From the NCBI GenBank assembly GCA_046094845.1, contig JBJTIE010000049.1:1-44427 (forward strand): a stretch of DNA of 44,427 bases, given 5' to 3'. The notes under the pieces are model-generated. The model had not been told where the DNA came from and did no database searches. It saw nothing but the letters and a program-made list of their open reading frames with translations. Positions within the stretch are counted from its first letter, which is position 1; the number at the start of each line of letters is the position of its first letter. This document shows positions 1 through 44,427 of this stretch, one piece after another. A program made the translations under genes and the position numbers. Source of the stretch: Planctomycetaceae bacterium. Lineage in GTDB: Bacteria; Planctomycetota; Planctomycetia; Pirellulales; UBA1268.

Positions 1-2
1 CG

Positions 3-1601
3 ATCACGCAGTCAACGTGGACGGCCGGCTATGCAGGCGGCGGCACAGGGCCCGTCGTGGGCGCCGGGCCGATCAAGACCGACATCACGCTCCCGGCCGG
101 CGCGAAGGCCACGTTCACGGTCCTCTCGACGGTGAGCCCGACCGCCACGGGGCCGCTGACTGCCACGGCGCAGGTCTCACTCGGTGGCGTCGATCGCACG
201 GCCACCGACACCAACGCCTTCGTGCCGCAGTCGCTGGCGATCGCAGCCGCTGCCGGCCCCACGAGCACGCCGGTCGTAAAGCTCGCCGATCCGACGACGG
301 GCGTTACGCGAGCCGAGCAGCTCGTCTTCGAAACCACGCTCAAGACGGGCGTGCAGGCCGTGCTGGGCGATCTTGACGGCGATGGCAAGCCCGAACTGAT
401 CGCCGCCTCCAACCGCGGCCGTGTCGGCGAGATCAGGGTCTTCAGCCAGAAAGTGGCCGACGACGGCAGCGTGACGCTCGTCCGCGATGCACGCTATTCG
501 CTCCAGCCGTTCGGCGCTGACTCCCGCCACGGCGTCACGTTCGCGGTGGGCGATTTCACGGGCGCCGGCCGCGATGACATCGCCGTGGCCCGGGCCATCG
601 GCGACGGCGAGGTAAGGCTCTACGAATCGACGCCCACGGCCGCCACGCCGCTGACGTTCCTCCGGTCGTTCACGCCGTTCGCCGGCGGCACGGCGGGCGT
701 GTCGCTGGCGATCGCCGATTTCGGCACGTTCGCTGACGGCAAGATCTCGGATGCGACGAAGCTCGACGGCAAGGCGGAGATCGTGGTGGCCAGCGGCCGC
801 GGCCTCGCGCCGACGATTCAGATCCGCGATGCATCCGGCACCGCGGTTCCCGTGCTCGACACGATCTCACCGTTCACGAAGACGTTCACGGGCGGGTTGT
901 CGATCGTCGCGGCACCGGTCAGCAAAGACCCGATCCCCGACCTTATCGTGGCGCAGGGCCGCGGCGGCGCCTCGCTCGCCGAGGTCTATGACGGCAAGGT
1001 GGGCTCCGCCGCGAACGCGCGGCTGGCCGGTTTCACCGCCTTCTCGGCTGCTGCGGTTCGGCATGCTCCGGTATCGATCGCCGCCATCGATTCCGACGGC
1101 GATGGCCGCGTCGATTCGATCGACGTGATTCCGGACGGCGTCGGCAGCGCACTATCTCGCCGCTTTAACGTTGTCGAGGGGGCGTTAGCGGGCACGGTGG
1201 CGATCATTCCGACGACGACCGGTCTACCGTTCTCGGGCCCAGCGAGATTTGCTGCCAATGGCTTCCGAACGGGGCTTGTTGCGGTCACCACCCAATCTGG
1301 CCTGCAATACCGAGATTACGTAGTCGGGACGGGCGCCCAACCATCGTCGAGCACGGCGACGGTGCGGGTCAACTACGAAGGCCGGCTGCTCGACGGCACG
1401 CGGTTCGATGGCAACACGAACACGTCGTTCCAACTCAATGGGGTCATCCCCGGCTGGACGGAGGGCCTTGCCTCGATGCGGGTCGGTGGCCGCCGGCAGT
1501 TGATCGTGCCTGCGAATCTGGCCTACGGGACGACGGCCAGACCGGGCATCCCCGCTAACTCCACGCTGGTCTTCGACGTGGAGCTGCTCTCCACGACCTG
1601 A
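3..1601 (+). CDS. FG-GAP/VCBS repeat protein with C-terminal FKBP-type peptidyl-prolyl isomerase domain (5' partial, runs off the window edge)
   Basis: Frame 3 is open from the window edge; the first in-frame ATG is at 57. FG-GAP-like motifs: LGDLDGDGKPELI, VGDFTGAGRDDIAV, IDSDGDGRVDSI. C-terminal FKBP signature: VRVNYEGRLLDGTRFD...GVIPGWTEGL...STLVFDVELL. Confidence 0.75.
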   Translation: MTQSTWTAGYAGGGTGPVVGAGPIKTDITLPAGAKATFTVLSTVSPTATGPLTATAQVSLGGVDRTATDTNAFVPQSLAIAAAAGPTSTPVVKLADPTTGVTRAEQLVFETTLKTGVQAVLGDLDGDGKPELIAASNRGRVGEIRVFSQKVADDGSVTLVRDARYSLQPFGADSRHGVTFAVGDFTGAGRDDIAVARAIGDGEVRLYESTPTAATPLTFLRSFTPFAGGTAGVSLAIADFGTFADGKISDATKLDGKAEIVVASGRGLAPTIQIRDASGTAVPVLDTISPFTKTFTGGLSIVAAPVSKDPIPDLIVAQGRGGASLAEVYDGKVGSAANARLAGFTAFSAAAVRHAPVSIAAIDSDGDGRVDSIDVIPDGVGSALSRRFNVVEGALAGTVAIIPTTTGLPFSGPARFAANGFRTGLVAVTTQSGLQYRDYVVGTGAQPSSSTATVRVNYEGRLLDGTRFDGNTNTSFQLNGVIPGWTEGLASMRVGGRRQLIVPANLAYGTTARPGIPANSTLVFDVELLSTT

Positions 1602-1971
1602 CGCCGGGAATACCACGATTTCGCCTGGCTGGGGGCATGTTTGCGAGGGATTTTTCAGTTTTTCCCAGCCTCCGTGCCCCCGGTGCTTGACGCCCCCAGG
1701 GAGGCAACCTACTCTACATGCAACGTTGATGCAGAAGCTCCGGTGACGACGCCGGGCACCAGCGTTGTGATCTAGGAACTGCTCGTGACCGCGTCTTGAT
1801 CCCGGTGCGGAGCGGCCCGTAAGGGCACAGCTTCGGAGGCTGTTCGAGCCTCGTGGATCAATTCTTCACGCGTTCGCCATGTGTGGCTCTGGCAGGCGTT
1901 CAGCCTGCCGCCGTTTTCAAACGGTTGTGCCGCGTCCCGGCCCGCTGCGGATTTCCAGCCACCGCCCCCTC

Positions 1972-2000
1972 TTGACGCGCTCGCAGCCCAGCCTATAAAT
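1972..2000 (+). promoter_or_regulatory. Candidate sigma-70 promoter (TTGACG-N16/17-TATAAAT) abutting the DUF1559 gene start
   Basis: TTGACG at 1972-1977 and TATAAAT at 1994-2000. The ATG at 2007 lies 7 nt after the -10 element and no SD is visible, which implies a leaderless mRNA. Confidence 0.35.
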
Positions 2001-2006
2001 GCAATC

Positions 2007-2741
2007 ATGTTGCAAGTGACACCACGGTGCGAATCGTCGCCATGCGTTCGCACTCGAGCCTTCACGCTCGTGGAACTGCTCGTCGTGATCGCGATCATCG
2101 CCACCCTGATCGGCCTCCTGTTGCCCGCGGTGCAATCCGCCCGGGCTGCCGCCCGCCGCACCCAGTGCGCGAGCAACATGCGGCAGGTCGGCTTGGCGAT
2201 GTCGCAGTTTTCCGACACACACCGCGGACGTTTTCCAGACAATTCGCACACGAACGAGGCTGGTTCATGGATCTACACCATTGCGCCCTTCATGGAAGAT
2301 GTGGATGAAATCCGCATGTGCCCGGATGACAAGAAGCGATCGGAGCGGCTGGCCATGAAAATGACCAGTTATGTCCCGAATGCCTATCTCACCGACGAGC
2401 CCACCGGATATCCGACTCGCTACATCGTGACCAACCGCAACAAACTCCAGGAACCCTCCAAAACACTTGTGGCATTCGAGTTGTCGGACAGCAAAAACGT
2501 CACGTCCACCGACGATCATGTGCACAACCATACGTGGTTCACGCTGACGACAGTTGCTCGCAAGACTGTTTTTTCGGAGATCGAGGCAGACATGGCCGTT
2601 GACCGCCACAGTGACTCATCTCACGTGCTGCTTGCTGACTGGCGAGTGACCACCGTCGAGTCTTCACTTGTTCGTGATTGGGCTGCCGCCCAAAACCGCG
2701 ATAACAATTTCTGCGTGCCGAATCGCTTCGTACTTCGCTGA
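2007..2741 (+). CDS. DUF1559 / prepilin-type N-terminal cleavage-methylation domain protein (H-X9-DG family, variant C-terminus)
   Basis: [48 protein letters not shown] is the classic planctomycete DUF1559 N-terminus. Start moved to the internal ATG at 2007 (M43 of ORF 1881..2741). The C-terminal motif reads H-x9-DW ([12 protein letters not shown]) rather than H-x9-DG. Confidence 0.85.
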
Positions 2742-2780
2742 TCTTCTCACTAATCCTCCGACTGCTGGGAGAAACTCACC

Positions 2781-3668
2781 ATGCGAATGGGATTTTCGGT
2801 TCGCACACTTCTCATCGCGTACTGCACGTGCTCATTCTTCGACGGCCATGCGGCAATTGCGGAGGCGATTCATTACGACGTCCTCTTTACAAGCGGCTCT
2901 GGAACGCTCCTCACCGGTGGCTATGACGATGCGGGCAACAATGGAATTGCGCCGCTTCGCGTGTTTTCTGGCGAAGTCGTTGGCGCTGGCACGGCTGGAC
3001 CGTATGAGTCCGCCGAAGAACCCGGCTTTCGAGCACCCAATCAGGCCTTTCTGAATTCCTCGGCGATGACGCCTTCCGGCGTTTTCACTGCATTGCCCGG
3101 AAATACGGATCTTTTTTTTAATCTCGTCCCCATGACGATCAACGGGAGTAGCAGAAACCTTTTTTTCTGGAATGGTTCTGGGCCTGTGAACTTCGCGGCA
3201 TTGCCAGCCAGCTATCAACTCGGTCTTGTCGGTGACTTTGGAACGGCGGCCATCACTGGATCTACGAGTGAGGTTACGGCGAACTTTCTCCTGAAAAAAA
3301 CATCGGCTGATGGAAGTTTGGATCCTGGGCATCCTCACTTGACCACGCAAATTGCAGACGCCGGAGACGCCCCTGCCCAGGGTTTTTATTTGTTCGCGAT
3401 GCAGTTCAATATGGCCGGACTGTCTTCTTCCGCTCCGGCATACTTCGTGTACGGAGCGTATGACGCCAACTCGCCCCCTGACTTCGTGACGTTCGATGCC
3501 GCTCACGCCGAAGCGGAAGCATGGGTCGAAAACAACCTGGCCGCCGTCCCGGAGCCCTCGAGCCTCGCTCTTGCGGGACTGGGAGCGGCGGGCGTTCTGA
3601 CCGCCGGCTGGGGGCGCCGACGGCGGGCCGCGGCCCAGAATTCAGTGTTGGCCGACATTGCCCGTTAA
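2781..3668 (+). CDS. PEP-CTERM sorting-domain secreted protein
   Basis: N-terminal signal peptide (MRMGFSVRTLLIAYCTCSFFDGHAAIAEA). C-terminal VPEPSSLALAGLGAAGVLTAGWGRRRR matches PEP motif, TM helix and Arg cluster. Confidence 0.85.
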   Translation: MRMGFSVRTLLIAYCTCSFFDGHAAIAEAIHYDVLFTSGSGTLLTGGYDDAGNNGIAPLRVFSGEVVGAGTAGPYESAEEPGFRAPNQAFLNSSAMTPSGVFTALPGNTDLFFNLVPMTINGSSRNLFFWNGSGPVNFAALPASYQLGLVGDFGTAAITGSTSEVTANFLLKKTSADGSLDPGHPHLTTQIADAGDAPAQGFYLFAMQFNMAGLSSSAPAYFVYGAYDANSPPDFVTFDAAHAEAEAWVENNLAAVPEPSSLALAGLGAAGVLTAGWGRRRRAAAQNSVLADIAR

Positions 3669-3740
3669 TCCGGATCGACCCCTGCGGTTCTCCTAGCAGA
3701 CACACAGACGACTCGTCGGCTGGCTGCCAGGAGGACAACC

Positions 3741-4772
3741 GTGATCGCCCTCTCCAAAAAAGCTGCTTCGTTCAAGAAAGGCCGCGGCCCTGCGGCTGCC
3801 TTGCGGTCGGCACCGTCCAGCCGGACGGCCGCGGCGGATCCCGCCCAGCGGGAGGCTCTCCTCTCCCAGCGCGAGGCCCTCAAGGCCCGCCGGGCGCAAC
3901 TTTTCGACCGGCTCATCGAGTACATCCCCTGTCGGCAGTTTCTGAAGGCCGACGCCGAGGCCCTCGCCTCGACGCCCCCAGCCGACGCGGCTGTGCCGCT
4001 CGAGACCTACGACCGCGAGCCCGCCCGCGGCGAAGGCCTCACGCCCTACCTCGCCAGCCTCTATCAAACCCGGCTGCTGACGAAGGACGAGGAGCAGTAT
4101 TACTTCCGCCGGATGAACTGGCTGAAGTTCCGCGCCGCCACGGCCCGCGGTCGCCTCGACAAGAAACGGGCTACGCTCCGGCAGATCGATCAACTCGAGG
4201 GCTGGCTCACCGAGGCCGACACGGTGAAGGCGATCCTGATCACGTCGAACCTCCGGCTCGTCGTGTCGATCGCCAAGAAGTTCGTCGACGCGTCGTGGAC
4301 CTTCGAGGAGCTCGTCAGCGAGGGCAACGTGGCCCTGATGCGGGCCGTCGAGAAGTTTAACTTCGCTCTCGGCAATCGATTTAGCACGTACGCCACCTAC
4401 GCCATCCAGCGGCATTTCTACCGGATCTCGCACCGTGGCCGCCAGCAACGCAAGCGGTTCGTCACCGATGACGAGGCTCTGAAGTCGCGGGCCGAAGATC
4501 CCGACACGACCGAGTATCATTCCGCGGAACAGATCGGCATGCTCAAAGAACTGTTCACCGGGTTCCTCGATGAGTTGGAGCCCCGGGAGCGGAAGATCGT
4601 CGTGGCGCGGTTCGGGTTCGACGGCAAACCGCCACGGACGTTCCGTGAGCTTGGCTCACAGATGGGCGTGTGCAAGGAAAGGATCCGGCAGATCCAGACC
4701 CGGGCCATGGAAAAGATCCGTGACATGGCGGCCGGGGCCCGGCTCGAGCAGACAGTGGGCGACTGGCTGTGA
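3741..4772 (+). CDS. RNA polymerase sigma factor, sigma-70 family
   Basis: GTG start with GGAGGA 6 nt upstream. Region 2: NLRLVVSIAKKF...EGNVALMRAVEKF...STYATYAIQRHF. Region 4: ERKIVVARFGFDG...TFRELGSQMGVCKERIRQIQTRAMEKIR. Confidence 0.9.
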   Translation: MIALSKKAASFKKGRGPAAALRSAPSSRTAAADPAQREALLSQREALKARRAQLFDRLIEYIPCRQFLKADAEALASTPPADAAVPLETYDREPARGEGLTPYLASLYQTRLLTKDEEQYYFRRMNWLKFRAATARGRLDKKRATLRQIDQLEGWLTEADTVKAILITSNLRLVVSIAKKFVDASWTFEELVSEGNVALMRAVEKFNFALGNRFSTYATYAIQRHFYRISHRGRQQRKRFVTDDEALKSRAEDPDTTEYHSAEQIGMLKELFTGFLDELEPRERKIVVARFGFDGKPPRTFRELGSQMGVCKERIRQIQTRAMEKIRDMAAGARLEQTVGDWL

Positions 4773-5500
4773 CGCAACGCGTGCTCGTGATCGGTGGGTC
4801 GGGTGGCATCGGTTCCGCACTTGCGCGGCAGCTCGTGCACGGCGGAGCGCAGGTGTTCCTCGCCGGCCGTGACCCCAGCCGGTTGGCGACCGTTGCCGAT
4901 GAACTCGCCATGCCCTGCGGCACCGTCGATGCTTCCGATCCCGATCAGGTGGATGCCTGCGCCGATGCCGCCGCCGCGGCGCTCGGCGGCCTCGACGGCA
5001 TCGCGAATTGCGTCGGCTCGCTGATCCTCAAGCCGGCCCATCTCACGTCCACGGCCGACTGGCAGGCCACGCTGGCTGCCAATCTGTCGAGTGCATTCGG
5101 CTGCGTGCGGGCGGCAGGTCGGCTCCTGAAGTCCGACGGCGGCTCCGTGGTGCTCGTGTCGAGCGCGGCGGCCCGCGTGGGGCTCGCCAACCACGAGGCA
5201 ATCGCAGCCGCGAAGGCCGGCATCATCGGGCTCGTGCTCTCCGCGGCGGCGACCTACGCCAAGCAGAAAATCCGGTTCAACGCCGTGGCCCCCGGCCTTA
5301 CGCGGACGCCTCTGACGAAAGGGCTCGTGGCCAGCGAACTCGCCGAGAAGGCCTCGGTGGGCATGCACCCCCTCGGGCGGCTCGGCGAGCCGGAGGAAGT
5401 GGCCCGGGCGATCGCGTTTCTCCTCGATCCGGCCCAGGGCTGGATCACCGGCCAGGTGCTCGGCGTGGATGGCGGCCTGGCGGATCTCCGCGGGCGGTAG
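4769..5500 (+). CDS. SDR-family oxidoreductase
   Basis: VLVIGGSGGIGSALARQL Rossmann motif, SSAAA...AAKAG (S...YxxxK-like region) and typical SDR length. The GTG start overlaps the sigma-factor stop (GTGA). Confidence 0.85.
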   Translation: MTQRVLVIGGSGGIGSALARQLVHGGAQVFLAGRDPSRLATVADELAMPCGTVDASDPDQVDACADAAAAALGGLDGIANCVGSLILKPAHLTSTADWQATLAANLSSAFGCVRAAGRLLKSDGGSVVLVSSAAARVGLANHEAIAAAKAGIIGLVLSAAATYAKQKIRFNAVAPGLTRTPLTKGLVASELAEKASVGMHPLGRLGEPEEVARAIAFLLDPAQGWITGQVLGVDGGLADLRGR

Positions 5501-5517
5501 GCGACACGCGGCACGAT

Positions 5518-5545
5518 CCCCCGGCTTGCGCCTGGGGGCTTGTAT
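5518..5545 (+). repeat. Family C GC-rich hairpin repeat unit (CCCCGGCTTGCGCCTGGGGGCTTGTAT)
   Basis: Intergenic. The same unit recurs at 9267-9293 and in reverse at 11361-11384. It contains the hairpin CCCCGGC-TTGC-GCC(T)GGGG. Confidence 0.5.
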
Positions 5546-5584
5546 TGGACACGCCGCGAGCGGCGGATTGCTATCCTACTCCCC

Positions 5585-6877
5585 ATGAACACACACACCT
5601 CTTCCGCGCCGACGTTTCGGCTCTGGCTGATGATGGTTCTCGAGTTCGCGATCTGGGGCGCGTGGCTGCCCCTGATCTGGGGCTACATGGGGGCTGGCGT
5701 GGCCGATGGCGGCCTCGGCTTCAGCGGCGCCGAGATCGCCTGGGTGGGCAGCGCCTTCGCCATCGCGTCGATCATGGGGATCTTCTTCTCCAGCCAGTTC
5801 GCCGACCGCACGTTCGCGGCCGAGCGATTCATGGCCGTGAGCCACCTCGTGGGCGGCCTGGCGATCCTTGCCATGTATTGGGTGCGCGACTTCCGCACGT
5901 TCTTCAGTCTGATGCTCGTGCACGCCCTGCTCTACGTGCCCACGATCTCGGTCACGAATTCGATCGCCTTCACGCACATGAAAAACGCCCAGAAGGAATT
6001 CGGGCTCGTGCGGATGGGGGGCACGATCGGCTGGATCCTCGCCGCCTGGCCGCTCTACTTCATTCTCCAAGGCAAGACCGGCGCTGAGGCCGTGGCCGCA
6101 AGCCGCAGCATCTTCCTCGTGGCGGGTGTCACATCGCTCGCCCTCGCAGCCTATAGCCTCTTCCTGCCACATACACCGCCGAAGCGGCCCGTGCCCGGCG
6201 ACAGCGGCTTCGCCTGGCTCAAGGCGACGAAGTTCCTGGCGCATCCCTACCTGCTCGTGCTCTTCGTGGTCACGTTCATCGATGCCGTGATCCATAACGG
6301 ATACTTCGTGATGGCCGGCGACTTCCTCAAGAGTCAGGCCGTCGGCATCAAGCCGGAGTGGATCATGCCCGTGATGAGCATCGGGCAGGTGGCCGAGATC
6401 CTCACGATGGCGGTGCTCGGCGCCGTGCTCGCCCGGCTCGGCTGGAAGACGACGATGATCCTCGGCATCCTCGGCCATGCGGCCCGGTTCGCCGTGTTCG
6501 CGTTCTTTCCCCAGAGCCAGGCCGTGATCGTGGCCGTGCAGGTGCTCCACGGCATCTGCTACGCCTTCTTCTTCGCCACGCTCTACATCTTCATCGACGC
6601 CGCCTTCCCCAAGGACGTGCGATCGAGCGCCCAGAGCCTCTTCAACCTGCTCGTGCTGGGCCTGGGCGACCTGGCGGCCAAGTGGCTCTTCATCCCGCTC
6701 CAGAGTCGGCTCACGACGGACGGCACCGTCGATTACCGCCAGCTCTTCCTCGTGCCCACCTTCATGGCCCTCGCGGCGGCGGCCGTGCTCGCCATCGCCT
6801 TCTGGCCTCCCCGCTCGCTCGCCACCGCCGGCGAGACCGAAGACGACCCCGAGACCGAGCCCGGCCTCGTGACCTGA
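5585..6877 (+). CDS. MFS transporter, nucleoside:H+ symporter (NupG/XapB-like) family
   Basis: N-terminus RLWLMMVLEFAIWGAWLPLIWGYM resembles the NupG-family start. 12-TM-like hydrophobic profile. Start moved to ATG 5585 because upstream ORF residues overlap a repeat unit. Confidence 0.8.
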   Translation: MNTHTSSAPTFRLWLMMVLEFAIWGAWLPLIWGYMGAGVADGGLGFSGAEIAWVGSAFAIASIMGIFFSSQFADRTFAAERFMAVSHLVGGLAILAMYWVRDFRTFFSLMLVHALLYVPTISVTNSIAFTHMKNAQKEFGLVRMGGTIGWILAAWPLYFILQGKTGAEAVAASRSIFLVAGVTSLALAAYSLFLPHTPPKRPVPGDSGFAWLKATKFLAHPYLLVLFVVTFIDAVIHNGYFVMAGDFLKSQAVGIKPEWIMPVMSIGQVAEILTMAVLGAVLARLGWKTTMILGILGHAARFAVFAFFPQSQAVIVAVQVLHGICYAFFFATLYIFIDAAFPKDVRSSAQSLFNLLVLGLGDLAAKWLFIPLQSRLTTDGTVDYRQLFLVPTFMALAAAAVLAIAFWPPRSLATAGETEDDPETEPGLVT

Positions 6878-6900
6878 GGGCGGTGGACCGCACACTCCGC

Positions 6901-6926
6901 CCGTAGTCCGCACACTCCGTGTGCGG
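6901..6926 (+). repeat. REP-like element, family A, GTAG-head orientation (CC-GTAG-TCCGCACA-CTCCG-TGTGCGG)
   Basis: GTAG at 6903-6906 is followed by a 7-bp stem / 5-nt loop palindrome. It is the inverse complement of the copies at 7022-7047, 19963-19988 and 28380-28405. Confidence 0.6.
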
Positions 6927-6933
6927 TTCGAGG

Positions 6934-7047
6934 CGTGAGGGCCGAGTGGCCAGGCTACTCGTGCACAGGTTGGCATACTCGCAGAGCAAATAGCTCGGCT
7001 CTGCGGCGTTCGTTCCGTGGGCCGCATGCGGAGCATGCGGACTACGG
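6934..7047 (+). repeat. Short (114-bp) variant of the GTGAGGG-head / REP-tail composite element
   Basis: Head is GTGAGGGCC. The ~60-nt tail AATAGCTCGGCTCTGCGGCGTTCGTTCCGTGGGCCGCATGCGGAGCATGCGGACTACGG aligns closely with the tails of the 228-bp copies. The central hairpins are absent. A partial tandem GCGGACTACGGCCGGCA duplication follows at 7040-7066. Confidence 0.5.
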
Positions 7048-7212
7048 CCGGCAGCGGACTACGGCCGGCAGCGATTTACGGGGCCGGCATCAATTTTCGC
7101 GGCCTGCCCGCGGTCTTGCGGCAGCAGCCGCCACTCCCTACCTTCCCCGCCCGCCTGCACCAGGCACCGCAGGCCGGATGACACACAGGATGTCTTGCAG
7201 GGAGTTGCTGCG

Positions 7213-8259
7213 ATGTCGATCACTTTCGGGGAATTGGCGGTCCTCGTCGGGGGCAGGCTCACGGGTGACGGCGGCCTGCCGCTCATCGGCGCCGCGACGC
7301 TCGAAACGGCCTCGGCCAGCGACGTCACGCTCGTGGACAAGGCCGAGCGGCTCCACCTCCTCGCCAAGAGCCGCGCAGGGGCCGCGATCGTGCCCGAGGG
7401 CACCGGCCCGCTCGACCGCCCCTCGATCGAAGTCGCCGACGTGCACGCCGCCTTCACCGCCACGATCCTCCACTTCAATCCGCCGCGGCAGCGGCCACGA
7501 ACGGGCGTGAGCCCGCAGGCCGCGGTCGATGCCTCGGCCCGGCTCGCTGCCGACGTCGAGATCCACGCCTTCGCGACGGTGGGGCCCGACGTCGAGATCG
7601 GCCCCGGATCCACGATCCACGCCGGCGTGCACCTGATGGCGGGCACGCGGGTCGGCGCCGACACCGAGATCTTTCCCAACGCCGTGCTCTACGAGAACAC
7701 GCGGGTGGGCAGCCGCTGCATCATCCATGCCGGTGCCGTGCTCGGGGCCTACGGCTTCGGCTACAAGCCCACGGCCGACGGCTATCGAATCTCGGCCCAG
7801 CTCGGCTGGGTGGAGATCGCCGACGACGTGGAAATCGGCGCGGGCACGACGATCGACCGGGGCACGTACGGCCCGACGGTGATCGGTGCCGGCACCAAGC
7901 TCGACAACCTCGTGATGATCGCCCACAACTGCCGGCTCGGCCGCCACAACATGATCTGCTCGCAAGTCGGCGTGGCCGGCAGCACGACCACCGGCGACTG
8001 GGTGGTGATGGCGGGCCAGGTGGGCGTCCGCGACCATGTGCACATCGGCGACAAGGCCGTGCTGGGCGCCCGCTCGGGCGTGTCGAACGACGTGGAGCCC
8101 GGCAAGACGGTGCTCGGCGAGCCGGCCATCGACCTCCGCGACCGCAAGCTGCAGCTCGCGACGATGAGCAAGCTCCCCGAGATGCGCAAGGACCTGAAGA
8201 ACCTCGTGAATCGTGTCACAACCCTCGAACAGAAAGACGCCACGTCCCGCGCCGCCTGA
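7213..8259 (+). CDS. lpxD: UDP-3-O-acylglucosamine N-acyltransferase
   Basis: N-terminal ITFGELAVLVGG..., then a long left-handed beta-helix hexapeptide-repeat region (IGPGSTIHAGVHLMAGTRVGADTEIFPNAVLYENTRVG...). Length is ~348 aa and the gene is followed by lpxI. Confidence 0.9.
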   Translation: MSITFGELAVLVGGRLTGDGGLPLIGAATLETASASDVTLVDKAERLHLLAKSRAGAAIVPEGTGPLDRPSIEVADVHAAFTATILHFNPPRQRPRTGVSPQAAVDASARLAADVEIHAFATVGPDVEIGPGSTIHAGVHLMAGTRVGADTEIFPNAVLYENTRVGSRCIIHAGAVLGAYGFGYKPTADGYRISAQLGWVEIADDVEIGAGTTIDRGTYGPTVIGAGTKLDNLVMIAHNCRLGRHNMICSQVGVAGSTTTGDWVVMAGQVGVRDHVHIGDKAVLGARSGVSNDVEPGKTVLGEPAIDLRDRKLQLATMSKLPEMRKDLKNLVNRVTTLEQKDATSRAA

Positions 8260-8331
8260 TGGCCCACCCCGCCGACCCGGGAGGCGAGCCGGACCATCTG
8301 TGACGGACCATGCGTTTTGTTTCCCACGACC

Positions 8332-9246
8332 ATGGCGCACACCACGCACCTTGATTCAATGACACTTGCCGGTGAAACCGTCGGCATCCTCGCCGGCTGG
8401 GGCCGCTATCCCGTCGTCGTCGCCGAGGCGATCCGCCGTCACGGCGGCCGCACGGCGATCCTCTCGATCCGCGACCATGCCGATGCGGCGCTTGAGCCCT
8501 TGGCCGATGCGTACGGCGACGTAGGCGTGGCCGAGATCGGCAAGGCGATCGACTTCTTCCGCAGCCACGGCGTCCACCGCGCGACGATGGCCGGCAAGAT
8601 CCACAAGACCACGCTCTTCGGCCGGGCCGCCTGGGCGCGGAACCTGCCCGACTGGGTCGGGCTCAAGACCTTCTGGCCCCACTTCGTGAGCCGCTGCCGC
8701 GATAACCGCGACGACTCGCTGCTCGGCGCGATCTCCGCCGCCTTCGATGGCCACGGCGTGACGATCTGTCCGGCCACCGACTTCGCGCCCGAGCTGCTCG
8801 CCGGCGAAGGGGTGCTCGCCGGCCGACCGCTCACCACGCGGCAGGAGGCCGACGTCGCCTTCGGCTGGCGGCTGGCGAAGGAGCTCGGCCGGCTCGACAT
8901 CGGCCAGACGGTCGTCGTGAAAAACCGGGCACCACTCGCGCTCGAGGCGATCGAGGGCACCGACGCCTGCATCCGCCGCGCCGGATCGCTCTGCCCGACC
9001 GGTGGCATGGTCGTGGTCAAGGTCGCGAAGCCGCAGCAGGATCTGCGGTTCGACATGCCGACGATCGGGATCGGCACGCTCGAGTCGCTCGCTGCTGCGG
9101 GTGCCACCGTGCTCGCGATCGAGGCGGGCCGCACGATCCTCGTCGATCGGCCGGCACTCGCGTCGTGCGCCGAGCGACACGGCATCACGATCGCAAGTTT
9201 CTGCGACGCCGCCGGCCTGCCGGCCATCCCTGCCGCAGCCGCCTGA
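8332..9246 (+). CDS. lpxI: UDP-2,3-diacylglucosamine diphosphatase LpxI (DUF1009)
   Basis: VGILAGWGRYPVVVAEA..., VVVKNRAPLALEAIEGTDACIRRAG and VVVKVAKPQQDLRFDMPTIGIGTLESLAAAGATVLAIEAGRTILVD. The start is uncertain (TTG 8317, ATG 8332 or ATG 8359). Confidence 0.8.
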   Translation: MAHTTHLDSMTLAGETVGILAGWGRYPVVVAEAIRRHGGRTAILSIRDHADAALEPLADAYGDVGVAEIGKAIDFFRSHGVHRATMAGKIHKTTLFGRAAWARNLPDWVGLKTFWPHFVSRCRDNRDDSLLGAISAAFDGHGVTICPATDFAPELLAGEGVLAGRPLTTRQEADVAFGWRLAKELGRLDIGQTVVVKNRAPLALEAIEGTDACIRRAGSLCPTGGMVVVKVAKPQQDLRFDMPTIGIGTLESLAAAGATVLAIEAGRTILVDRPALASCAERHGITIASFCDAAGLPAIPAAAA

Positions 9247-9261
9247 CGCAGGATCGAGGTT

Positions 9262-9334
9262 CGGAATCCCCGGCTCGCGCCTGGGGGCTTGTATTTCGTC
9301 ACATACAAGCCCTGAGCGCGAGCGAGGGGATCCC
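9262..9334. repeat. Family C repeat, inverted pair (C1 forward, 8-nt spacer, C2 reverse)
   Basis: CCCCGGCTCGCGCCTGGGGGCTTGTAT (9267-9293), spacer TTCGTCAC, then ATACAAGCCCTGAGCGCGAGCGAGGGG (9302-9328). Intergenic between lpxI and the methyltransferase. Confidence 0.55.
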
Positions 9335-9355
9335 ACGTTCCGCTACACTGCCACC

Positions 9356-10111
9356 ATGCAGATCCTCATATCGTTCGCGGTTCTCGTCGGCTTGCTCGCG
9401 GCCTCCGTTACCCACGGGCAGGCCGTCGTCGCCCCTGCCGCGGTGCCGATCGATGCGGCCATCGACGCCTCGGCCCCGATCCCCCCGGCGCAGACCCATC
9501 ACATGGGCCGCGAGATCGCGCAGACGATGCACTACACGGGTGCCCCCTGGCTCGTGCGTGAGAGCCGTCAGCGCGAGGAAGACTGCCGAATGCTGCTGGA
9601 GGCGCTCGCCATCCAACCCGGACAGACCGTGTGTGATCTCGGCTGTGGCAACGGCTTCTACACGCTCGAGTTGGCCCGTCAGGTCGGGCCTCGGGGCACG
9701 GTCTATGCCGTCGATATTCAGCCCGAGATGCTGCGGATGCTCGCCGAGCAGGCGGCGGCCGCGAACCTCCACACCATCAGGCCGGTCCTCGGCACGCCGA
9801 TCGATCCCCGGCTTCCTGCCGGTGAGGTCGACGTCGTGCTCTGCATCGATGTCTACCACGAGTTCTCGCATCCCGAGGCCATGCTCTCCCGGATCCGCGA
9901 CAGCCTCGCCGACGGGGGCCGGCTCGTGCTGGCGGAGTTCCGTGGCGAGGATGCGGCCGTGCCGATCAAGCCGCTCCACAAGATGACGAAGGCTCAGGTC
10001 CGGGCCGAACTGGAGCCCGCCGGGTTTGAACTGGCCCGGGAATTCGACCGCCTCCCCTGGCAACACCTGCTGTTTTGGGGGGTGCGACCGGACGCGAAAC
10101 GACCCAAATAA
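9356..10111 (+). CDS. Class I SAM-dependent methyltransferase with N-terminal signal peptide
   Basis: MQILISFAVLVGLLAASVTHGQA signal-like N-terminus. SAM motif I is VCDLGCGNGFYTLELA, followed by VYAVDIQPEML. Start moved to ATG 9356 inside ORF 9002..10111. Confidence 0.8.
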   Translation: MQILISFAVLVGLLAASVTHGQAVVAPAAVPIDAAIDASAPIPPAQTHHMGREIAQTMHYTGAPWLVRESRQREEDCRMLLEALAIQPGQTVCDLGCGNGFYTLELARQVGPRGTVYAVDIQPEMLRMLAEQAAAANLHTIRPVLGTPIDPRLPAGEVDVVLCIDVYHEFSHPEAMLSRIRDSLADGGRLVLAEFRGEDAAVPIKPLHKMTKAQVRAELEPAGFELAREFDRLPWQHLLFWGVRPDAKRPK

Positions 10112-10296
10112 CCCGATTTTCCACCGAAATCCGCTTTGTTTCCCGGACCGGCAGGCAGGCACCGGAAAAACTCCGGGATTTCGCATTCCCAGACATTGCA
10201 ACCGCCCTCGGCAGCCGTGATACTTTCAGGTGCTGAGCCGGGCCGGACACCTTCGCTGGATCCGATTTCCCCACAACGATCGCAGGGCAGCAGATC

Positions 10297-11346
10297 ATGG
10301 CCATACGCCCCCTGAGTTTCCGCGCGAGTGAATCCGCGGGACGCGATCCGCGCGGTGGCTCGCTCGATCCGGCGGTCGCAGTCGACGATCGTGGCGTGAA
10401 GTCGCCCGCCGTCGCCCCGACCTCGAACTGGGTGCTGGGGTCCAACGCCGCGATGCGGAGGATCGCGAAGTCGATCGAGCGCGCCGCCGAGGTCGAGTGC
10501 ACGGTGCTCGTCAGCGGTGAGACCGGTACCGGCAAGGAACTCTGGGCTCGGCTCCTGCATCGCAGCGGCCCACGCCGCTCCAAGGCCTTCAGCCCCGTCA
10601 ACTGCGCAGCCCTTACGCCAACGCTCGCCGAGAGCCAGCTCTTCGGCCATGAGAAGGGGGCGTTCACCGGTGCCGCCGGCAGGTCGCTCGGCATCTTCCG
10701 TGCCGCCCAAGGGGGCGTGGTGTTCCTCGACGAGATCGGGGAGATGCCGCCTGAACTGCAGCCCAAGTTGCTCCGCGTGCTCCAGCAGCGCGAGGTGATC
10801 CCTGTCGGTGCCACGGAACCCGTGCCGATCGATGTGCAGATCGTGGCGGCCACCAACCGCGACCTCGAGCAGGAAGTCGAGAAAGGCGGGTTTCGCGAGG
10901 ATCTCTACTACCGTCTCAACATGATCGAACTGCGGGTGCCTCCGCTCCGCGAGCGGCCGGAAGACATCCCGCAGTTCATCGAGTTCTTCGCCCACAAGTT
11001 CGCCGATCGGTATCGCCTGCCCGTCTGGGAGCCTTCCGCCGATGCCCTGGCGGAATTCTGCAGCTTCCAGTGGCCGGGCAACGTGCGGCAGCTCGAACAT
11101 GTGATCGAGCAGGCGTATGTGCTGCAGACCGAGCCCAAGGTGCCCGTGCGGTCGAATGCCCCGACATCTTCGGGCAAGCTCCCCTGCCTGGATCTCGCCA
11201 AGCTGCGTGAGCAGGCCATCAAGGAAGCGCTCGAGATCACCCGTGGCCACAAGGCTCGGGCCGCGAAGCTCCTCGGCGTGCATGCCAACACGATGACCAG
11301 GCTGCTGAAGGACATCGGCGCTCCCGACGCCGACGACGCCGAATAA
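10297..11346 (+). CDS. Sigma-54-dependent transcriptional activator (AAA+ bEBP) without a recognisable sensory domain
   Basis: Walker A is GETGTGKE. GAFTGA loop (GHEKGAFTGA), Walker B FLDEIGEM, WPGNVRQLEHVIEQA, and a C-terminal Fis-type HTH (KARAAKLLGVHANTMTRLLK). Only ~60 aa precede the AAA+ core. Confidence 0.9.
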   Translation: MAIRPLSFRASESAGRDPRGGSLDPAVAVDDRGVKSPAVAPTSNWVLGSNAAMRRIAKSIERAAEVECTVLVSGETGTGKELWARLLHRSGPRRSKAFSPVNCAALTPTLAESQLFGHEKGAFTGAAGRSLGIFRAAQGGVVFLDEIGEMPPELQPKLLRVLQQREVIPVGATEPVPIDVQIVAATNRDLEQEVEKGGFREDLYYRLNMIELRVPPLRERPEDIPQFIEFFAHKFADRYRLPVWEPSADALAEFCSFQWPGNVRQLEHVIEQAYVLQTEPKVPVRSNAPTSSGKLPCLDLAKLREQAIKEALEITRGHKARAAKLLGVHANTMTRLLKDIGAPDADDAE

Positions 11347-11360
11347 GGACGTTACGAGGA

Positions 11361-11444
11361 AGCCCCAAGGCGCAAGCCTGGGGATCGCGTTCCTGACGAC
11401 CCATTTCCTCGGCCTATCCCCTCGCTTGCGCTCAGGGCTTCGAT
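11361..11444. repeat. Family C repeat, inverted pair in head-to-head arrangement
   Basis: AGCCCCAAGGCGCAAGCCTGGGGA (reverse C1, 11361-11384) and TATCCCCTCGCTTGCGCTCAGGGCTTCGAT (C2, 11415-11444). Intergenic. Confidence 0.5.
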
Positions 11445-11460
11445 GAGGCCGGGGGATTCT

Positions 11461-11862
11461 TCAGCGCGGCAGCCGACAGGTGCCGTCTTCGCAACTGCCG
11501 GCGATGCGAAAGCGATGCCGGGCCACGAAGCGGTAGGCCGCCCTCCAGAGCGGCAGGCTGCCCGGCACATGCAGCGGCACCGCGAGCGGCCAGAGCAGCG
11601 GCAGCCGCCGCGACAGATACCGCACCGCCTCGGCACCACCGCGGGCATGCCCCGCACGATCGATCACGTACATCTGCGCATGGAGATCGTCTGCCGACAG
11701 CTCCGGGAAGTCCCGGGCCACGGCCGGCTCGTGCTGCGACACGAAATCGAGACTGCCGGCCAGATCCAGCCGCCGCAGCAACGCGATCTGGCTCCGGCAA
11801 AACCGACAATGCCCGTCGTAAATGACGGTGTCGCGACGTGGATGAGTGGCGGTGGTGATCAT
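11461..11862 (-). CDS. DCC-family thiol-disulfide oxidoreductase (DUF393)
   Basis: VIYDGHCRFCRSQIALLRRLD is the DUF393 CxxC signature. Start moved to M16 (11862) because the upstream part of the ORF overlaps a degenerate REP. Confidence 0.8.
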   Translation of the reverse strand: MITTATHPRRDTVIYDGHCRFCRSQIALLRRLDLAGSLDFVSQHEPAVARDFPELSADDLHAQMYVIDRAGHARGGAEAVRYLSRRLPLLWPLAVPLHVPGSLPLWRAAYRFVARHRFRIAGSCEDGTCRLPR

Positions 11863-11899
11863 GCGGCTGACCACTCGAATCGTAGCGCGATCCGGCACT

Positions 11900-11931
11900 C
11901 CGCACACTCCCCGTGCGGACCGGCGATACGG
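11900..11931. repeat. Degenerate family A REP remnant
   Basis: CCGCAC-ACTCCCC-GTGCGGAC...TACGG. It resembles CCGCACACGGAGTGTGCGGACTACGG but has an altered loop and an insertion. Confidence 0.35.
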
Positions 11932-12168
11932 CTAGCCGTGAAACCGCGGCGGCGGGGCGGACGATATCCCCTTGGCCGACGTGCAGAGGTGGAGGATCGT
12001 CACGGCACCGGCCGACAGAAGCGTCCACGGCGCCCAGTCGGGGGCGGTGAACTGCCGGGGCACGCCTTGCCCGTCGATCGGCAAGATGACCGCGGAATCA
12101 ATGAGCAGCATCTCGAAACCAACGACCGTGGCAAAGATTCCGGACGCGAGAAACACGCTCTTCCACAT
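11932..12168 (-). CDS. Small two-TM membrane protein (paralogue of 30994..31263)
   Basis: MWKSVFLASGIFATVVGFEMLLIDS...PDWAPWTLLSAGAVTIL. It shares the G-[FM]-x-[ML]-x-L-[IV]-[DE]-S and P-x-W...L-[LM]-SAGAV blocks with the other copy. GC3-rich. Confidence 0.55.
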   Translation of the reverse strand: MWKSVFLASGIFATVVGFEMLLIDSAVILPIDGQGVPRQFTAPDWAPWTLLSAGAVTILHLCTSAKGISSAPPPRFHG

Positions 12169-12345
12169 GGGACGTGAGACCGTCTGACCAGGCACGCGGG
12201 ATGTGGGACACGGGCGAAACGCCGCCGTGACCTATCGGTGTTTCGGACGTGGGAGTTCCCGGTCTGGAGTCCGCTGCCGCCGGCGCGGTCCGCGCCGGGC
12301 GTGCCGGGTGGTTGGGCGGCCCGCCGCTCCGCCCGTTGGCGGGCG

Positions 12346-14418
12346 TCAGGCCTCGGCCGAACCGGCGGCGGGCTCGGAATCGGCCGCCGGCCGCGGCGGC
12401 CGACGGTCGGTATCGGTGCCTGGCACGATCTGCGGAACGCCCATGGCGGCGTCCACGATCGTTTTCAGCTCGGCACCGTCCATGACTTCGCACTCGATGA
12501 GCCGCTGCGTGACCGCCTCCAGTGCCGCCCGCCGCACGTCGATGATCCGCCGCACCTTTTCCATCGAGGCGTCGATGATCCGCCGCACCTCTTCATCGAT
12601 CTCGCGGGCGGTCTGCTCGCTGTGACTGCGGGCGGCCGGCACTTCCGGCCCCGCACCCGCGAGAAACGGCGACCGCGAATTCTCGCGGTAGGTCACCCGG
12701 CCCAGCCGGCTCATGCCGTAATCCATGACCATCGCCCGCGCGATCTCGCTGGCCCGTTCCAGGTCGTTCTGGGCCCCGGTCGAGACGTCGGCATACACCA
12801 GTTCCTCGGCGATCGTGCCGGCCAGGAGCACCTGAATCCGGCTCTCGAGCTCGCTCTGCGTGAGCAGATAGCGGTCGTCTTCCGGCCGCTGCATGGTGTA
12901 GCCCAGGGCCGCAAGGCCGCGGGGAATGATTGACACCTTGTGGACGGGATCGGTGTTGGGCAGTGAAAACGCCACGAGGGCATGGGCCGCCTCGTGATAG
13001 GCAACCCGCTTCTTCTCATCCTCGTGGATCACCCGCTTCTTCTTCTCGAGCCCGGCCGTGACCCGTTCGACGCCCTCGTTGAACTCCTCCATGCCGACGG
13101 CCGTCTTGTTGTTGCGGGCCGCGAGCAGCGCCGCCTCGTTGACGAGGTTCGCCAGGTCAGCCCCCACGAAGCCCGACGTGATCCGGGCGATCTGCTCGAC
13201 GTCGACGCTCGGATCGAGCTTCACGTTGGCAACGTGCACTCGCAGGATCGCCTCCCGGCCGCGGACGTCGGGCCGATCGACGAGCACGTGGCGGTCGAAC
13301 CGGCCCGGCCGCAGGAGGGCCGGATCGAGTGTTTCGGGGCGGTTGGTCGCCGCCAGCACGATCACGCCGCTATTGCTGCCGAACCCGTCCATCTCCACGA
13401 GCAGCGCGTTGAGCGTCTGCTCCCGCTCGTCGTGACCGCCGACCACGCTCGTGCCGCGGGTCTTGCCCAAGGCGTCGAGCTCGTCGATGAAGATGATGCA
13501 CGGGGCCTTGGCCGCCGCCTGCTGGAACATGTCGCGGACCCGGGCGGCCCCCACGCCCACGAACATCTCCACGAAGTCGCTGCCCGACAGGCCGAAGAAG
13601 GGCACACCGGCCTCACCGGCGATCGCCTTGGCCAAGAGCGTCTTGCCCGTGCCCGGCGGACCGACGAGCAGCACGCCCTTGGGGATGTGGCCGCCGAGCG
13701 TCTGATACTTCTCGGGGCTGCGGAGAAACTCCACGACCTCTCGCAGTTCCTCGACGGCTTCGTCGATCCCCGCGATGTCGTCGAACGTGATCCCGAGATC
13801 CTCCTGGGCATACATCTTGCCGCGGCTGCGGCCGATGGCCATCGGACTTCCCGCGCCCCCGAGCCGCCGCATCATCACGAACAGCAGTCCGCCGAAGAGG
13901 CCGGTGAGCAGGAGCATCGGCAGCCAGTTCCGCCAGGGGCTCGGAGGATCCTCGTAGCGGAAGGGCACGGCGTGCCCCTTGAGGAGCTTCATCAGCTCCG
14001 ACTCCGAGTTCTCGCTCGGGAGCTTGGCGGTGGTGAACCTGCGGACAGACGCGGCGCCGCGGCCGACGGCCGCGGACTCGTCGTCGGCGTTCGTCTTGCC
14101 GACCGGGATCTCGCGGACCTTGCCCGACACCTGGAAGGCGCCGATGACCACGTCGTGCAGTCCGGCATAACGGGCCTCCGTCCTGCCCGACACGCCGTTC
14201 CGCTCGACGGCGACCCACTGGTCGCCCTCCGGGGCATCGGCGGCCACGATGAGCCGCTCCAGGTCGCTGTAGGAAAGTTCGACGTCCGGCGTCGTGCCGA
14301 CCAGGCTCAAGGCGAACAGGCTGGCCGCACCGGCGGCGATCAGTGACCAGACCAGGTTTCCGGCCAGTGCCGGCCGACGGTCGCCGGGCCGCTTGGGAGT
14401 CTCGCGTCGTTTTGTCAT
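12346..14418 (-). CDS. ftsH: ATP-dependent zinc metalloprotease FtsH
   Basis: [28 protein letters not shown] (Walker A), [11 protein letters not shown] (Walker B), the SRH region and the HEAAHAL zinc site. Start set at ATG 14418 (MTKRRETPK...); the 932-aa ORF extension is a run-on. Confidence 0.95.
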
Positions 14419-14617
14419 CGGGTATCCGGGGTAATGCCGCGGGAAAACCCCGCGATCGTCAATCGTAAGTGCGGACAGACCGCCCGACAAACCATCGGTA
14501 TCGTCCCGGGAACCGGGCAGGCGGACGCAGTCGCGGCCCCAGCCAAGTCGATGTGGAAGTTGAGCCGGGTATTTTCTAAGATTTCGGTAGGACTTGTCCC
14601 ACCACGCTGCCCCCATC

Positions 14618-15835
14618 ATGCCCTTCCGCCCCAGCGGTTCCGCCCCCGCGGGGCCACCGACGCCGACACAGCCGCCATGGGGCGGGCTTGCCGTCGCCGT
14701 TCTGGGTTCGACCGGGAGCATCGGCAAAAGCACGCTCGACGTGATCGCCGCCTCCGGCGGCATGTTCGTGCCGCACCTGCTCGCAGCCCACCGGAGTGTC
14801 GGCGTCCTGCTCGAACAGGCACGGGCATTTCGGCCGCGGTGGGTGGTCGTGACCGATCCCACTGCCGCCGCCGAGATCGGCGCGGACAGCCTGCCGCCGG
14901 GCACGCAACTGGCGGTCGGCGAAGAGGCGCTCGACGACCTCGTGGCCGCGCCGGTCGTCGAGCGGGTCGTGTCGGCGATCGTCGGGGCCGCGGGTCTCCG
15001 GAGCACGTGGGCGGCCGTGGCCGCCGGCAAGACCGTGGCCCTGGCCAACAAGGAGACGCTCGTGATGGCCGGGCCGCTCGTCATGCGGCTGGCCGCCGAC
15101 TCCGGAGCCACGATCCTCCCGGTGGACAGCGAACACTCCGCCATCCATCAGGCCCTCTGCTCGGGCCGCCCGACCGAGGTCGCCCGCATTCTGCTCACCG
15201 CCAGCGGCGGTCCGTTTCGCACGCGATCCCGCGAGTCACTCGCCACGGTCACGCCGGCCGAGGCGCTGCGACATCCCACCTGGTCGATGGGGCCGAAGAT
15301 CACGGTCGACTCCGCGACGATGATGAACAAGGCACTGGAGCTGATCGAGGCCCGCTGGCTGTTCGACGTGCCGGCCGACAAACTCGGCGTCGTGGTCCAC
15401 CCGCAGTCGATCGTGCACTCGCTGGTCGAGTTCGTCGATGGCTCGGTGATCGCCCAGATGAGCCCACCTGACATGCGGCTCCCGATTCAATACGCGCTCT
15501 CGTACCCCGATCGACTCCCGGGGCCGGCGCGGCGGATGGACTTCTCCCAGGCGGCGCGGCTCGACTTCGAGCCGCCGGATCCCAGCCGGTTTCCGGCCGT
15601 GCGGCTGGGCCACGAGGCGGCCGCGCGTGGCGGCACGGCGGGCGCCGTGCTCAACGCCGCCAACGAGGAGGCCGTCCGGGGCTTTCTCGACGGGGCCATC
15701 GCCTTCACCGACATTACGGACATTTGTGCGCGGCTGCTCGACGAGCATCCGTACCAGGCGGAGCCGACCCTCGACGAGGTGCTGCGGCTCGATGCCTGGG
15801 CAAGACAGGAGGTCGTCAAGTGGGCAATGGTCTGA
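14618..15835 (+). CDS. dxr: 1-deoxy-D-xylulose 5-phosphate reductoisomerase
   Basis: [46 protein letters not shown] and [13 protein letters not shown] are canonical Dxr blocks. Confidence 0.92.
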
Positions 15836-17886
15836 TTGGATTCGCTCCCTGCATCGCGGCAACGTGGGTGGAATGGCTGGCGCAGCCCGCCAACTGGTGG
15901 GTCATCATCCAGGTGGCCGGCGGCCTCGGGTTCGTGATCTTCGTGCACGAGCTGGGCCACTTCCTCGTCGCCAAAGCCTGCGGCGTGAAGTGCGAGAAGT
16001 TTTATCTCGGCTTCGACGTCGGCGGCGCCAAGCTCTGCAGCTTCAGGTGGGGCGAGACGGAGTATGGCATCGGTGCCCTGCCGCTCGGTGGCTACGTGAA
16101 GATGCTCGGCCAGGACGACAACCCCGCGGCGGCGGCGGCCGAGGCGGAGCGGGCCCGACTCTCTGGCGACCTGCCCCCCGAGCCGACGGCCGGCCCGCAT
16201 CCAGCCTGGGATCCCCGCAGCTATCCCGCCCAGAGCGTGCCCAAGCGGATGGCGATCATCTCGGCCGGCGTGATCATGAACGTGATCTTCGCCGTCTTGA
16301 TGGCGTCGTGGGCGTTCGGCCTCGGCGTTCGCGAGATGACCTGCGAGGTGTCGAGCGTGCGGCCGGGCGGCGCGGCTTGGCGGGCCGGCCTGCGGACGGG
16401 CGACGAGATCACGGCGATCGGCGGCAGAAAGGATCCGATCTTCAATGACCTGCGGCATGGCGTCACCGTTGGCAGCGTGGCCAAGGGCATCGAGTTCACG
16501 GTTCGCCGCCCCGCCGACGACACGACCCGCACGGTGCTCCTGAAGCCTGATACCGACCTCGGCGCACCGACGATCGGCGTCACGAACCCGCTCTCGCTCA
16601 CGTTGCCGGCCGACCTCCGCAAGGGGCTCGTCGGCGGCGCGGCAGCCGCCACGCCCGCACTCGCGGGTGGCGACACGATCACGGCGGTCGATGGCGCACC
16701 GGTGGCGTCGTACGCAGAACTGATCGCCACGCTCTCCCAGGCCGCGTCGAGGGCCGTGATACTCACGATCGAACGACGGCCCCAGGGCGCGAAGCCGGGC
16801 ACCCCGGCGGAGACGCTCTCGATCGAGTTGCCGGCGGAGCCGGCCCGCACGACCGGCCTCGTCATGACGCCGCGGACGATCTCGGCCGTACAGGATGGCT
16901 CACCGGCGGCGGCCGCCGGCCTGCGGCCCGGCGACCGACTGGTGGCCGTCGCTGGCGAACCGGTCGGCGATCCGCTCACGCTCGACGCCCGGCTCGCGGC
17001 TCGCGCCGGCCAGACCGTGACGCTTACGGTCGGTCGCGACGATGCCGCCGATCGTACGGTGGAGATCACGCCGCGGGCCGTCACCTGGATCGATAACGAG
17101 GCCAATTGGCCGTCGAGCCCGGCGTCGATCGGCGCGATCGGCATCGCCCTGGTGGTGGACTCCCTCGTGGCTGCGGTCGAGCCCGGCAGTCCGGCGGCCG
17201 CGGCCGATATCGCGGTTGGCGACAAGGTGGTGCGGGCCCGGTTCATCGATCCCGACGCCAAGGCCGACGAGCCAGACGACGGCGTCGAACTGTCGGAGCA
17301 GGCGCCCAACTGGGTGGCCGTCGCCGCCGTGCTCCAGCGGGTGCCGGCTGACACCGTCCTGCGGCTCACCGTCGAGAACGCCGCCGGCCGTCGCGAGGTC
17401 GATCTCACGGCCAGCGCGGCAGCCGATCGGTTCGTCATCGATCGTGGCCTCGTGTTCGACCCGGTCTACAAGACGGTGCGGGCAGGTTCTGTCGGAGCGG
17501 CCTTCGCCCGCGGCAGCCGCAAGGCCATGGAGGACCTGTCGCTCGTCTCCAGCTTTCTCCAAAAGCTCACGAGCAACCAGATCAGCCCCCGGCTGCTCGG
17601 CGGCCCCATCGAAATCGCCAAGCAGGCCGGTCGGTCGGCCCAGGAGGGATTCGGGCGGCTGCTGCTGTTTTTGACGATGTTGAGCGCGAATCTCGCGGTC
17701 GTGAATTTTCTGCCCATCCCCGTGCTCGACGGCGGGCATATGGTGTTCTTGTTGTACGAACTCATCCGCGGAAAGCCGCCGAGTGAGAACGTGGTGGCGG
17801 TGCTGTCGTACCTCGGCCTCGCCCTCATCCTCACGCTGATGATGTTCGTGTTCGGCCTCGACCTCGGACTCATTCCCCGCCGCTGA
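15820..17886 (+). CDS. rseP: RIP site-2 metalloprotease RseP (M50) with expanded multi-PDZ region
   Basis: HELGH zinc motif (FVHELGHFLVAKACG) and C-terminal NLAVVNFLPIPVLDGGH. PDZ-like segments lie between them. GTG 15820 is preceded by CAGGAGG and overlaps the dxr end by 16 nt. Confidence 0.88.
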   Translation: MGNGLIGFAPCIAATWVEWLAQPANWWVIIQVAGGLGFVIFVHELGHFLVAKACGVKCEKFYLGFDVGGAKLCSFRWGETEYGIGALPLGGYVKMLGQDDNPAAAAAEAERARLSGDLPPEPTAGPHPAWDPRSYPAQSVPKRMAIISAGVIMNVIFAVLMASWAFGLGVREMTCEVSSVRPGGAAWRAGLRTGDEITAIGGRKDPIFNDLRHGVTVGSVAKGIEFTVRRPADDTTRTVLLKPDTDLGAPTIGVTNPLSLTLPADLRKGLVGGAAAATPALAGGDTITAVDGAPVASYAELIATLSQAASRAVILTIERRPQGAKPGTPAETLSIELPAEPARTTGLVMTPRTISAVQDGSPAAAAGLRPGDRLVAVAGEPVGDPLTLDARLAARAGQTVTLTVGRDDAADRTVEITPRAVTWIDNEANWPSSPASIGAIGIALVVDSLVAAVEPGSPAAAADIAVGDKVVRARFIDPDAKADEPDDGVELSEQAPNWVAVAAVLQRVPADTVLRLTVENAAGRREVDLTASAAADRFVIDRGLVFDPVYKTVRAGSVGAAFARGSRKAMEDLSLVSSFLQKLTSNQISPRLLGGPIEIAKQAGRSAQEGFGRLLLFLTMLSANLAVVNFLPIPVLDGGHMVFLLYELIRGKPPSENVVAVLSYLGLALILTLMMFVFGLDLGLIPRR

Positions 17887-18515
17887 TGTTCCCCGCCACC
17901 GCACGGGCGATCGTGTTCGACGTGGTTGGCACGCTCGTCGAACCGGCGCCGGCGGTGGCCGAGGCGTATCGGGCTGCGGCCCTGCGACACGGGATCGATC
18001 ACGACGTCGCCGACATCGGCGGCCGCTTCAGGACGGCCTGGCGGCGGCAGGAGGCCATCGACGCGGCCGCCCTGCCCCCCTTCGCCACGAGCGGCGACCG
18101 CGAGCGGGAGCGGTGGCGGGTGATCGTGGCCGACGTGTTCGATGCGGCGCCGCAGAGCGACGCGATTTTCACGGATCTGTGGGCCCATTTCGGGCGGCCC
18201 GATGCCTGGCGTGCGATCCCCGCGGGACGCGACCTCGTGCGGGCCGCCCGTGACGCCGGCCTGACCGTCGCGCTGGCGAGTAATTTCGATGAGCGGCTGT
18301 TCGGGATCGCGACGGTGATCGAGCCTCTGTCGTGGGCCGATCATGTCTTCGCCTCGTCGGAACTCGGCTGGCGGAAGCCGGCCGTGGAGTTCTTCCGCAC
18401 GGTCGAGCGACGCCTCGGCCGCAGCCCCGAGGAGCTCGTCCTCGTGGGTGACGACCCCGAGCTCGACATCGCCGCCGGCCGTCGCGCCGGCTGGCACGTG
18501 CTCCCGATCGGCTGA
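17886..18515 (+). CDS. HAD-superfamily hydrolase
   Basis: Motif I is IVFDVVGTL. C-terminal LVGDDPELDIAAGRRAG matches motif IV. The ATG overlaps the rseP stop (TGATG). Confidence 0.8.
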   Translation: MFPATARAIVFDVVGTLVEPAPAVAEAYRAAALRHGIDHDVADIGGRFRTAWRRQEAIDAAALPPFATSGDRERERWRVIVADVFDAAPQSDAIFTDLWAHFGRPDAWRAIPAGRDLVRAARDAGLTVALASNFDERLFGIATVIEPLSWADHVFASSELGWRKPAVEFFRTVERRLGRSPEELVLVGDDPELDIAAGRRAGWHVLPIG

Positions 18516-18519
18516 ACGC

Positions 18520-19707
18520 TCAACGGCGCGGCATGATCAGGGCGAGCAGGCCGCAGGCGGCCAGTGACAACCCCGCGGTGACGGCGAACGACGCGGCAGG
18601 CCCGTGCGGTCCGCGATCCCAGAGCCAGCCGGCGAGCAGCCCTGCCGGCAGGGCCATGAGTCCCTGCACGAGGGCATACCATCCGAACGCGCCGCCGTGT
18701 CGGCCATCGGCGGCCAAAGCCGCCACGACGGCTCGTTCAGCCGGCTCGGCAATGCCGTAGGCGACCCCCACGAGCCCGAGCAAGGCGAGCACGGCCGGCA
18801 TGCTCGTGGTACAGGCCAGGCCGGCGTATGCCGCCGCGAACGTGCCCCAGCCGGCGGCCAGGGCCAGCCGCGGCGACACGGCATCGGCCATCCGCCCCGC
18901 CCGCGCCGCCACGCCGCTCTTCGCCAGGCTCATGCCAAACCAGACGAGCGGTATGAGCGCCGCAGGCACACCCGTGTCTGCCGCCCGCAGAAGCAGAAAC
19001 TGCTCGCTCGCCGCGCCCAGCGCCCAGACAGCGACGCACACGAGCAAGAGCGCCTGCGAGCGGTTCAGGCCGGTCGAGATGGCCGTCGCCGCAGCCACCG
19101 GCGTCCGCCGCGGCGGATCATGCACGAACCGCCAGATCACGGCGAGCGTGGCAAGCCCGGGGAGCAGGGCGAGGAGAAACAGCCGCCGCTCCTGCCCGGG
19201 AAACACGAGCAGAAACAGCATCGCCACGAGCGGCCCGATCGCCGCACCGGCATGATCCATGGCGCGGATGTGGCCAAACGCCGCGCCCCGTGTCTCGGGT
19301 GGAACCAGATCCGCCACGAGCGCATCGCGGGGCGCCGACCTGATCCCCTTGCCGAAACGATCGGCCGCCCGCACGACGAGCGCGCCGAACGGGCTCGTGA
19401 CGATCCCCATCAGCGGCCGGATGACCGCCGACAGACCGTAGCCGATGAGCACGAGCGGCCGTCGGCCGACCGCATCGGAGATGGCACCACTCGGCAGCCG
19501 CACGACCGCCGCCACGGCATTGGCGATGCCGTCGATGAGCCCGATGTCGACGCTGGTGCCCCCGAGCCCCTTCACGAACCCGGGTAGCAGCGGATAGATC
19601 GCCTCGCTCGAAAAGTCCGTGAGAAAGCTCGTCCACCCCAACGCCCGCACCGCGGCGGGCGTCTCTCCGCGAGACACGGTGCCGAGCGACTTGTCGTTGG
19701 TGTCCAT
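18520..19707 (-). CDS. MFS transporter
   Basis: Multi-TM profile, with WTSFLTDFSSEAIYPLLP and a GAISDAVGRRPL loop (MFS motif A-like). Start moved to ATG 19707 because the upstream 66 codons of the ORF lie inside a repeat element. Confidence 0.8.
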   Translation of the reverse strand: MDTNDKSLGTVSRGETPAAVRALGWTSFLTDFSSEAIYPLLPGFVKGLGGTSVDIGLIDGIANAVAAVVRLPSGAISDAVGRRPLVLIGYGLSAVIRPLMGIVTSPFGALVVRAADRFGKGIRSAPRDALVADLVPPETRGAAFGHIRAMDHAGAAIGPLVAMLFLLVFPGQERRLFLLALLPGLATLAVIWRFVHDPPRRTPVAAATAISTGLNRSQALLLVCVAVWALGAASEQFLLLRAADTGVPAALIPLVWFGMSLAKSGVAARAGRMADAVSPRLALAAGWGTFAAAYAGLACTTSMPAVLALLGLVGVAYGIAEPAERAVVAALAADGRHGGAFGWYALVQGLMALPAGLLAGWLWDRGPHGPAASFAVTAGLSLAACGLLALIMPRR

Positions 19708-19760
19708 CACGTTCCTCACACTCCCATCCACAAGCCCGTCATCGTAACTCCACGAATCGC

Positions 19761-19988
19761 GTGAGGGGTTGCCCATGCCCCGAGAGCCGGCGTATGCCGC
19801 CGAGCGCAGCCAGGATGGCGAAGCGAAGGCGGCATCCGAGCGAGCGAAGAACAGGATGTTCGTAGCGAGCGTCCGGCAACGGGGCGTGGGCAACCCCGAG
19901 CCCACGCCACAGGAGGTCGACCTACAGGGGAATAGACGGGACTGCGGCGTTCAGACCGCGGGCCGCATGCGGAGCATGCGGACTACGG
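19761..19988 (+). repeat. 228-bp structured composite repeat (GTGAGGGG head, four nested hairpins, REP-A tail), copy 1
   Basis: About 80% identical by eye to 28179-28405 in the same orientation. Stems: 19765-19782/19880-19897, 19794-19801/19828-19835, hairpins 19809-19819 and 19849-19861, REP 19963-19988. Compensatory substitutions separate the two copies. Confidence 0.7.
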
Positions 19989-20016
19989 CGCGACCCACCC
20001 CGGAGGCGTCGAACCC

Positions 20017-21834
<1,818 letters not shown>

Positions 21835-21843
21835 GAACGAATC

Positions 21844-22866
21844 TTACCCGCGATGGGAGAGCCGCGCGAGGCCGGCGGCGCCGATGGCCCCCGCGTCACC
21901 CCCGAGGCTGGCGTAGCGGATCACCGTGCGGGCGGCCAGAAGCGGAAACGTGCGAAAGCGGACCTCGGCGCGAACGGCCTCGATGAACAGCCGGCCCACG
22001 GGATCGGCCTCGCCCCCGAACGTCATGGCGCCGCCGATGATCACGGCCTCGGGGTCGATCGTGTGCATGAGCGTGACGATCCCGATGCCGAGCCAGCGGG
22101 CCGTCTCGGCCACGATCGCCGTCGCCACCGGATCGCCCGCGGCACATTCGCGACCCACGAGAATCGGCGTGAGCGGCTCGCCCGCGGCGACTGCCCGAGC
22201 CAGCGACCCGGAGCCATCGGCCCGGATCGCCTCGTCGGCCCGCCGCACGACCGCCGTGGCGCTGGCATAGGCCTCCAGGTGCCCCGGCTGGCCGCAGGGG
22301 CACACGCGGGCCTCGGGCGACGGATCGACGATCATGTGACCGCATTCCGACCCGTGACTGTGGGCGCCCTCCACGTTGAGGTCGCCGATGATGATCCCGC
22401 CACCGACGCCCGTGCCGAGCGTGAGCATGACGAGGCTCGTCTCTGCACGGCCGGAGCCCACCCAAAACTCACCATACGCCGCCGCATTCGCGTCGTTGGC
22501 GAACGTCACAGGCCGACCGCAGTGGGCGGCCACGCGGTCCCGGAGTGGAAAGTCATCCCAGCCGGGCAGGTTGCCGGCTCGCACGATCGTGCCCGCCGGA
22601 ATGTCGAGCGGTCCTGGCGAGCCGAGTCCGACGGCCGCCACGTCGGCCGTGGCGATGCCGGCCTGGGCGGCAAGGGCGTGCACCGCGCGGCCCATCCGGG
22701 CGGCGGCGTCCTCTGGCCCGCGGGTGGCATGCGTCGGCTCGGTGTGAAAGGCGACGATCCGCCCCGCGTCGTCGACGAGCGCTGCCTTGATGTTCGTGCC
22801 GCCGAGATCGACGCCCGCGTACAGCGGCAGCGTGGCGGCGGACAGCGGGAGCGTCGTGCGGGTCAT
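21844..22866 (-). CDS. ROK-family sugar kinase (glucokinase-like)
   Basis: AGVDLGGTNIKAALVD N-terminal ATP motif and the ROK Zn motif region CPCGQPGHLEAY. Lies 9 nt upstream of lepA. Start moved to ATG 22866. Confidence 0.85.
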   Translation of the reverse strand: MTRTTLPLSAATLPLYAGVDLGGTNIKAALVDDAGRIVAFHTEPTHATRGPEDAAARMGRAVHALAAQAGIATADVAAVGLGSPGPLDIPAGTIVRAGNLPGWDDFPLRDRVAAHCGRPVTFANDANAAAYGEFWVGSGRAETSLVMLTLGTGVGGGIIIGDLNVEGAHSHGSECGHMIVDPSPEARVCPCGQPGHLEAYASATAVVRRADEAIRADGSGSLARAVAAGEPLTPILVGRECAAGDPVATAIVAETARWLGIGIVTLMHTIDPEAVIIGGAMTFGGEADPVGRLFIEAVRAEVRFRTFPLLAARTVIRYASLGGDAGAIGAAGLARLSHRG

Positions 22867-23005
22867 GTGTGCGTCGGAGGGCCTGCGGCGAGCCCCCGAG
22901 TATGACGCCTGCCGGGGGGCGACGGAATCCACCACGCAGCGGTGCGTTTAAAAAGCATCACGGAATGGCCGTGGCCACTCGCCTCCGCCAGTGATTGCCA
23001 GGGGG

Positions 23006-24022
23006 TTACGGCAGCACATAACGGCCCGTTTTACGGGTGCCCGTCCGGAGAATGACGCCAGCATCGAGGAGCGGCCGCAGAATGCCGCTGGCTGCCTGCT
23101 TTGAAACACCGAGCCGTGCCCACATCTCGGCAGGCGCCATGCCGCCATGATCGCGAAGCAGTCGGAGCACTTGCTCCTGCCGTGGGGTCAGCATGAGTGG
23201 TGGACCGGCCGCACGACGATCCACCGCCTGAATTCGGGACCACACCCGCTCCAGCGTCACGAGCAGTCCTTCGGCGCAGTATTCGAGCCACGCCGTGAGG
23301 TCCTCGCCGCGCTCCCGCACGTCCATGAGCATTCGGTAGTATCGCTCCCGATCTTCCCAAAAAAACTCATCGACTGAAAACACGTGATGCGAGTCGAAGC
23401 CACGGCGGTAGAGTTCCCACAGCGAGAGAGCCCGCCCGGTTCGTCCATTGCCATCGGCGAACGGGTGGATCGCCTCGAACCGATAGTGAATGATCGCCGA
23501 CGAGAGCACGGGCGAAACGACTTCTGCTTTGTCGTTCCACCAGGAAAGGAGCTCGAACATCAGACCCGAAACATCGCTCGGTGGTGGTGGCACGAACGAG
23601 CCGACACGGACGGCGATCGTGCGATATCGTCCGGCCACTCCCTGCTCCATGACTCCGTCGGCGAGGATACGGTGCAGTTCAAGGATGTCGTCATGACGAA
23701 GCCTGTCGCGTGCCGGCTGCCGCTCGATGTGCCGCAGCCCAGCGAGACAATTCTCGATCTCGCGCCGCTCGCGATTTGAAGCCGCAAGCGGGGAGCCACC
23801 GGCCTCGATCGCGCGGACCTGTTCGAGCGACAGCGAGTTGCCCTCGATGGCCGTCGATGCGTAGGCATTACGGGAGCGGGAATCGCGTTGAATTGCGTGC
23901 ATCCACGGCACCGCCACCGCCGCCTGTGCAATCCGCTCTCGGGTGGAAGCGATCGACTCGACATACCCGAGAAGGGTGGTCGTGATCGTGAACTGTGGGG
24001 AATACGCCATGCCATAAGTCAA
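23006..24022 (-). CDS. Fic/Fido-domain protein with N-terminal inhibitory motif and C-terminal winged-helix domain
   Basis: Canonical HPFADGNGRTGR Fic motif. (S/T)xxxE(G/N) inhibitory motif STAIEGN near the N-terminus. C-terminal LTPRQEQVLRLL...wHTH-like segment. Confidence 0.9.
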   Translation of the reverse strand: MTYGMAYSPQFTITTTLLGYVESIASTRERIAQAAVAVPWMHAIQRDSRSRNAYASTAIEGNSLSLEQVRAIEAGGSPLAASNRERREIENCLAGLRHIERQPARDRLRHDDILELHRILADGVMEQGVAGRYRTIAVRVGSFVPPPPSDVSGLMFELLSWWNDKAEVVSPVLSSAIIHYRFEAIHPFADGNGRTGRALSLWELYRRGFDSHHVFSVDEFFWEDRERYYRMLMDVRERGEDLTAWLEYCAEGLLVTLERVWSRIQAVDRRAAGPPLMLTPRQEQVLRLLRDHGGMAPAEMWARLGVSKQAASGILRPLLDAGVILRTGTRKTGRYVLP

Positions 24023-24063
24023 GCATGGGTCAATCCGTTGGTCAACCTGCTGGTCAAGCCGGC

Positions 24064-25551
24064 CTACGTGTCGTCGGCGGGGAGGCGGCTGGTTTCGACG
24101 GTCGGCGTCGGACCCGTGCAGGCCTTCATGAACTCGACGAGGTCGGCCTTCTCCTGCGGTGTCAGCTTGAGCGGCTTGATCTTGTCGCTCAGGTGCGGGT
24201 TGGGGTGGCCCCCCTTGTCATACCACTCGACGACTTCCTCGAGCGTCGCCACCGATCCGTCGTGCATGTAGGGAGCCGTGAGGGCGACGTTGCGAACCGT
24301 CGGCGTCTTGAAGGCGCCGGTGTCCTTCTCGTCCTTCGTGACCACCGACCGGCCGAGGTCAGGGTTCTCCTTGTCCATGCCGATGCCGAGGTTGTGGTAC
24401 TTCTCATCGGCGAGGTTGGCCCCGACATGGCAGGCGGTGCAGTTGCCTTTCTCGCTGAAGAAGATGTCGCGGCCCCGCTGGGCCGACTCGCTCATCGGAT
24501 GTGCCGCAGCGGCCTCCTTCGCAGTCGCATACTTGGCGGCCAACTCCGGATCGTCGGCGATGTCCTCCTCGTCGAGGCCGGAGAAGGCTCGCAGCTGCTC
24601 GCCGTAATCGTAGGGGGACGGGGCCGTGACGAGCACCCGCTCGAAGGCGGCGATCGCCTGGCCGACGCGGTCGATCGTGAGTTCCCCGAAGATCTTCTCG
24701 AACTGCTGCTTGTAGACGGGCATCTCGCCGAGCCGCTTCACGACGCCCTCGTGGGTGAAGCCCATCTCAATCGGATTGGCGATCGGCCCCACTGCCTGGG
24801 CCTCGAGCGAGTCGGCGCGGCCGTCCCAGAACTGCGGCCCGGAGAGGATGCGGTTGAACGAGACCGGTGAGTTGCGGCCCCCCTTTTGGCCGCGGATGCC
24901 CACGCCGGTCGTCGTGTGGGCGGTGTAGCCCTCGGCCGGGTTATGGCAGCTGGCGCAACTGACGGTGGAGTCGGCCGAGAGCCGGGGGTCGAAATAGAGC
25001 TGGCGGCCGAGCTCAATCTTGGCCCGCGTGAGCGGATTCGCGTCGAGCCCCGTGATCTGGGCTGCGCCCTGCGAAAGGCCGAGCGGCAGCACCGGCTCCA
25101 GTTCCACGAAGTTCCTCGGATCGTCGAGCCAGGCCTCGATCTCGGGGAGCGTGATCGGGCCGCCAGCCCCCTTCGCGGGCACGCCCGCCGTGAGCGACGG
25201 GTCACTGAGTTGCACCTTTTCAAGCGCGGCGGCGATCTTCTCCGGCTCGGCCGGCGGTTCCTTGCGCTCCAGCGACTCGGCCGCCTCGGCGATCCGCTTG
25301 TCGGCGTCGGCAATCGCCTCCTTCGTCTCCTCGACCGCCTTCCGCACGGCCGCCGCCGTCTCGGCCACGGCTGGGATGGCCGGCTTCGGCTCGTCGGTGG
25401 AGATCACTTCGATCGTCTCCACCACGTTGCCCGCAGGCGCTCCGCCCGGACCAGCCGGCGCACACCCCACGCACGCGGCCGCGAGAGCGGTTGCGAGCAG
25501 TGAGATCGGACGTCCCCAGACGGCAGCACGACGATCGGCGACAACGGACAT
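24064..25551 (-). CDS. Di-haem cytochrome c peroxidase (CcpA/MauG family), lipoprotein-type signal
   Basis: Two haem sites, CASCHNP and CTACHVG. N-terminal LLATALAAACVGC lipobox-like signal and a ~170-aa linker. Start set at ATG 25551. Confidence 0.88.
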   Translation of the reverse strand: MSVVADRRAAVWGRPISLLATALAAACVGCAPAGPGGAPAGNVVETIEVISTDEPKPAIPAVAETAAAVRKAVEETKEAIADADKRIAEAAESLERKEPPAEPEKIAAALEKVQLSDPSLTAGVPAKGAGGPITLPEIEAWLDDPRNFVELEPVLPLGLSQGAAQITGLDANPLTRAKIELGRQLYFDPRLSADSTVSCASCHNPAEGYTAHTTTGVGIRGQKGGRNSPVSFNRILSGPQFWDGRADSLEAQAVGPIANPIEMGFTHEGVVKRLGEMPVYKQQFEKIFGELTIDRVGQAIAAFERVLVTAPSPYDYGEQLRAFSGLDEEDIADDPELAAKYATAKEAAAAHPMSESAQRGRDIFFSEKGNCTACHVGANLADEKYHNLGIGMDKENPDLGRSVVTKDEKDTGAFKTPTVRNVALTAPYMHDGSVATLEEVVEWYDKGGHPNPHLSDKIKPLKLTPQEKADLVEFMKACTGPTPTVETSRLPADDT

Positions 25552-25652
25552 GGCTCGACTCCGAATGAAACGGAAGGCACCCTCGGATGGGCATTGTAGA
25601 CGCCAGCCCGGAGGGGGTGGAGTCTGGGCCGACACCGGGTCGGGAGGCCGCG

Positions 25653-26138
25653 TCAATCGACGAGGTCGGGCGTCGCCAGCCACTCGAGGTCGCCCGGCTG
25701 GCCGATGCCGGCCGGAAGGCGGATCGATGCCACGGCCCCCTTCTCCATCACCACCCCGGCCCCGGCGGCACCGATCGCCAGGGCCACGAGGTGCCCGACG
25801 CACGGCGCGTGCCCCACCCAGGCGACCCGATCGGTATCCTGTCGCGCGGTCCACTCCACCATGGCCCGCCAGTCAGACCCCGGCGCGAGGGCATCGACCA
25901 CCTCGACCGGCGGCCTACCCCCGACCTCTTCGGCCAGCGCGGCGGCCGTCTCCCGCGTGCGCACCAGCGGGGAGGCAGCGATGAGATCGACCTCCATCCC
26001 CGCGGCTCGAAGCTGCCGCACGAGCCGCACGAAGGCCTTGCGGCCCTTCTTTGTCAGCCGACGCGAGGCATCGTCGCCCGTCTCCGAGATGTCTTCGGCG
26101 ACGGCATGGCGAACGATGTAGAGCTGTGTCGGCGGCAT
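25653..26138 (-). CDS. sixA: Histidine phosphatase superfamily protein, SixA-like
   Basis: LYIVRHAVAE (RH catalytic motif), ASPLVRTRETA, VGHAP. About 161 aa. Start set at ATG 26138. Confidence 0.7.
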   Translation of the reverse strand: MPPTQLYIVRHAVAEDISETGDDASRRLTKKGRKAFVRLVRQLRAAGMEVDLIAASPLVRTRETAAALAEEVGGRPPVEVVDALAPGSDWRAMVEWTARQDTDRVAWVGHAPCVGHLVALAIGAAGAGVVMEKGAVASIRLPAGIGQPGDLEWLATPDLVD

Positions 26139-26190
26139 GGGTCGAGATTGTGCGGCGCGACGGGCGGCCGAGCAAGCGCCGGAGCTGGCA

Positions 26191-27105
26191 TCATGCCCGG
26201 CGCCAGACGGCATCCCAGCCGACGCCCGCTTGTTCCACCGCCACCGCCGCCTCGCGCCGCCACCGCGCCGCATCGACAGGGTACCCGGCCGTCGGCTCGA
26301 GACCGGACACGAGCCGCCCCCAGTGGTCATTGAAGGCCCGCATCGCCAGCTCCCGCACGTACTTGGCCGTCATGCTCGCCAGAGCCACCGGCGTCCGCGA
26401 CTCCCCCCCCACGCTGAACTCGATCTGGAGCTGTGCCGCCGGGACGGCGTAGGCAGAGCGGGCCGACGTCTCCTCGCGAGCCTGGACGAGCGGCGCGGAG
26501 AAGTGACGGGCGACGAGCGGCGCATACCGCTTGCGGCCACCGTGACGGTCACACCAGACGACGATCGGCTCGCCGCCGATGATGAGCCCTGCCGCAAGCT
26601 CGAGTGTGACCTGTGACAGCAGGTCCGACTTGTTGAGGCCTCTATCGAGGAGGCGATTGAATGCCGCCGGCGTCACGATATCGCACCGCACCGCACCGAG
26701 CGCCACGCCGTGGGCCGCCAAGCGGGAGGCAAGGCGAGTCGGCAGAACGTCGTCGCGGTCTGTCGCAACAGGCAGCGTGACTGCGCCGAGCGACGTCTGC
26801 TCCGACAGTTCGAGCTCCGGCTGGCAGCCAACGACACGCGCCAGATCACTCCACCCTGCGGGCTGGCTGCCGGCGGCCAGCACGAGGCCGGCCAGCGCGC
26901 CGCGCTCGAGCGCTGCGAACCCGTCGCCTCCCTTATAGATCTGCTTCGAGTCGCCCCACAGGCCGGCGGCCTCAGCCGCGACCGCGGCGAACCGCTGCTC
27001 GACATCGTCGGGAGCTGCATCGACCCGCCAGGCCGTGGCCGCGACGACGAGCGGCCCGAGGTTGGGGCCGTAGCCCGCCTCATCGGTGCCGATGACGAGC
27101 GTCAT
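26191..27105 (-). CDS. Divergent RNase HII-like (RNase H2 fold) protein
   Basis: N-terminal IGTDEAGYGPNLGPLVVAA resembles the RNase HII DEAGRGP motif. VALASMTAKYVRE and PTAGYPVD resemble the C-terminal RNase HII blocks. The ATG overlaps the trmH-like stop (ATGA). Confidence 0.55.
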   Translation of the reverse strand: MTLVIGTDEAGYGPNLGPLVVAATAWRVDAAPDDVEQRFAAVAAEAAGLWGDSKQIYKGGDGFAALERGALAGLVLAAGSQPAGWSDLARVVGCQPELELSEQTSLGAVTLPVATDRDDVLPTRLASRLAAHGVALGAVRCDIVTPAAFNRLLDRGLNKSDLLSQVTLELAAGLIIGGEPIVVWCDRHGGRKRYAPLVARHFSAPLVQAREETSARSAYAVPAAQLQIEFSVGGESRTPVALASMTAKYVRELAMRAFNDHWGRLVSGLEPTAGYPVDAARWRREAAVAVEQAGVGWDAVWRRA

Positions 27106-27620
27106 GGCGAGTGGCCTGCGGCTGCCGCCGGATGCTGGCGGCAGTATTCGTAGACCGCGATCGCCGTGGATGTGGCCGCGTTGAGGCTGTGGGGCATGCC
27201 GGCCATCGGAATCTCGGCGACGCGGTCGAGCCGCGCGAGTTCGTCGGGCTCCAGTCCCGTCCGCTCGTTGCCGATCACGAGCACCGTGCGTGCCGCGAAC
27301 GCAAACGAGAACAGACGCTCCGAGTTGGTCGTCTGCTCGAGGCCCACGAGCTGGTAGCCCTCGGCCTTGAGCCGGTCGAGCACGGGCGGCAGGCTGCGAT
27401 GCACGTCGAGCGCCACCGAGTCGGCACCGTCGCGGGCGATCCGCTCGTGCAGCCGAGCCGCGCCACAGGCGATCACCCGCCGGATGCCGAAACAGCCGCA
27501 GGTCCGTACGATGTGGGAAAGATTGACATGGCTGCGCATCGCCGCACAGGCGACGACGAGCTCGCGCGGCGTCGGCAGAATCTCGGGAGGCTTGTGCCTG
27601 ATGTGCTCGAATCGCGGCAT
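27102..27620 (-). CDS. SpoU/TrmH-family RNA 2'-O-methyltransferase
   Basis: VLVIGNERTGLEP...IPMAGMPHSLNAATSTAIAVYE are SpoU motifs 2 and 3. The start is uncertain (ATG at 27620, 27638 or 27650). Confidence 0.8.
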   Translation of the reverse strand: MPRFEHIRHKPPEILPTPRELVVACAAMRSHVNLSHIVRTCGCFGIRRVIACGAARLHERIARDGADSVALDVHRSLPPVLDRLKAEGYQLVGLEQTTNSERLFSFAFAARTVLVIGNERTGLEPDELARLDRVAEIPMAGMPHSLNAATSTAIAVYEYCRQHPAAAAGHSP

Positions 27621-27636
27621 CGTCTCGCATCTGATC

Positions 27637-28182
27637 ATGACGGTTGCCATTTCATTCTGCCCGATCGCCGGCTGCTCGCCACCACCAGCAGCCCCGCCGG
27701 CCGCTGCACAGGCCATCGACGTCGCACTCGTCGATCACGCCGGCCTGATGGCGGCCGTCGAGGCCCGGCGCGGCCGGATCGTCGTGCTCGACTGCTGGAG
27801 CACGTCGTGTCCGCCCTGCGTGAAGGAATTCCCCGGCCTCGTCGCGCTTGCCGCAAAGTATCGTGACCAGGTCGCCTGCCTTTCCATCTCCTTCGACTAC
27901 GAGGGCATCGGCACACCGGAGACGCTCCTCCCACGAGTGCGGTCGTTTCTCGAGAACGTCGGCGCCGGCCAGATCGGGAACATGCTGACGAAGGAAGATG
28001 CCGACTCCCTCTACAAGAAGCTCGACCTTGTCAGCATCCCGGCCGTCTACGTCTGGAAGCCCGACGGCACGCTCGCCCGCCGGTTCGACGACGACGACGC
28101 AGCCCGCAGACTCGGCCGCCCCTTCACCTACGCCGACGTCGAAGCCGAAGTCCGCAGCCTGCTGCCGACCGCAACGCCGTGA
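27637..28182 (+). CDS. TlpA-like thioredoxin-fold redoxin (CPPC), probable lipoprotein
   Basis: VVLDCWSTSCPPCVKEFPGL thioredoxin motif and an N-terminal FCPIAGC lipobox-like sequence. An alternative ATG at 27601 would give a longer signal peptide. The stop TGA lies inside the repeat head. Confidence 0.8.
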   Translation: MTVAISFCPIAGCSPPPAAPPAAAQAIDVALVDHAGLMAAVEARRGRIVVLDCWSTSCPPCVKEFPGLVALAAKYRDQVACLSISFDYEGIGTPETLLPRVRSFLENVGAGQIGNMLTKEDADSLYKKLDLVSIPAVYVWKPDGTLARRFDDDDAARRLGRPFTYADVEAEVRSLLPTATP

Positions 28183-28405
28183 GGGGCTGCCCGTGCCCCG
28201 TCGCCGGCGTATGGCGGCAAGCGCAGGCAGGATGCCGAAAGCGCAGCCGCCATCGAGCGAGCGAAGGACAGGATGTCCGAAGCGAGCGTCCGGCGACGGG
28301 GCGTGGGCAGCCCCGAACCATCACCACAGGAGGTCGACCCGCGGAGGAATAGACGGGCCTGCGGCTTTCAGAGCGTGGGCCGCACACGGAGTGTGCGGAC
28401 TACGG
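28179..28405 (+). repeat. 228-bp structured composite repeat, copy 2
   Basis: Aligns end to end with 19761-19988. Stems: 28183-28200/28297-28314, 28211-28218/28246-28253, hairpins 28226-28236 and 28266-28278, REP 28380-28405. Confidence 0.7.
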
Positions 28406-28459
28406 GCCGGAGAGTACGGGCGACGGGTATGATCGACAGCCTAAGTAAGGAGGTTTGCG

Positions 28460-30211
28460 ATGAAGTCAGATGCGAAGCAGGTGGCCGAGACGCCGCTCCC
28501 GAAGGGGCATCGCCCCGGCGACCGCGTGCAGGACCCGCGCGGCTGGGGCCGCGAGACGGTCGAGTCGATCGTCGTCGCCTTCACTCTCGCCCTGCTCTTC
28601 CGCGCCTTCGAGGCGGAGGCGTTCGTGATCCCGACCGGCTCGATGGCCCCCACGCTCATGGGCCGACACAAGGATCTCGTCTGCGATGCCTGCGGCCGCG
28701 ACTTTCGCGTCGGCTGCAGTGCCGAGGAAGACGACGACTCACAGCGGAAGCGGGCGGAACTTGCCCTGCTCGAAAGCGAGAATCGCGACCCGGCCCGGAT
28801 CGCCGCCCTGCGGCGAAACCTCGGCGACAAGCTCGTGTCGCGGGCCCGCTGCCCCAATTGCGGCAATCTCATGCCGCTTACGGTCGGCCCCGACGATGCC
28901 CGGCGCTACGACCCACGGTATCCATCATTCAGCGGCGACCGGATCCTCGTCGACAAGCTGGCCTACGACTTCACCTCGCCCGACCGCTGGGACGTGGTGG
29001 TCTTCAAGTATCCCGAGGACGCCAAGACCAATTACATCAAGCGGCTCGTCGGCCTGCCGGGTGAGAACGTCTTCATCTCGGGGGGCGACATCTGGACCAG
29101 CCGCGGCGATGCCGATCCCACGGTCGCCCGGAAACCCGCCGCCGCGCTCCTGGCGATGCTGCAGCTCGTGCACGACTCGCGGCACGTGTCTGCCGATCTC
29201 GAGAAGGCCGGCTGGCCCCGGGCCTGGACCGACTGGACCGCGGCGGCGGACGCCCCCTGCCGGTGGTCCACGGCCGACGCGGGCCGTTCGTTCACCGCCG
29301 CCTGTCCGGCGGGCTATTCGGCCACGCTGCGCTACCGGCATTTGATTCCATCGTTCGACACCTGGCGCGACGTGAAGCAGGGCAAGCAGGTGACCGACCG
29401 GGCCAAGCCGCTGCTGATCGGCGACTTCCAGCCCTACAACGCCGAGTCGCTCGGGCCGCATTGGGTGGGCGACCTGGCCGTCGAGTGCCTGCTCGAGAGC
29501 CGAGGTGCCGCCGGCACGGTGACGCTCGATCTGGTCGAAGCCGGCGAGCGACATAGCTGCACGATCGACCTGACCGACGGCAGGGCCACGCTCCTGCCCG
29601 GTGCGGTCGCCGATGTCCTGCAGCCACCCGCCCCCGTCACCGGCACGACGCCCGTCCGGGGCAAGGGCCGCTGGCGGATCCTGTTTGCGAACGTCGACGA
29701 CGAGCTGCGCCTGTTCGTCGATGGCCGCGGCGTGGGCTTCTCCGGCCCAACCGCCTGGACCCGCCCACTTCAGGCTGCGTTCGCCGCGCGGCCCGCGGTG
29801 CGGTCCGGCACGCCGGGCGACACCGAACCGGGCGATCTTTCGCCGGCGGGCATCACGGCCACGGCGGCCGACGTGACCGTGAGCCGGCTGCGAGTGTCAC
29901 GCGACATCTACTACATTGCCTCCGGGGCGGCGGCGGCCATGGCGGGCCGCACGCCCGAGGAGGAATACCTCGGGTTTCCGCTCGAGGACGGGCAGTACTT
30001 CATGCTGGGTGACAACTCCTCGGCCAGCAAGGACAGCCGGGCCTGGGATCGGCTCCACCATGTCGACCGGCGGCTCATCATCGGCCGGGCGGTGGCCATC
30101 TTCTGGCCGCACGCGATTCCGGCCTCCTGGAGCATTCCGCTGCGAATTGGCGGCCTGGAAGTGCGATTGCCCTCGTGGCCCAACTTCGGGAGGATGGGTT
30201 TCGTGCGGTGA
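28460..30211 (+). CDS. lepB: Signal peptidase I (S26), enlarged, with zinc-ribbon-like insertion
   Basis: IPTGSMAPTL (catalytic Ser), YIKRLVGLPGE (catalytic Lys box), GDNSSASKDSRAW (box E). A CDACG...CPNCG insertion is present, and ~300 aa separate boxes D and E. Confidence 0.88.
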   Translation: MKSDAKQVAETPLPKGHRPGDRVQDPRGWGRETVESIVVAFTLALLFRAFEAEAFVIPTGSMAPTLMGRHKDLVCDACGRDFRVGCSAEEDDDSQRKRAELALLESENRDPARIAALRRNLGDKLVSRARCPNCGNLMPLTVGPDDARRYDPRYPSFSGDRILVDKLAYDFTSPDRWDVVVFKYPEDAKTNYIKRLVGLPGENVFISGGDIWTSRGDADPTVARKPAAALLAMLQLVHDSRHVSADLEKAGWPRAWTDWTAAADAPCRWSTADAGRSFTAACPAGYSATLRYRHLIPSFDTWRDVKQGKQVTDRAKPLLIGDFQPYNAESLGPHWVGDLAVECLLESRGAAGTVTLDLVEAGERHSCTIDLTDGRATLLPGAVADVLQPPAPVTGTTPVRGKGRWRILFANVDDELRLFVDGRGVGFSGPTAWTRPLQAAFAARPAVRSGTPGDTEPGDLSPAGITATAADVTVSRLRVSRDIYYIASGAAAAMAGRTPEEEYLGFPLEDGQYFMLGDNSSASKDSRAWDRLHHVDRRLIIGRAVAIFWPHAIPASWSIPLRIGGLEVRLPSWPNFGRMGFVR

Positions 30212-30254
30212 GCGGCCCTCGGGCCCCGTGCCGCACGGCGACACGGAGGATCGC

Positions 30255-30989
30255 ATGCCACTGCTTTCGGTCGAAGGGCTCGTCAAAAACTACGGCCGCC
30301 GTCGGGTCGTCGATGGCGTGGATTTCCACGTCGAGACCGGCGAGATCGTCGGCCTGCTGGGGCCCAACGGCGCCGGAAAGACCACGAGCTTCCGCATGAC
30401 CTGCGGCATGGTGATCCCCGATTCGGGCCGCGTGCTCCTCAACGACGAGGTCATCACCGATTGGCCGATGTTCAAGCGGGCCCGTGACGGCGGCATGGGC
30501 TACCTCGCCCAGGAGCAAAGCGTGTTCCGCAAGCTCACCGTCGAGCAGAACCTGCTGGCGATCATGGAGCTCGTCGGCATGGCACCGAAGGAGCGACGGC
30601 GGCGATGCGAGGAACTGCTCGAACAGTTTGACATCGTGAAGATTCGTCGCTCCAAATCGCATTACATCTCCGGCGGTGAGAAGCGGCGGCTGGAGATCGC
30701 CCGCTGCCTCGTCACCGAGCCGCGGATCATTCTGCTCGACGAGCCGTTCACCGGCATCGATCCGGTCACGATCCATTCGATCCAGAAGATCATCATGAGC
30801 CTGCGGGACGGCGGCATCTCGATCCTGATCACCGACCACCGCGAGCGGGAGACGCTCGCGATCACCGACCGCAGCTACGTGATCCGCGCGGGCAAGGTGC
30901 TCTGCCACGGCACCGCCCAGGAAGTGCTCACCAACCCCGACGCGAAGAAGTATTACTTCGGCGAAAGCCCCGGCGTCGAAGCCGCGTAG
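30255..30989 (+). CDS. lptB: LPS export ABC transporter ATP-binding protein
   Basis: GLLGPNGAGKTT Walker A, ISGGEKRRLEIARCL signature, ILLDEPFTGIDP Walker B, ITDHRERETL, C-terminal KKYYFGE. GGAGGA lies 5 nt before the ATG. Confidence 0.88.
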   Translation: MPLLSVEGLVKNYGRRRVVDGVDFHVETGEIVGLLGPNGAGKTTSFRMTCGMVIPDSGRVLLNDEVITDWPMFKRARDGGMGYLAQEQSVFRKLTVEQNLLAIMELVGMAPKERRRRCEELLEQFDIVKIRRSKSHYISGGEKRRLEIARCLVTEPRIILLDEPFTGIDPVTIHSIQKIIMSLRDGGISILITDHRERETLAITDRSYVIRAGKVLCHGTAQEVLTNPDAKKYYFGESPGVEAA

Positions 30990-30993
30990 GGCG

Positions 30994-31263
30994 TCACTCG
31001 CTCCGGAACATGCTCACGCTCTTGAACGTGAGCACGGCGCCGGCGCTCATCAGCGCCAATCCCAGCCACCGCGGCGGCTGCACGACCTTCCGCAGCGGCG
31101 CGTTCTGCCAGTAGGCCTGCCGTGCGGCGCCGTCGCCGAGCTGGGTGGCCACGAACCGGCTCGAACGCTCGTTGAGCGTGAACGACTCGACGAGCCGGAA
31201 CTGCATGCCCACGAGGAACAGCAGCAGACCGGCCAGCAGCAGGTGGTGGCTTTTGGGAAGCAT
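30994..31263 (-). CDS. Small two-TM membrane protein (paralogue of 11932..12168)
   Basis: MLPKSHHLLLAGLLLFLVGMQFRLVES...PPRWLGLALMSAGAVLTF. Start set at ATG 31263 within ORF 30994..31596. Confidence 0.55.
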   Translation of the reverse strand: MLPKSHHLLLAGLLLFLVGMQFRLVESFTLNERSSRFVATQLGDGAARQAYWQNAPLRKVVQPPRWLGLALMSAGAVLTFKSVSMFRSE

Positions 31264-31437
31264 CGCGATCTCCCGGAACGACGGTTCCGTGGTCGTCTCA
31301 TCGATCAGCCCCGGCCACGGAATCGACCCATCCCCCCAGGGCGTCGGCTTGTCGCGAGTATGCCGGCCATGCACGGCTGGCAACCTGGGCAAGCCCAGGG
31401 CCGGCTGCCGGAAATTCCTGTGGGAGCGGTCGTGCGG

Positions 31438-32868
31438 ATGACGATGAAGCTCCCGGTTGGGGCGGTCGGACGGCCGCTCCTCATCCGTTCTCGTAGCCAC
31501 CGGCGAGCCACCGTGAACCGACGCACGACATTTCGCCTCGCGGCCAGCTTCGCGGTCGTGGTCTGGTGCGGATCGCCGTTCACGATCCTGGCCCAAGGGC
31601 CGACGCCCGCGCCGTTCGTGGTCGCGGAGGACGAGGCCGTGGTCTCCGGCGGCCCGTTTCTGCTCGAGGGCCCGATCCCGGACGGCCCGGTTCCCGCGCA
31701 GACATTGCCCGCGCCGATGACGGTGCCGGGCATGATCATTTCCGACGTGCCGGTCGCCGCGGGACCCGCCGAGCTGGTCGAGGTGTCACCGCGGGCGGCC
31801 GACGCGATGCGGATCGACGACTTCGCCCTCGATGAAATGCCGTTCGAGGCCAGTTCCGGACGCTGGTTTTGGAGCGGCGGATGGTATGCCGGCGTCGAGT
31901 CGATGTGGATGGACCGCAGCCGCAACAATAACGAGACCGTGGTGCAGGACGTGGACGTCGTCGCCCCCGGTCGCAAAACCATCAATTACACGGCTTACGG
32001 CCAGCCCTTCGACCTCGCCCCGGGGGCCCGGATCACGCTGGGGCGGTCGCTGGGTCCCGACGACGTCGGCCGCGACCGAGCCCTCGAATTCATCTACTAC
32101 GGCGGCATGCAATGGGCCGCCAACGACGGTTGGAACGCCGAGAAGGACGGCGTGCTCGTCACGCCCCTCAACTACACCGCCCCCGGCTTCAACGGTGGCG
32201 ACCGCTACACGACGTCGCTGAAGTCCGACTTCAACAGCTGGGAATTCAATTACAAGATCCGGCGGCGGCTCGGCCGCGATCAGATGATCATGTCGCCCGG
32301 CGGCGAGTGGTCACGGCATGCCGAGCGGGGCTTCCTGCCCGGGCTGATCGTGGGCCTTCGGCTCGCGCACATCAACGAGTTCTGGAACATGCAGAGTTCC
32401 CAGCTCAATCCGCCCCCCACGCCCCCGGCCGAATTCGGCGGCACCTACGACATCACCGCCACGAACTGGCTGCTCGGCATGAACTTCGGCAGCGAACTGA
32501 TCAGCCAGAACGAGTTCTTCTACTGGGGTCTCCGCGGCCGCGTGGCCCCGGCGATCAGCTTTGCCAGCACGCATCAGCAGGGCACCGGCATCAACACCGA
32601 TCCCACGATCGAGACGCGGGGAGTCACCGACACGATGGAGAGCGGATCGCAAACAGGGGCCGGCTTCCTCGGCGACCTCACGATCCTGCTCGGCTGGAAC
32701 ATCACGCCGAACTTCTCGCTCCAGGCCGGCTACGACTTCCTGTGGGTGGGCGGCATGGCCACGGCCACGCGGCAGTTCAGCCTCAACAACCGCCAGTTCG
32801 AGGACATCGACGCCGGTGGGCAGACCTTCTATCAGGGCCTGTCGTTCGGCTTCCTCGGCTCGTGGTGA
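31438..32868 (+). CDS. Putative outer-membrane beta-barrel protein (BBP7-like)
   Basis: Signal-like RRTTFRLAASFAVVVWCGSPFTILAQG. Alternating aromatic/Gly-rich strands and a C-terminal ...GLSFGFLGSW ending in an aromatic residue. The start is ambiguous (ATG 31438/31444 or GTG 31513). Confidence 0.6.
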   Translation: MTMKLPVGAVGRPLLIRSRSHRRATVNRRTTFRLAASFAVVVWCGSPFTILAQGPTPAPFVVAEDEAVVSGGPFLLEGPIPDGPVPAQTLPAPMTVPGMIISDVPVAAGPAELVEVSPRAADAMRIDDFALDEMPFEASSGRWFWSGGWYAGVESMWMDRSRNNNETVVQDVDVVAPGRKTINYTAYGQPFDLAPGARITLGRSLGPDDVGRDRALEFIYYGGMQWAANDGWNAEKDGVLVTPLNYTAPGFNGGDRYTTSLKSDFNSWEFNYKIRRRLGRDQMIMSPGGEWSRHAERGFLPGLIVGLRLAHINEFWNMQSSQLNPPPTPPAEFGGTYDITATNWLLGMNFGSELISQNEFFYWGLRGRVAPAISFASTHQQGTGINTDPTIETRGVTDTMESGSQTGAGFLGDLTILLGWNITPNFSLQAGYDFLWVGGMATATRQFSLNNRQFEDIDAGGQTFYQGLSFGFLGSW

Positions 32869-34124
32869 GCGGCGATCGCCACGGCCGCGGCCTGACCGGT
32901 CGAGCAGAGGTTGATCGCGACCGCGGTGGCCGGTCGGCCCGCGAGCGGCCGGCCATGCACCACGTTGACCGGGCAGGCCGGGTCGGGATGCTCGTAATTG
33001 AGCGTCGGCGGCACGAGCCCCTGTTCGAGGCCCAGCACGCTCGCCGCCAACTCCACGGCCCCACCGCCGGCGCCCATGTGGCCGCAGGCCGACTTCGGCG
33101 CCGTCACCGGCACGTCACCGAGGGCTTTCCGGATCGCCTGGGCTTCGATTCGGTCCATGTCGATCGTGCCCACACCATGCGCGTTGACATGGCCGACGTC
33201 GGCGGCGGCGAGCCCCGCGGCCCGACATGCCGACGCGATCGCCTGCTCGAGCGAGCGGCCCGTGAGACCCCGGCGCAAGGCCGGCTCGCACCGTGACGCG
33301 GAGGCCAGGATCCGGCCGCGAATGCGGGCCCCGCGCCGCTCCGCGTGCACGCGTGATTCCAGCACGAGCACGGCGGCGCCTTCGCCATTGACCATGCCGT
33401 CGCGATCCCGGTCGAACGGCCGCGATGCCAGCCGGCAGTCGTCGGCCCGATGGGAAAGGAGCGCATCACCGCGGGCCACGAGGGCCGTCGGGTGCAGCCG
33501 GCAGCCGGTGCCGCCGGCGAGCATCACGTCGGCCCAGCCCCGCTGGATCATGCTCGCCGCCTCGGCCACGGCCAGGAGGCTCGACACGTCACCGAGCACG
33601 ATCGAATTGTTGGGCCCACGGGCATCGTGGGCGATCGCGATGTGCGAGGCGGTCATATTGGGGAGATGCTTGAGCAGCCAGAGCGGATGCACCTCCTCGT
33701 GGATCGCCTCTGCCCAGCGAGGGAAGTCGAAACTGCCGGCGACGTCGGCCCGCCGATACGCCGTCTCGAGATCCTCGAGATCGGCGTAGATCATGTCGCC
33801 GCCGAAGGCGACGCCGAACCGCTCCGGCGTCACGCCCCCCGACGGGATCGCCGCGTCGGCGATCGCCAGGTCGGCTGCCGCGAACCCGAGCTGAATCTCC
33901 CGGCTCATGACCTTCAGGCTCTTCCGCGGCCGCACGAAGAGCCTGGGCTCGAAGTCGGCGATCTGACCGCCGAACCGGACCTTCAGCGAGCTGGCGTCGA
34001 ACAGGCTGATGGGGCGGATGCCACTCTCTCCGGCGGCGAGCGCCGCCCAGAAGGGCTCGACACCGATGCCGATGGGACTGACGACCCCGACCCCGGTAAT
34101 GACGATGTCGCGCGGGCTCTGCAT
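32832..34124 (-). CDS. FabF-like beta-ketoacyl synthase homologue lacking the catalytic cysteine (Cys->Asp)
   Basis: N-terminus IVITGVGVVSPIGIGVEPFWAAL. Both catalytic His regions (VNAHGVGT, KSACGHMGAGGG) and the Lys are retained. Where E. coli FabF has IATACTSG, this protein has IVLGDVSS. Confidence 0.85.
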   Translation of the reverse strand: MQSPRDIVITGVGVVSPIGIGVEPFWAALAAGESGIRPISLFDASSLKVRFGGQIADFEPRLFVRPRKSLKVMSREIQLGFAAADLAIADAAIPSGGVTPERFGVAFGGDMIYADLEDLETAYRRADVAGSFDFPRWAEAIHEEVHPLWLLKHLPNMTASHIAIAHDARGPNNSIVLGDVSSLLAVAEAASMIQRGWADVMLAGGTGCRLHPTALVARGDALLSHRADDCRLASRPFDRDRDGMVNGEGAAVLVLESRVHAERRGARIRGRILASASRCEPALRRGLTGRSLEQAIASACRAAGLAAADVGHVNAHGVGTIDMDRIEAQAIRKALGDVPVTAPKSACGHMGAGGGAVELAASVLGLEQGLVPPTLNYEHPDPACPVNVVHGRPLAGRPATAVAINLCSTGQAAAVAIAAHHEPRKPNDRP

Positions 34125-34185
34125 ATGAAGACCCTAAACGACCGGAGCGAACCCTGAAAGTGGAGTCCCGGCGGCTCCGGAGCCG

Positions 34186-34761
34186 TCAGCGGTGGGGCGG
34201 GTGCAGCCGCCGCCATTCCGCGGGCTCGGTCGGGTGCGAATCCGCCCAGAGACCGAGCCGGCCGCGGCGGGCGGTCTCCTCGGCGGCCACGAGATCCTCG
34301 TCGGGCGCGAAGCCGCCGAAGACCCAGGCCGCCCCCTCCGCGACGAGTTCACGGTTCAGGTTGCGCTCGTCGAGCCAGAGCGTGCCGAGCAGCCGTCCGT
34401 GCTGGTCGATCGCATCGCCCTCCACCCGCACCGGCCGGTTGGCCAGCTTCGCCCGCAGGAGCTGCCGCGACCAGTCGCCGAAGGGCTGGCCGAACTCGGG
34501 CGCGTCGATCCCCTGCAGGCGGATCTTGTGCGACCGTCCCTCCGGATCGATGCAGGTGACGGTGTCGCCGTCGTGCACCGCATCGACCCGCCAGACCGGC
34601 CGGCCGGCCGAGTCGTGCACCGGGCACATCGGCACGACGATGCTCGCCACCAGTGAGATCAGCGCGGCGGCCACCGCATACCAGGGCCGCAGCCGCTTCG
34701 GCAGGCCACGGGGGGGCGGCGGCAGCCGGAAGGGCTTCCGGCCCCGGAAGGGACTAGCCAA
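34186..34761 (-). CDS. Membrane-anchored staphylococcal-nuclease (SNase/thermonuclease) family protein
   Basis: VHDGDTVTCID...IRLQGIDAPEFGQPFG...LLGTLWLD...NRELVAEGAAWVF are SNase blocks. An N-terminal TM helix (WYAVAAALISLVASIVV) is present. The proposed TTG start at 34761 overlaps the stop of the upstream ORF. Confidence 0.78.
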   Translation of the reverse strand: MASPFRGRKPFRLPPPPRGLPKRLRPWYAVAAALISLVASIVVPMCPVHDSAGRPVWRVDAVHDGDTVTCIDPEGRSHKIRLQGIDAPEFGQPFGDWSRQLLRAKLANRPVRVEGDAIDQHGRLLGTLWLDERNLNRELVAEGAAWVFGGFAPDEDLVAAEETARRGRLGLWADSHPTEPAEWRRLHPPHR

Positions 34762-35041
34762 GTTCGTCGTCGTCGCTCGTGGCGTCACGCTCGTCGGCGT
34801 AGGGGTCGCGGATGCAGGCCGTCTCGGCGCACACATCCTCCCCGTCATCGAGGTCGCAGACAAGCGAGAGCAGGGCGTTCTTCTCCGACTCGGAGATTTC
34901 GGCGAGGCGGAAGCTGCGGATGATCTCCGGCACCGGGTCGATGGTGGGATCGCAGATCTCCACGCTCACCCGGCCGGTCATGATCCGCCCCCGCCGATCG
35001 GCGAACCGCTCGCAGAGCACCAGCAAGTTTTCGCGATCCAT
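34754..35041 (-). CDS. Small acidic Cys-containing protein of unknown function
   Basis: 95 aa with strong GC3 bias, a very acidic C-terminus (DLDDGEDVCAETACIRDPYADERDATSDDDELG) and 5 Cys. It overlaps the nuclease start by 8 nt. Confidence 0.55.
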   Translation of the reverse strand: MDRENLLVLCERFADRRGRIMTGRVSVEICDPTIDPVPEIIRSFRLAEISESEKNALLSLVCDLDDGEDVCAETACIRDPYADERDATSDDDELG

Positions 35042-35140
35042 GGATCCTTCCCGGGATCTCCGGGACCTCCGTTGCCCCTCGGCCGGGGTGCCCTGCCGCC
35101 ACGCAGGGCCTGCGCAGTCTGCCCCACGGCCGTTAGGAGG

Positions 35141-36184
35141 ATGTACGGATCGTGTGAGAAAACGGTTCGAAAACCGGCGTTCTTCGCGTGCTTTCGGCGC
35201 AGCGGGCGGCGGGGGCGGCGGCCTATCCTCGCCCGACTCGAGGAACCTTCCGTGAGCCGACCGATCGATCGACAGACCGAGGCCCGCCGCATCCTGGCCG
35301 GCCAGCGGCCGCGCCGGCCGTCACCCCGAACGATCCTGCGGGCGACGGCCGTGGCCTGCGGAGTCGGGCATCTCGTCGGGATTGGAAACAAGCTGCCCGG
35401 CATCGTCGTCGTCGGTGCGATGCGGGCCGGCACGACGTCACTTTTCAGCCTGCTCGCCGCGCACCCGCAGGTGGCGGCCGCATTCCACAAGGAAGTGCAT
35501 TACTTCGACCTGCGGTTCCATCTCGGGACGAACTGGTACCGGCACCAATTCAGGCGGCCTCGCACGGCCGTCCGCAGGCGGGCCATCGGCCTCGAATCGA
35601 GTCCCTACTACCTGTTCGACCCTCGCGTGCCGGCCCGCATGGCGGCGATCATGCCCGACGTGAAGCTCGTCTTTCTCCTGCGGGATCCGGTGGAACGCGC
35701 CTTCTCCCACTATCGCAAGAACCTGCGCGACGGCCGCGAGCCGCTCTCGTTCGCCGAGGCGCTGGCCGCCGAGGACGAGCGGCTCGCCGGCGAGGAGGAA
35801 CGCATGCTGCACGACCCCGGCTACGTGAGCCGTCTCCATCAGTACTACTCATATGCCGCCCGCGGCCGGTATGCCGAGCAGCTGATCCGGTGGCGGCGGC
35901 ACTTCCCCGTTCCGCAGATGCTCGTGGTCGATGCGGCCAGGCTGTTCGCCTCACCTGGCGCGGTGTTGGCCCAACTGTTCGCCTTCGCCGAGCTGGAGCC
36001 GTGGGTTCCACGACAGTTCGTGTCGCTCAATGCCGGGCAGGTCGGGATGCCGCTCGATCCGGACACCGCCTCCGGATTGGCGGCGCGGTTCGCCCCGCAC
36101 GAGCGGCAGCTCGCCGCACTCATCGGCTGGTGCCCATCGAAGACCTGCCAGGCAACGGCGGTCGTGCGGGCGGAGGCGGCATGA
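35141..36184 (+). CDS. Sulfotransferase-domain protein (ST1)
   Basis: 5'-PSB-like loop VVVGAMRAGTTSLFSLL and 3'-PB-like FLLRDPVERAFSHYRKN. The start is uncertain (ATG 35141 or GTG 35252). The upstream part of the 674-aa ORF is antisense run-on. Confidence 0.75.
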   Translation: MYGSCEKTVRKPAFFACFRRSGRRGRRPILARLEEPSVSRPIDRQTEARRILAGQRPRRPSPRTILRATAVACGVGHLVGIGNKLPGIVVVGAMRAGTTSLFSLLAAHPQVAAAFHKEVHYFDLRFHLGTNWYRHQFRRPRTAVRRRAIGLESSPYYLFDPRVPARMAAIMPDVKLVFLLRDPVERAFSHYRKNLRDGREPLSFAEALAAEDERLAGEEERMLHDPGYVSRLHQYYSYAARGRYAEQLIRWRRHFPVPQMLVVDAARLFASPGAVLAQLFAFAELEPWVPRQFVSLNAGQVGMPLDPDTASGLAARFAPHERQLAALIGWCPSKTCQATAVVRAEAA

Positions 36185-36236
36185 CTCTCTCGCGGCATCG
36201 TCAGACCCCGAAACCCGTGACCGGAGGGGCGTAAGG

Positions 36237-37001
36237 ATGTGGGTGTTTTGTGGTGGCATGTTTCGGTCAGGCTCGACGGTGCAGTATCAGATCACCAGTC
36301 ATCTGGTCGAGCATCACGGCCGCGGCAGCCGCGTCAGCTGGCACTCGCCGCACGAGTTCGACGCGGTGCGGCTGGCGCATGCCGACACGCCCGGCCTGAT
36401 CGTCTTCAAGGCCCATGGACTGACGGCCGCGATGCGTGAGGAACTCGACCGCGGCGGCGGGCACGTGATCACGGTGCACCGCGACATTCGCGACGTGGTG
36501 GTGTCGGCGCTCCGCAAGAACGGGTGGTCGTTTCGGCACGTCTGGAAGCATGGTTACCTGCGCCGGTGGACGCAGCGGTTCGAGGAATGGGCGGCGATTC
36601 CCGGCGCCCTGGTCTCCCGGTACGAACACCTTGTGGAGGGGCTTGAACACGAGGTGAGCCGGATCGCCGGCCTGCTCGGGCTTCCGGCGGACGACACCCT
36701 GGCGACCGCCGTCGCCGTGGACTACGCGATCGACAGGCAGCGTGAACGCACGGCAGACATCTGCGGGAAGCAGTCTCGTGGCGCGCTCACGAAGTTCGAC
36801 CCCCATTCATTGCTCCACTTCAATCATGTCGCCTCCGGGGAGGTGGGCATCTTCCGGCACATGCTCGCCCCTGCCGAAATCCGCGCGATCGAAGACGCCT
36901 GCGGGGAGTGGCTCGATCGCTGGGGCTACCCGCGATCCGACATCACGTTGTCCGCGGCCGACCGGCTGCGACGCTGGAGCCTGGGGCGTGCCGCCGCATG
37001 A
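36237..37001 (+). CDS. Sulfotransferase-like protein (ST2)
   Basis: N-terminal VFCGGMFRSGSTVQYQI (PAPS 5'-phosphosulfate loop-like) and ITVHRDIRDVVVSALRK (3'-phosphate motif-like). ATG 36237 follows the ST1 stop by 52 nt. Confidence 0.7.
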   Translation: MWVFCGGMFRSGSTVQYQITSHLVEHHGRGSRVSWHSPHEFDAVRLAHADTPGLIVFKAHGLTAAMREELDRGGGHVITVHRDIRDVVVSALRKNGWSFRHVWKHGYLRRWTQRFEEWAAIPGALVSRYEHLVEGLEHEVSRIAGLLGLPADDTLATAVAVDYAIDRQRERTADICGKQSRGALTKFDPHSLLHFNHVASGEVGIFRHMLAPAEIRAIEDACGEWLDRWGYPRSDITLSAADRLRRWSLGRAAA

Positions 37002-37795
37002 CACCCGACATCCCGGCCATCGTGCTCACGTGCCAGAAGTACGTGCCGCTCGCGGAGCACATGATCGATCGCTACGCCGCGGTCTGGCCGGACCATCCCT
37101 TCGTGTTTCGGCTGCCCGACGGGTCGGCCGCCCGCGAGATGGCCCTGCGGCACCCGGACCGCGTGACGCTCGTGCCCACGGCCGAGGGGGAGGGGCGGGG
37201 GCGGTTTCGGGCCGCGGTGCTGGGCCTCCTCGATGGCCTCGCCGACGACGCCTGGATCTATTGGTGCATCGACGACAAGTACGTGACGTGGCTCGATCGG
37301 CGGGCGGCCGACGGCGTCGTGCAGGCGGTGCGGAGCGTGACCGATCCAGGGATCGGCGGACTCTGCTTCGCCCGGGCCCGAAAGCTCTTCGATCCGGCTC
37401 ACATCTCGACCGAGCATCTGCGGATCGGCCGGCAGACGTTCCTCCGACGGCTTTCCTATGCCCAGATCTGGCTCCATCAGTTCCTGCGGGTCCGGGTGCT
37501 GCGAGATCTCTTCACGGGCTTCCCCGAGGTGATCGAGTCGGCGAAGGAGATGGACGCGCTGCACCTGGCGCGAACGCTGCCCGCCGACCAGCGGCTCTAC
37601 GTGCTCGACCACAACGCCGTGGTGTTCGGCGAGAGCACGAGCCGTGGCGTGCTCACGGCCAACTGTGCCGCCAGCCTCCGCCGCGGCCGGGGACTGCCCG
37701 CCGGATCTCCCGTGGGGACGAAACGGCTCGTGGTCGGCCGCAAGCCGGCCCTGATGCACCGCATCGCTCGGGCACTCGGCGGCCTCCGTGCCTGA
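36998..37795 (+). CDS. Hypothetical protein, possible GT-A-like transferase (CIDDKY acidic motif)
   Basis: The ATG overlaps the ST2 stop (ATGA). GC3-rich. No motif was recognised beyond IVLTCQKY...WIYWCIDDKY. Confidence 0.5.
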   Translation: MTPDIPAIVLTCQKYVPLAEHMIDRYAAVWPDHPFVFRLPDGSAAREMALRHPDRVTLVPTAEGEGRGRFRAAVLGLLDGLADDAWIYWCIDDKYVTWLDRRAADGVVQAVRSVTDPGIGGLCFARARKLFDPAHISTEHLRIGRQTFLRRLSYAQIWLHQFLRVRVLRDLFTGFPEVIESAKEMDALHLARTLPADQRLYVLDHNAVVFGESTSRGVLTANCAASLRRGRGLPAGSPVGTKRLVVGRKPALMHRIARALGGLRA

Positions 37796-37800
37796 AGCGA

Positions 37801-38529
37801 TCAGGTCCGCAGCCGGTCGAGCCGCTCCGCGATCGCCTCCGGGCTCGCTCCGCCCCAGAGTCGGTGCCATGCCCTCGCCAGCCGATATCCCAGCGAATGC
37901 GCGGCCCGGCTGCGGCGCATCCGGGGATCACGGCGGTCGACCAGCGGGCAGCCCACGAACCGCTCCAGTCGCGCAAGCTCGGCCGGGTCGGTCATCAGCT
38001 TCGCGTAGTCGATCACGATGAAGGGCTGCGTCGTGCGGTCGAGCGCGGCGAGGATGGCCGCGTTGGATTCGCACCACCGTGCGAGGCAGTGGCGGAAGAC
38101 GGTCAGCCGGCGGCGGCCCGCCGTCGCAGCCCGGTAGTGGGCCCAGGCCTCCTCCGGCCGGCGGAACACGGCGACGATTCGGTGTGCCGGCAGTTCCCCG
38201 GCCCACAGGTCGTAGGTGAGGCAGGTGCGCGGATCCTTGAATCCCCAGTCCGGATGCCGAGCCGAGCAGGCCACGATCACCCCCCGCATCCGCGCCCGTT
38301 CGGCCTCACCGAATCGTCGGACGCGGCCGGATGTCTCGAGGCTGAAGGCGTTGGCCGAGCCGAGGATCGCGTGGTTCACCTGCTTGGTCGAGTCACGTTC
38401 CCACTTGTTGCCGGCGTCGTATCCCGCGGCGGCATCGGCGGCCTCCACCATGTCGATGCCGGCATGGTGGAGCAGCTCCGACACGAGCGTGGTGCCGGAT
38501 TTGTGCATGCCGAGCACGACGTGAATCAT
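37801..38529 (-). CDS. Sulfotransferase-domain protein (ST3)
   Basis: Canonical PAPS loop VVLGMHKSGTTLVSELL at the N-terminus and IVAVFRRPEEAWAHY as a 3'-PB-like motif. An alternative start lies at 38544. Confidence 0.75.
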   Translation of the reverse strand: MIHVVLGMHKSGTTLVSELLHHAGIDMVEAADAAAGYDAGNKWERDSTKQVNHAILGSANAFSLETSGRVRRFGEAERARMRGVIVACSARHPDWGFKDPRTCLTYDLWAGELPAHRIVAVFRRPEEAWAHYRAATAGRRRLTVFRHCLARWCESNAAILAALDRTTQPFIVIDYAKLMTDPAELARLERFVGCPLVDRRDPRMRRSRAAHSLGYRLARAWHRLWGGASPEAIAERLDRLRT

Positions 38530-38775
38530 CGTCGGTGGCTCCATGGCAGGCCCCAGCCGCTGGAGCCGACCTGGTTCCGGTTGGGGCGCATGACTTTCCA
38601 GGCACGCAGGAAAATGGGGCAACCGGCGAGAGATACCAAAACTCGGGTGGGGAGGGCGAGATCAGTTGCCGGGGCGAAGGAAACGAGGCGGGCAAACCGG
38701 AATTGCCCCCGATGCCGTCCGGCGGTAGCGTCCGTCTGCTTCACCCCGACCCCCCGGCGCGCCAGCACTCGTCCC

Positions 38776-39894
38776 GTGACTCCGCCCACCCAAACATCCG
38801 TCGCCGGCCGCCCATTCGACGTGATCACGGTGCCGGATTTCTCCGGCAAGGACGACACCGTGTTCGAGGCCCGCACGCTCGTGTTCCTGTCGAGCTGGCT
38901 GGAGAACGCGGCCGTGAGCCGGTCGTTCCCGCTGCACCTGGCCTGCATCGGCGCGCCGCCACCGAGCGTCCGCCGGCTCGCCGCCCGCTGCGACGCCAGG
39001 ATCACGATCCACGAGCCGCTCCGGCTCCGTCACGACCATCATGTCGGCAACAAGTTTCGGGGGCTCGAAATCGAGCCGGAGACCGACCGCTTCCTGCTCC
39101 TCGACGTGGATACCGCAATTCTCTCCGACCTCGCGCCGCTCGCCGCCTTCGGCGACTGCCTGGCAGCCTGCCCCGACGACGCGCCGAACGTGGCCCGCAA
39201 GGACTGGGAGACGATCTACGCCACCTTCGGTCTCCCGCTCCCGCCCCCGATCCCGCCGCTCGTGTGCGAGCTCGATCTGCCACGGCACCCGCGGCGGATG
39301 ATGGGCTTCGAGGCCGGCGACGACCAGGTCGAGTCGATGCTCCCCTACTACAACGGCGGCGTCGTCTTCGCGCCGTGGGCCTGCGGCCTCCGGGAGCGGT
39401 GGCAGGAGAACATCCTGCGGATCGCCTCCCTTTACGACGAGCGGCACGAGACCCGCAAGTGGATTCATCACAGCGATCAGGCCGCACTGGCCGTCACGAT
39501 CCAGATGCTCGCGGCGGAGGGCTGGGCGTTCCGGCGGCTGCCCGACGCGTTCAACGCCCGTTGGCAGCACCTCTATGCCGGCCGACCCGACCACCGCGAT
39601 ATCGCGGTGATGCACTGCTGCTGGAACTTTCTTTCGGCGATCGAACAGGTGCCGGTGACGGCCGACACGATCGGCGCGGCACTCGAGCGGTTCTTTCTGC
39701 GCAAGGTGAAGCACCGATTCCAGCGGCTCGTGTTCGGTGACCTCCTCCGGCTGCGGCCTCGGCAGGCGTGGCGGAGGTACCACGGCGGAATGGCCCGGGC
39801 CGAGACGCTCTGTCGGCAGCTCGAGCAGTTGTGTCGCGGGCATCTCGCGCGAGCCGCGGCCGAATGCGACCCGTCGGTCGGAGCCGCCGCCTGA
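38776..39894 (+). CDS. GT8-like (GT-A fold, DxD) glycosyltransferase
   Basis: FLLLDVDTAIL (DxD), YYNGGVVFAP, HHSDQAALAV (GT8 DQD-like block). It is the C-terminal part of the artefactual 1050-aa ORF. A GTG start at 38776 was chosen because 38600-38775 looks non-coding. Confidence 0.65.
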   Translation: MTPPTQTSVAGRPFDVITVPDFSGKDDTVFEARTLVFLSSWLENAAVSRSFPLHLACIGAPPPSVRRLAARCDARITIHEPLRLRHDHHVGNKFRGLEIEPETDRFLLLDVDTAILSDLAPLAAFGDCLAACPDDAPNVARKDWETIYATFGLPLPPPIPPLVCELDLPRHPRRMMGFEAGDDQVESMLPYYNGGVVFAPWACGLRERWQENILRIASLYDERHETRKWIHHSDQAALAVTIQMLAAEGWAFRRLPDAFNARWQHLYAGRPDHRDIAVMHCCWNFLSAIEQVPVTADTIGAALERFFLRKVKHRFQRLVFGDLLRLRPRQAWRRYHGGMARAETLCRQLEQLCRGHLARAAAECDPSVGAAA

Positions 39895-39901
39895 CGGTGG
39901 C

Positions 39902-41023
39902 TCATGCCCGCGGTCTGCGGGCGGTGGCGACGACGGCGCGGTAGGTCTCGACGTATCGCATCGCGACCTGGTGCCAGTCGTGACCGGCAAGGGACTGGGG
40001 GGCGGCGGCCCGCAGCCGGCGGGTGACCGCGGGCTCGTCGAGCAGCCGCTGGATCGCCGCCGCGATCGCCGTGGGTGACTCCGGCCGGCAGAGCAGGCCG
40101 TTGACCTCCGACGTCACCAGTTCGGGGTTGCCCCCGACGTCGGTGGCCACGACGGGCAGCCCGGAGGCCAGGGCCTCGAGGATCACGTTGGCGAACGGCT
40201 CGCGACGCGAGGGACAGACGAAGAGCTCCGCCGACCGATACAGGCTCACCTTGCGGTCGCCCGTGACGGGGCCGAGCAGCCGCACGCGGTCACGAAGCCC
40301 CAGCCGCTCGACCTGGGCCTCGAGCGCGGCCGACTCGCCGCCATCGCCGGCAATCAAGAGATCGACGGCTGGATCGCGGAGCCGGGCGTAGGCGTCGATG
40401 AGCAGGTCGAACCCCTTGTGCCGCACGAGGCTGCCGAGGCCGAGGAGGTAGCGGCGGGGATGGGGAAAGGGCTCGGCCGTGGCAAAGGCCGTGACATCGA
40501 CCCCGTTGTTGATCGTTACGATCCGGTCAGCAGCGACGCCGAGGCCATGAATCACGTCGCGGAGGGCATCGCCTTGGGCGATGATGGCGTCGGCGGCGGT
40601 CAGCGCCCGGGTCATCCGGTGCGCCAGCCGCGGCGTCCGGCGGATCGCCTCGTCGGGCAGCACGTCGGCCCCGTGCGGCCGCACCACGTAGGGAACCCCG
40701 GTCAGTTGCCGGAGCGTCGTGGCCACGTAGGCCTGCGGATAGGCGGCATGGCAGTGCACGACGTCGAAATGGTGGCGGGCATGCAGGGCCAGGAGCCGGG
40801 GCAGAATCGCACGCACCCCGAACCGCTTCGACCACTGCCGGCGGTGCCGGACGACGGGATAGCCGAACTGCCGGTCGTCGAACGGCTCCCGGGCCGGCGG
40901 CGCGACGACGACGGGCCGGTGGCCGAGCCGCACGAGTTGCCGGCAGAGCTGATCGAGCACGGTCTGCGCACCACCGAGCGTGGGCAGACAGACGTCGGTA
41001 TGGAGGCAGATCGAGAGCGACAT
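39902..41023 (-). CDS. Glycosyltransferase family 4 (GT-B)
   Basis: N-terminal PTLGGAQTVLDQLCRQLVRLGH and C-terminal E-x7-E motif (REPFANVILEALASGLPVVATDVGGNPE). Start set at ATG 41023. Confidence 0.88.
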   Translation of the reverse strand: MSLSICLHTDVCLPTLGGAQTVLDQLCRQLVRLGHRPVVVAPPAREPFDDRQFGYPVVRHRRQWSKRFGVRAILPRLLALHARHHFDVVHCHAAYPQAYVATTLRQLTGVPYVVRPHGADVLPDEAIRRTPRLAHRMTRALTAADAIIAQGDALRDVIHGLGVAADRIVTINNGVDVTAFATAEPFPHPRRYLLGLGSLVRHKGFDLLIDAYARLRDPAVDLLIAGDGGESAALEAQVERLGLRDRVRLLGPVTGDRKVSLYRSAELFVCPSRREPFANVILEALASGLPVVATDVGGNPELVTSEVNGLLCRPESPTAIAAAIQRLLDEPAVTRRLRAAAPQSLAGHDWHQVAMRYVETYRAVVATARRPRA

Positions 41024-41045
41024 GGGCTTCAACACTTTGCACCCA

Positions 41046-41232
41046 GTAGGTGCAGACTGGCAGTCTGCACCATACCGCATTGCGCAGATTACCAATGTGC
41101 GGCTACGGGTTTGGAAGCCAGTCACCCTGTAGGTGCAGATTGGTAATCTGCACACGGTGGCCGACCGCAGATGACCAATGTGCGGCTACGGGGCTGGATG
41201 CCTGTTTGTAGGTGCAGATTGGTAATCTGCAC
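41046..41232. repeat. Cluster of family B REP-like elements (three GTAG-GTGCAGAYTGGYARTCTGCAC hairpins alternating with two CAGATKACCAATGTGCGGCTACGG units)
   Basis: GTAG heads at 41046, 41129 and 41208, with 9-bp stem hairpins at 41050-41070, 41133-41153 and 41212-41232. The ~77-bp period fills the divergent GT4/epimerase intergenic region. Confidence 0.65.
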
Positions 41233-41286
41233 ACCGTCGCCTACGCTGTGGCGTCGCGATCATGGCATCGACATGGAGGCGTTGTG

Positions 41287-42243
41287 GTGAAGCGGATACT
41301 GGTCACCGGGGCGGCGGGGTTCATCGGTTCGCACGTGGCGGAGGCGCTGCTCGAGCGGGGCGACGAGGTGGTCGGCCTCGATGAACTCAACGACTATTAC
41401 CCCGTCGCCTACAAGCGTGAAAACCTCACCCTGCTCGGACGCCATCCGCGGTTCTCGTTCGTGGAAGGGGACATCTGCGACGAACGGCTCGTCTCCGAAC
41501 TCTTTGCCGCGTGGCGGTTCACACACCTCGCCCATCTCGCGGCGCGGGCCGGGGTGCGGCCGTCGATCGCCGATCCGTTTCTCTACCAGCGGGCGAACTG
41601 CGACGGCACGCTCACGCTGCTCTCGGCATGCGTCGAAGCGGGCCTCGAGAACGTGGTGATCGCCTCGTCGTCGTCGGTCTATGGCAACTCGCGGGCGATT
41701 CCATTCCGGGAGGACGACTCCGCCACCGACCGGCCGATCTCCCCCTATGCCGCCACGAAGAAGGCGACCGAGGTGATGGCCCACACGTTCCATCACCTGC
41801 ACGGGCTCGCGATCACCGTGATCCGTCCATTTACCGTCTACGGCCCGCGCGGCCGGCCCGACATGGCGCCGTGGCTGTTCGTGGAATCGGCCCTGGCCGG
41901 CCGGCCGATCCGGAAGTTCGGCGACGGCACGACCCGCCGCGACTACACCTACATCGGCGACTTCGCCCGCGGGTTCGTCAACGCGATCGACCGGCCGCTG
42001 GGCTACGAGATCGTGAATCTCGGCAACTCGGCCACCGTCTCGCTCAACGAGGCACTCGACGTGGTGCGAGAGGTGACCGGAAGGGAACTCATGATCGAGC
42101 AGGCGCCGCCTCAGCCGGGCGACGTGGAGATCACCAACGCCGACATCTCGAAGGCCAGCCGGCTGCTCGACTACGACCCGGCGACGTCGTTCAGCGAGGG
42201 GATGGCCCGATTCTGCGACTGGTATCGCGGCTGCCGGCTCTGA
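41287..42243 (+). CDS. NAD-dependent nucleotide-sugar 4-epimerase (UDP-glucuronate 4-epimerase-like, extended SDR)
   Basis: ILVTGAAGFIGSH Rossmann motif and YAATKKATE (YxxxK). DYYPVAYKRENL and RRDYTYIGD blocks are typical of the GlcA/GalA epimerase subgroup. GTG 41284/41287 follows GGAGG. Confidence 0.88.
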   Translation: MKRILVTGAAGFIGSHVAEALLERGDEVVGLDELNDYYPVAYKRENLTLLGRHPRFSFVEGDICDERLVSELFAAWRFTHLAHLAARAGVRPSIADPFLYQRANCDGTLTLLSACVEAGLENVVIASSSSVYGNSRAIPFREDDSATDRPISPYAATKKATEVMAHTFHHLHGLAITVIRPFTVYGPRGRPDMAPWLFVESALAGRPIRKFGDGTTRRDYTYIGDFARGFVNAIDRPLGYEIVNLGNSATVSLNEALDVVREVTGRELMIEQAPPQPGDVEITNADISKASRLLDYDPATSFSEGMARFCDWYRGCRL

Positions 42244-42467
42244 AGGCGGCAACGAAGAAAGTGGGCGATATAGGGTCAGAACAAACTACCCCTTCGTCGG
42301 GAAAACAGCATATCGCGAGCCAGTGCGACGCGAAATGCGACGCGATTCCGGCCGATCGCGTTGATTTGCTCGCCCGCGCTGTGCTCCTCGTGGCGGGCGT
42401 GGCTATTCCTGAGGCATCGCGGGAGGCTGTTCTCCAACGTGTGATCGAGGAACTGGAGCAGGGCTGA

Positions 42468-42488
42468 GAAAGCGGGCCGCCCGCTTCC
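42468..42488. terminator. Weak hairpin between convergent ORFs
   Basis: GAAAGCGGG-CCG-CCCGCTTCC gives a 7-8 bp stem. There is no U-tract. Confidence 0.2.
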
Positions 42489-42518
42489 CGCGACGCCAAC
42501 CAACGGCCTGCGCCGCCG

Positions 42519-42908
42519 TCACGCCGCCTCTCGAATGACGTCCAGGTACGCCCGCCAGACCCGCGAGTAGGCGCAGCCCCAAGCCTCGTCATGGCAGGCC
42601 CGCTCGAAGGCCACGGGGTCGGTATCGGGGGCGTTGATGAGCCTGTCGACGGCGAAGTTCCAGGCCAGTGCATGCGCCCATTCGTGGCAGAGCACCTCGA
42701 CGGCCTGCGGCTCGCCCATGTCGTCGTTGAGAAGGACCACGAACCGCTTATCGCGTCGAAGGCACTGGCCCAGAACGGTTTTGGGGAGCCAGGAAGCCCG
42801 AACGACGACGGGGAGGGCTGGAGGGCATTCCCGTCGAAGGCCCGTCAAAACCGTCTGAAATTCTCGCCAGCCAGAGCGGTTCACGAAACTGCGGCGTGGG
42901 GCAGACAT
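42519..42908 (-). CDS. Small HExxH zinc-metallopeptidase-like protein (SprT/ImmA-like)
   Basis: VEVLCHEWAHALAW contains HExxH and is preceded by the beta-strand-like FVVLLNDD. The start is ambiguous (ATG 42908 or 42995). Confidence 0.5.
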   Translation of the reverse strand: MSAPRRSFVNRSGWREFQTVLTGLRRECPPALPVVVRASWLPKTVLGQCLRRDKRFVVLLNDDMGEPQAVEVLCHEWAHALAWNFAVDRLINAPDTDPVAFERACHDEAWGCAYSRVWRAYLDVIREAA

Positions 42909-43041
42909 CGACGCAGCGTGGGCGTGGCCGGTGTTGGACAAGGATCCGCGATGACAGCAGAGAACGGGCACGGTGGCGGCGCGGTTGTGCTTCATCCGTG
43001 CAGTGTAGCGCCGACGACACTCGCGCGCTACCTTGGAGCAT

Positions 43042-43752
43042 ATGGACACACAGCAACCACCAGCGCGAAACACCGACGCCAACATCCGCAAGGCCGCCGA
43101 GGCGATTGCAGAGGTGTTGGAGATGAAGCAGGAGTTCATTCGCTGCCACGATTCCCTTGCCAACAGGACGTACCGGCTCGTGGAACTCCTCGGTCAGGCG
43201 GAATCGCGGGGGTACCTCCTCGAAGACTCCCTGACGCTCGTGGACACGGTGTATTGGCTGCAGATGATCGACTGGCAGACCAAGTTCTTGTCGATGGTCC
43301 TGAACTTCACGAAGGACCCCAGCCGCAAGACGCTCCGGCCACTGATCGAACTCTACGGCCGTGACCGGGAGCGCATGAAGGTCGAGGTGGAGATCCTTGA
43401 ACGCCAACTGAAGCACCGGCTGGCCATGTTTGCACAGCCCGACGACGCCACGGTTAAGAAGGCCATCACGAAGAACGAGCAGCGCGTGTTGGCCGTCTAC
43501 TTGCACGTCCGCTCGGGCTATCGCGGTATTGATGTAGCCCGGTTCTTCAAGGTGCCCAAGACGACTGCCTACGGGTGGCTCGATTGGTTCAAGATGCTGC
43601 CAGAGGGACTGCAGGCGGGGATTCTGGCGTTCATGGATACACAGGCGCCGATCATGGCCGCGTGTCAGTTGCCCGCGGTCATGCCCAAGCCCATCGCGAA
43701 TTCGGCGGCTTCGGTGGGCGGAAAGCACACCGCGGCAGCACAGCCGGCGTGA
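43042..43752 (+). CDS. Hypothetical protein with C-terminal HTH (sigma-70 region-4/LuxR-like)
   Basis: ITKNEQRVLAVYLHVRSGYRGIDVARFFKVPKTTAYGWL resembles a region-4 type HTH. GGAG lies 4 nt before ATG 43042. GC is lower than in the flanking sequence. Confidence 0.5.
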   Translation: MDTQQPPARNTDANIRKAAEAIAEVLEMKQEFIRCHDSLANRTYRLVELLGQAESRGYLLEDSLTLVDTVYWLQMIDWQTKFLSMVLNFTKDPSRKTLRPLIELYGRDRERMKVEVEILERQLKHRLAMFAQPDDATVKKAITKNEQRVLAVYLHVRSGYRGIDVARFFKVPKTTAYGWLDWFKMLPEGLQAGILAFMDTQAPIMAACQLPAVMPKPIANSAASVGGKHTAAAQPA

Positions 43753-44079
43753 TCAGGGTCTGCAGAGGGTGGGTACGAGTGCGGCCGCCTGCGATTTGCC
43801 GCCCCACGAGAGGTCCGATGTTTTGGGTACATGCTTTTCGGGTGGGGCGTTCTGCAACACCCATCGTCACGCGCGCCATTCAGTGGGATTTCCTGTGTCG
43901 CCGCCCGAATCCATGCCGCGATAGGGCCTGCGACGCGCTAAAATGAGAGGCGTCAGGCAACGAGAACCGCAACGAAACGACAAGGTTTTGGATGGTCTCG
44001 AACATCTGAATCTTCAAAAAGTACGGATTTCCGCCGAGGCGAATGTGCCCCAACAGCCAGCGCATCAAGGAGGATGCCC

Positions 44080-44427
44080 ATGACCAAGCCCCACTCGTTC
44101 GACGACCCCGCAGGCCGCCAACTGCTCGCGGCCATCGGCAAGATCCGGCGCATGACGTCCGGCGACCCGAAATACCACTCCGGACGTAAGAAGAAGGAGT
44201 ACGCGTCGCCCTACTTGGAGTTCTTAGCCAAGATCGAAACCAACGCCCGCCGCATGCCACAGCCCTACGAATTCGACCCCGGGCACGCCGACGGGATCAG
44301 GCACGCGGACCTGGACGCGGGAGAGCAGGTCCTGAGGGAGATGATCTACGAGTGCGAGCGGAGCCTTGAGGGCATCGAGCACGCGAGGCTGGACTTGGAC
44401 GCGCGGGGGTGGGCGAGGGGGATGGTG
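44080..44427 (+). CDS. Hypothetical protein (3' partial, runs off the window)
   Basis: ATG 44080 is preceded by AAGGAGGA. I read 116 codons with no stop up to the window end (MTKPHSFDDPAGRQLLAAIGKIRR...). It is absent from the ORF track, presumably because it has no stop codon. Confidence 0.45.
   Translation, partial: MTKPHSFDDPAGRQLLAAIGKIRRMTSGDPKYHSGRKKKEYASPYLEFLAKIETNARRMPQPYEFDPGHADGIRHADLDAGEQVLREMIYECERSLEGIEHARLDLDARGWARGMV

Follow-up and report, generated by a model that had tools for sequence, protein, structure and literature searches.

A REP-like mosaic intergenic repeat with a conserved branched core and GGA loops in freshwater Pirellulales

What kind of element is the 228-bp sequence that occurs twice between genes of a 44,427-nt stretch of DNA (hereafter, the window) from an uncultured freshwater Pirellulales planctomycete? 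A first-pass annotation of the window described nested hairpins preserved by compensatory substitutions and loops that repeatedly present GGA, and proposed a structured noncoding RNA that might titrate CsrA, a MITE-like mobile element, or both. The evidence assembled here favors, with a probability of roughly 60%, the reading that the two copies belong to a mosaic, non-autonomous intergenic repeat of the REP/BIME/REPIN kind that is copied as a single strand and carries an unusually conserved branched interior. The window is housekeeping chromosome, which also encodes DUF1559, BBP7, and PEP-CTERM proteins, and its MFS protein has its closest homologues in named Pirellulales/Planctomycetia. To our knowledge, almost no noncoding elements have been described in Planctomycetes.

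Direct sequence comparison confirmed that copy A (19761-19988) and copy B (28179-28405) are aligned, same-orientation copies on the plus strand, and a gapless repeat finder reported 203 nt shared between them at 82% identity. All seven compensatory swaps that had been claimed to separate the copies were checked by eye and are present in the window sequence: one T-A to C-G swap in the outer stem, two in the inner stem (ATGCCGCC/GGCGGCAT in copy A versus ATGGCGGC/GCCGCCAT in copy B), one in hairpin 1 (GCCA-GGA-TGGC versus GGCA-GGA-TGCC), one in hairpin 2 (GAAC..GTTC versus GGAC..GTCC), and two in the stem of a terminal REP hairpin (CCGCATG.. versus CCGCACA..). The outer-stem mismatches are G.T on the plus strand. 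The predicted folds have energies of -128.1 kcal/mol for copy A (z -7.2 versus shuffled sequence) and -136.3 kcal/mol for copy B (z -8.0), and the minus strand of copy A also folds beyond its shuffles (z -5.9).

Copy A is flanked by two minus-strand genes, lepA (20017-21834) and one encoding an MFS protein (18520-19707), and is therefore antisense to its neighbors. The neighbors of copy B, a thioredoxin-like gene and a signal peptidase gene, are both on the plus strand, and the TGA within its initial GTGA (28180-28182) is the stop codon of the thioredoxin-like ORF (27367-28182). The presence of just two full copies in the window would suit a segmental duplication of local origin, or a palindrome that arose by chance and belongs to no family. 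However, the flanking sequences of copies A and B are unrelated, more than 140 copies in unrelated contexts on approximately 120 contigs were found among the matches listed, and covariation in the family is far above that of shuffled controls (below), so that this explanation is refuted and retains practically no probability.

The family was delineated in several ways. A search of species-representative genomes with a pattern drawn from the linker (see below) returned four loci, three of them in one MAG ("bacterium bin72," JAPOJV01), while a search of metagenome contigs with a pattern from the core returned at least 120 matches, mostly from freshwater lakes. With nhmmer, at least 158 core matches were found in 124 loci plus the window, and in this same set the BLAST and nhmmer match coverage falls steeply past approximately 141 nt. 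Among the matches listed, more than 140 occurrences of the core alone lie on approximately 120 Pirellulales-like freshwater metagenome contigs; core-only copies number approximately 140, and copies with a 3' extension approximately 20. Several contigs terminate within the element, as is expected of a repeat. The family is extragenic, with none of 139 copies inside a called gene. Any reading frame is broken across copies by indels of 1-2 nt, and a cluster of ORFs that appeared to translate the element proved to be a by-product of the repeat. When 1,703 ORFs from the loci were clustered in search of a recurrent neighboring protein, only housekeeping families or spurious antisense ORFs emerged.

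The first-pass annotation had proposed a search of Rfam and a covariance model, and both were carried out. Rfam 15 gave no match at gathering thresholds across the whole window, and a more permissive scan, run on copy A, returned only noise (E >= 0.3). Plasmid and phage collections likewise contained no match to the family; seven pattern matches in IMG/VR were chance occurrences inside a conserved phage gene and were rejected by the covariance model. The family could not be matched to anything described, whether in Rfam 15 or among these plasmids and phages. The model itself was derived from 106 distinct cores and recovered two cores in the window: on the plus strand, copy A scored 152.8 bits and copy B 144.2 bits, while minus-strand scores were 23-29 bits (23 bits for copy A).

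The consensus of the 106 copies is a three-way junction. Its outer stem pairs GGGGCUGCCCRUGCCCCG with CGGGGCRYGGGCAGCCCC, and a second helix pairs GCCGG with CCGGC. The first arm consists of an inner stem and hairpin 1, (G/C)CA-GGA-UG(C/G); the second consists of GC-GA-GC / GC-GA-GC helices and hairpin 2, GRRCA-GGA-UGYYC. GGGGC-N7-GCCCC occurs in inverted orientation in the two outer arms, each of which (GYGA-GGGGCTGCCCRTGCCCC and its complement) is itself a small palindrome, and the terminal arms extend over 18-22 bp. Sequence conservation is high in the interior as well, where many columns are invariant; in alignment columns 115-137, a part of the 3' interior that was fixed by the search pattern, it is no evidence of constraint.

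Substitutions in the family do not break the stems at random, which the first-pass annotation had named as the outcome that would speak against its proposal. Standard pairs fill 97.0% of paired cells across the 106 copies, compared with 88.1% in column shuffles and 36-41% in slid alignments, and 26 of the 45 pairs have changed on both sides, compared with 14.7 +/- 1.5 in shuffled alignments, none of 500 of which reached 26. Because pairing and double changes lie so far beyond these controls, the fold is no chance, and the claim that nested hairpins are preserved by compensatory change holds for the family as it does for the two window copies. Double changes occur in 11 of the 20 pairs of helix 1 and in all of the pairs 98-100/111-113 of hairpin 2. 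Fully paired haplotypes number 41 for the outer stem, 21 for the inner stem (P3), eight for hairpin 2, and four for hairpin 1, where GCCA/UGGC (51 copies) and GGCA/UGCC (43) predominate over GCCC/GGGC (4) and GCAA/UUGC (2). While the stems vary, the loops stay constant: of the 106 copies, 80 have AGGAU in hairpin 1, and CAGGAUG predominates in hairpin 2, bearing out the reported GGA-in-loop arrangement, and CGA or another non-GGA loop is found in approximately 10% of copies.

The description of a single 228-bp element stood in part. Its sequence and pairing are real, but it is a composite of separable modules: a 141-nt core, a linker of approximately 54 nt, and a REP hairpin of approximately 33 nt. 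In copy A the core (19761-19901) runs from GTGA followed by GGGG to CCCC followed by GAGC, and its 22-position outer stem closes the three-way junction and its two GGA-loop arms. Hairpin 1 occupies 19809-19819 (GCCA-GGA-TGGC, with GGA at 19813-19815), and hairpin 2, which has the tandem G.A helices GC-GA-GC / GC-GA-GC on either side, occupies 19849-19861 (GAACA-GGA-TGTTC, with GGA at 19854-19856). The linker, or "mod2" (19902-19955), reads CCACGCCACAGGAGGTCGACC..GGAATAGACGGG..CTGCGGCG (also written CCACAGGAGGTCGACC...GGAATAGACGGG...) and contains AGGAGG. The REP hairpin (19956-19988) is CCGCATGC-GGA-GCATGCGG followed by ACTACGG, its loop thus also being GGA. In copy B, likewise on the plus strand, the core (28179-28318) runs from GTGA-GGGG to CCCC-GAAC and is followed by the linker (28319-28372) and the REP hairpin (28373-28405; CCGCACAC-GGA-GTGTGCGG-ACTACGG).

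The modules also occur apart. The linker follows just approximately 20 of approximately 150 cores, and linker plus REP are found without a core both at locus L058 and at 6964-7047 of the window, where a linker-like module on the plus strand ends in the REP CCGCATGC-GGA-GCATGCGG-ACTACGG (7022-7047). Since linker and REP occur without the core and most cores are without the linker, the 228 nt are a composite in which, in one subfamily, the linker and a GTAG-type REP are joined to the 3' side of the core. The third copy that the first-pass annotation had counted is accordingly present as its linker and REP part at 6964-7047, with no core; the core model finds only a weak palindrome match of 20 bits at 6896-7052. 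A REP of the same family lies inverted on the minus strand at 6901-6926, where the plus strand reads CCGTAGT-CCGCACAC-TCC-GTGTGCGG; this REP and the one at 7022-7047 make up an inverted pair resembling a REPIN. On its minus strand the REP module reads as GTAG followed by the palindrome (GTAG-TCCGCATGC-TCC-GCATGCGG), and each of the stem variants CCGCATGC, CCACATGC, and CCGCACAC has a matching 3' arm.

The sequences immediately flanking the cores reveal both the true ends of the core and its polarity. GA precedes and follows most copies. The flank combinations are GCGA...GAGC in 29 copies and GTGA...GAAC in 23, with only two cross combinations; GCGA...TCGC (8 copies), GTGA...TCAC (7), GCTC...GAGC (7), and GTTC...GAAC (2) together make up 24 all-Watson-Crick variants. 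These flanks read as a G-C pair, a covarying C-G/U-A pair, and then tandem G.A/A.G. Because the flanking GA covary as stem bases do, and because TC..GA and GA..TC variants also occur, they look like structure rather than a target-site duplication. The core has four additional structural positions per side (GYGA...GARC), and the 5' end that had been placed at 19761 is exact. The tandem G.A is exchanged for Watson-Crick pairs only: on its minus strand, the common form would show TC opposite TC, and no copy has this arrangement on the plus strand.

A second sign of polarity lies in the stem mismatches. When the columns that the search pattern fixed are excluded, G.U outnumbers A.C by 92 to 15 (149 to 26 raw); these counts represent copies rather than independent events, with the bias spread over many columns. 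The most variable outer-stem pairs illustrate this pattern, the first being AU in 45 copies, GC in 34, GU in 24, and AC in 2, and the second UA in 68, UG in 29, CG in 5, and CA in 2. The large excess of G.U over A.C and the failure of G.A ever to become a pyrimidine mismatch indicate that the plus strand is the selected strand, as the first-pass annotation had supposed from the window copies.

A strand-specific imperfect palindrome of approximately 140 nt might be a recombination site that acts as folded single-stranded DNA, such as an integron attC. However, the ends are GYGA-GGGG and CCCC-GARC and lack RYYYAAC/GTTRRRY core sites, there are no same-orientation cassette arrays, and the neighbors are housekeeping genes such as those for LepA and signal peptidase, making this identity extremely improbable. 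Judged by anatomy, retrons, omega-RNA or bridge-RNA, and Y-RNA were rejected on the grounds of wrong end motifs, the lack of an adjacent protein gene, and too many copies; a hammerhead was rejected because the junction strands are too short for its core.

The location of the copies bears on two further explanations. Genes were called with a codon log-odds finder trained on the same DNA, and both neighbors were called for 108 copies. Convergent intergenic regions hold 57 of these (53%), and divergent regions only 3; the co-directional copies divide into 23 sense and 25 antisense. A gene 3' end thus adjoins 105 of the 108 copies, and in 80 the plus strand lies downstream of a gene on the same strand. 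The element favors gene 3' ends, avoids promoter regions, and is indifferent to the local direction of transcription. No conserved upstream sequence is shared family-wide; one subfamily has a stretch of approximately 12-20 nt upstream of the core in common, which is not promoter-like and sometimes follows a REP. A scan for a sigma-70-like promoter or U-tract terminator, which planctomycete promoters may elude, detected neither at either window copy.

REPs in enterobacteria act as terminators or as barriers to 3' exonucleases. Mobility might only have brought the element, which the host would then keep as an orientation-independent 3'-end hairpin serving one of these functions. The adjacency to gene 3' ends, the convergent settings, the folding of both strands beyond their shuffles (z -7.2 and -5.9), and the conservation of copies in place (below) agree with this reading, which is a possible but unlikely one. 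Neither window copy has a U-tract, and a plain barrier would need no branched interior, no GGA loops, and no preferred strand; the location bias could equally arise if insertions were not tolerated in promoter regions.

Somewhat less probable, and likewise unlikely, is that the core is a structured RNA module with two CsrA-type hairpins, transcribed copies of which bind or sequester a protein that recognizes GGA loops, CsrA or another, so that copies would serve as dispersed sponges or as cis regulators in 3' UTRs. The retention of GGA in the two loops of the core despite covariation of their stems, the GGA of the REP loop and the AGGAGG of the linker, the plus-strand specificity of the fold, the strong constraint on orthologous copies relative to their flanks, and the 80 of 108 copies that follow a gene encoded on their own plus strand would all fit such a role. 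With CAGGAUG in two loops approximately 40 nt apart, an interaction with CsrA is a reasonable suggestion on sequence grounds. Furthermore, CsrA/FliW have been reported in some Planctomycetes (PMC4682653). A tblastn search for csrA in the DNA of the family loci gave no match in a sample too small to be informative.

Against an RNA module, no promoter or terminator belonging to the element was found, approximately 10% of copies carry non-GGA loops, and known sponges are single-copy or few-copy genes. Moreover, 25 of the 48 co-directional copies, copy A included, are antisense to their neighbors and nevertheless show the same plus-strand bias, with G.U to A.C ratios of 18:3 in antisense copies and 17:2 in sense copies; an orthologous pair in antisense context (L077/L039) is 98.5% identical over the element and 87.5% over its flanks. 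Half of the informative copies thus face the wrong way with the same structural signature, indicating that the element was not built as the gene of a sponge sRNA. The suggestion of a discrete CsrA-titrating sRNA of approximately 230 nt is not supported, given these results and the division of the sequence into three separable modules. The CsrB/RsmY/RsmZ sRNAs do resemble the element in presenting several loop GGA motifs (CAGGAUG) per molecule, at a spacing that suits a CsrA dimer. Unlike them, the element is not a discrete gene with promoter and terminator, lacks an Rfam match, and exists as very many dispersed copies, half of them locally antisense, whose presence varies among relatives.

That variation was traced at orthologous sites. 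The lepA-MFS synteny around copy A is retained in relatives. The spacer in the window is 310 nt, nearly all of it element. In one relative (L126; MFS 86% identical) lepA and the MFS gene overlap and there is no element, and GCA_041445565.1 (79% identical) has 74 nt between the two genes and likewise no element there. The closest relative compared (L125; 90% identical) has a 311-nt spacer that contains only the 3' arm and the start of the linker, together with a different long palindrome. At the site of copy B, GCA_041445565.1 has a 43-nt spacer and no element. Further filled/empty orthologous pairs were found among the loci. These empty sites, and the dispersal of the family in mosaics with REPs, lend support to the mobile option in the first-pass annotation. 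No exact insertion boundary or clean target-site duplication could be read, since the filled and empty orthologues are 77-90% identical or rearranged and thus too diverged. An apparent inverted copy at one orthologous site (L112/L027) was an alignment artifact.

Where copies are shared, most diverge slowly. Compared with flanks that are mostly coding, the element is 97.8-99.3% identical among L094, L045, and L030 (flanks 84-90%), 98.5% between L086 and L096 (flanks 88.4%), 97.1% between L066 and L050 (flanks 90%), and 100% between L108 and L026 (flanks 95.7%), in addition to the antisense-context pair described above; in two other orthologous groups it is approximately as conserved as its flanks. 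The slow divergence may reflect either purifying selection in place or homogenization by gene conversion.

The surroundings of the cores are rich in REPs. REPs of at least five families are present in these genomes; of 126 cores, 36 have a member of one of five families within 160 nt on the downstream side, and 23 have one upstream. GTAG-type palindromes found before or after cores include CCGCAGGTTGAAAACCTGCGGCCAC, GCACAGGTTGAAAACCTGTGCTAC, CCCCATCGCTTACGCGATTGGGCTTCCTG, and GCCCGTTGCGGAGCAACGGGCCTACGG. Tandem arrays of cores with shared arms are present at three loci (L068, L043, and L044), and the window contains a second REP family, a GTAG-REP array of alternating inverted units at 41045-41244. 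This mosaic of core and REP is the organization known from BIMEs and REPIN clusters. REPINs form long hairpins in which compensatory changes are common, and they occur in tandem clusters (PMC3116915).

The resemblance to the REP/REPIN/BIME elements associated with RAYTs in Pseudomonas and Enterobacteria (PMC3116915; PMC3337134) is extensive: both are extragenic and present in many copies, both have two inverted small palindromes closing a long hairpin with frequent compensatory changes, both form tandem clusters and mosaics with other REPs, and both lie in either orientation, mostly downstream of genes. The 3' hairpin attached in one subfamily carries the GTAG-plus-palindrome signature itself. 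There are also differences. The spacer of a REPIN is less conserved than its REPs, whereas the approximately 100-nt interior of the core is a conserved three-way junction with two GGA arms and tandem G.A helices; the tetranucleotide at the core arms is GYGA or GYTC rather than GTAG; no RAYT is linked to the element; and the host phylum is Planctomycetota. The family is best filed with the REP/REPIN/BIME kind, in that phylum.

No transposase, RAYT included, was found in the 44-kb window, and a regular expression (Y..NPV[RK]A) applied to the loci found nothing credible. A tblastn search with E. coli TnpA-REP (query checked against PDB 4ER8) found no RAYT in approximately 0.97 Mb of loci, a weak test, because RAYT genes are single-copy and would rarely fall inside a sample of this size.

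Other mobile or dispersed repeats share some of these properties. Like MITEs, the core is small and noncoding, has terminal inverted repeats of 18-22 bp, and is present or absent at orthologous sites. ERIC/IRU in enterobacteria and BOX in Streptococcus pneumoniae are structured, noncoding intergenic repeats of approximately 100-200 nt that lie in either orientation in transcribed intergenic regions; BOX is modular (boxA-boxB-boxC), and we know of no transposase for either. The element resembles them in being structured, noncoding, modular (here core-linker-REP), and found in either orientation, and differs from them in having no sequence similarity and in its plus-strand signature and branched fold, which are not defining features there. 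The PATEs of IS200/IS605, which are moved as single-stranded DNA, are similarly non-autonomous and without obvious target duplication, and a strand-specific, folded single strand of this kind would account for tolerance of G.T but not of A.C. In contrast to PATEs, the orientation of the element is not linked to GC skew, a proxy for replication, no tnpA or tnpB was found nearby, and instead of each end having its own subterminal hairpin, the two ends pair in one long closing stem.

The preferred reading, a REP-like mosaic repeat copied as a single strand, proposes the following. The repeat would be non-autonomous and copied via a single-stranded, strand-specific intermediate; the agent would most likely be a HUH/Y1 (RAYT-like) enzyme that acts in trans on single-stranded DNA and needs the fold on one strand; and copies, once inserted, would be tolerated or kept as stable 3'-end hairpins. 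Spread that depends on a folded single strand of defined polarity would produce the compensatory changes, would permit G.T and purine-purine mismatches but not their complements, and would explain both why copies disregard the direction of host transcription and why orthologous sites may be filled or empty. That the repeat is not just REP-like but is mobilized by a RAYT on single-stranded DNA is something that we infer.

Several observations sit uneasily with a plain REPIN. The branched interior with its GGA loops is conserved. Copies conserved in place suggest that constraint acts after insertion, or that gene conversion occurs, and do not look like passive relics. The REP has its GTAG on the minus strand, while the selected strand of the core is plus, and one enzyme acting on one strand is not an obvious fit. 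Together, the conserved interior, the in-place conservation, and the opposite strand of GTAG leave room for a role at the RNA level.

Separately, the orientation of copies showed no association with local GC skew (52 of 107), which does not favor strand-specific mobilization.

Two broader proposals take up these features, and they appear rather improbable: the family could be a plus-strand RNA module that spread by REP-like mobility and is maintained by the host, or the substrate of an undescribed, strand-specific mobilization system that reads the three-way junction. If the module is maintained by the host, two CAGGAUG hairpins in many 3' UTRs would be predicted from their sequence to bind CsrA or another GGA-loop protein, and the copies would jointly constitute a distributed sponge or a tag for mRNA fate in Pirellulales.

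The family unites traits that are usually found apart, namely REP-like spread, a branched fold with GGA loops resembling protein-binding sites, a one-strand signature, and slowly evolving orthologues. It accounts for many contig breaks in assemblies of freshwater Pirellulales, and the covariance model is ready for annotating copies in them. Plus-strand transcripts or binding by CsrA, if shown, would sharply raise the significance of the family. If the constraint operates at the level of the host, the family would represent a mobile repeat recruited for regulation at the RNA level; if it operates at the level of the element, the core would provide a defined substrate with which to find the enzyme that moves it.

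Among the fetched loci, most of which are freshwater metagenome contigs, the 141-nt branched-hairpin core also occurs in tandem. In L068 (1435-1940) and in L043 and L044, which represent the same locus, three to four cores follow one another with a period of ~122-135 nt, and the later units of these arrays lack the 5' arm. A core variant in L005 (419-582), L004 (1672-1746) and L124 carries a different hairpin (CACCGATYCGTCTNAGCGRATTGGTCGTCG) instead of the first inner arm, and because of this substitution the variant unit reaches ~170 nt. In L079 (~3730-3760) and L051 (~7080-7170), cores are adjoined by further, stand-alone AGGAU-loop hairpins (GCATGGC-AGGAT-GCCATGC), which have an A/T-rich hairpin, GAAAAACATCGCATCGTGCGATTTTTTC, as a neighbor. 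Matches to the 22-nt core-derived search pattern in a group of high-GC viral contigs from IMG/VR (L127-L133) are not copies of the element; they arose by chance within a conserved viral gene.

The GGA-loop REP hairpin, the terminal part of the 228-bp element, also forms a cluster at 6886-7060 of the window, flanked by a nucleoside symporter gene and lpxD. This cluster consists of an inverted REP pair (6901-6926, minus strand; 7022-7047, plus strand) with ~95 nt between its members and an adjoining half REP at ~6886-6900, and it is followed by two occurrences of GGACTACGGCCGGCAGCG. Repeat finding revealed a second REP family in an alternating inverted array at 41045-41244, within the divergent spacer between a glycosyltransferase gene (39905-41035, minus strand) and an epimerase gene (41284-42240, plus strand). 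In its three ~83-nt units, GTAG-GTGCAGATTGGTAATCTGCAC is paired with CGCAGATTACCAATGTGCGG-CTAC, and the array has the look of a classical REPIN cluster.

At copy B of the core (28179-28318), the final ~7 codons and TGA stop (28159-28182) of a thioredoxin-like ORF (27367-28182) match the conserved 5' linker of the element, (T)GCC(A/G)ACC..AACGCCGTGA, and the C-terminal end of this gene appears to have been replaced upon insertion of the element. A separate ORF at 23009-24016 (minus strand) encodes a Fic/DOC domain and a C-terminal MarR-type winged helix.

Copy A (19761-19901) resides in the lepA-MFS spacer. In L125, the closest relative with available DNA, the corresponding spacer (2690-3000) contains no more of the element than the core 3' arm plus the first part of the linker, and it also carries an unrelated long palindrome of ~115 nt (CCGGTCGGGGGTCGCGCGCAGCCGCCGG...). 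The content of this spacer suggests that palindromic elements turn over rapidly at the lepA-MFS site.

Follow-up and report, generated by a model that had tools for sequence, protein, structure and literature searches.

Gene clusters for sulfated capsular and exopolysaccharides have been described in Synechocystis, Vibrio, Cobetia and Pontiella (PMC8205485, PMC11641403, PMC11766843, PMC7356697). An earlier reading of the present DNA, made from the sequence alone (the sequence-only reading), had called bacterial carbohydrate sulfation rare; because of these clusters the statement is softened here to rarely documented. The xss cluster of Synechocystis sp. PCC 6803 is responsible for synechan, a sulfated exopolysaccharide. 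Alongside several glycosyltransferases it has more than one sulfotransferase, belonging to distinct subfamilies, and sulfation is presumed to occur in the cytoplasm while the unit is attached to lipid; the cluster lies on a megaplasmid and includes Wzx, Wzy, PCP and regulators (PMC8205485). In the capsule loci of the marine Vibrio sp. KMM 8419 and Cobetia marina KMM 1449, glycosyltransferases are likewise found with several sulfotransferases, and the sulfated polysaccharide has been structurally proven (PMC11641403, PMC11766843); the Vibrio locus comprises 80 genes, with cysDNC for PAPS synthesis and ABC transport (PMC11641403). Rhizobial NodH, mycobacterial Stf0 and Sinorhizobium meliloti LpsS use PAPS to sulfate lipid-anchored bacterial glycoconjugates from the cytoplasmic side, LpsS being a precedent for LPS sulfation (PMC12445080); each is encoded by a single gene, belongs to Stf0 or another subfamily and acts on a pre-existing glycan.

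The window, i.e. the whole stretch of 44,427 nt that was analysed, derives from a freshwater member of the Planctomycetota. As the sequence-only reading had stated, seven close-packed genes occupy 7.1 kb of it, between 35.2 and 42.2 kb:

35252..36184, plus strand: ST1, 310 aa, probable start GTG 35252 (alternative start ATG 35141)
36237..37001, plus strand: ST2, 254 aa
36998..37795, plus strand: X, the ORF with the CIDDKY motif, 265 aa
37801..38529, minus strand: ST3, 242 aa
38530..38775: divergent ST3/Y intergenic region, the variable slot of the cassette, empty here
38776..39894, plus strand: Y, the GT8-like ORF, 372 aa
39902..41023, minus strand: GT4, 373 aa
41024..41283: divergent GT4/epimerase intergenic region with three palindrome copies, candidate operator sites
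41284..42243, plus strand: epimerase, 319 aa

The intergenic gaps are, in gene order, 52, -4, 5, 246, 7 and 260 nt, and the genes form five apparent transcription units of alternating orientation. An ATGA overlap joins the start of X to the end of ST2, by which X is predicted to be translationally coupled to ST2. The start of ST1 had been placed at ATG 35141; GTG 35252 is preferred because contigs that are 97% identical carry a gene call of 310 aa. No transmembrane segment was found in any of the seven proteins, all of which are predicted to be soluble, cytoplasmic enzymes. The window contains no flippase, polymerase or priming enzyme, as correctly noted before, and no exporter, ligase or PAPS-synthesis gene. 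A PEP-CTERM protein is also encoded in the window. Compared with xss the cassette lacks polymerisation and export genes, carries three sulfotransferases for three glycosyltransferase-like proteins and includes two families, X and Y, for which there is no Pfam model; a tblastn search with X of a plasmid collection that may not include pSYSM gave no match. Unlike the Vibrio locus it spans 7 kb with neither PAPS-synthesis nor transport genes, and unlike LpsS, NodH and Stf0 it packages three sulfotransferase subtypes with its own glycosyltransferases and a UDP-uronate epimerase. We consider it reasonably probable that the cassette assembles a short oligosaccharide containing GalA on a lipid-linked surface glycan, perhaps the LPS core, and O-sulfates that oligosaccharide. 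The product would most likely be a cell-surface sugar chain sulfated at several positions, and molecules of this kind have rarely been documented in bacteria.

All three candidate sulfotransferases scored above the Pfam gathering cut-offs, and the motifs quoted for them were present in the translations (GAMRAGTTSL and RDPVERAFSHY in ST1, GMFRSGSTVQY and RDIRDVVVSAL in ST2, GMHKSGTTLV and RRPEEAWAHY in ST3), the PAPS-binding motifs being retained across the orthologues of each. The domain and motif analyses assign them to three different subtypes. ST1 (Sulfotransfer_3, 6.4e-15; Sulfotransfer_1, 4.8e-9) resembles the heparan-sulfate 3-O-/N-sulfotransferases among the PAPS-type enzymes. A phmmer search of the PDB returned human HS3ST3A1 at 4.4e-25, aligned over about 205 residues, together with HS3ST1, HS3ST5 and NDST1. 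The alignment with HS3ST3A1 retains the 5'-PSB (mRaGTt), the E-x-H-x-x-D motif (kEvHyfD) with the catalytic Glu, His and Asp residues of the human enzyme, and the 3'-PB RDPVxRAxS, and these motifs are conserved across 15 orthologues. Unlike the HS3ST and NDST enzymes, ST1 is bacterial and soluble, with neither Golgi stem nor transmembrane segment, and neither a heparosan synthase nor a C5-epimerase is encoded near it.

ST2 (Sulfotransfer_1, 5.8e-7; Sulfotransfer_3, 6.4e-7) resembles the cytosolic SULT/StaL subtype of PAPS-type sulfotransferases. Nearly all of its 94 homologues carry PF00685/PF13469, and the family profile matched retinol dehydratase, SULT4A1, SULT1C2, StaL and Teg12/14 at 1e-11 to 1e-3. 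Residues S13/T14, K58-x-H60, R82 and S90 are invariant; K58-x-H60 and RDxRDVxVS align with the K-T-H and RDPRDVAVS of the SULTs, the catalytic K-x-H motif being thereby retained. ST3 matches the Sulfotransfer_3 type of PAPS-dependent enzymes (1.9e-12, profile positions 3-214 of 216); 13 orthologues share its GMHKSGTT, WGFKDPRT and R123-x-P125. ST3 has no obvious 3'-PB serine, and the only solved relative is 2z6v, a weak match (E 0.035).

The remaining quoted motifs (LLLDVDTAIL, YYNGGVVF, SDQAAL, CIDDKY and E-x7-E) were also found in the translations, and the two glycosyltransferases counted previously become three glycosyltransferase-like proteins, GT4, Y and X. The GT4 ORF is by its domains a GT4-family retaining GT-B glycosyltransferase (Glycos_transf_1, 8e-42; Glyco_transf_4, 1.5e-27) whose E-x7-E motif reads EPFANVILE; no NCBIfam equivalog reached the cut-off, and the best PDB relatives were BshA, a GT1-family protein, a sucrose-phosphate-synthase-like protein, MshA and PimA. 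Y gave no sequence match in Pfam, GT8 included, NCBIfam or PDB, and all 87 of its homologues are annotated as hypothetical. Foldseek searches with its AlphaFold2 model (pLDDT 91.8) returned UGGT (GT24), XXYLT1, glycogenin, LgtC, LARGE1 and GlyE as top matches (E 2e-8 to 1e-6), with a target-normalised TM of 0.5-0.6 against single-domain targets. D110-x-D112 and H280 are invariant, and the YYNGG and SDQA motifs are conserved. Y thus shares with LgtC, glycogenin, XXYLT1 and UGGT the fold, the DxD, a C-terminal His and FNxG-like and DQ-like motifs, and differs from GT8 in having no PF01501 match, no KPW of the GT8 C-terminal motif and a further helical hairpin at its C terminus (residues 296-364 of the model). 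The earlier designation GT8-like therefore stands for fold and motifs but not for the Pfam model, and Y is modelled as a GT8/GT24-like retaining GT-A glycosyltransferase of an unclassified family.

X likewise had no sequence match in Pfam, NCBIfam or PDB. Its AlphaFold2 model (pLDDT 95.6) matched IspD, GnT-I (GT13), KdsB, SpsA and POMGNT1 in the PDB (Foldseek E 2e-6 to 1e-4, TM 0.32-0.48), the nucleotidyltransferases IspD and KdsB about as well as the glycosyltransferases (TM 0.3-0.5). X is accordingly modelled as a GT-A-fold protein, of the nucleotide-sugar transferase fold, in an unclassified family, and as a putative glycosyltransferase. W-C-x-D-D-K-Y, H160 and E212 are invariant. The family is small, with 487 representatives. 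X homologues adjoin sulfotransferases in many phyla: the 117 ORFs flanking 63 distant homologues included 28 Sulfotransfer_2, 21 Sulfotransfer_1 and 19 Sulfotransfer_3 proteins, a sulfotransferase was directly adjacent at at least 34 of the 63 loci, and some homologues carry a sulfotransferase or FkbM methyltransferase domain in the same polypeptide, as fusions.

The epimerase (Pfam Epimerase, 2e-57) is probably an extended-SDR nucleotide-sugar 4-epimerase converting UDP-GlcA to UDP-GalA. Its best PDB relative was 5u4q (3e-78), deposited as a dTDP-glucose 4,6-dehydratase, followed by 6zl6 (1e-53) and MoeE5 (6kv9, 2e-50), with GalE structures ranking behind; no NCBIfam equivalog reached the cut-off. 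We take 6zl6, from Bacillus cereus, and MoeE5 to be UDP-GlcA 4-epimerases, which their PDB names do not state, and on that assumption the UDP-GlcA/GalA type assigned in the sequence-only reading is upheld.

The gene set ST1-ST2-X-ST3-Y-GT4(-epimerase) is kept at 50-97% identity in MAGs of Pirellulales, Planctomycetaceae and Phycisphaerales, and the cassette also occurs in a cyanobacterium, Synechococcus sp. GFB01, which provides a cyanobacterial link to xss. The clustering is not due to chance, since the same set recurs in about 20 independent loci with identity down to about 50%. That the neighbours make no common product, the sulfotransferases acting for example on protein tyrosine or unrelated substrates and the glycosyltransferases in a separate pathway, would be consistent with the five alternating transcription units and with the Sulfotransfer_3 family, which also holds protein tyrosine sulfotransferases. 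It is highly improbable given that the set stays together through rearrangements, 50% sequence divergence and a phylum boundary, that X-sulfotransferase fusions exist in other genomes, and that ST2 and X appear coupled. The genes stay together in relatives, even in a cyanobacterium, and every computational test proposed for a sulfated-glycoconjugate pathway came out in favour, so that at the sequence level this reading is supported.

The genes flanking the cassette vary between lineages, and ST1/ST2 have been lost in some, at strain level. The ST3/Y slot holds a fourth sulfotransferase in L006, L007, L008 and L018, a GT25 gene in L010, L012, L017, L019, L020 and L087, weaker GT25 matches (37-38%) in L013 and L014, and other ORFs in L009. 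The region is best read, from these comparisons, as a self-contained, horizontally mobile glycan cassette. Such self-sufficient movement, seven soluble proteins and no attached transport or polymerisation gene would also suit a soluble or lipid small molecule assembled in the cytoplasm (a sulfated glycolipid, compatible solute or natural-product-like metabolite). Among solved structures, ST2 is closest to SULTs and to StaL/Teg, the sulfotransferases of glycopeptide antibiotics, which act on small molecules, and GT4 is closest to BshA, MshA and a sucrose-phosphate-synthase-like protein, which make small-molecule glycosides; these relationships count against a surface glycan. We nevertheless regard a small-molecule product as improbable: the hypervariable slot, the strain-level loss of ST1/ST2 and the co-occurrence of GT25, GT8, Wzy_C, PMT_2 and FkbM genes are signatures of surface-antigen loci, and no aglycone-biosynthesis gene is conserved with the cassette.

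For a lipid-linked surface glycan, we favour an LPS core or LOS-type oligosaccharide as the acceptor; a different lipid-linked unit of a surface polysaccharide is possible. The preference for LPS core is based on neighbour genes in few loci: the GT25 and GT8 genes gained by relatives, and the Wzy_C (O-antigen ligase family) and PMT_2 (ArnT-like) genes adjoining the cyanobacterial copy, both hint at it. GT25 and GT8 genes are more typical of core oligosaccharides (LOS/LPS core loci). Alternatively, the target may not be LPS core: the cassette may decorate or build the repeat unit of an exopolysaccharide, a capsule or an O-antigen, made as a secreted polymer by a Wzx/Wzy or ABC-transporter pathway encoded elsewhere, as for synechan or the Vibrio and Cobetia capsules. 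Several neighbourhoods point that way: the X homologue P0046 is surrounded by Wzy-like, ABC-2 transporter, FkbM and exosortase EpsH genes and by three sulfotransferase genes, which hints at a surface polymer; one Y homologue is beside a Polysacc_synt_3 flippase and an ST1-like gene; and GT2, GT4 and Polysacc_synt_2 genes occur near distant X loci. The PEP-CTERM protein implies an exosortase system, and sulfated EPS/CPS clusters with several sulfotransferases are on record (PMC8205485, PMC11641403). We hold this alternative to be rather unlikely, although the least so of those weighed, as most copies lie amid unrelated housekeeping genes with no polymerase or exporter within 10 kb, and the GT25 and GT8 additions fit core oligosaccharides better. 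Priming transferase, flippase, polymerase, ligase and PAPS-synthesis genes are not directly attached to most copies.

Domain identities, motif conservation, synteny and the X-sulfotransferase linkage and fusions come directly from the computations, whereas we infer which sugar donors are used, in what order the steps occur, what the acceptor is and that sulfation takes place at all. The extended-SDR epimerase would convert UDP-GlcA to UDP-GalA, after which GT4, Y and X would extend a lipid-linked acceptor by a short oligosaccharide on the cytoplasmic side of the inner membrane. The three PAPS-dependent sulfotransferases would then O-sulfate up to three positions, with Glu as the base in the HS3ST/NDST-like ST1, His in the SULT-like ST2, and ST3 acting as a Sulfotransfer_3 enzyme. 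X may create or present the sugar that adjacent sulfotransferases cap, the capping being done by FkbM methyltransferases in other genomes under this model, and export would depend on machinery encoded elsewhere.

Inspection of the GT4/epimerase intergenic region revealed three copies of the palindrome GTGCAGA-N7-TCTGCAC (41050-70, 41133-53 and 41212-32), spaced by 83 and 79 nt, where none is expected by chance; the palindrome occurs nowhere else in the window. These are candidate operator sites, and the epimerase-proximal copy is conserved with a few substitutions in L001, L006, L007 and L008.

Analysis of the translated window confirmed the seven adjacent genes of the cassette described in the sequence-only reading, located at 35.2-42.2 kb, and all of the motifs quoted there were found in the translations.

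Genes of the cassette (coordinates in the window, strand, description)
35252..36184, plus strand, ST1, sulfotransferase-like protein; GTG start as in the gene calls of 97%-identical contigs, the ATG at 35141 proposed earlier being possible
36237..37001, plus strand, ST2, sulfotransferase-like protein
36998..37795, plus strand, X, ORF with a CIDDKY motif, overlapping ST2 by ATGA
37801..38529, minus strand, ST3, sulfotransferase-like protein
38776..39894, plus strand, Y, 'GT8-like' DxD ORF
39902..41023, minus strand, GT4
41284..42243, plus strand, epimerase

One criterion for the PAPS-dependent sulfotransferases was a Pfam Sulfotransfer_1 (PF00685) or Sulfotransfer_3 (PF13469) match above the curated gathering score, and the three ORFs earlier called sulfotransferase-like all belong to one or both families. 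Scores in bits were 56.4/36.4 for ST1 (cut-offs 27/22), 29.6/30.3 for ST2 (22/27) and 48.3 for ST3 (27), the last with the whole Sulfotransfer_3 model covered. The 5'-phosphosulfate-binding loop G-x-x-[KR]-x-G-[ST]-[ST] was located near the N-terminus of each protein, as GAMRAGTT in ST1, GMFRSGST in ST2 and GMHKSGTT in ST3, and these loops are kept in 13-41 orthologues. The 3'-phosphate-binding Arg...Ser was found in ST1 (RDPVERAFS) and ST2 (RDIRDVVVS), both residues being invariant and aligned to those of HS3ST and SULT. Comparison of the shallow ST1, ST2 and ST3 orthologue alignments against each other with hhalign gave no meaningful alignment; since the three are too divergent, relatives in Pfam and the PDB served as the reference for their motifs.

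ST1 aligned to the human heparan-sulfate 3-O-sulfotransferase HS3ST3A1 (E 4e-25), with further matches to HS3ST1, HS3ST5 and the sulfotransferase domain of NDST1. Its 5'-phosphosulfate-binding loop aligns with that of HS3ST3A1, its Glu and His align with the E-P-H stretch of the same enzyme, and the E-x-H-x-x-D stretch, which holds the catalytic Glu in the HS3ST/NDST relatives, is retained. The catalytic base is Glu in heparan-sulfate sulfotransferases and His in SULTs. The ST2 family has 94 homologues, and almost all of them carry a PF00685/PF13469 annotation. With E 1e-11 to 1e-3 its profile matched SULTs of the cytosolic type, retinol dehydratase, StaL and Teg12/14; K58-x-H60 of ST2, which is invariant, falls on the K-T-H catalytic motif of SULTs, its invariant R82/S90 on their RDPRDVAVS, and its G-x-x-G-x-W-R stretch on their C-terminal motif. 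ST3 shares GMHKSGTT, WGFKDPR and R-x-P with 13 orthologues and keeps R123-x-P125, with no serine evident at the expected 3'-phosphate-binding spacing; the only solved relative retrieved with its profile from the PDB was marginal (2z6v, E 0.035). By these relationships ST1, ST2 and ST3 are three different predicted sulfotransferase subtypes.

The predicted product of the GT4 gene falls unambiguously in CAZy family GT4 (Pfam Glycos_transf_1 8.3e-42, Glyco_transf_4 1.5e-27), carries E-x7-E as EPFANVILE, and has BshA, MshA, sucrose-phosphate-synthase-like proteins and PimA as its nearest solved relatives. The epimerase is by its motifs an extended SDR (Pfam Epimerase 2e-57), with GxxGxxG present as GAAGFIG and YxxxK as Y-A-A-T-K, and no NCBIfam equivalog was matched at its cut-off. 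Its three best PDB relatives are 5u4q, deposited as dTDP-glucose 4,6-dehydratase, 6zl6 and MoeE5 (6kv9), the last two of which we take to be UDP-GlcA 4-epimerases, and GalE ranks lower; these relatives support a supply of UDP-GalA and are not proof of it. A defence-system role, raised by a weak GT4-conflict Pfam match, was rejected because PADLOC gave no hit.

Searches of Pfam, NCBIfam and PDB sequences gave nothing usable for X and Y, and a usable fold for both came from structure prediction only. Y had no Pfam match at E <= 0.1, none in NCBIfam and none among PDB sequences, and PF01501 (Glyco_transf_8) was carried by 0 of its 87 homologues. The AlphaFold model of Y, built from a 47-sequence alignment, had a pLDDT of 91.8, and its best 50 Foldseek PDB matches (E 2e-8 to 5e-6) were almost all GT8/GT24-type retaining GT-A enzymes, including UGGT, XXYLT1, glycogenin, LgtC, LARGE1, GlyE, the Skp1 alpha-galactosyltransferase (6mw5) and WbbM. 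The DxD and the C-terminal His of the metal triad, D110-x-D112 and H280, do not vary among the homologues aligned, N193/G195 and D234 hardly do, and the conserved FNxG-like and DQ-like motifs were assigned to those of LgtC and glycogenin by inspection. The earlier label 'GT8-like' thus holds by the GT-A fold and the DxD, His, FNxG and DQ motifs, but the Pfam GT8 model is not matched.

X had no Pfam, NCBIfam or PDB sequence match. Its predicted fold (pLDDT 95.6) is that of the GT-A/nucleotide-diphospho-sugar transferases, and 41 PDB structures matched at E <= 1e-3; the matches listed are without exception either glycosyltransferases of the GT-A type or nucleotidyltransferases that share this fold. 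The W-C-x-D-D-K-Y stretch is invariant and lies at the end of a beta-strand where GT-A enzymes carry DxD, with D92-D93 directly past strand 86-91; H160 and E212 are also invariant, and by inspection the N-terminus is without the GxGxR nucleotidyltransferase loop. Since the structural matches are weak (TM 0.32-0.48) and are of similar quality for cytidylyltransferases and for glycosyltransferases, we infer that X is a putative glycosyltransferase. Kinship between X and Y was considered and rejected, profile-profile comparison having given no relation.

An exhaustive profile search indicated that the X family comprises 487 representative proteins, 418 of them at E <= 1e-10, distributed among Planctomycetota, Verrucomicrobiota, Bacteroidota, Cyanobacteria, Proteobacteria and others; no homologue was found in the plasmid collection. 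Pfam analysis of 117 ORFs directly beside 63 distant X homologues (33-47% identity) revealed Sulfotransfer_2 in 28, Sulfotransfer_1 in 21 and Sulfotransfer_3 in 19, and a sulfotransferase lies immediately beside X in at least 34 of the 63 loci, many of which are interrelated so that the counts are not independent. Natural fusions of X to a sulfotransferase (P0217, P0231 and P0282) and to an FkbM methyltransferase (P0288, P0260, P0323 and P0286) were also identified, and one Y homologue (P0136) is a natural fusion of a Y domain with an FkbM methyltransferase. Taken together, the neighbours and fusions of X constitute strong guilt-by-association evidence that it would share its substrate with O-sulfo- and O-methyl-transferases.

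X was also observed between two Sulfotransfer_2 genes in Verrucomicrobiota (Udaeobacter/Chthoniobacterales) MAGs, loci L059-L062, L072, L073, L081 and L082 being among those listed. Formylglycine-type sulfatases with an SGSH_C domain made up 12 of the 105 ORFs lying 1.3-5 kb from distant X homologues, and this count too comes from partly interrelated loci.

Comparison of related loci showed that the seven genes stay together, as the sequence-only reading had proposed to check. The order ST1-ST2-X-ST3-Y-GT4-epimerase is unchanged in 97%-identical freshwater metagenome contigs and in Synechococcus sp. GFB01 at ~50% identity, and MAGs of Pirellulales, Planctomycetaceae and Phycisphaerales carry the cassette in partly rearranged form with 50-87% identity. 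Its neighbours are KAS/SNase and ThrRS genes among the close relatives, but genes for an RND pump, a P-type ATPase, ABC proteins and kinases in other lineages, and it appears to behave as a mobile unit. Some MAG labels look implausible: 'Candidatus Kuenenia' on L007 and on L009 (69% GC, syntenic with Pirellulales), and 'Chitinophagaceae' and 'Bordetella parapertussis' are also doubtful (among L007, L009, L015/L022 and L024); these are probably binning or labelling errors.

Gene content varies among the relatives. The divergent ST3/Y intergenic region (38530..38775) is empty in the window. It is occupied by a fourth sulfotransferase in L006-L008 and in L018, and by a GT25 gene in six other loci; two further loci match GT25 more weakly. 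ST1 and ST2 are missing from L006 and L009, and L008 retains no more of the two than a piece of ST1, whereas all three loci still have X, ST3, Y, GT4 and the epimerase; L007 carries four sulfotransferases; these losses and gains suggest that the sulfation pattern may vary between strains. Further GT4, GT8 and polysialyltransferase-like genes are appended in some lineages. Such variability in gene content is typical of surface-antigen loci.

The most economical model is a four-step pathway; membrane segments were predicted in none of the seven proteins. The epimerase would make UDP-GalA; on the inner face of the membrane, a lipid-linked acceptor would receive a short oligosaccharide assembled by GT4, Y and X; ST1, ST2 and ST3 would sulfate it, PAPS being cytoplasmic; and the product would be exported by machinery encoded elsewhere. 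Genes for PAPS synthesis (cysDN/cysC) were absent from the window. An acceptor of the LPS-core or LOS type is slightly favoured, because GT4, GT8-like and GT25 enzymes form the classical outer-core toolkit and because GalA is a common core sugar. It is further favoured because the GFB01 copy of the cassette adjoins two genes, one for a Wzy_C protein of the O-antigen-ligase family and one for an ArnT-like PMT_2 protein, and because sulfation of LPS is known from S. meliloti LpsS (PMC12445080).

The main rival is that the product would be a secreted polymer, and some X and Y homologues do sit with Wzy, Wzx, ABC-2 and exosortase genes. Genes of the priming, export and polymerisation type were found only near some distant homologues, and no priming phosphoglycosyl transferase, flippase, ABC transporter, polymerase or ligase was detected in the window or in the 10 kb around most copies of the cassette; the membrane and export proteins adjoining the cassette in relatives are only unrelated transporters (RND, P-type ATPase, generic ABC). 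The cassette is not a complete Wzx/Wzy- or ABC-dependent surface-polysaccharide locus. Less probably, the product may be a small-molecule glycoside, given that the nearest solved relatives of both ST2 and GT4 have small-molecule substrates.

Sulfated glycans have a central place in the biology of animals and algae, but, to our knowledge, few bacterial cases are documented. Their numerous sulfatases have made Planctomycetota known as bacteria that consume such glycans, and a compact, portable seven-gene cassette would make them producers too and would show the trait moving between phyla in lakes. Glycan loci bearing sulfotransferases are established for synechan (xss, PMC8205485) and the sulfated capsules of Vibrio and Cobetia (PMC11641403, PMC11766843); a putative sulfotransferase-containing glycan cluster has been described in Pontiella (PMC7356697), and in metagenomic surveys certain Planctomycetes MAGs were seen to carry sulfotransferase genes (PMC9723792). 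New here are a compact cassette without a transporter, shared by Planctomycetota and a picocyanobacterium; three apparently mechanistically distinct sulfotransferases, of which ST1 is clearly related to the human heparan-sulfate 3-O-sulfotransferases, alongside three GT-like proteins; two predicted and unclassified GT-A families, X and Y; and the general linkage and fusion of X with sulfotransferases and FkbM methyltransferases. Through the tight linkage and fusion of X to sulfotransferases, a family so far annotated as 'hypothetical proteins' gains a concrete function that can be tested. At its small size the cassette could be expressed heterologously, which makes it a source of candidate carbohydrate sulfotransferases and of the two GT-A families, both for biochemistry and for the engineering of sulfated oligosaccharides. 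We hold it to be unlikely as a whole, and advance it as such, that X would be a new GT family forming 'add-and-cap' modules with O-sulfotransferases or FkbM O-methyltransferases, sometimes in one polypeptide, and that the cassette would thereby give freshwater Planctomycetota, and a picocyanobacterium by horizontal transfer, an LPS outer core or LOS that contains GalA and is multiply sulfated. If true, this would mean an anionic, heparan-like surface chemistry so far undescribed in Planctomycetota.

The divergent GT4/epimerase region (41024-41283) contains ~2.5 tandem units of ~80 nt, each with a 21-nt palindrome and a second conserved block of 40 nt.

Copies of the palindrome GTGCAGA-N7-TCTGCAC
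41050-70
41133-53
41212-32

Chance alone would predict no copy, and the rest of the window has none. The copy closest to the epimerase start, which it precedes by ~50 nt, is kept with a few substitutions in L001, L006, L007 and L008, and copy number varies among loci; the repeats are a candidate operator array. No riboswitch or other known RNA was found in the intergenic regions, and scans for sigma-70 promoters and terminators were uninformative.

Synteny with all close relatives stops 30-90 nt past the epimerase stop, where the relatives carry a 252-aa protein of unknown function, a 503-aa FkbM methyltransferase and ThrRS. The segment 42274-44427 is strain-specific, with a GC content of 0.63, lower than the ~0.69 of the window, a stretch of Planctomycetota chromosome. 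Its two ORFs had no Pfam or PADLOC match.

ORFs of the strain-specific segment
42519-43163, minus strand, HExxH ORF
43033-43752, plus strand, 239-aa ORF

The segment is possibly an inserted mobile element; it holds no tRNA, and no tRNA integration site was found.

Upstream of the cassette, a membrane-anchored staphylococcal-nuclease homologue (34186-34863, minus strand) is directly preceded and overlapped by a 95-aa acidic ORF (34754-35041, minus strand) with no Pfam match, and the pair is kept beside the cassette in close relatives. Other genes of the window code for BBP7 porin-like, DUF1559-like pseudopilin and PEP-CTERM proteins, LpxD/LpxI, FtsH, Dxr, RseP and LepA. By inspection, a Fic-domain-like protein with a HPFADGNGRTGR motif, a pseudopilin-like protein of the planctomycete type and a protein with a PEP-CTERM tail were noted at 23009-24217 (minus strand), 1800-2738 (plus strand) and 2754-3665 (plus strand), respectively; the PEP-CTERM tail implies an exosortase system in the organism.
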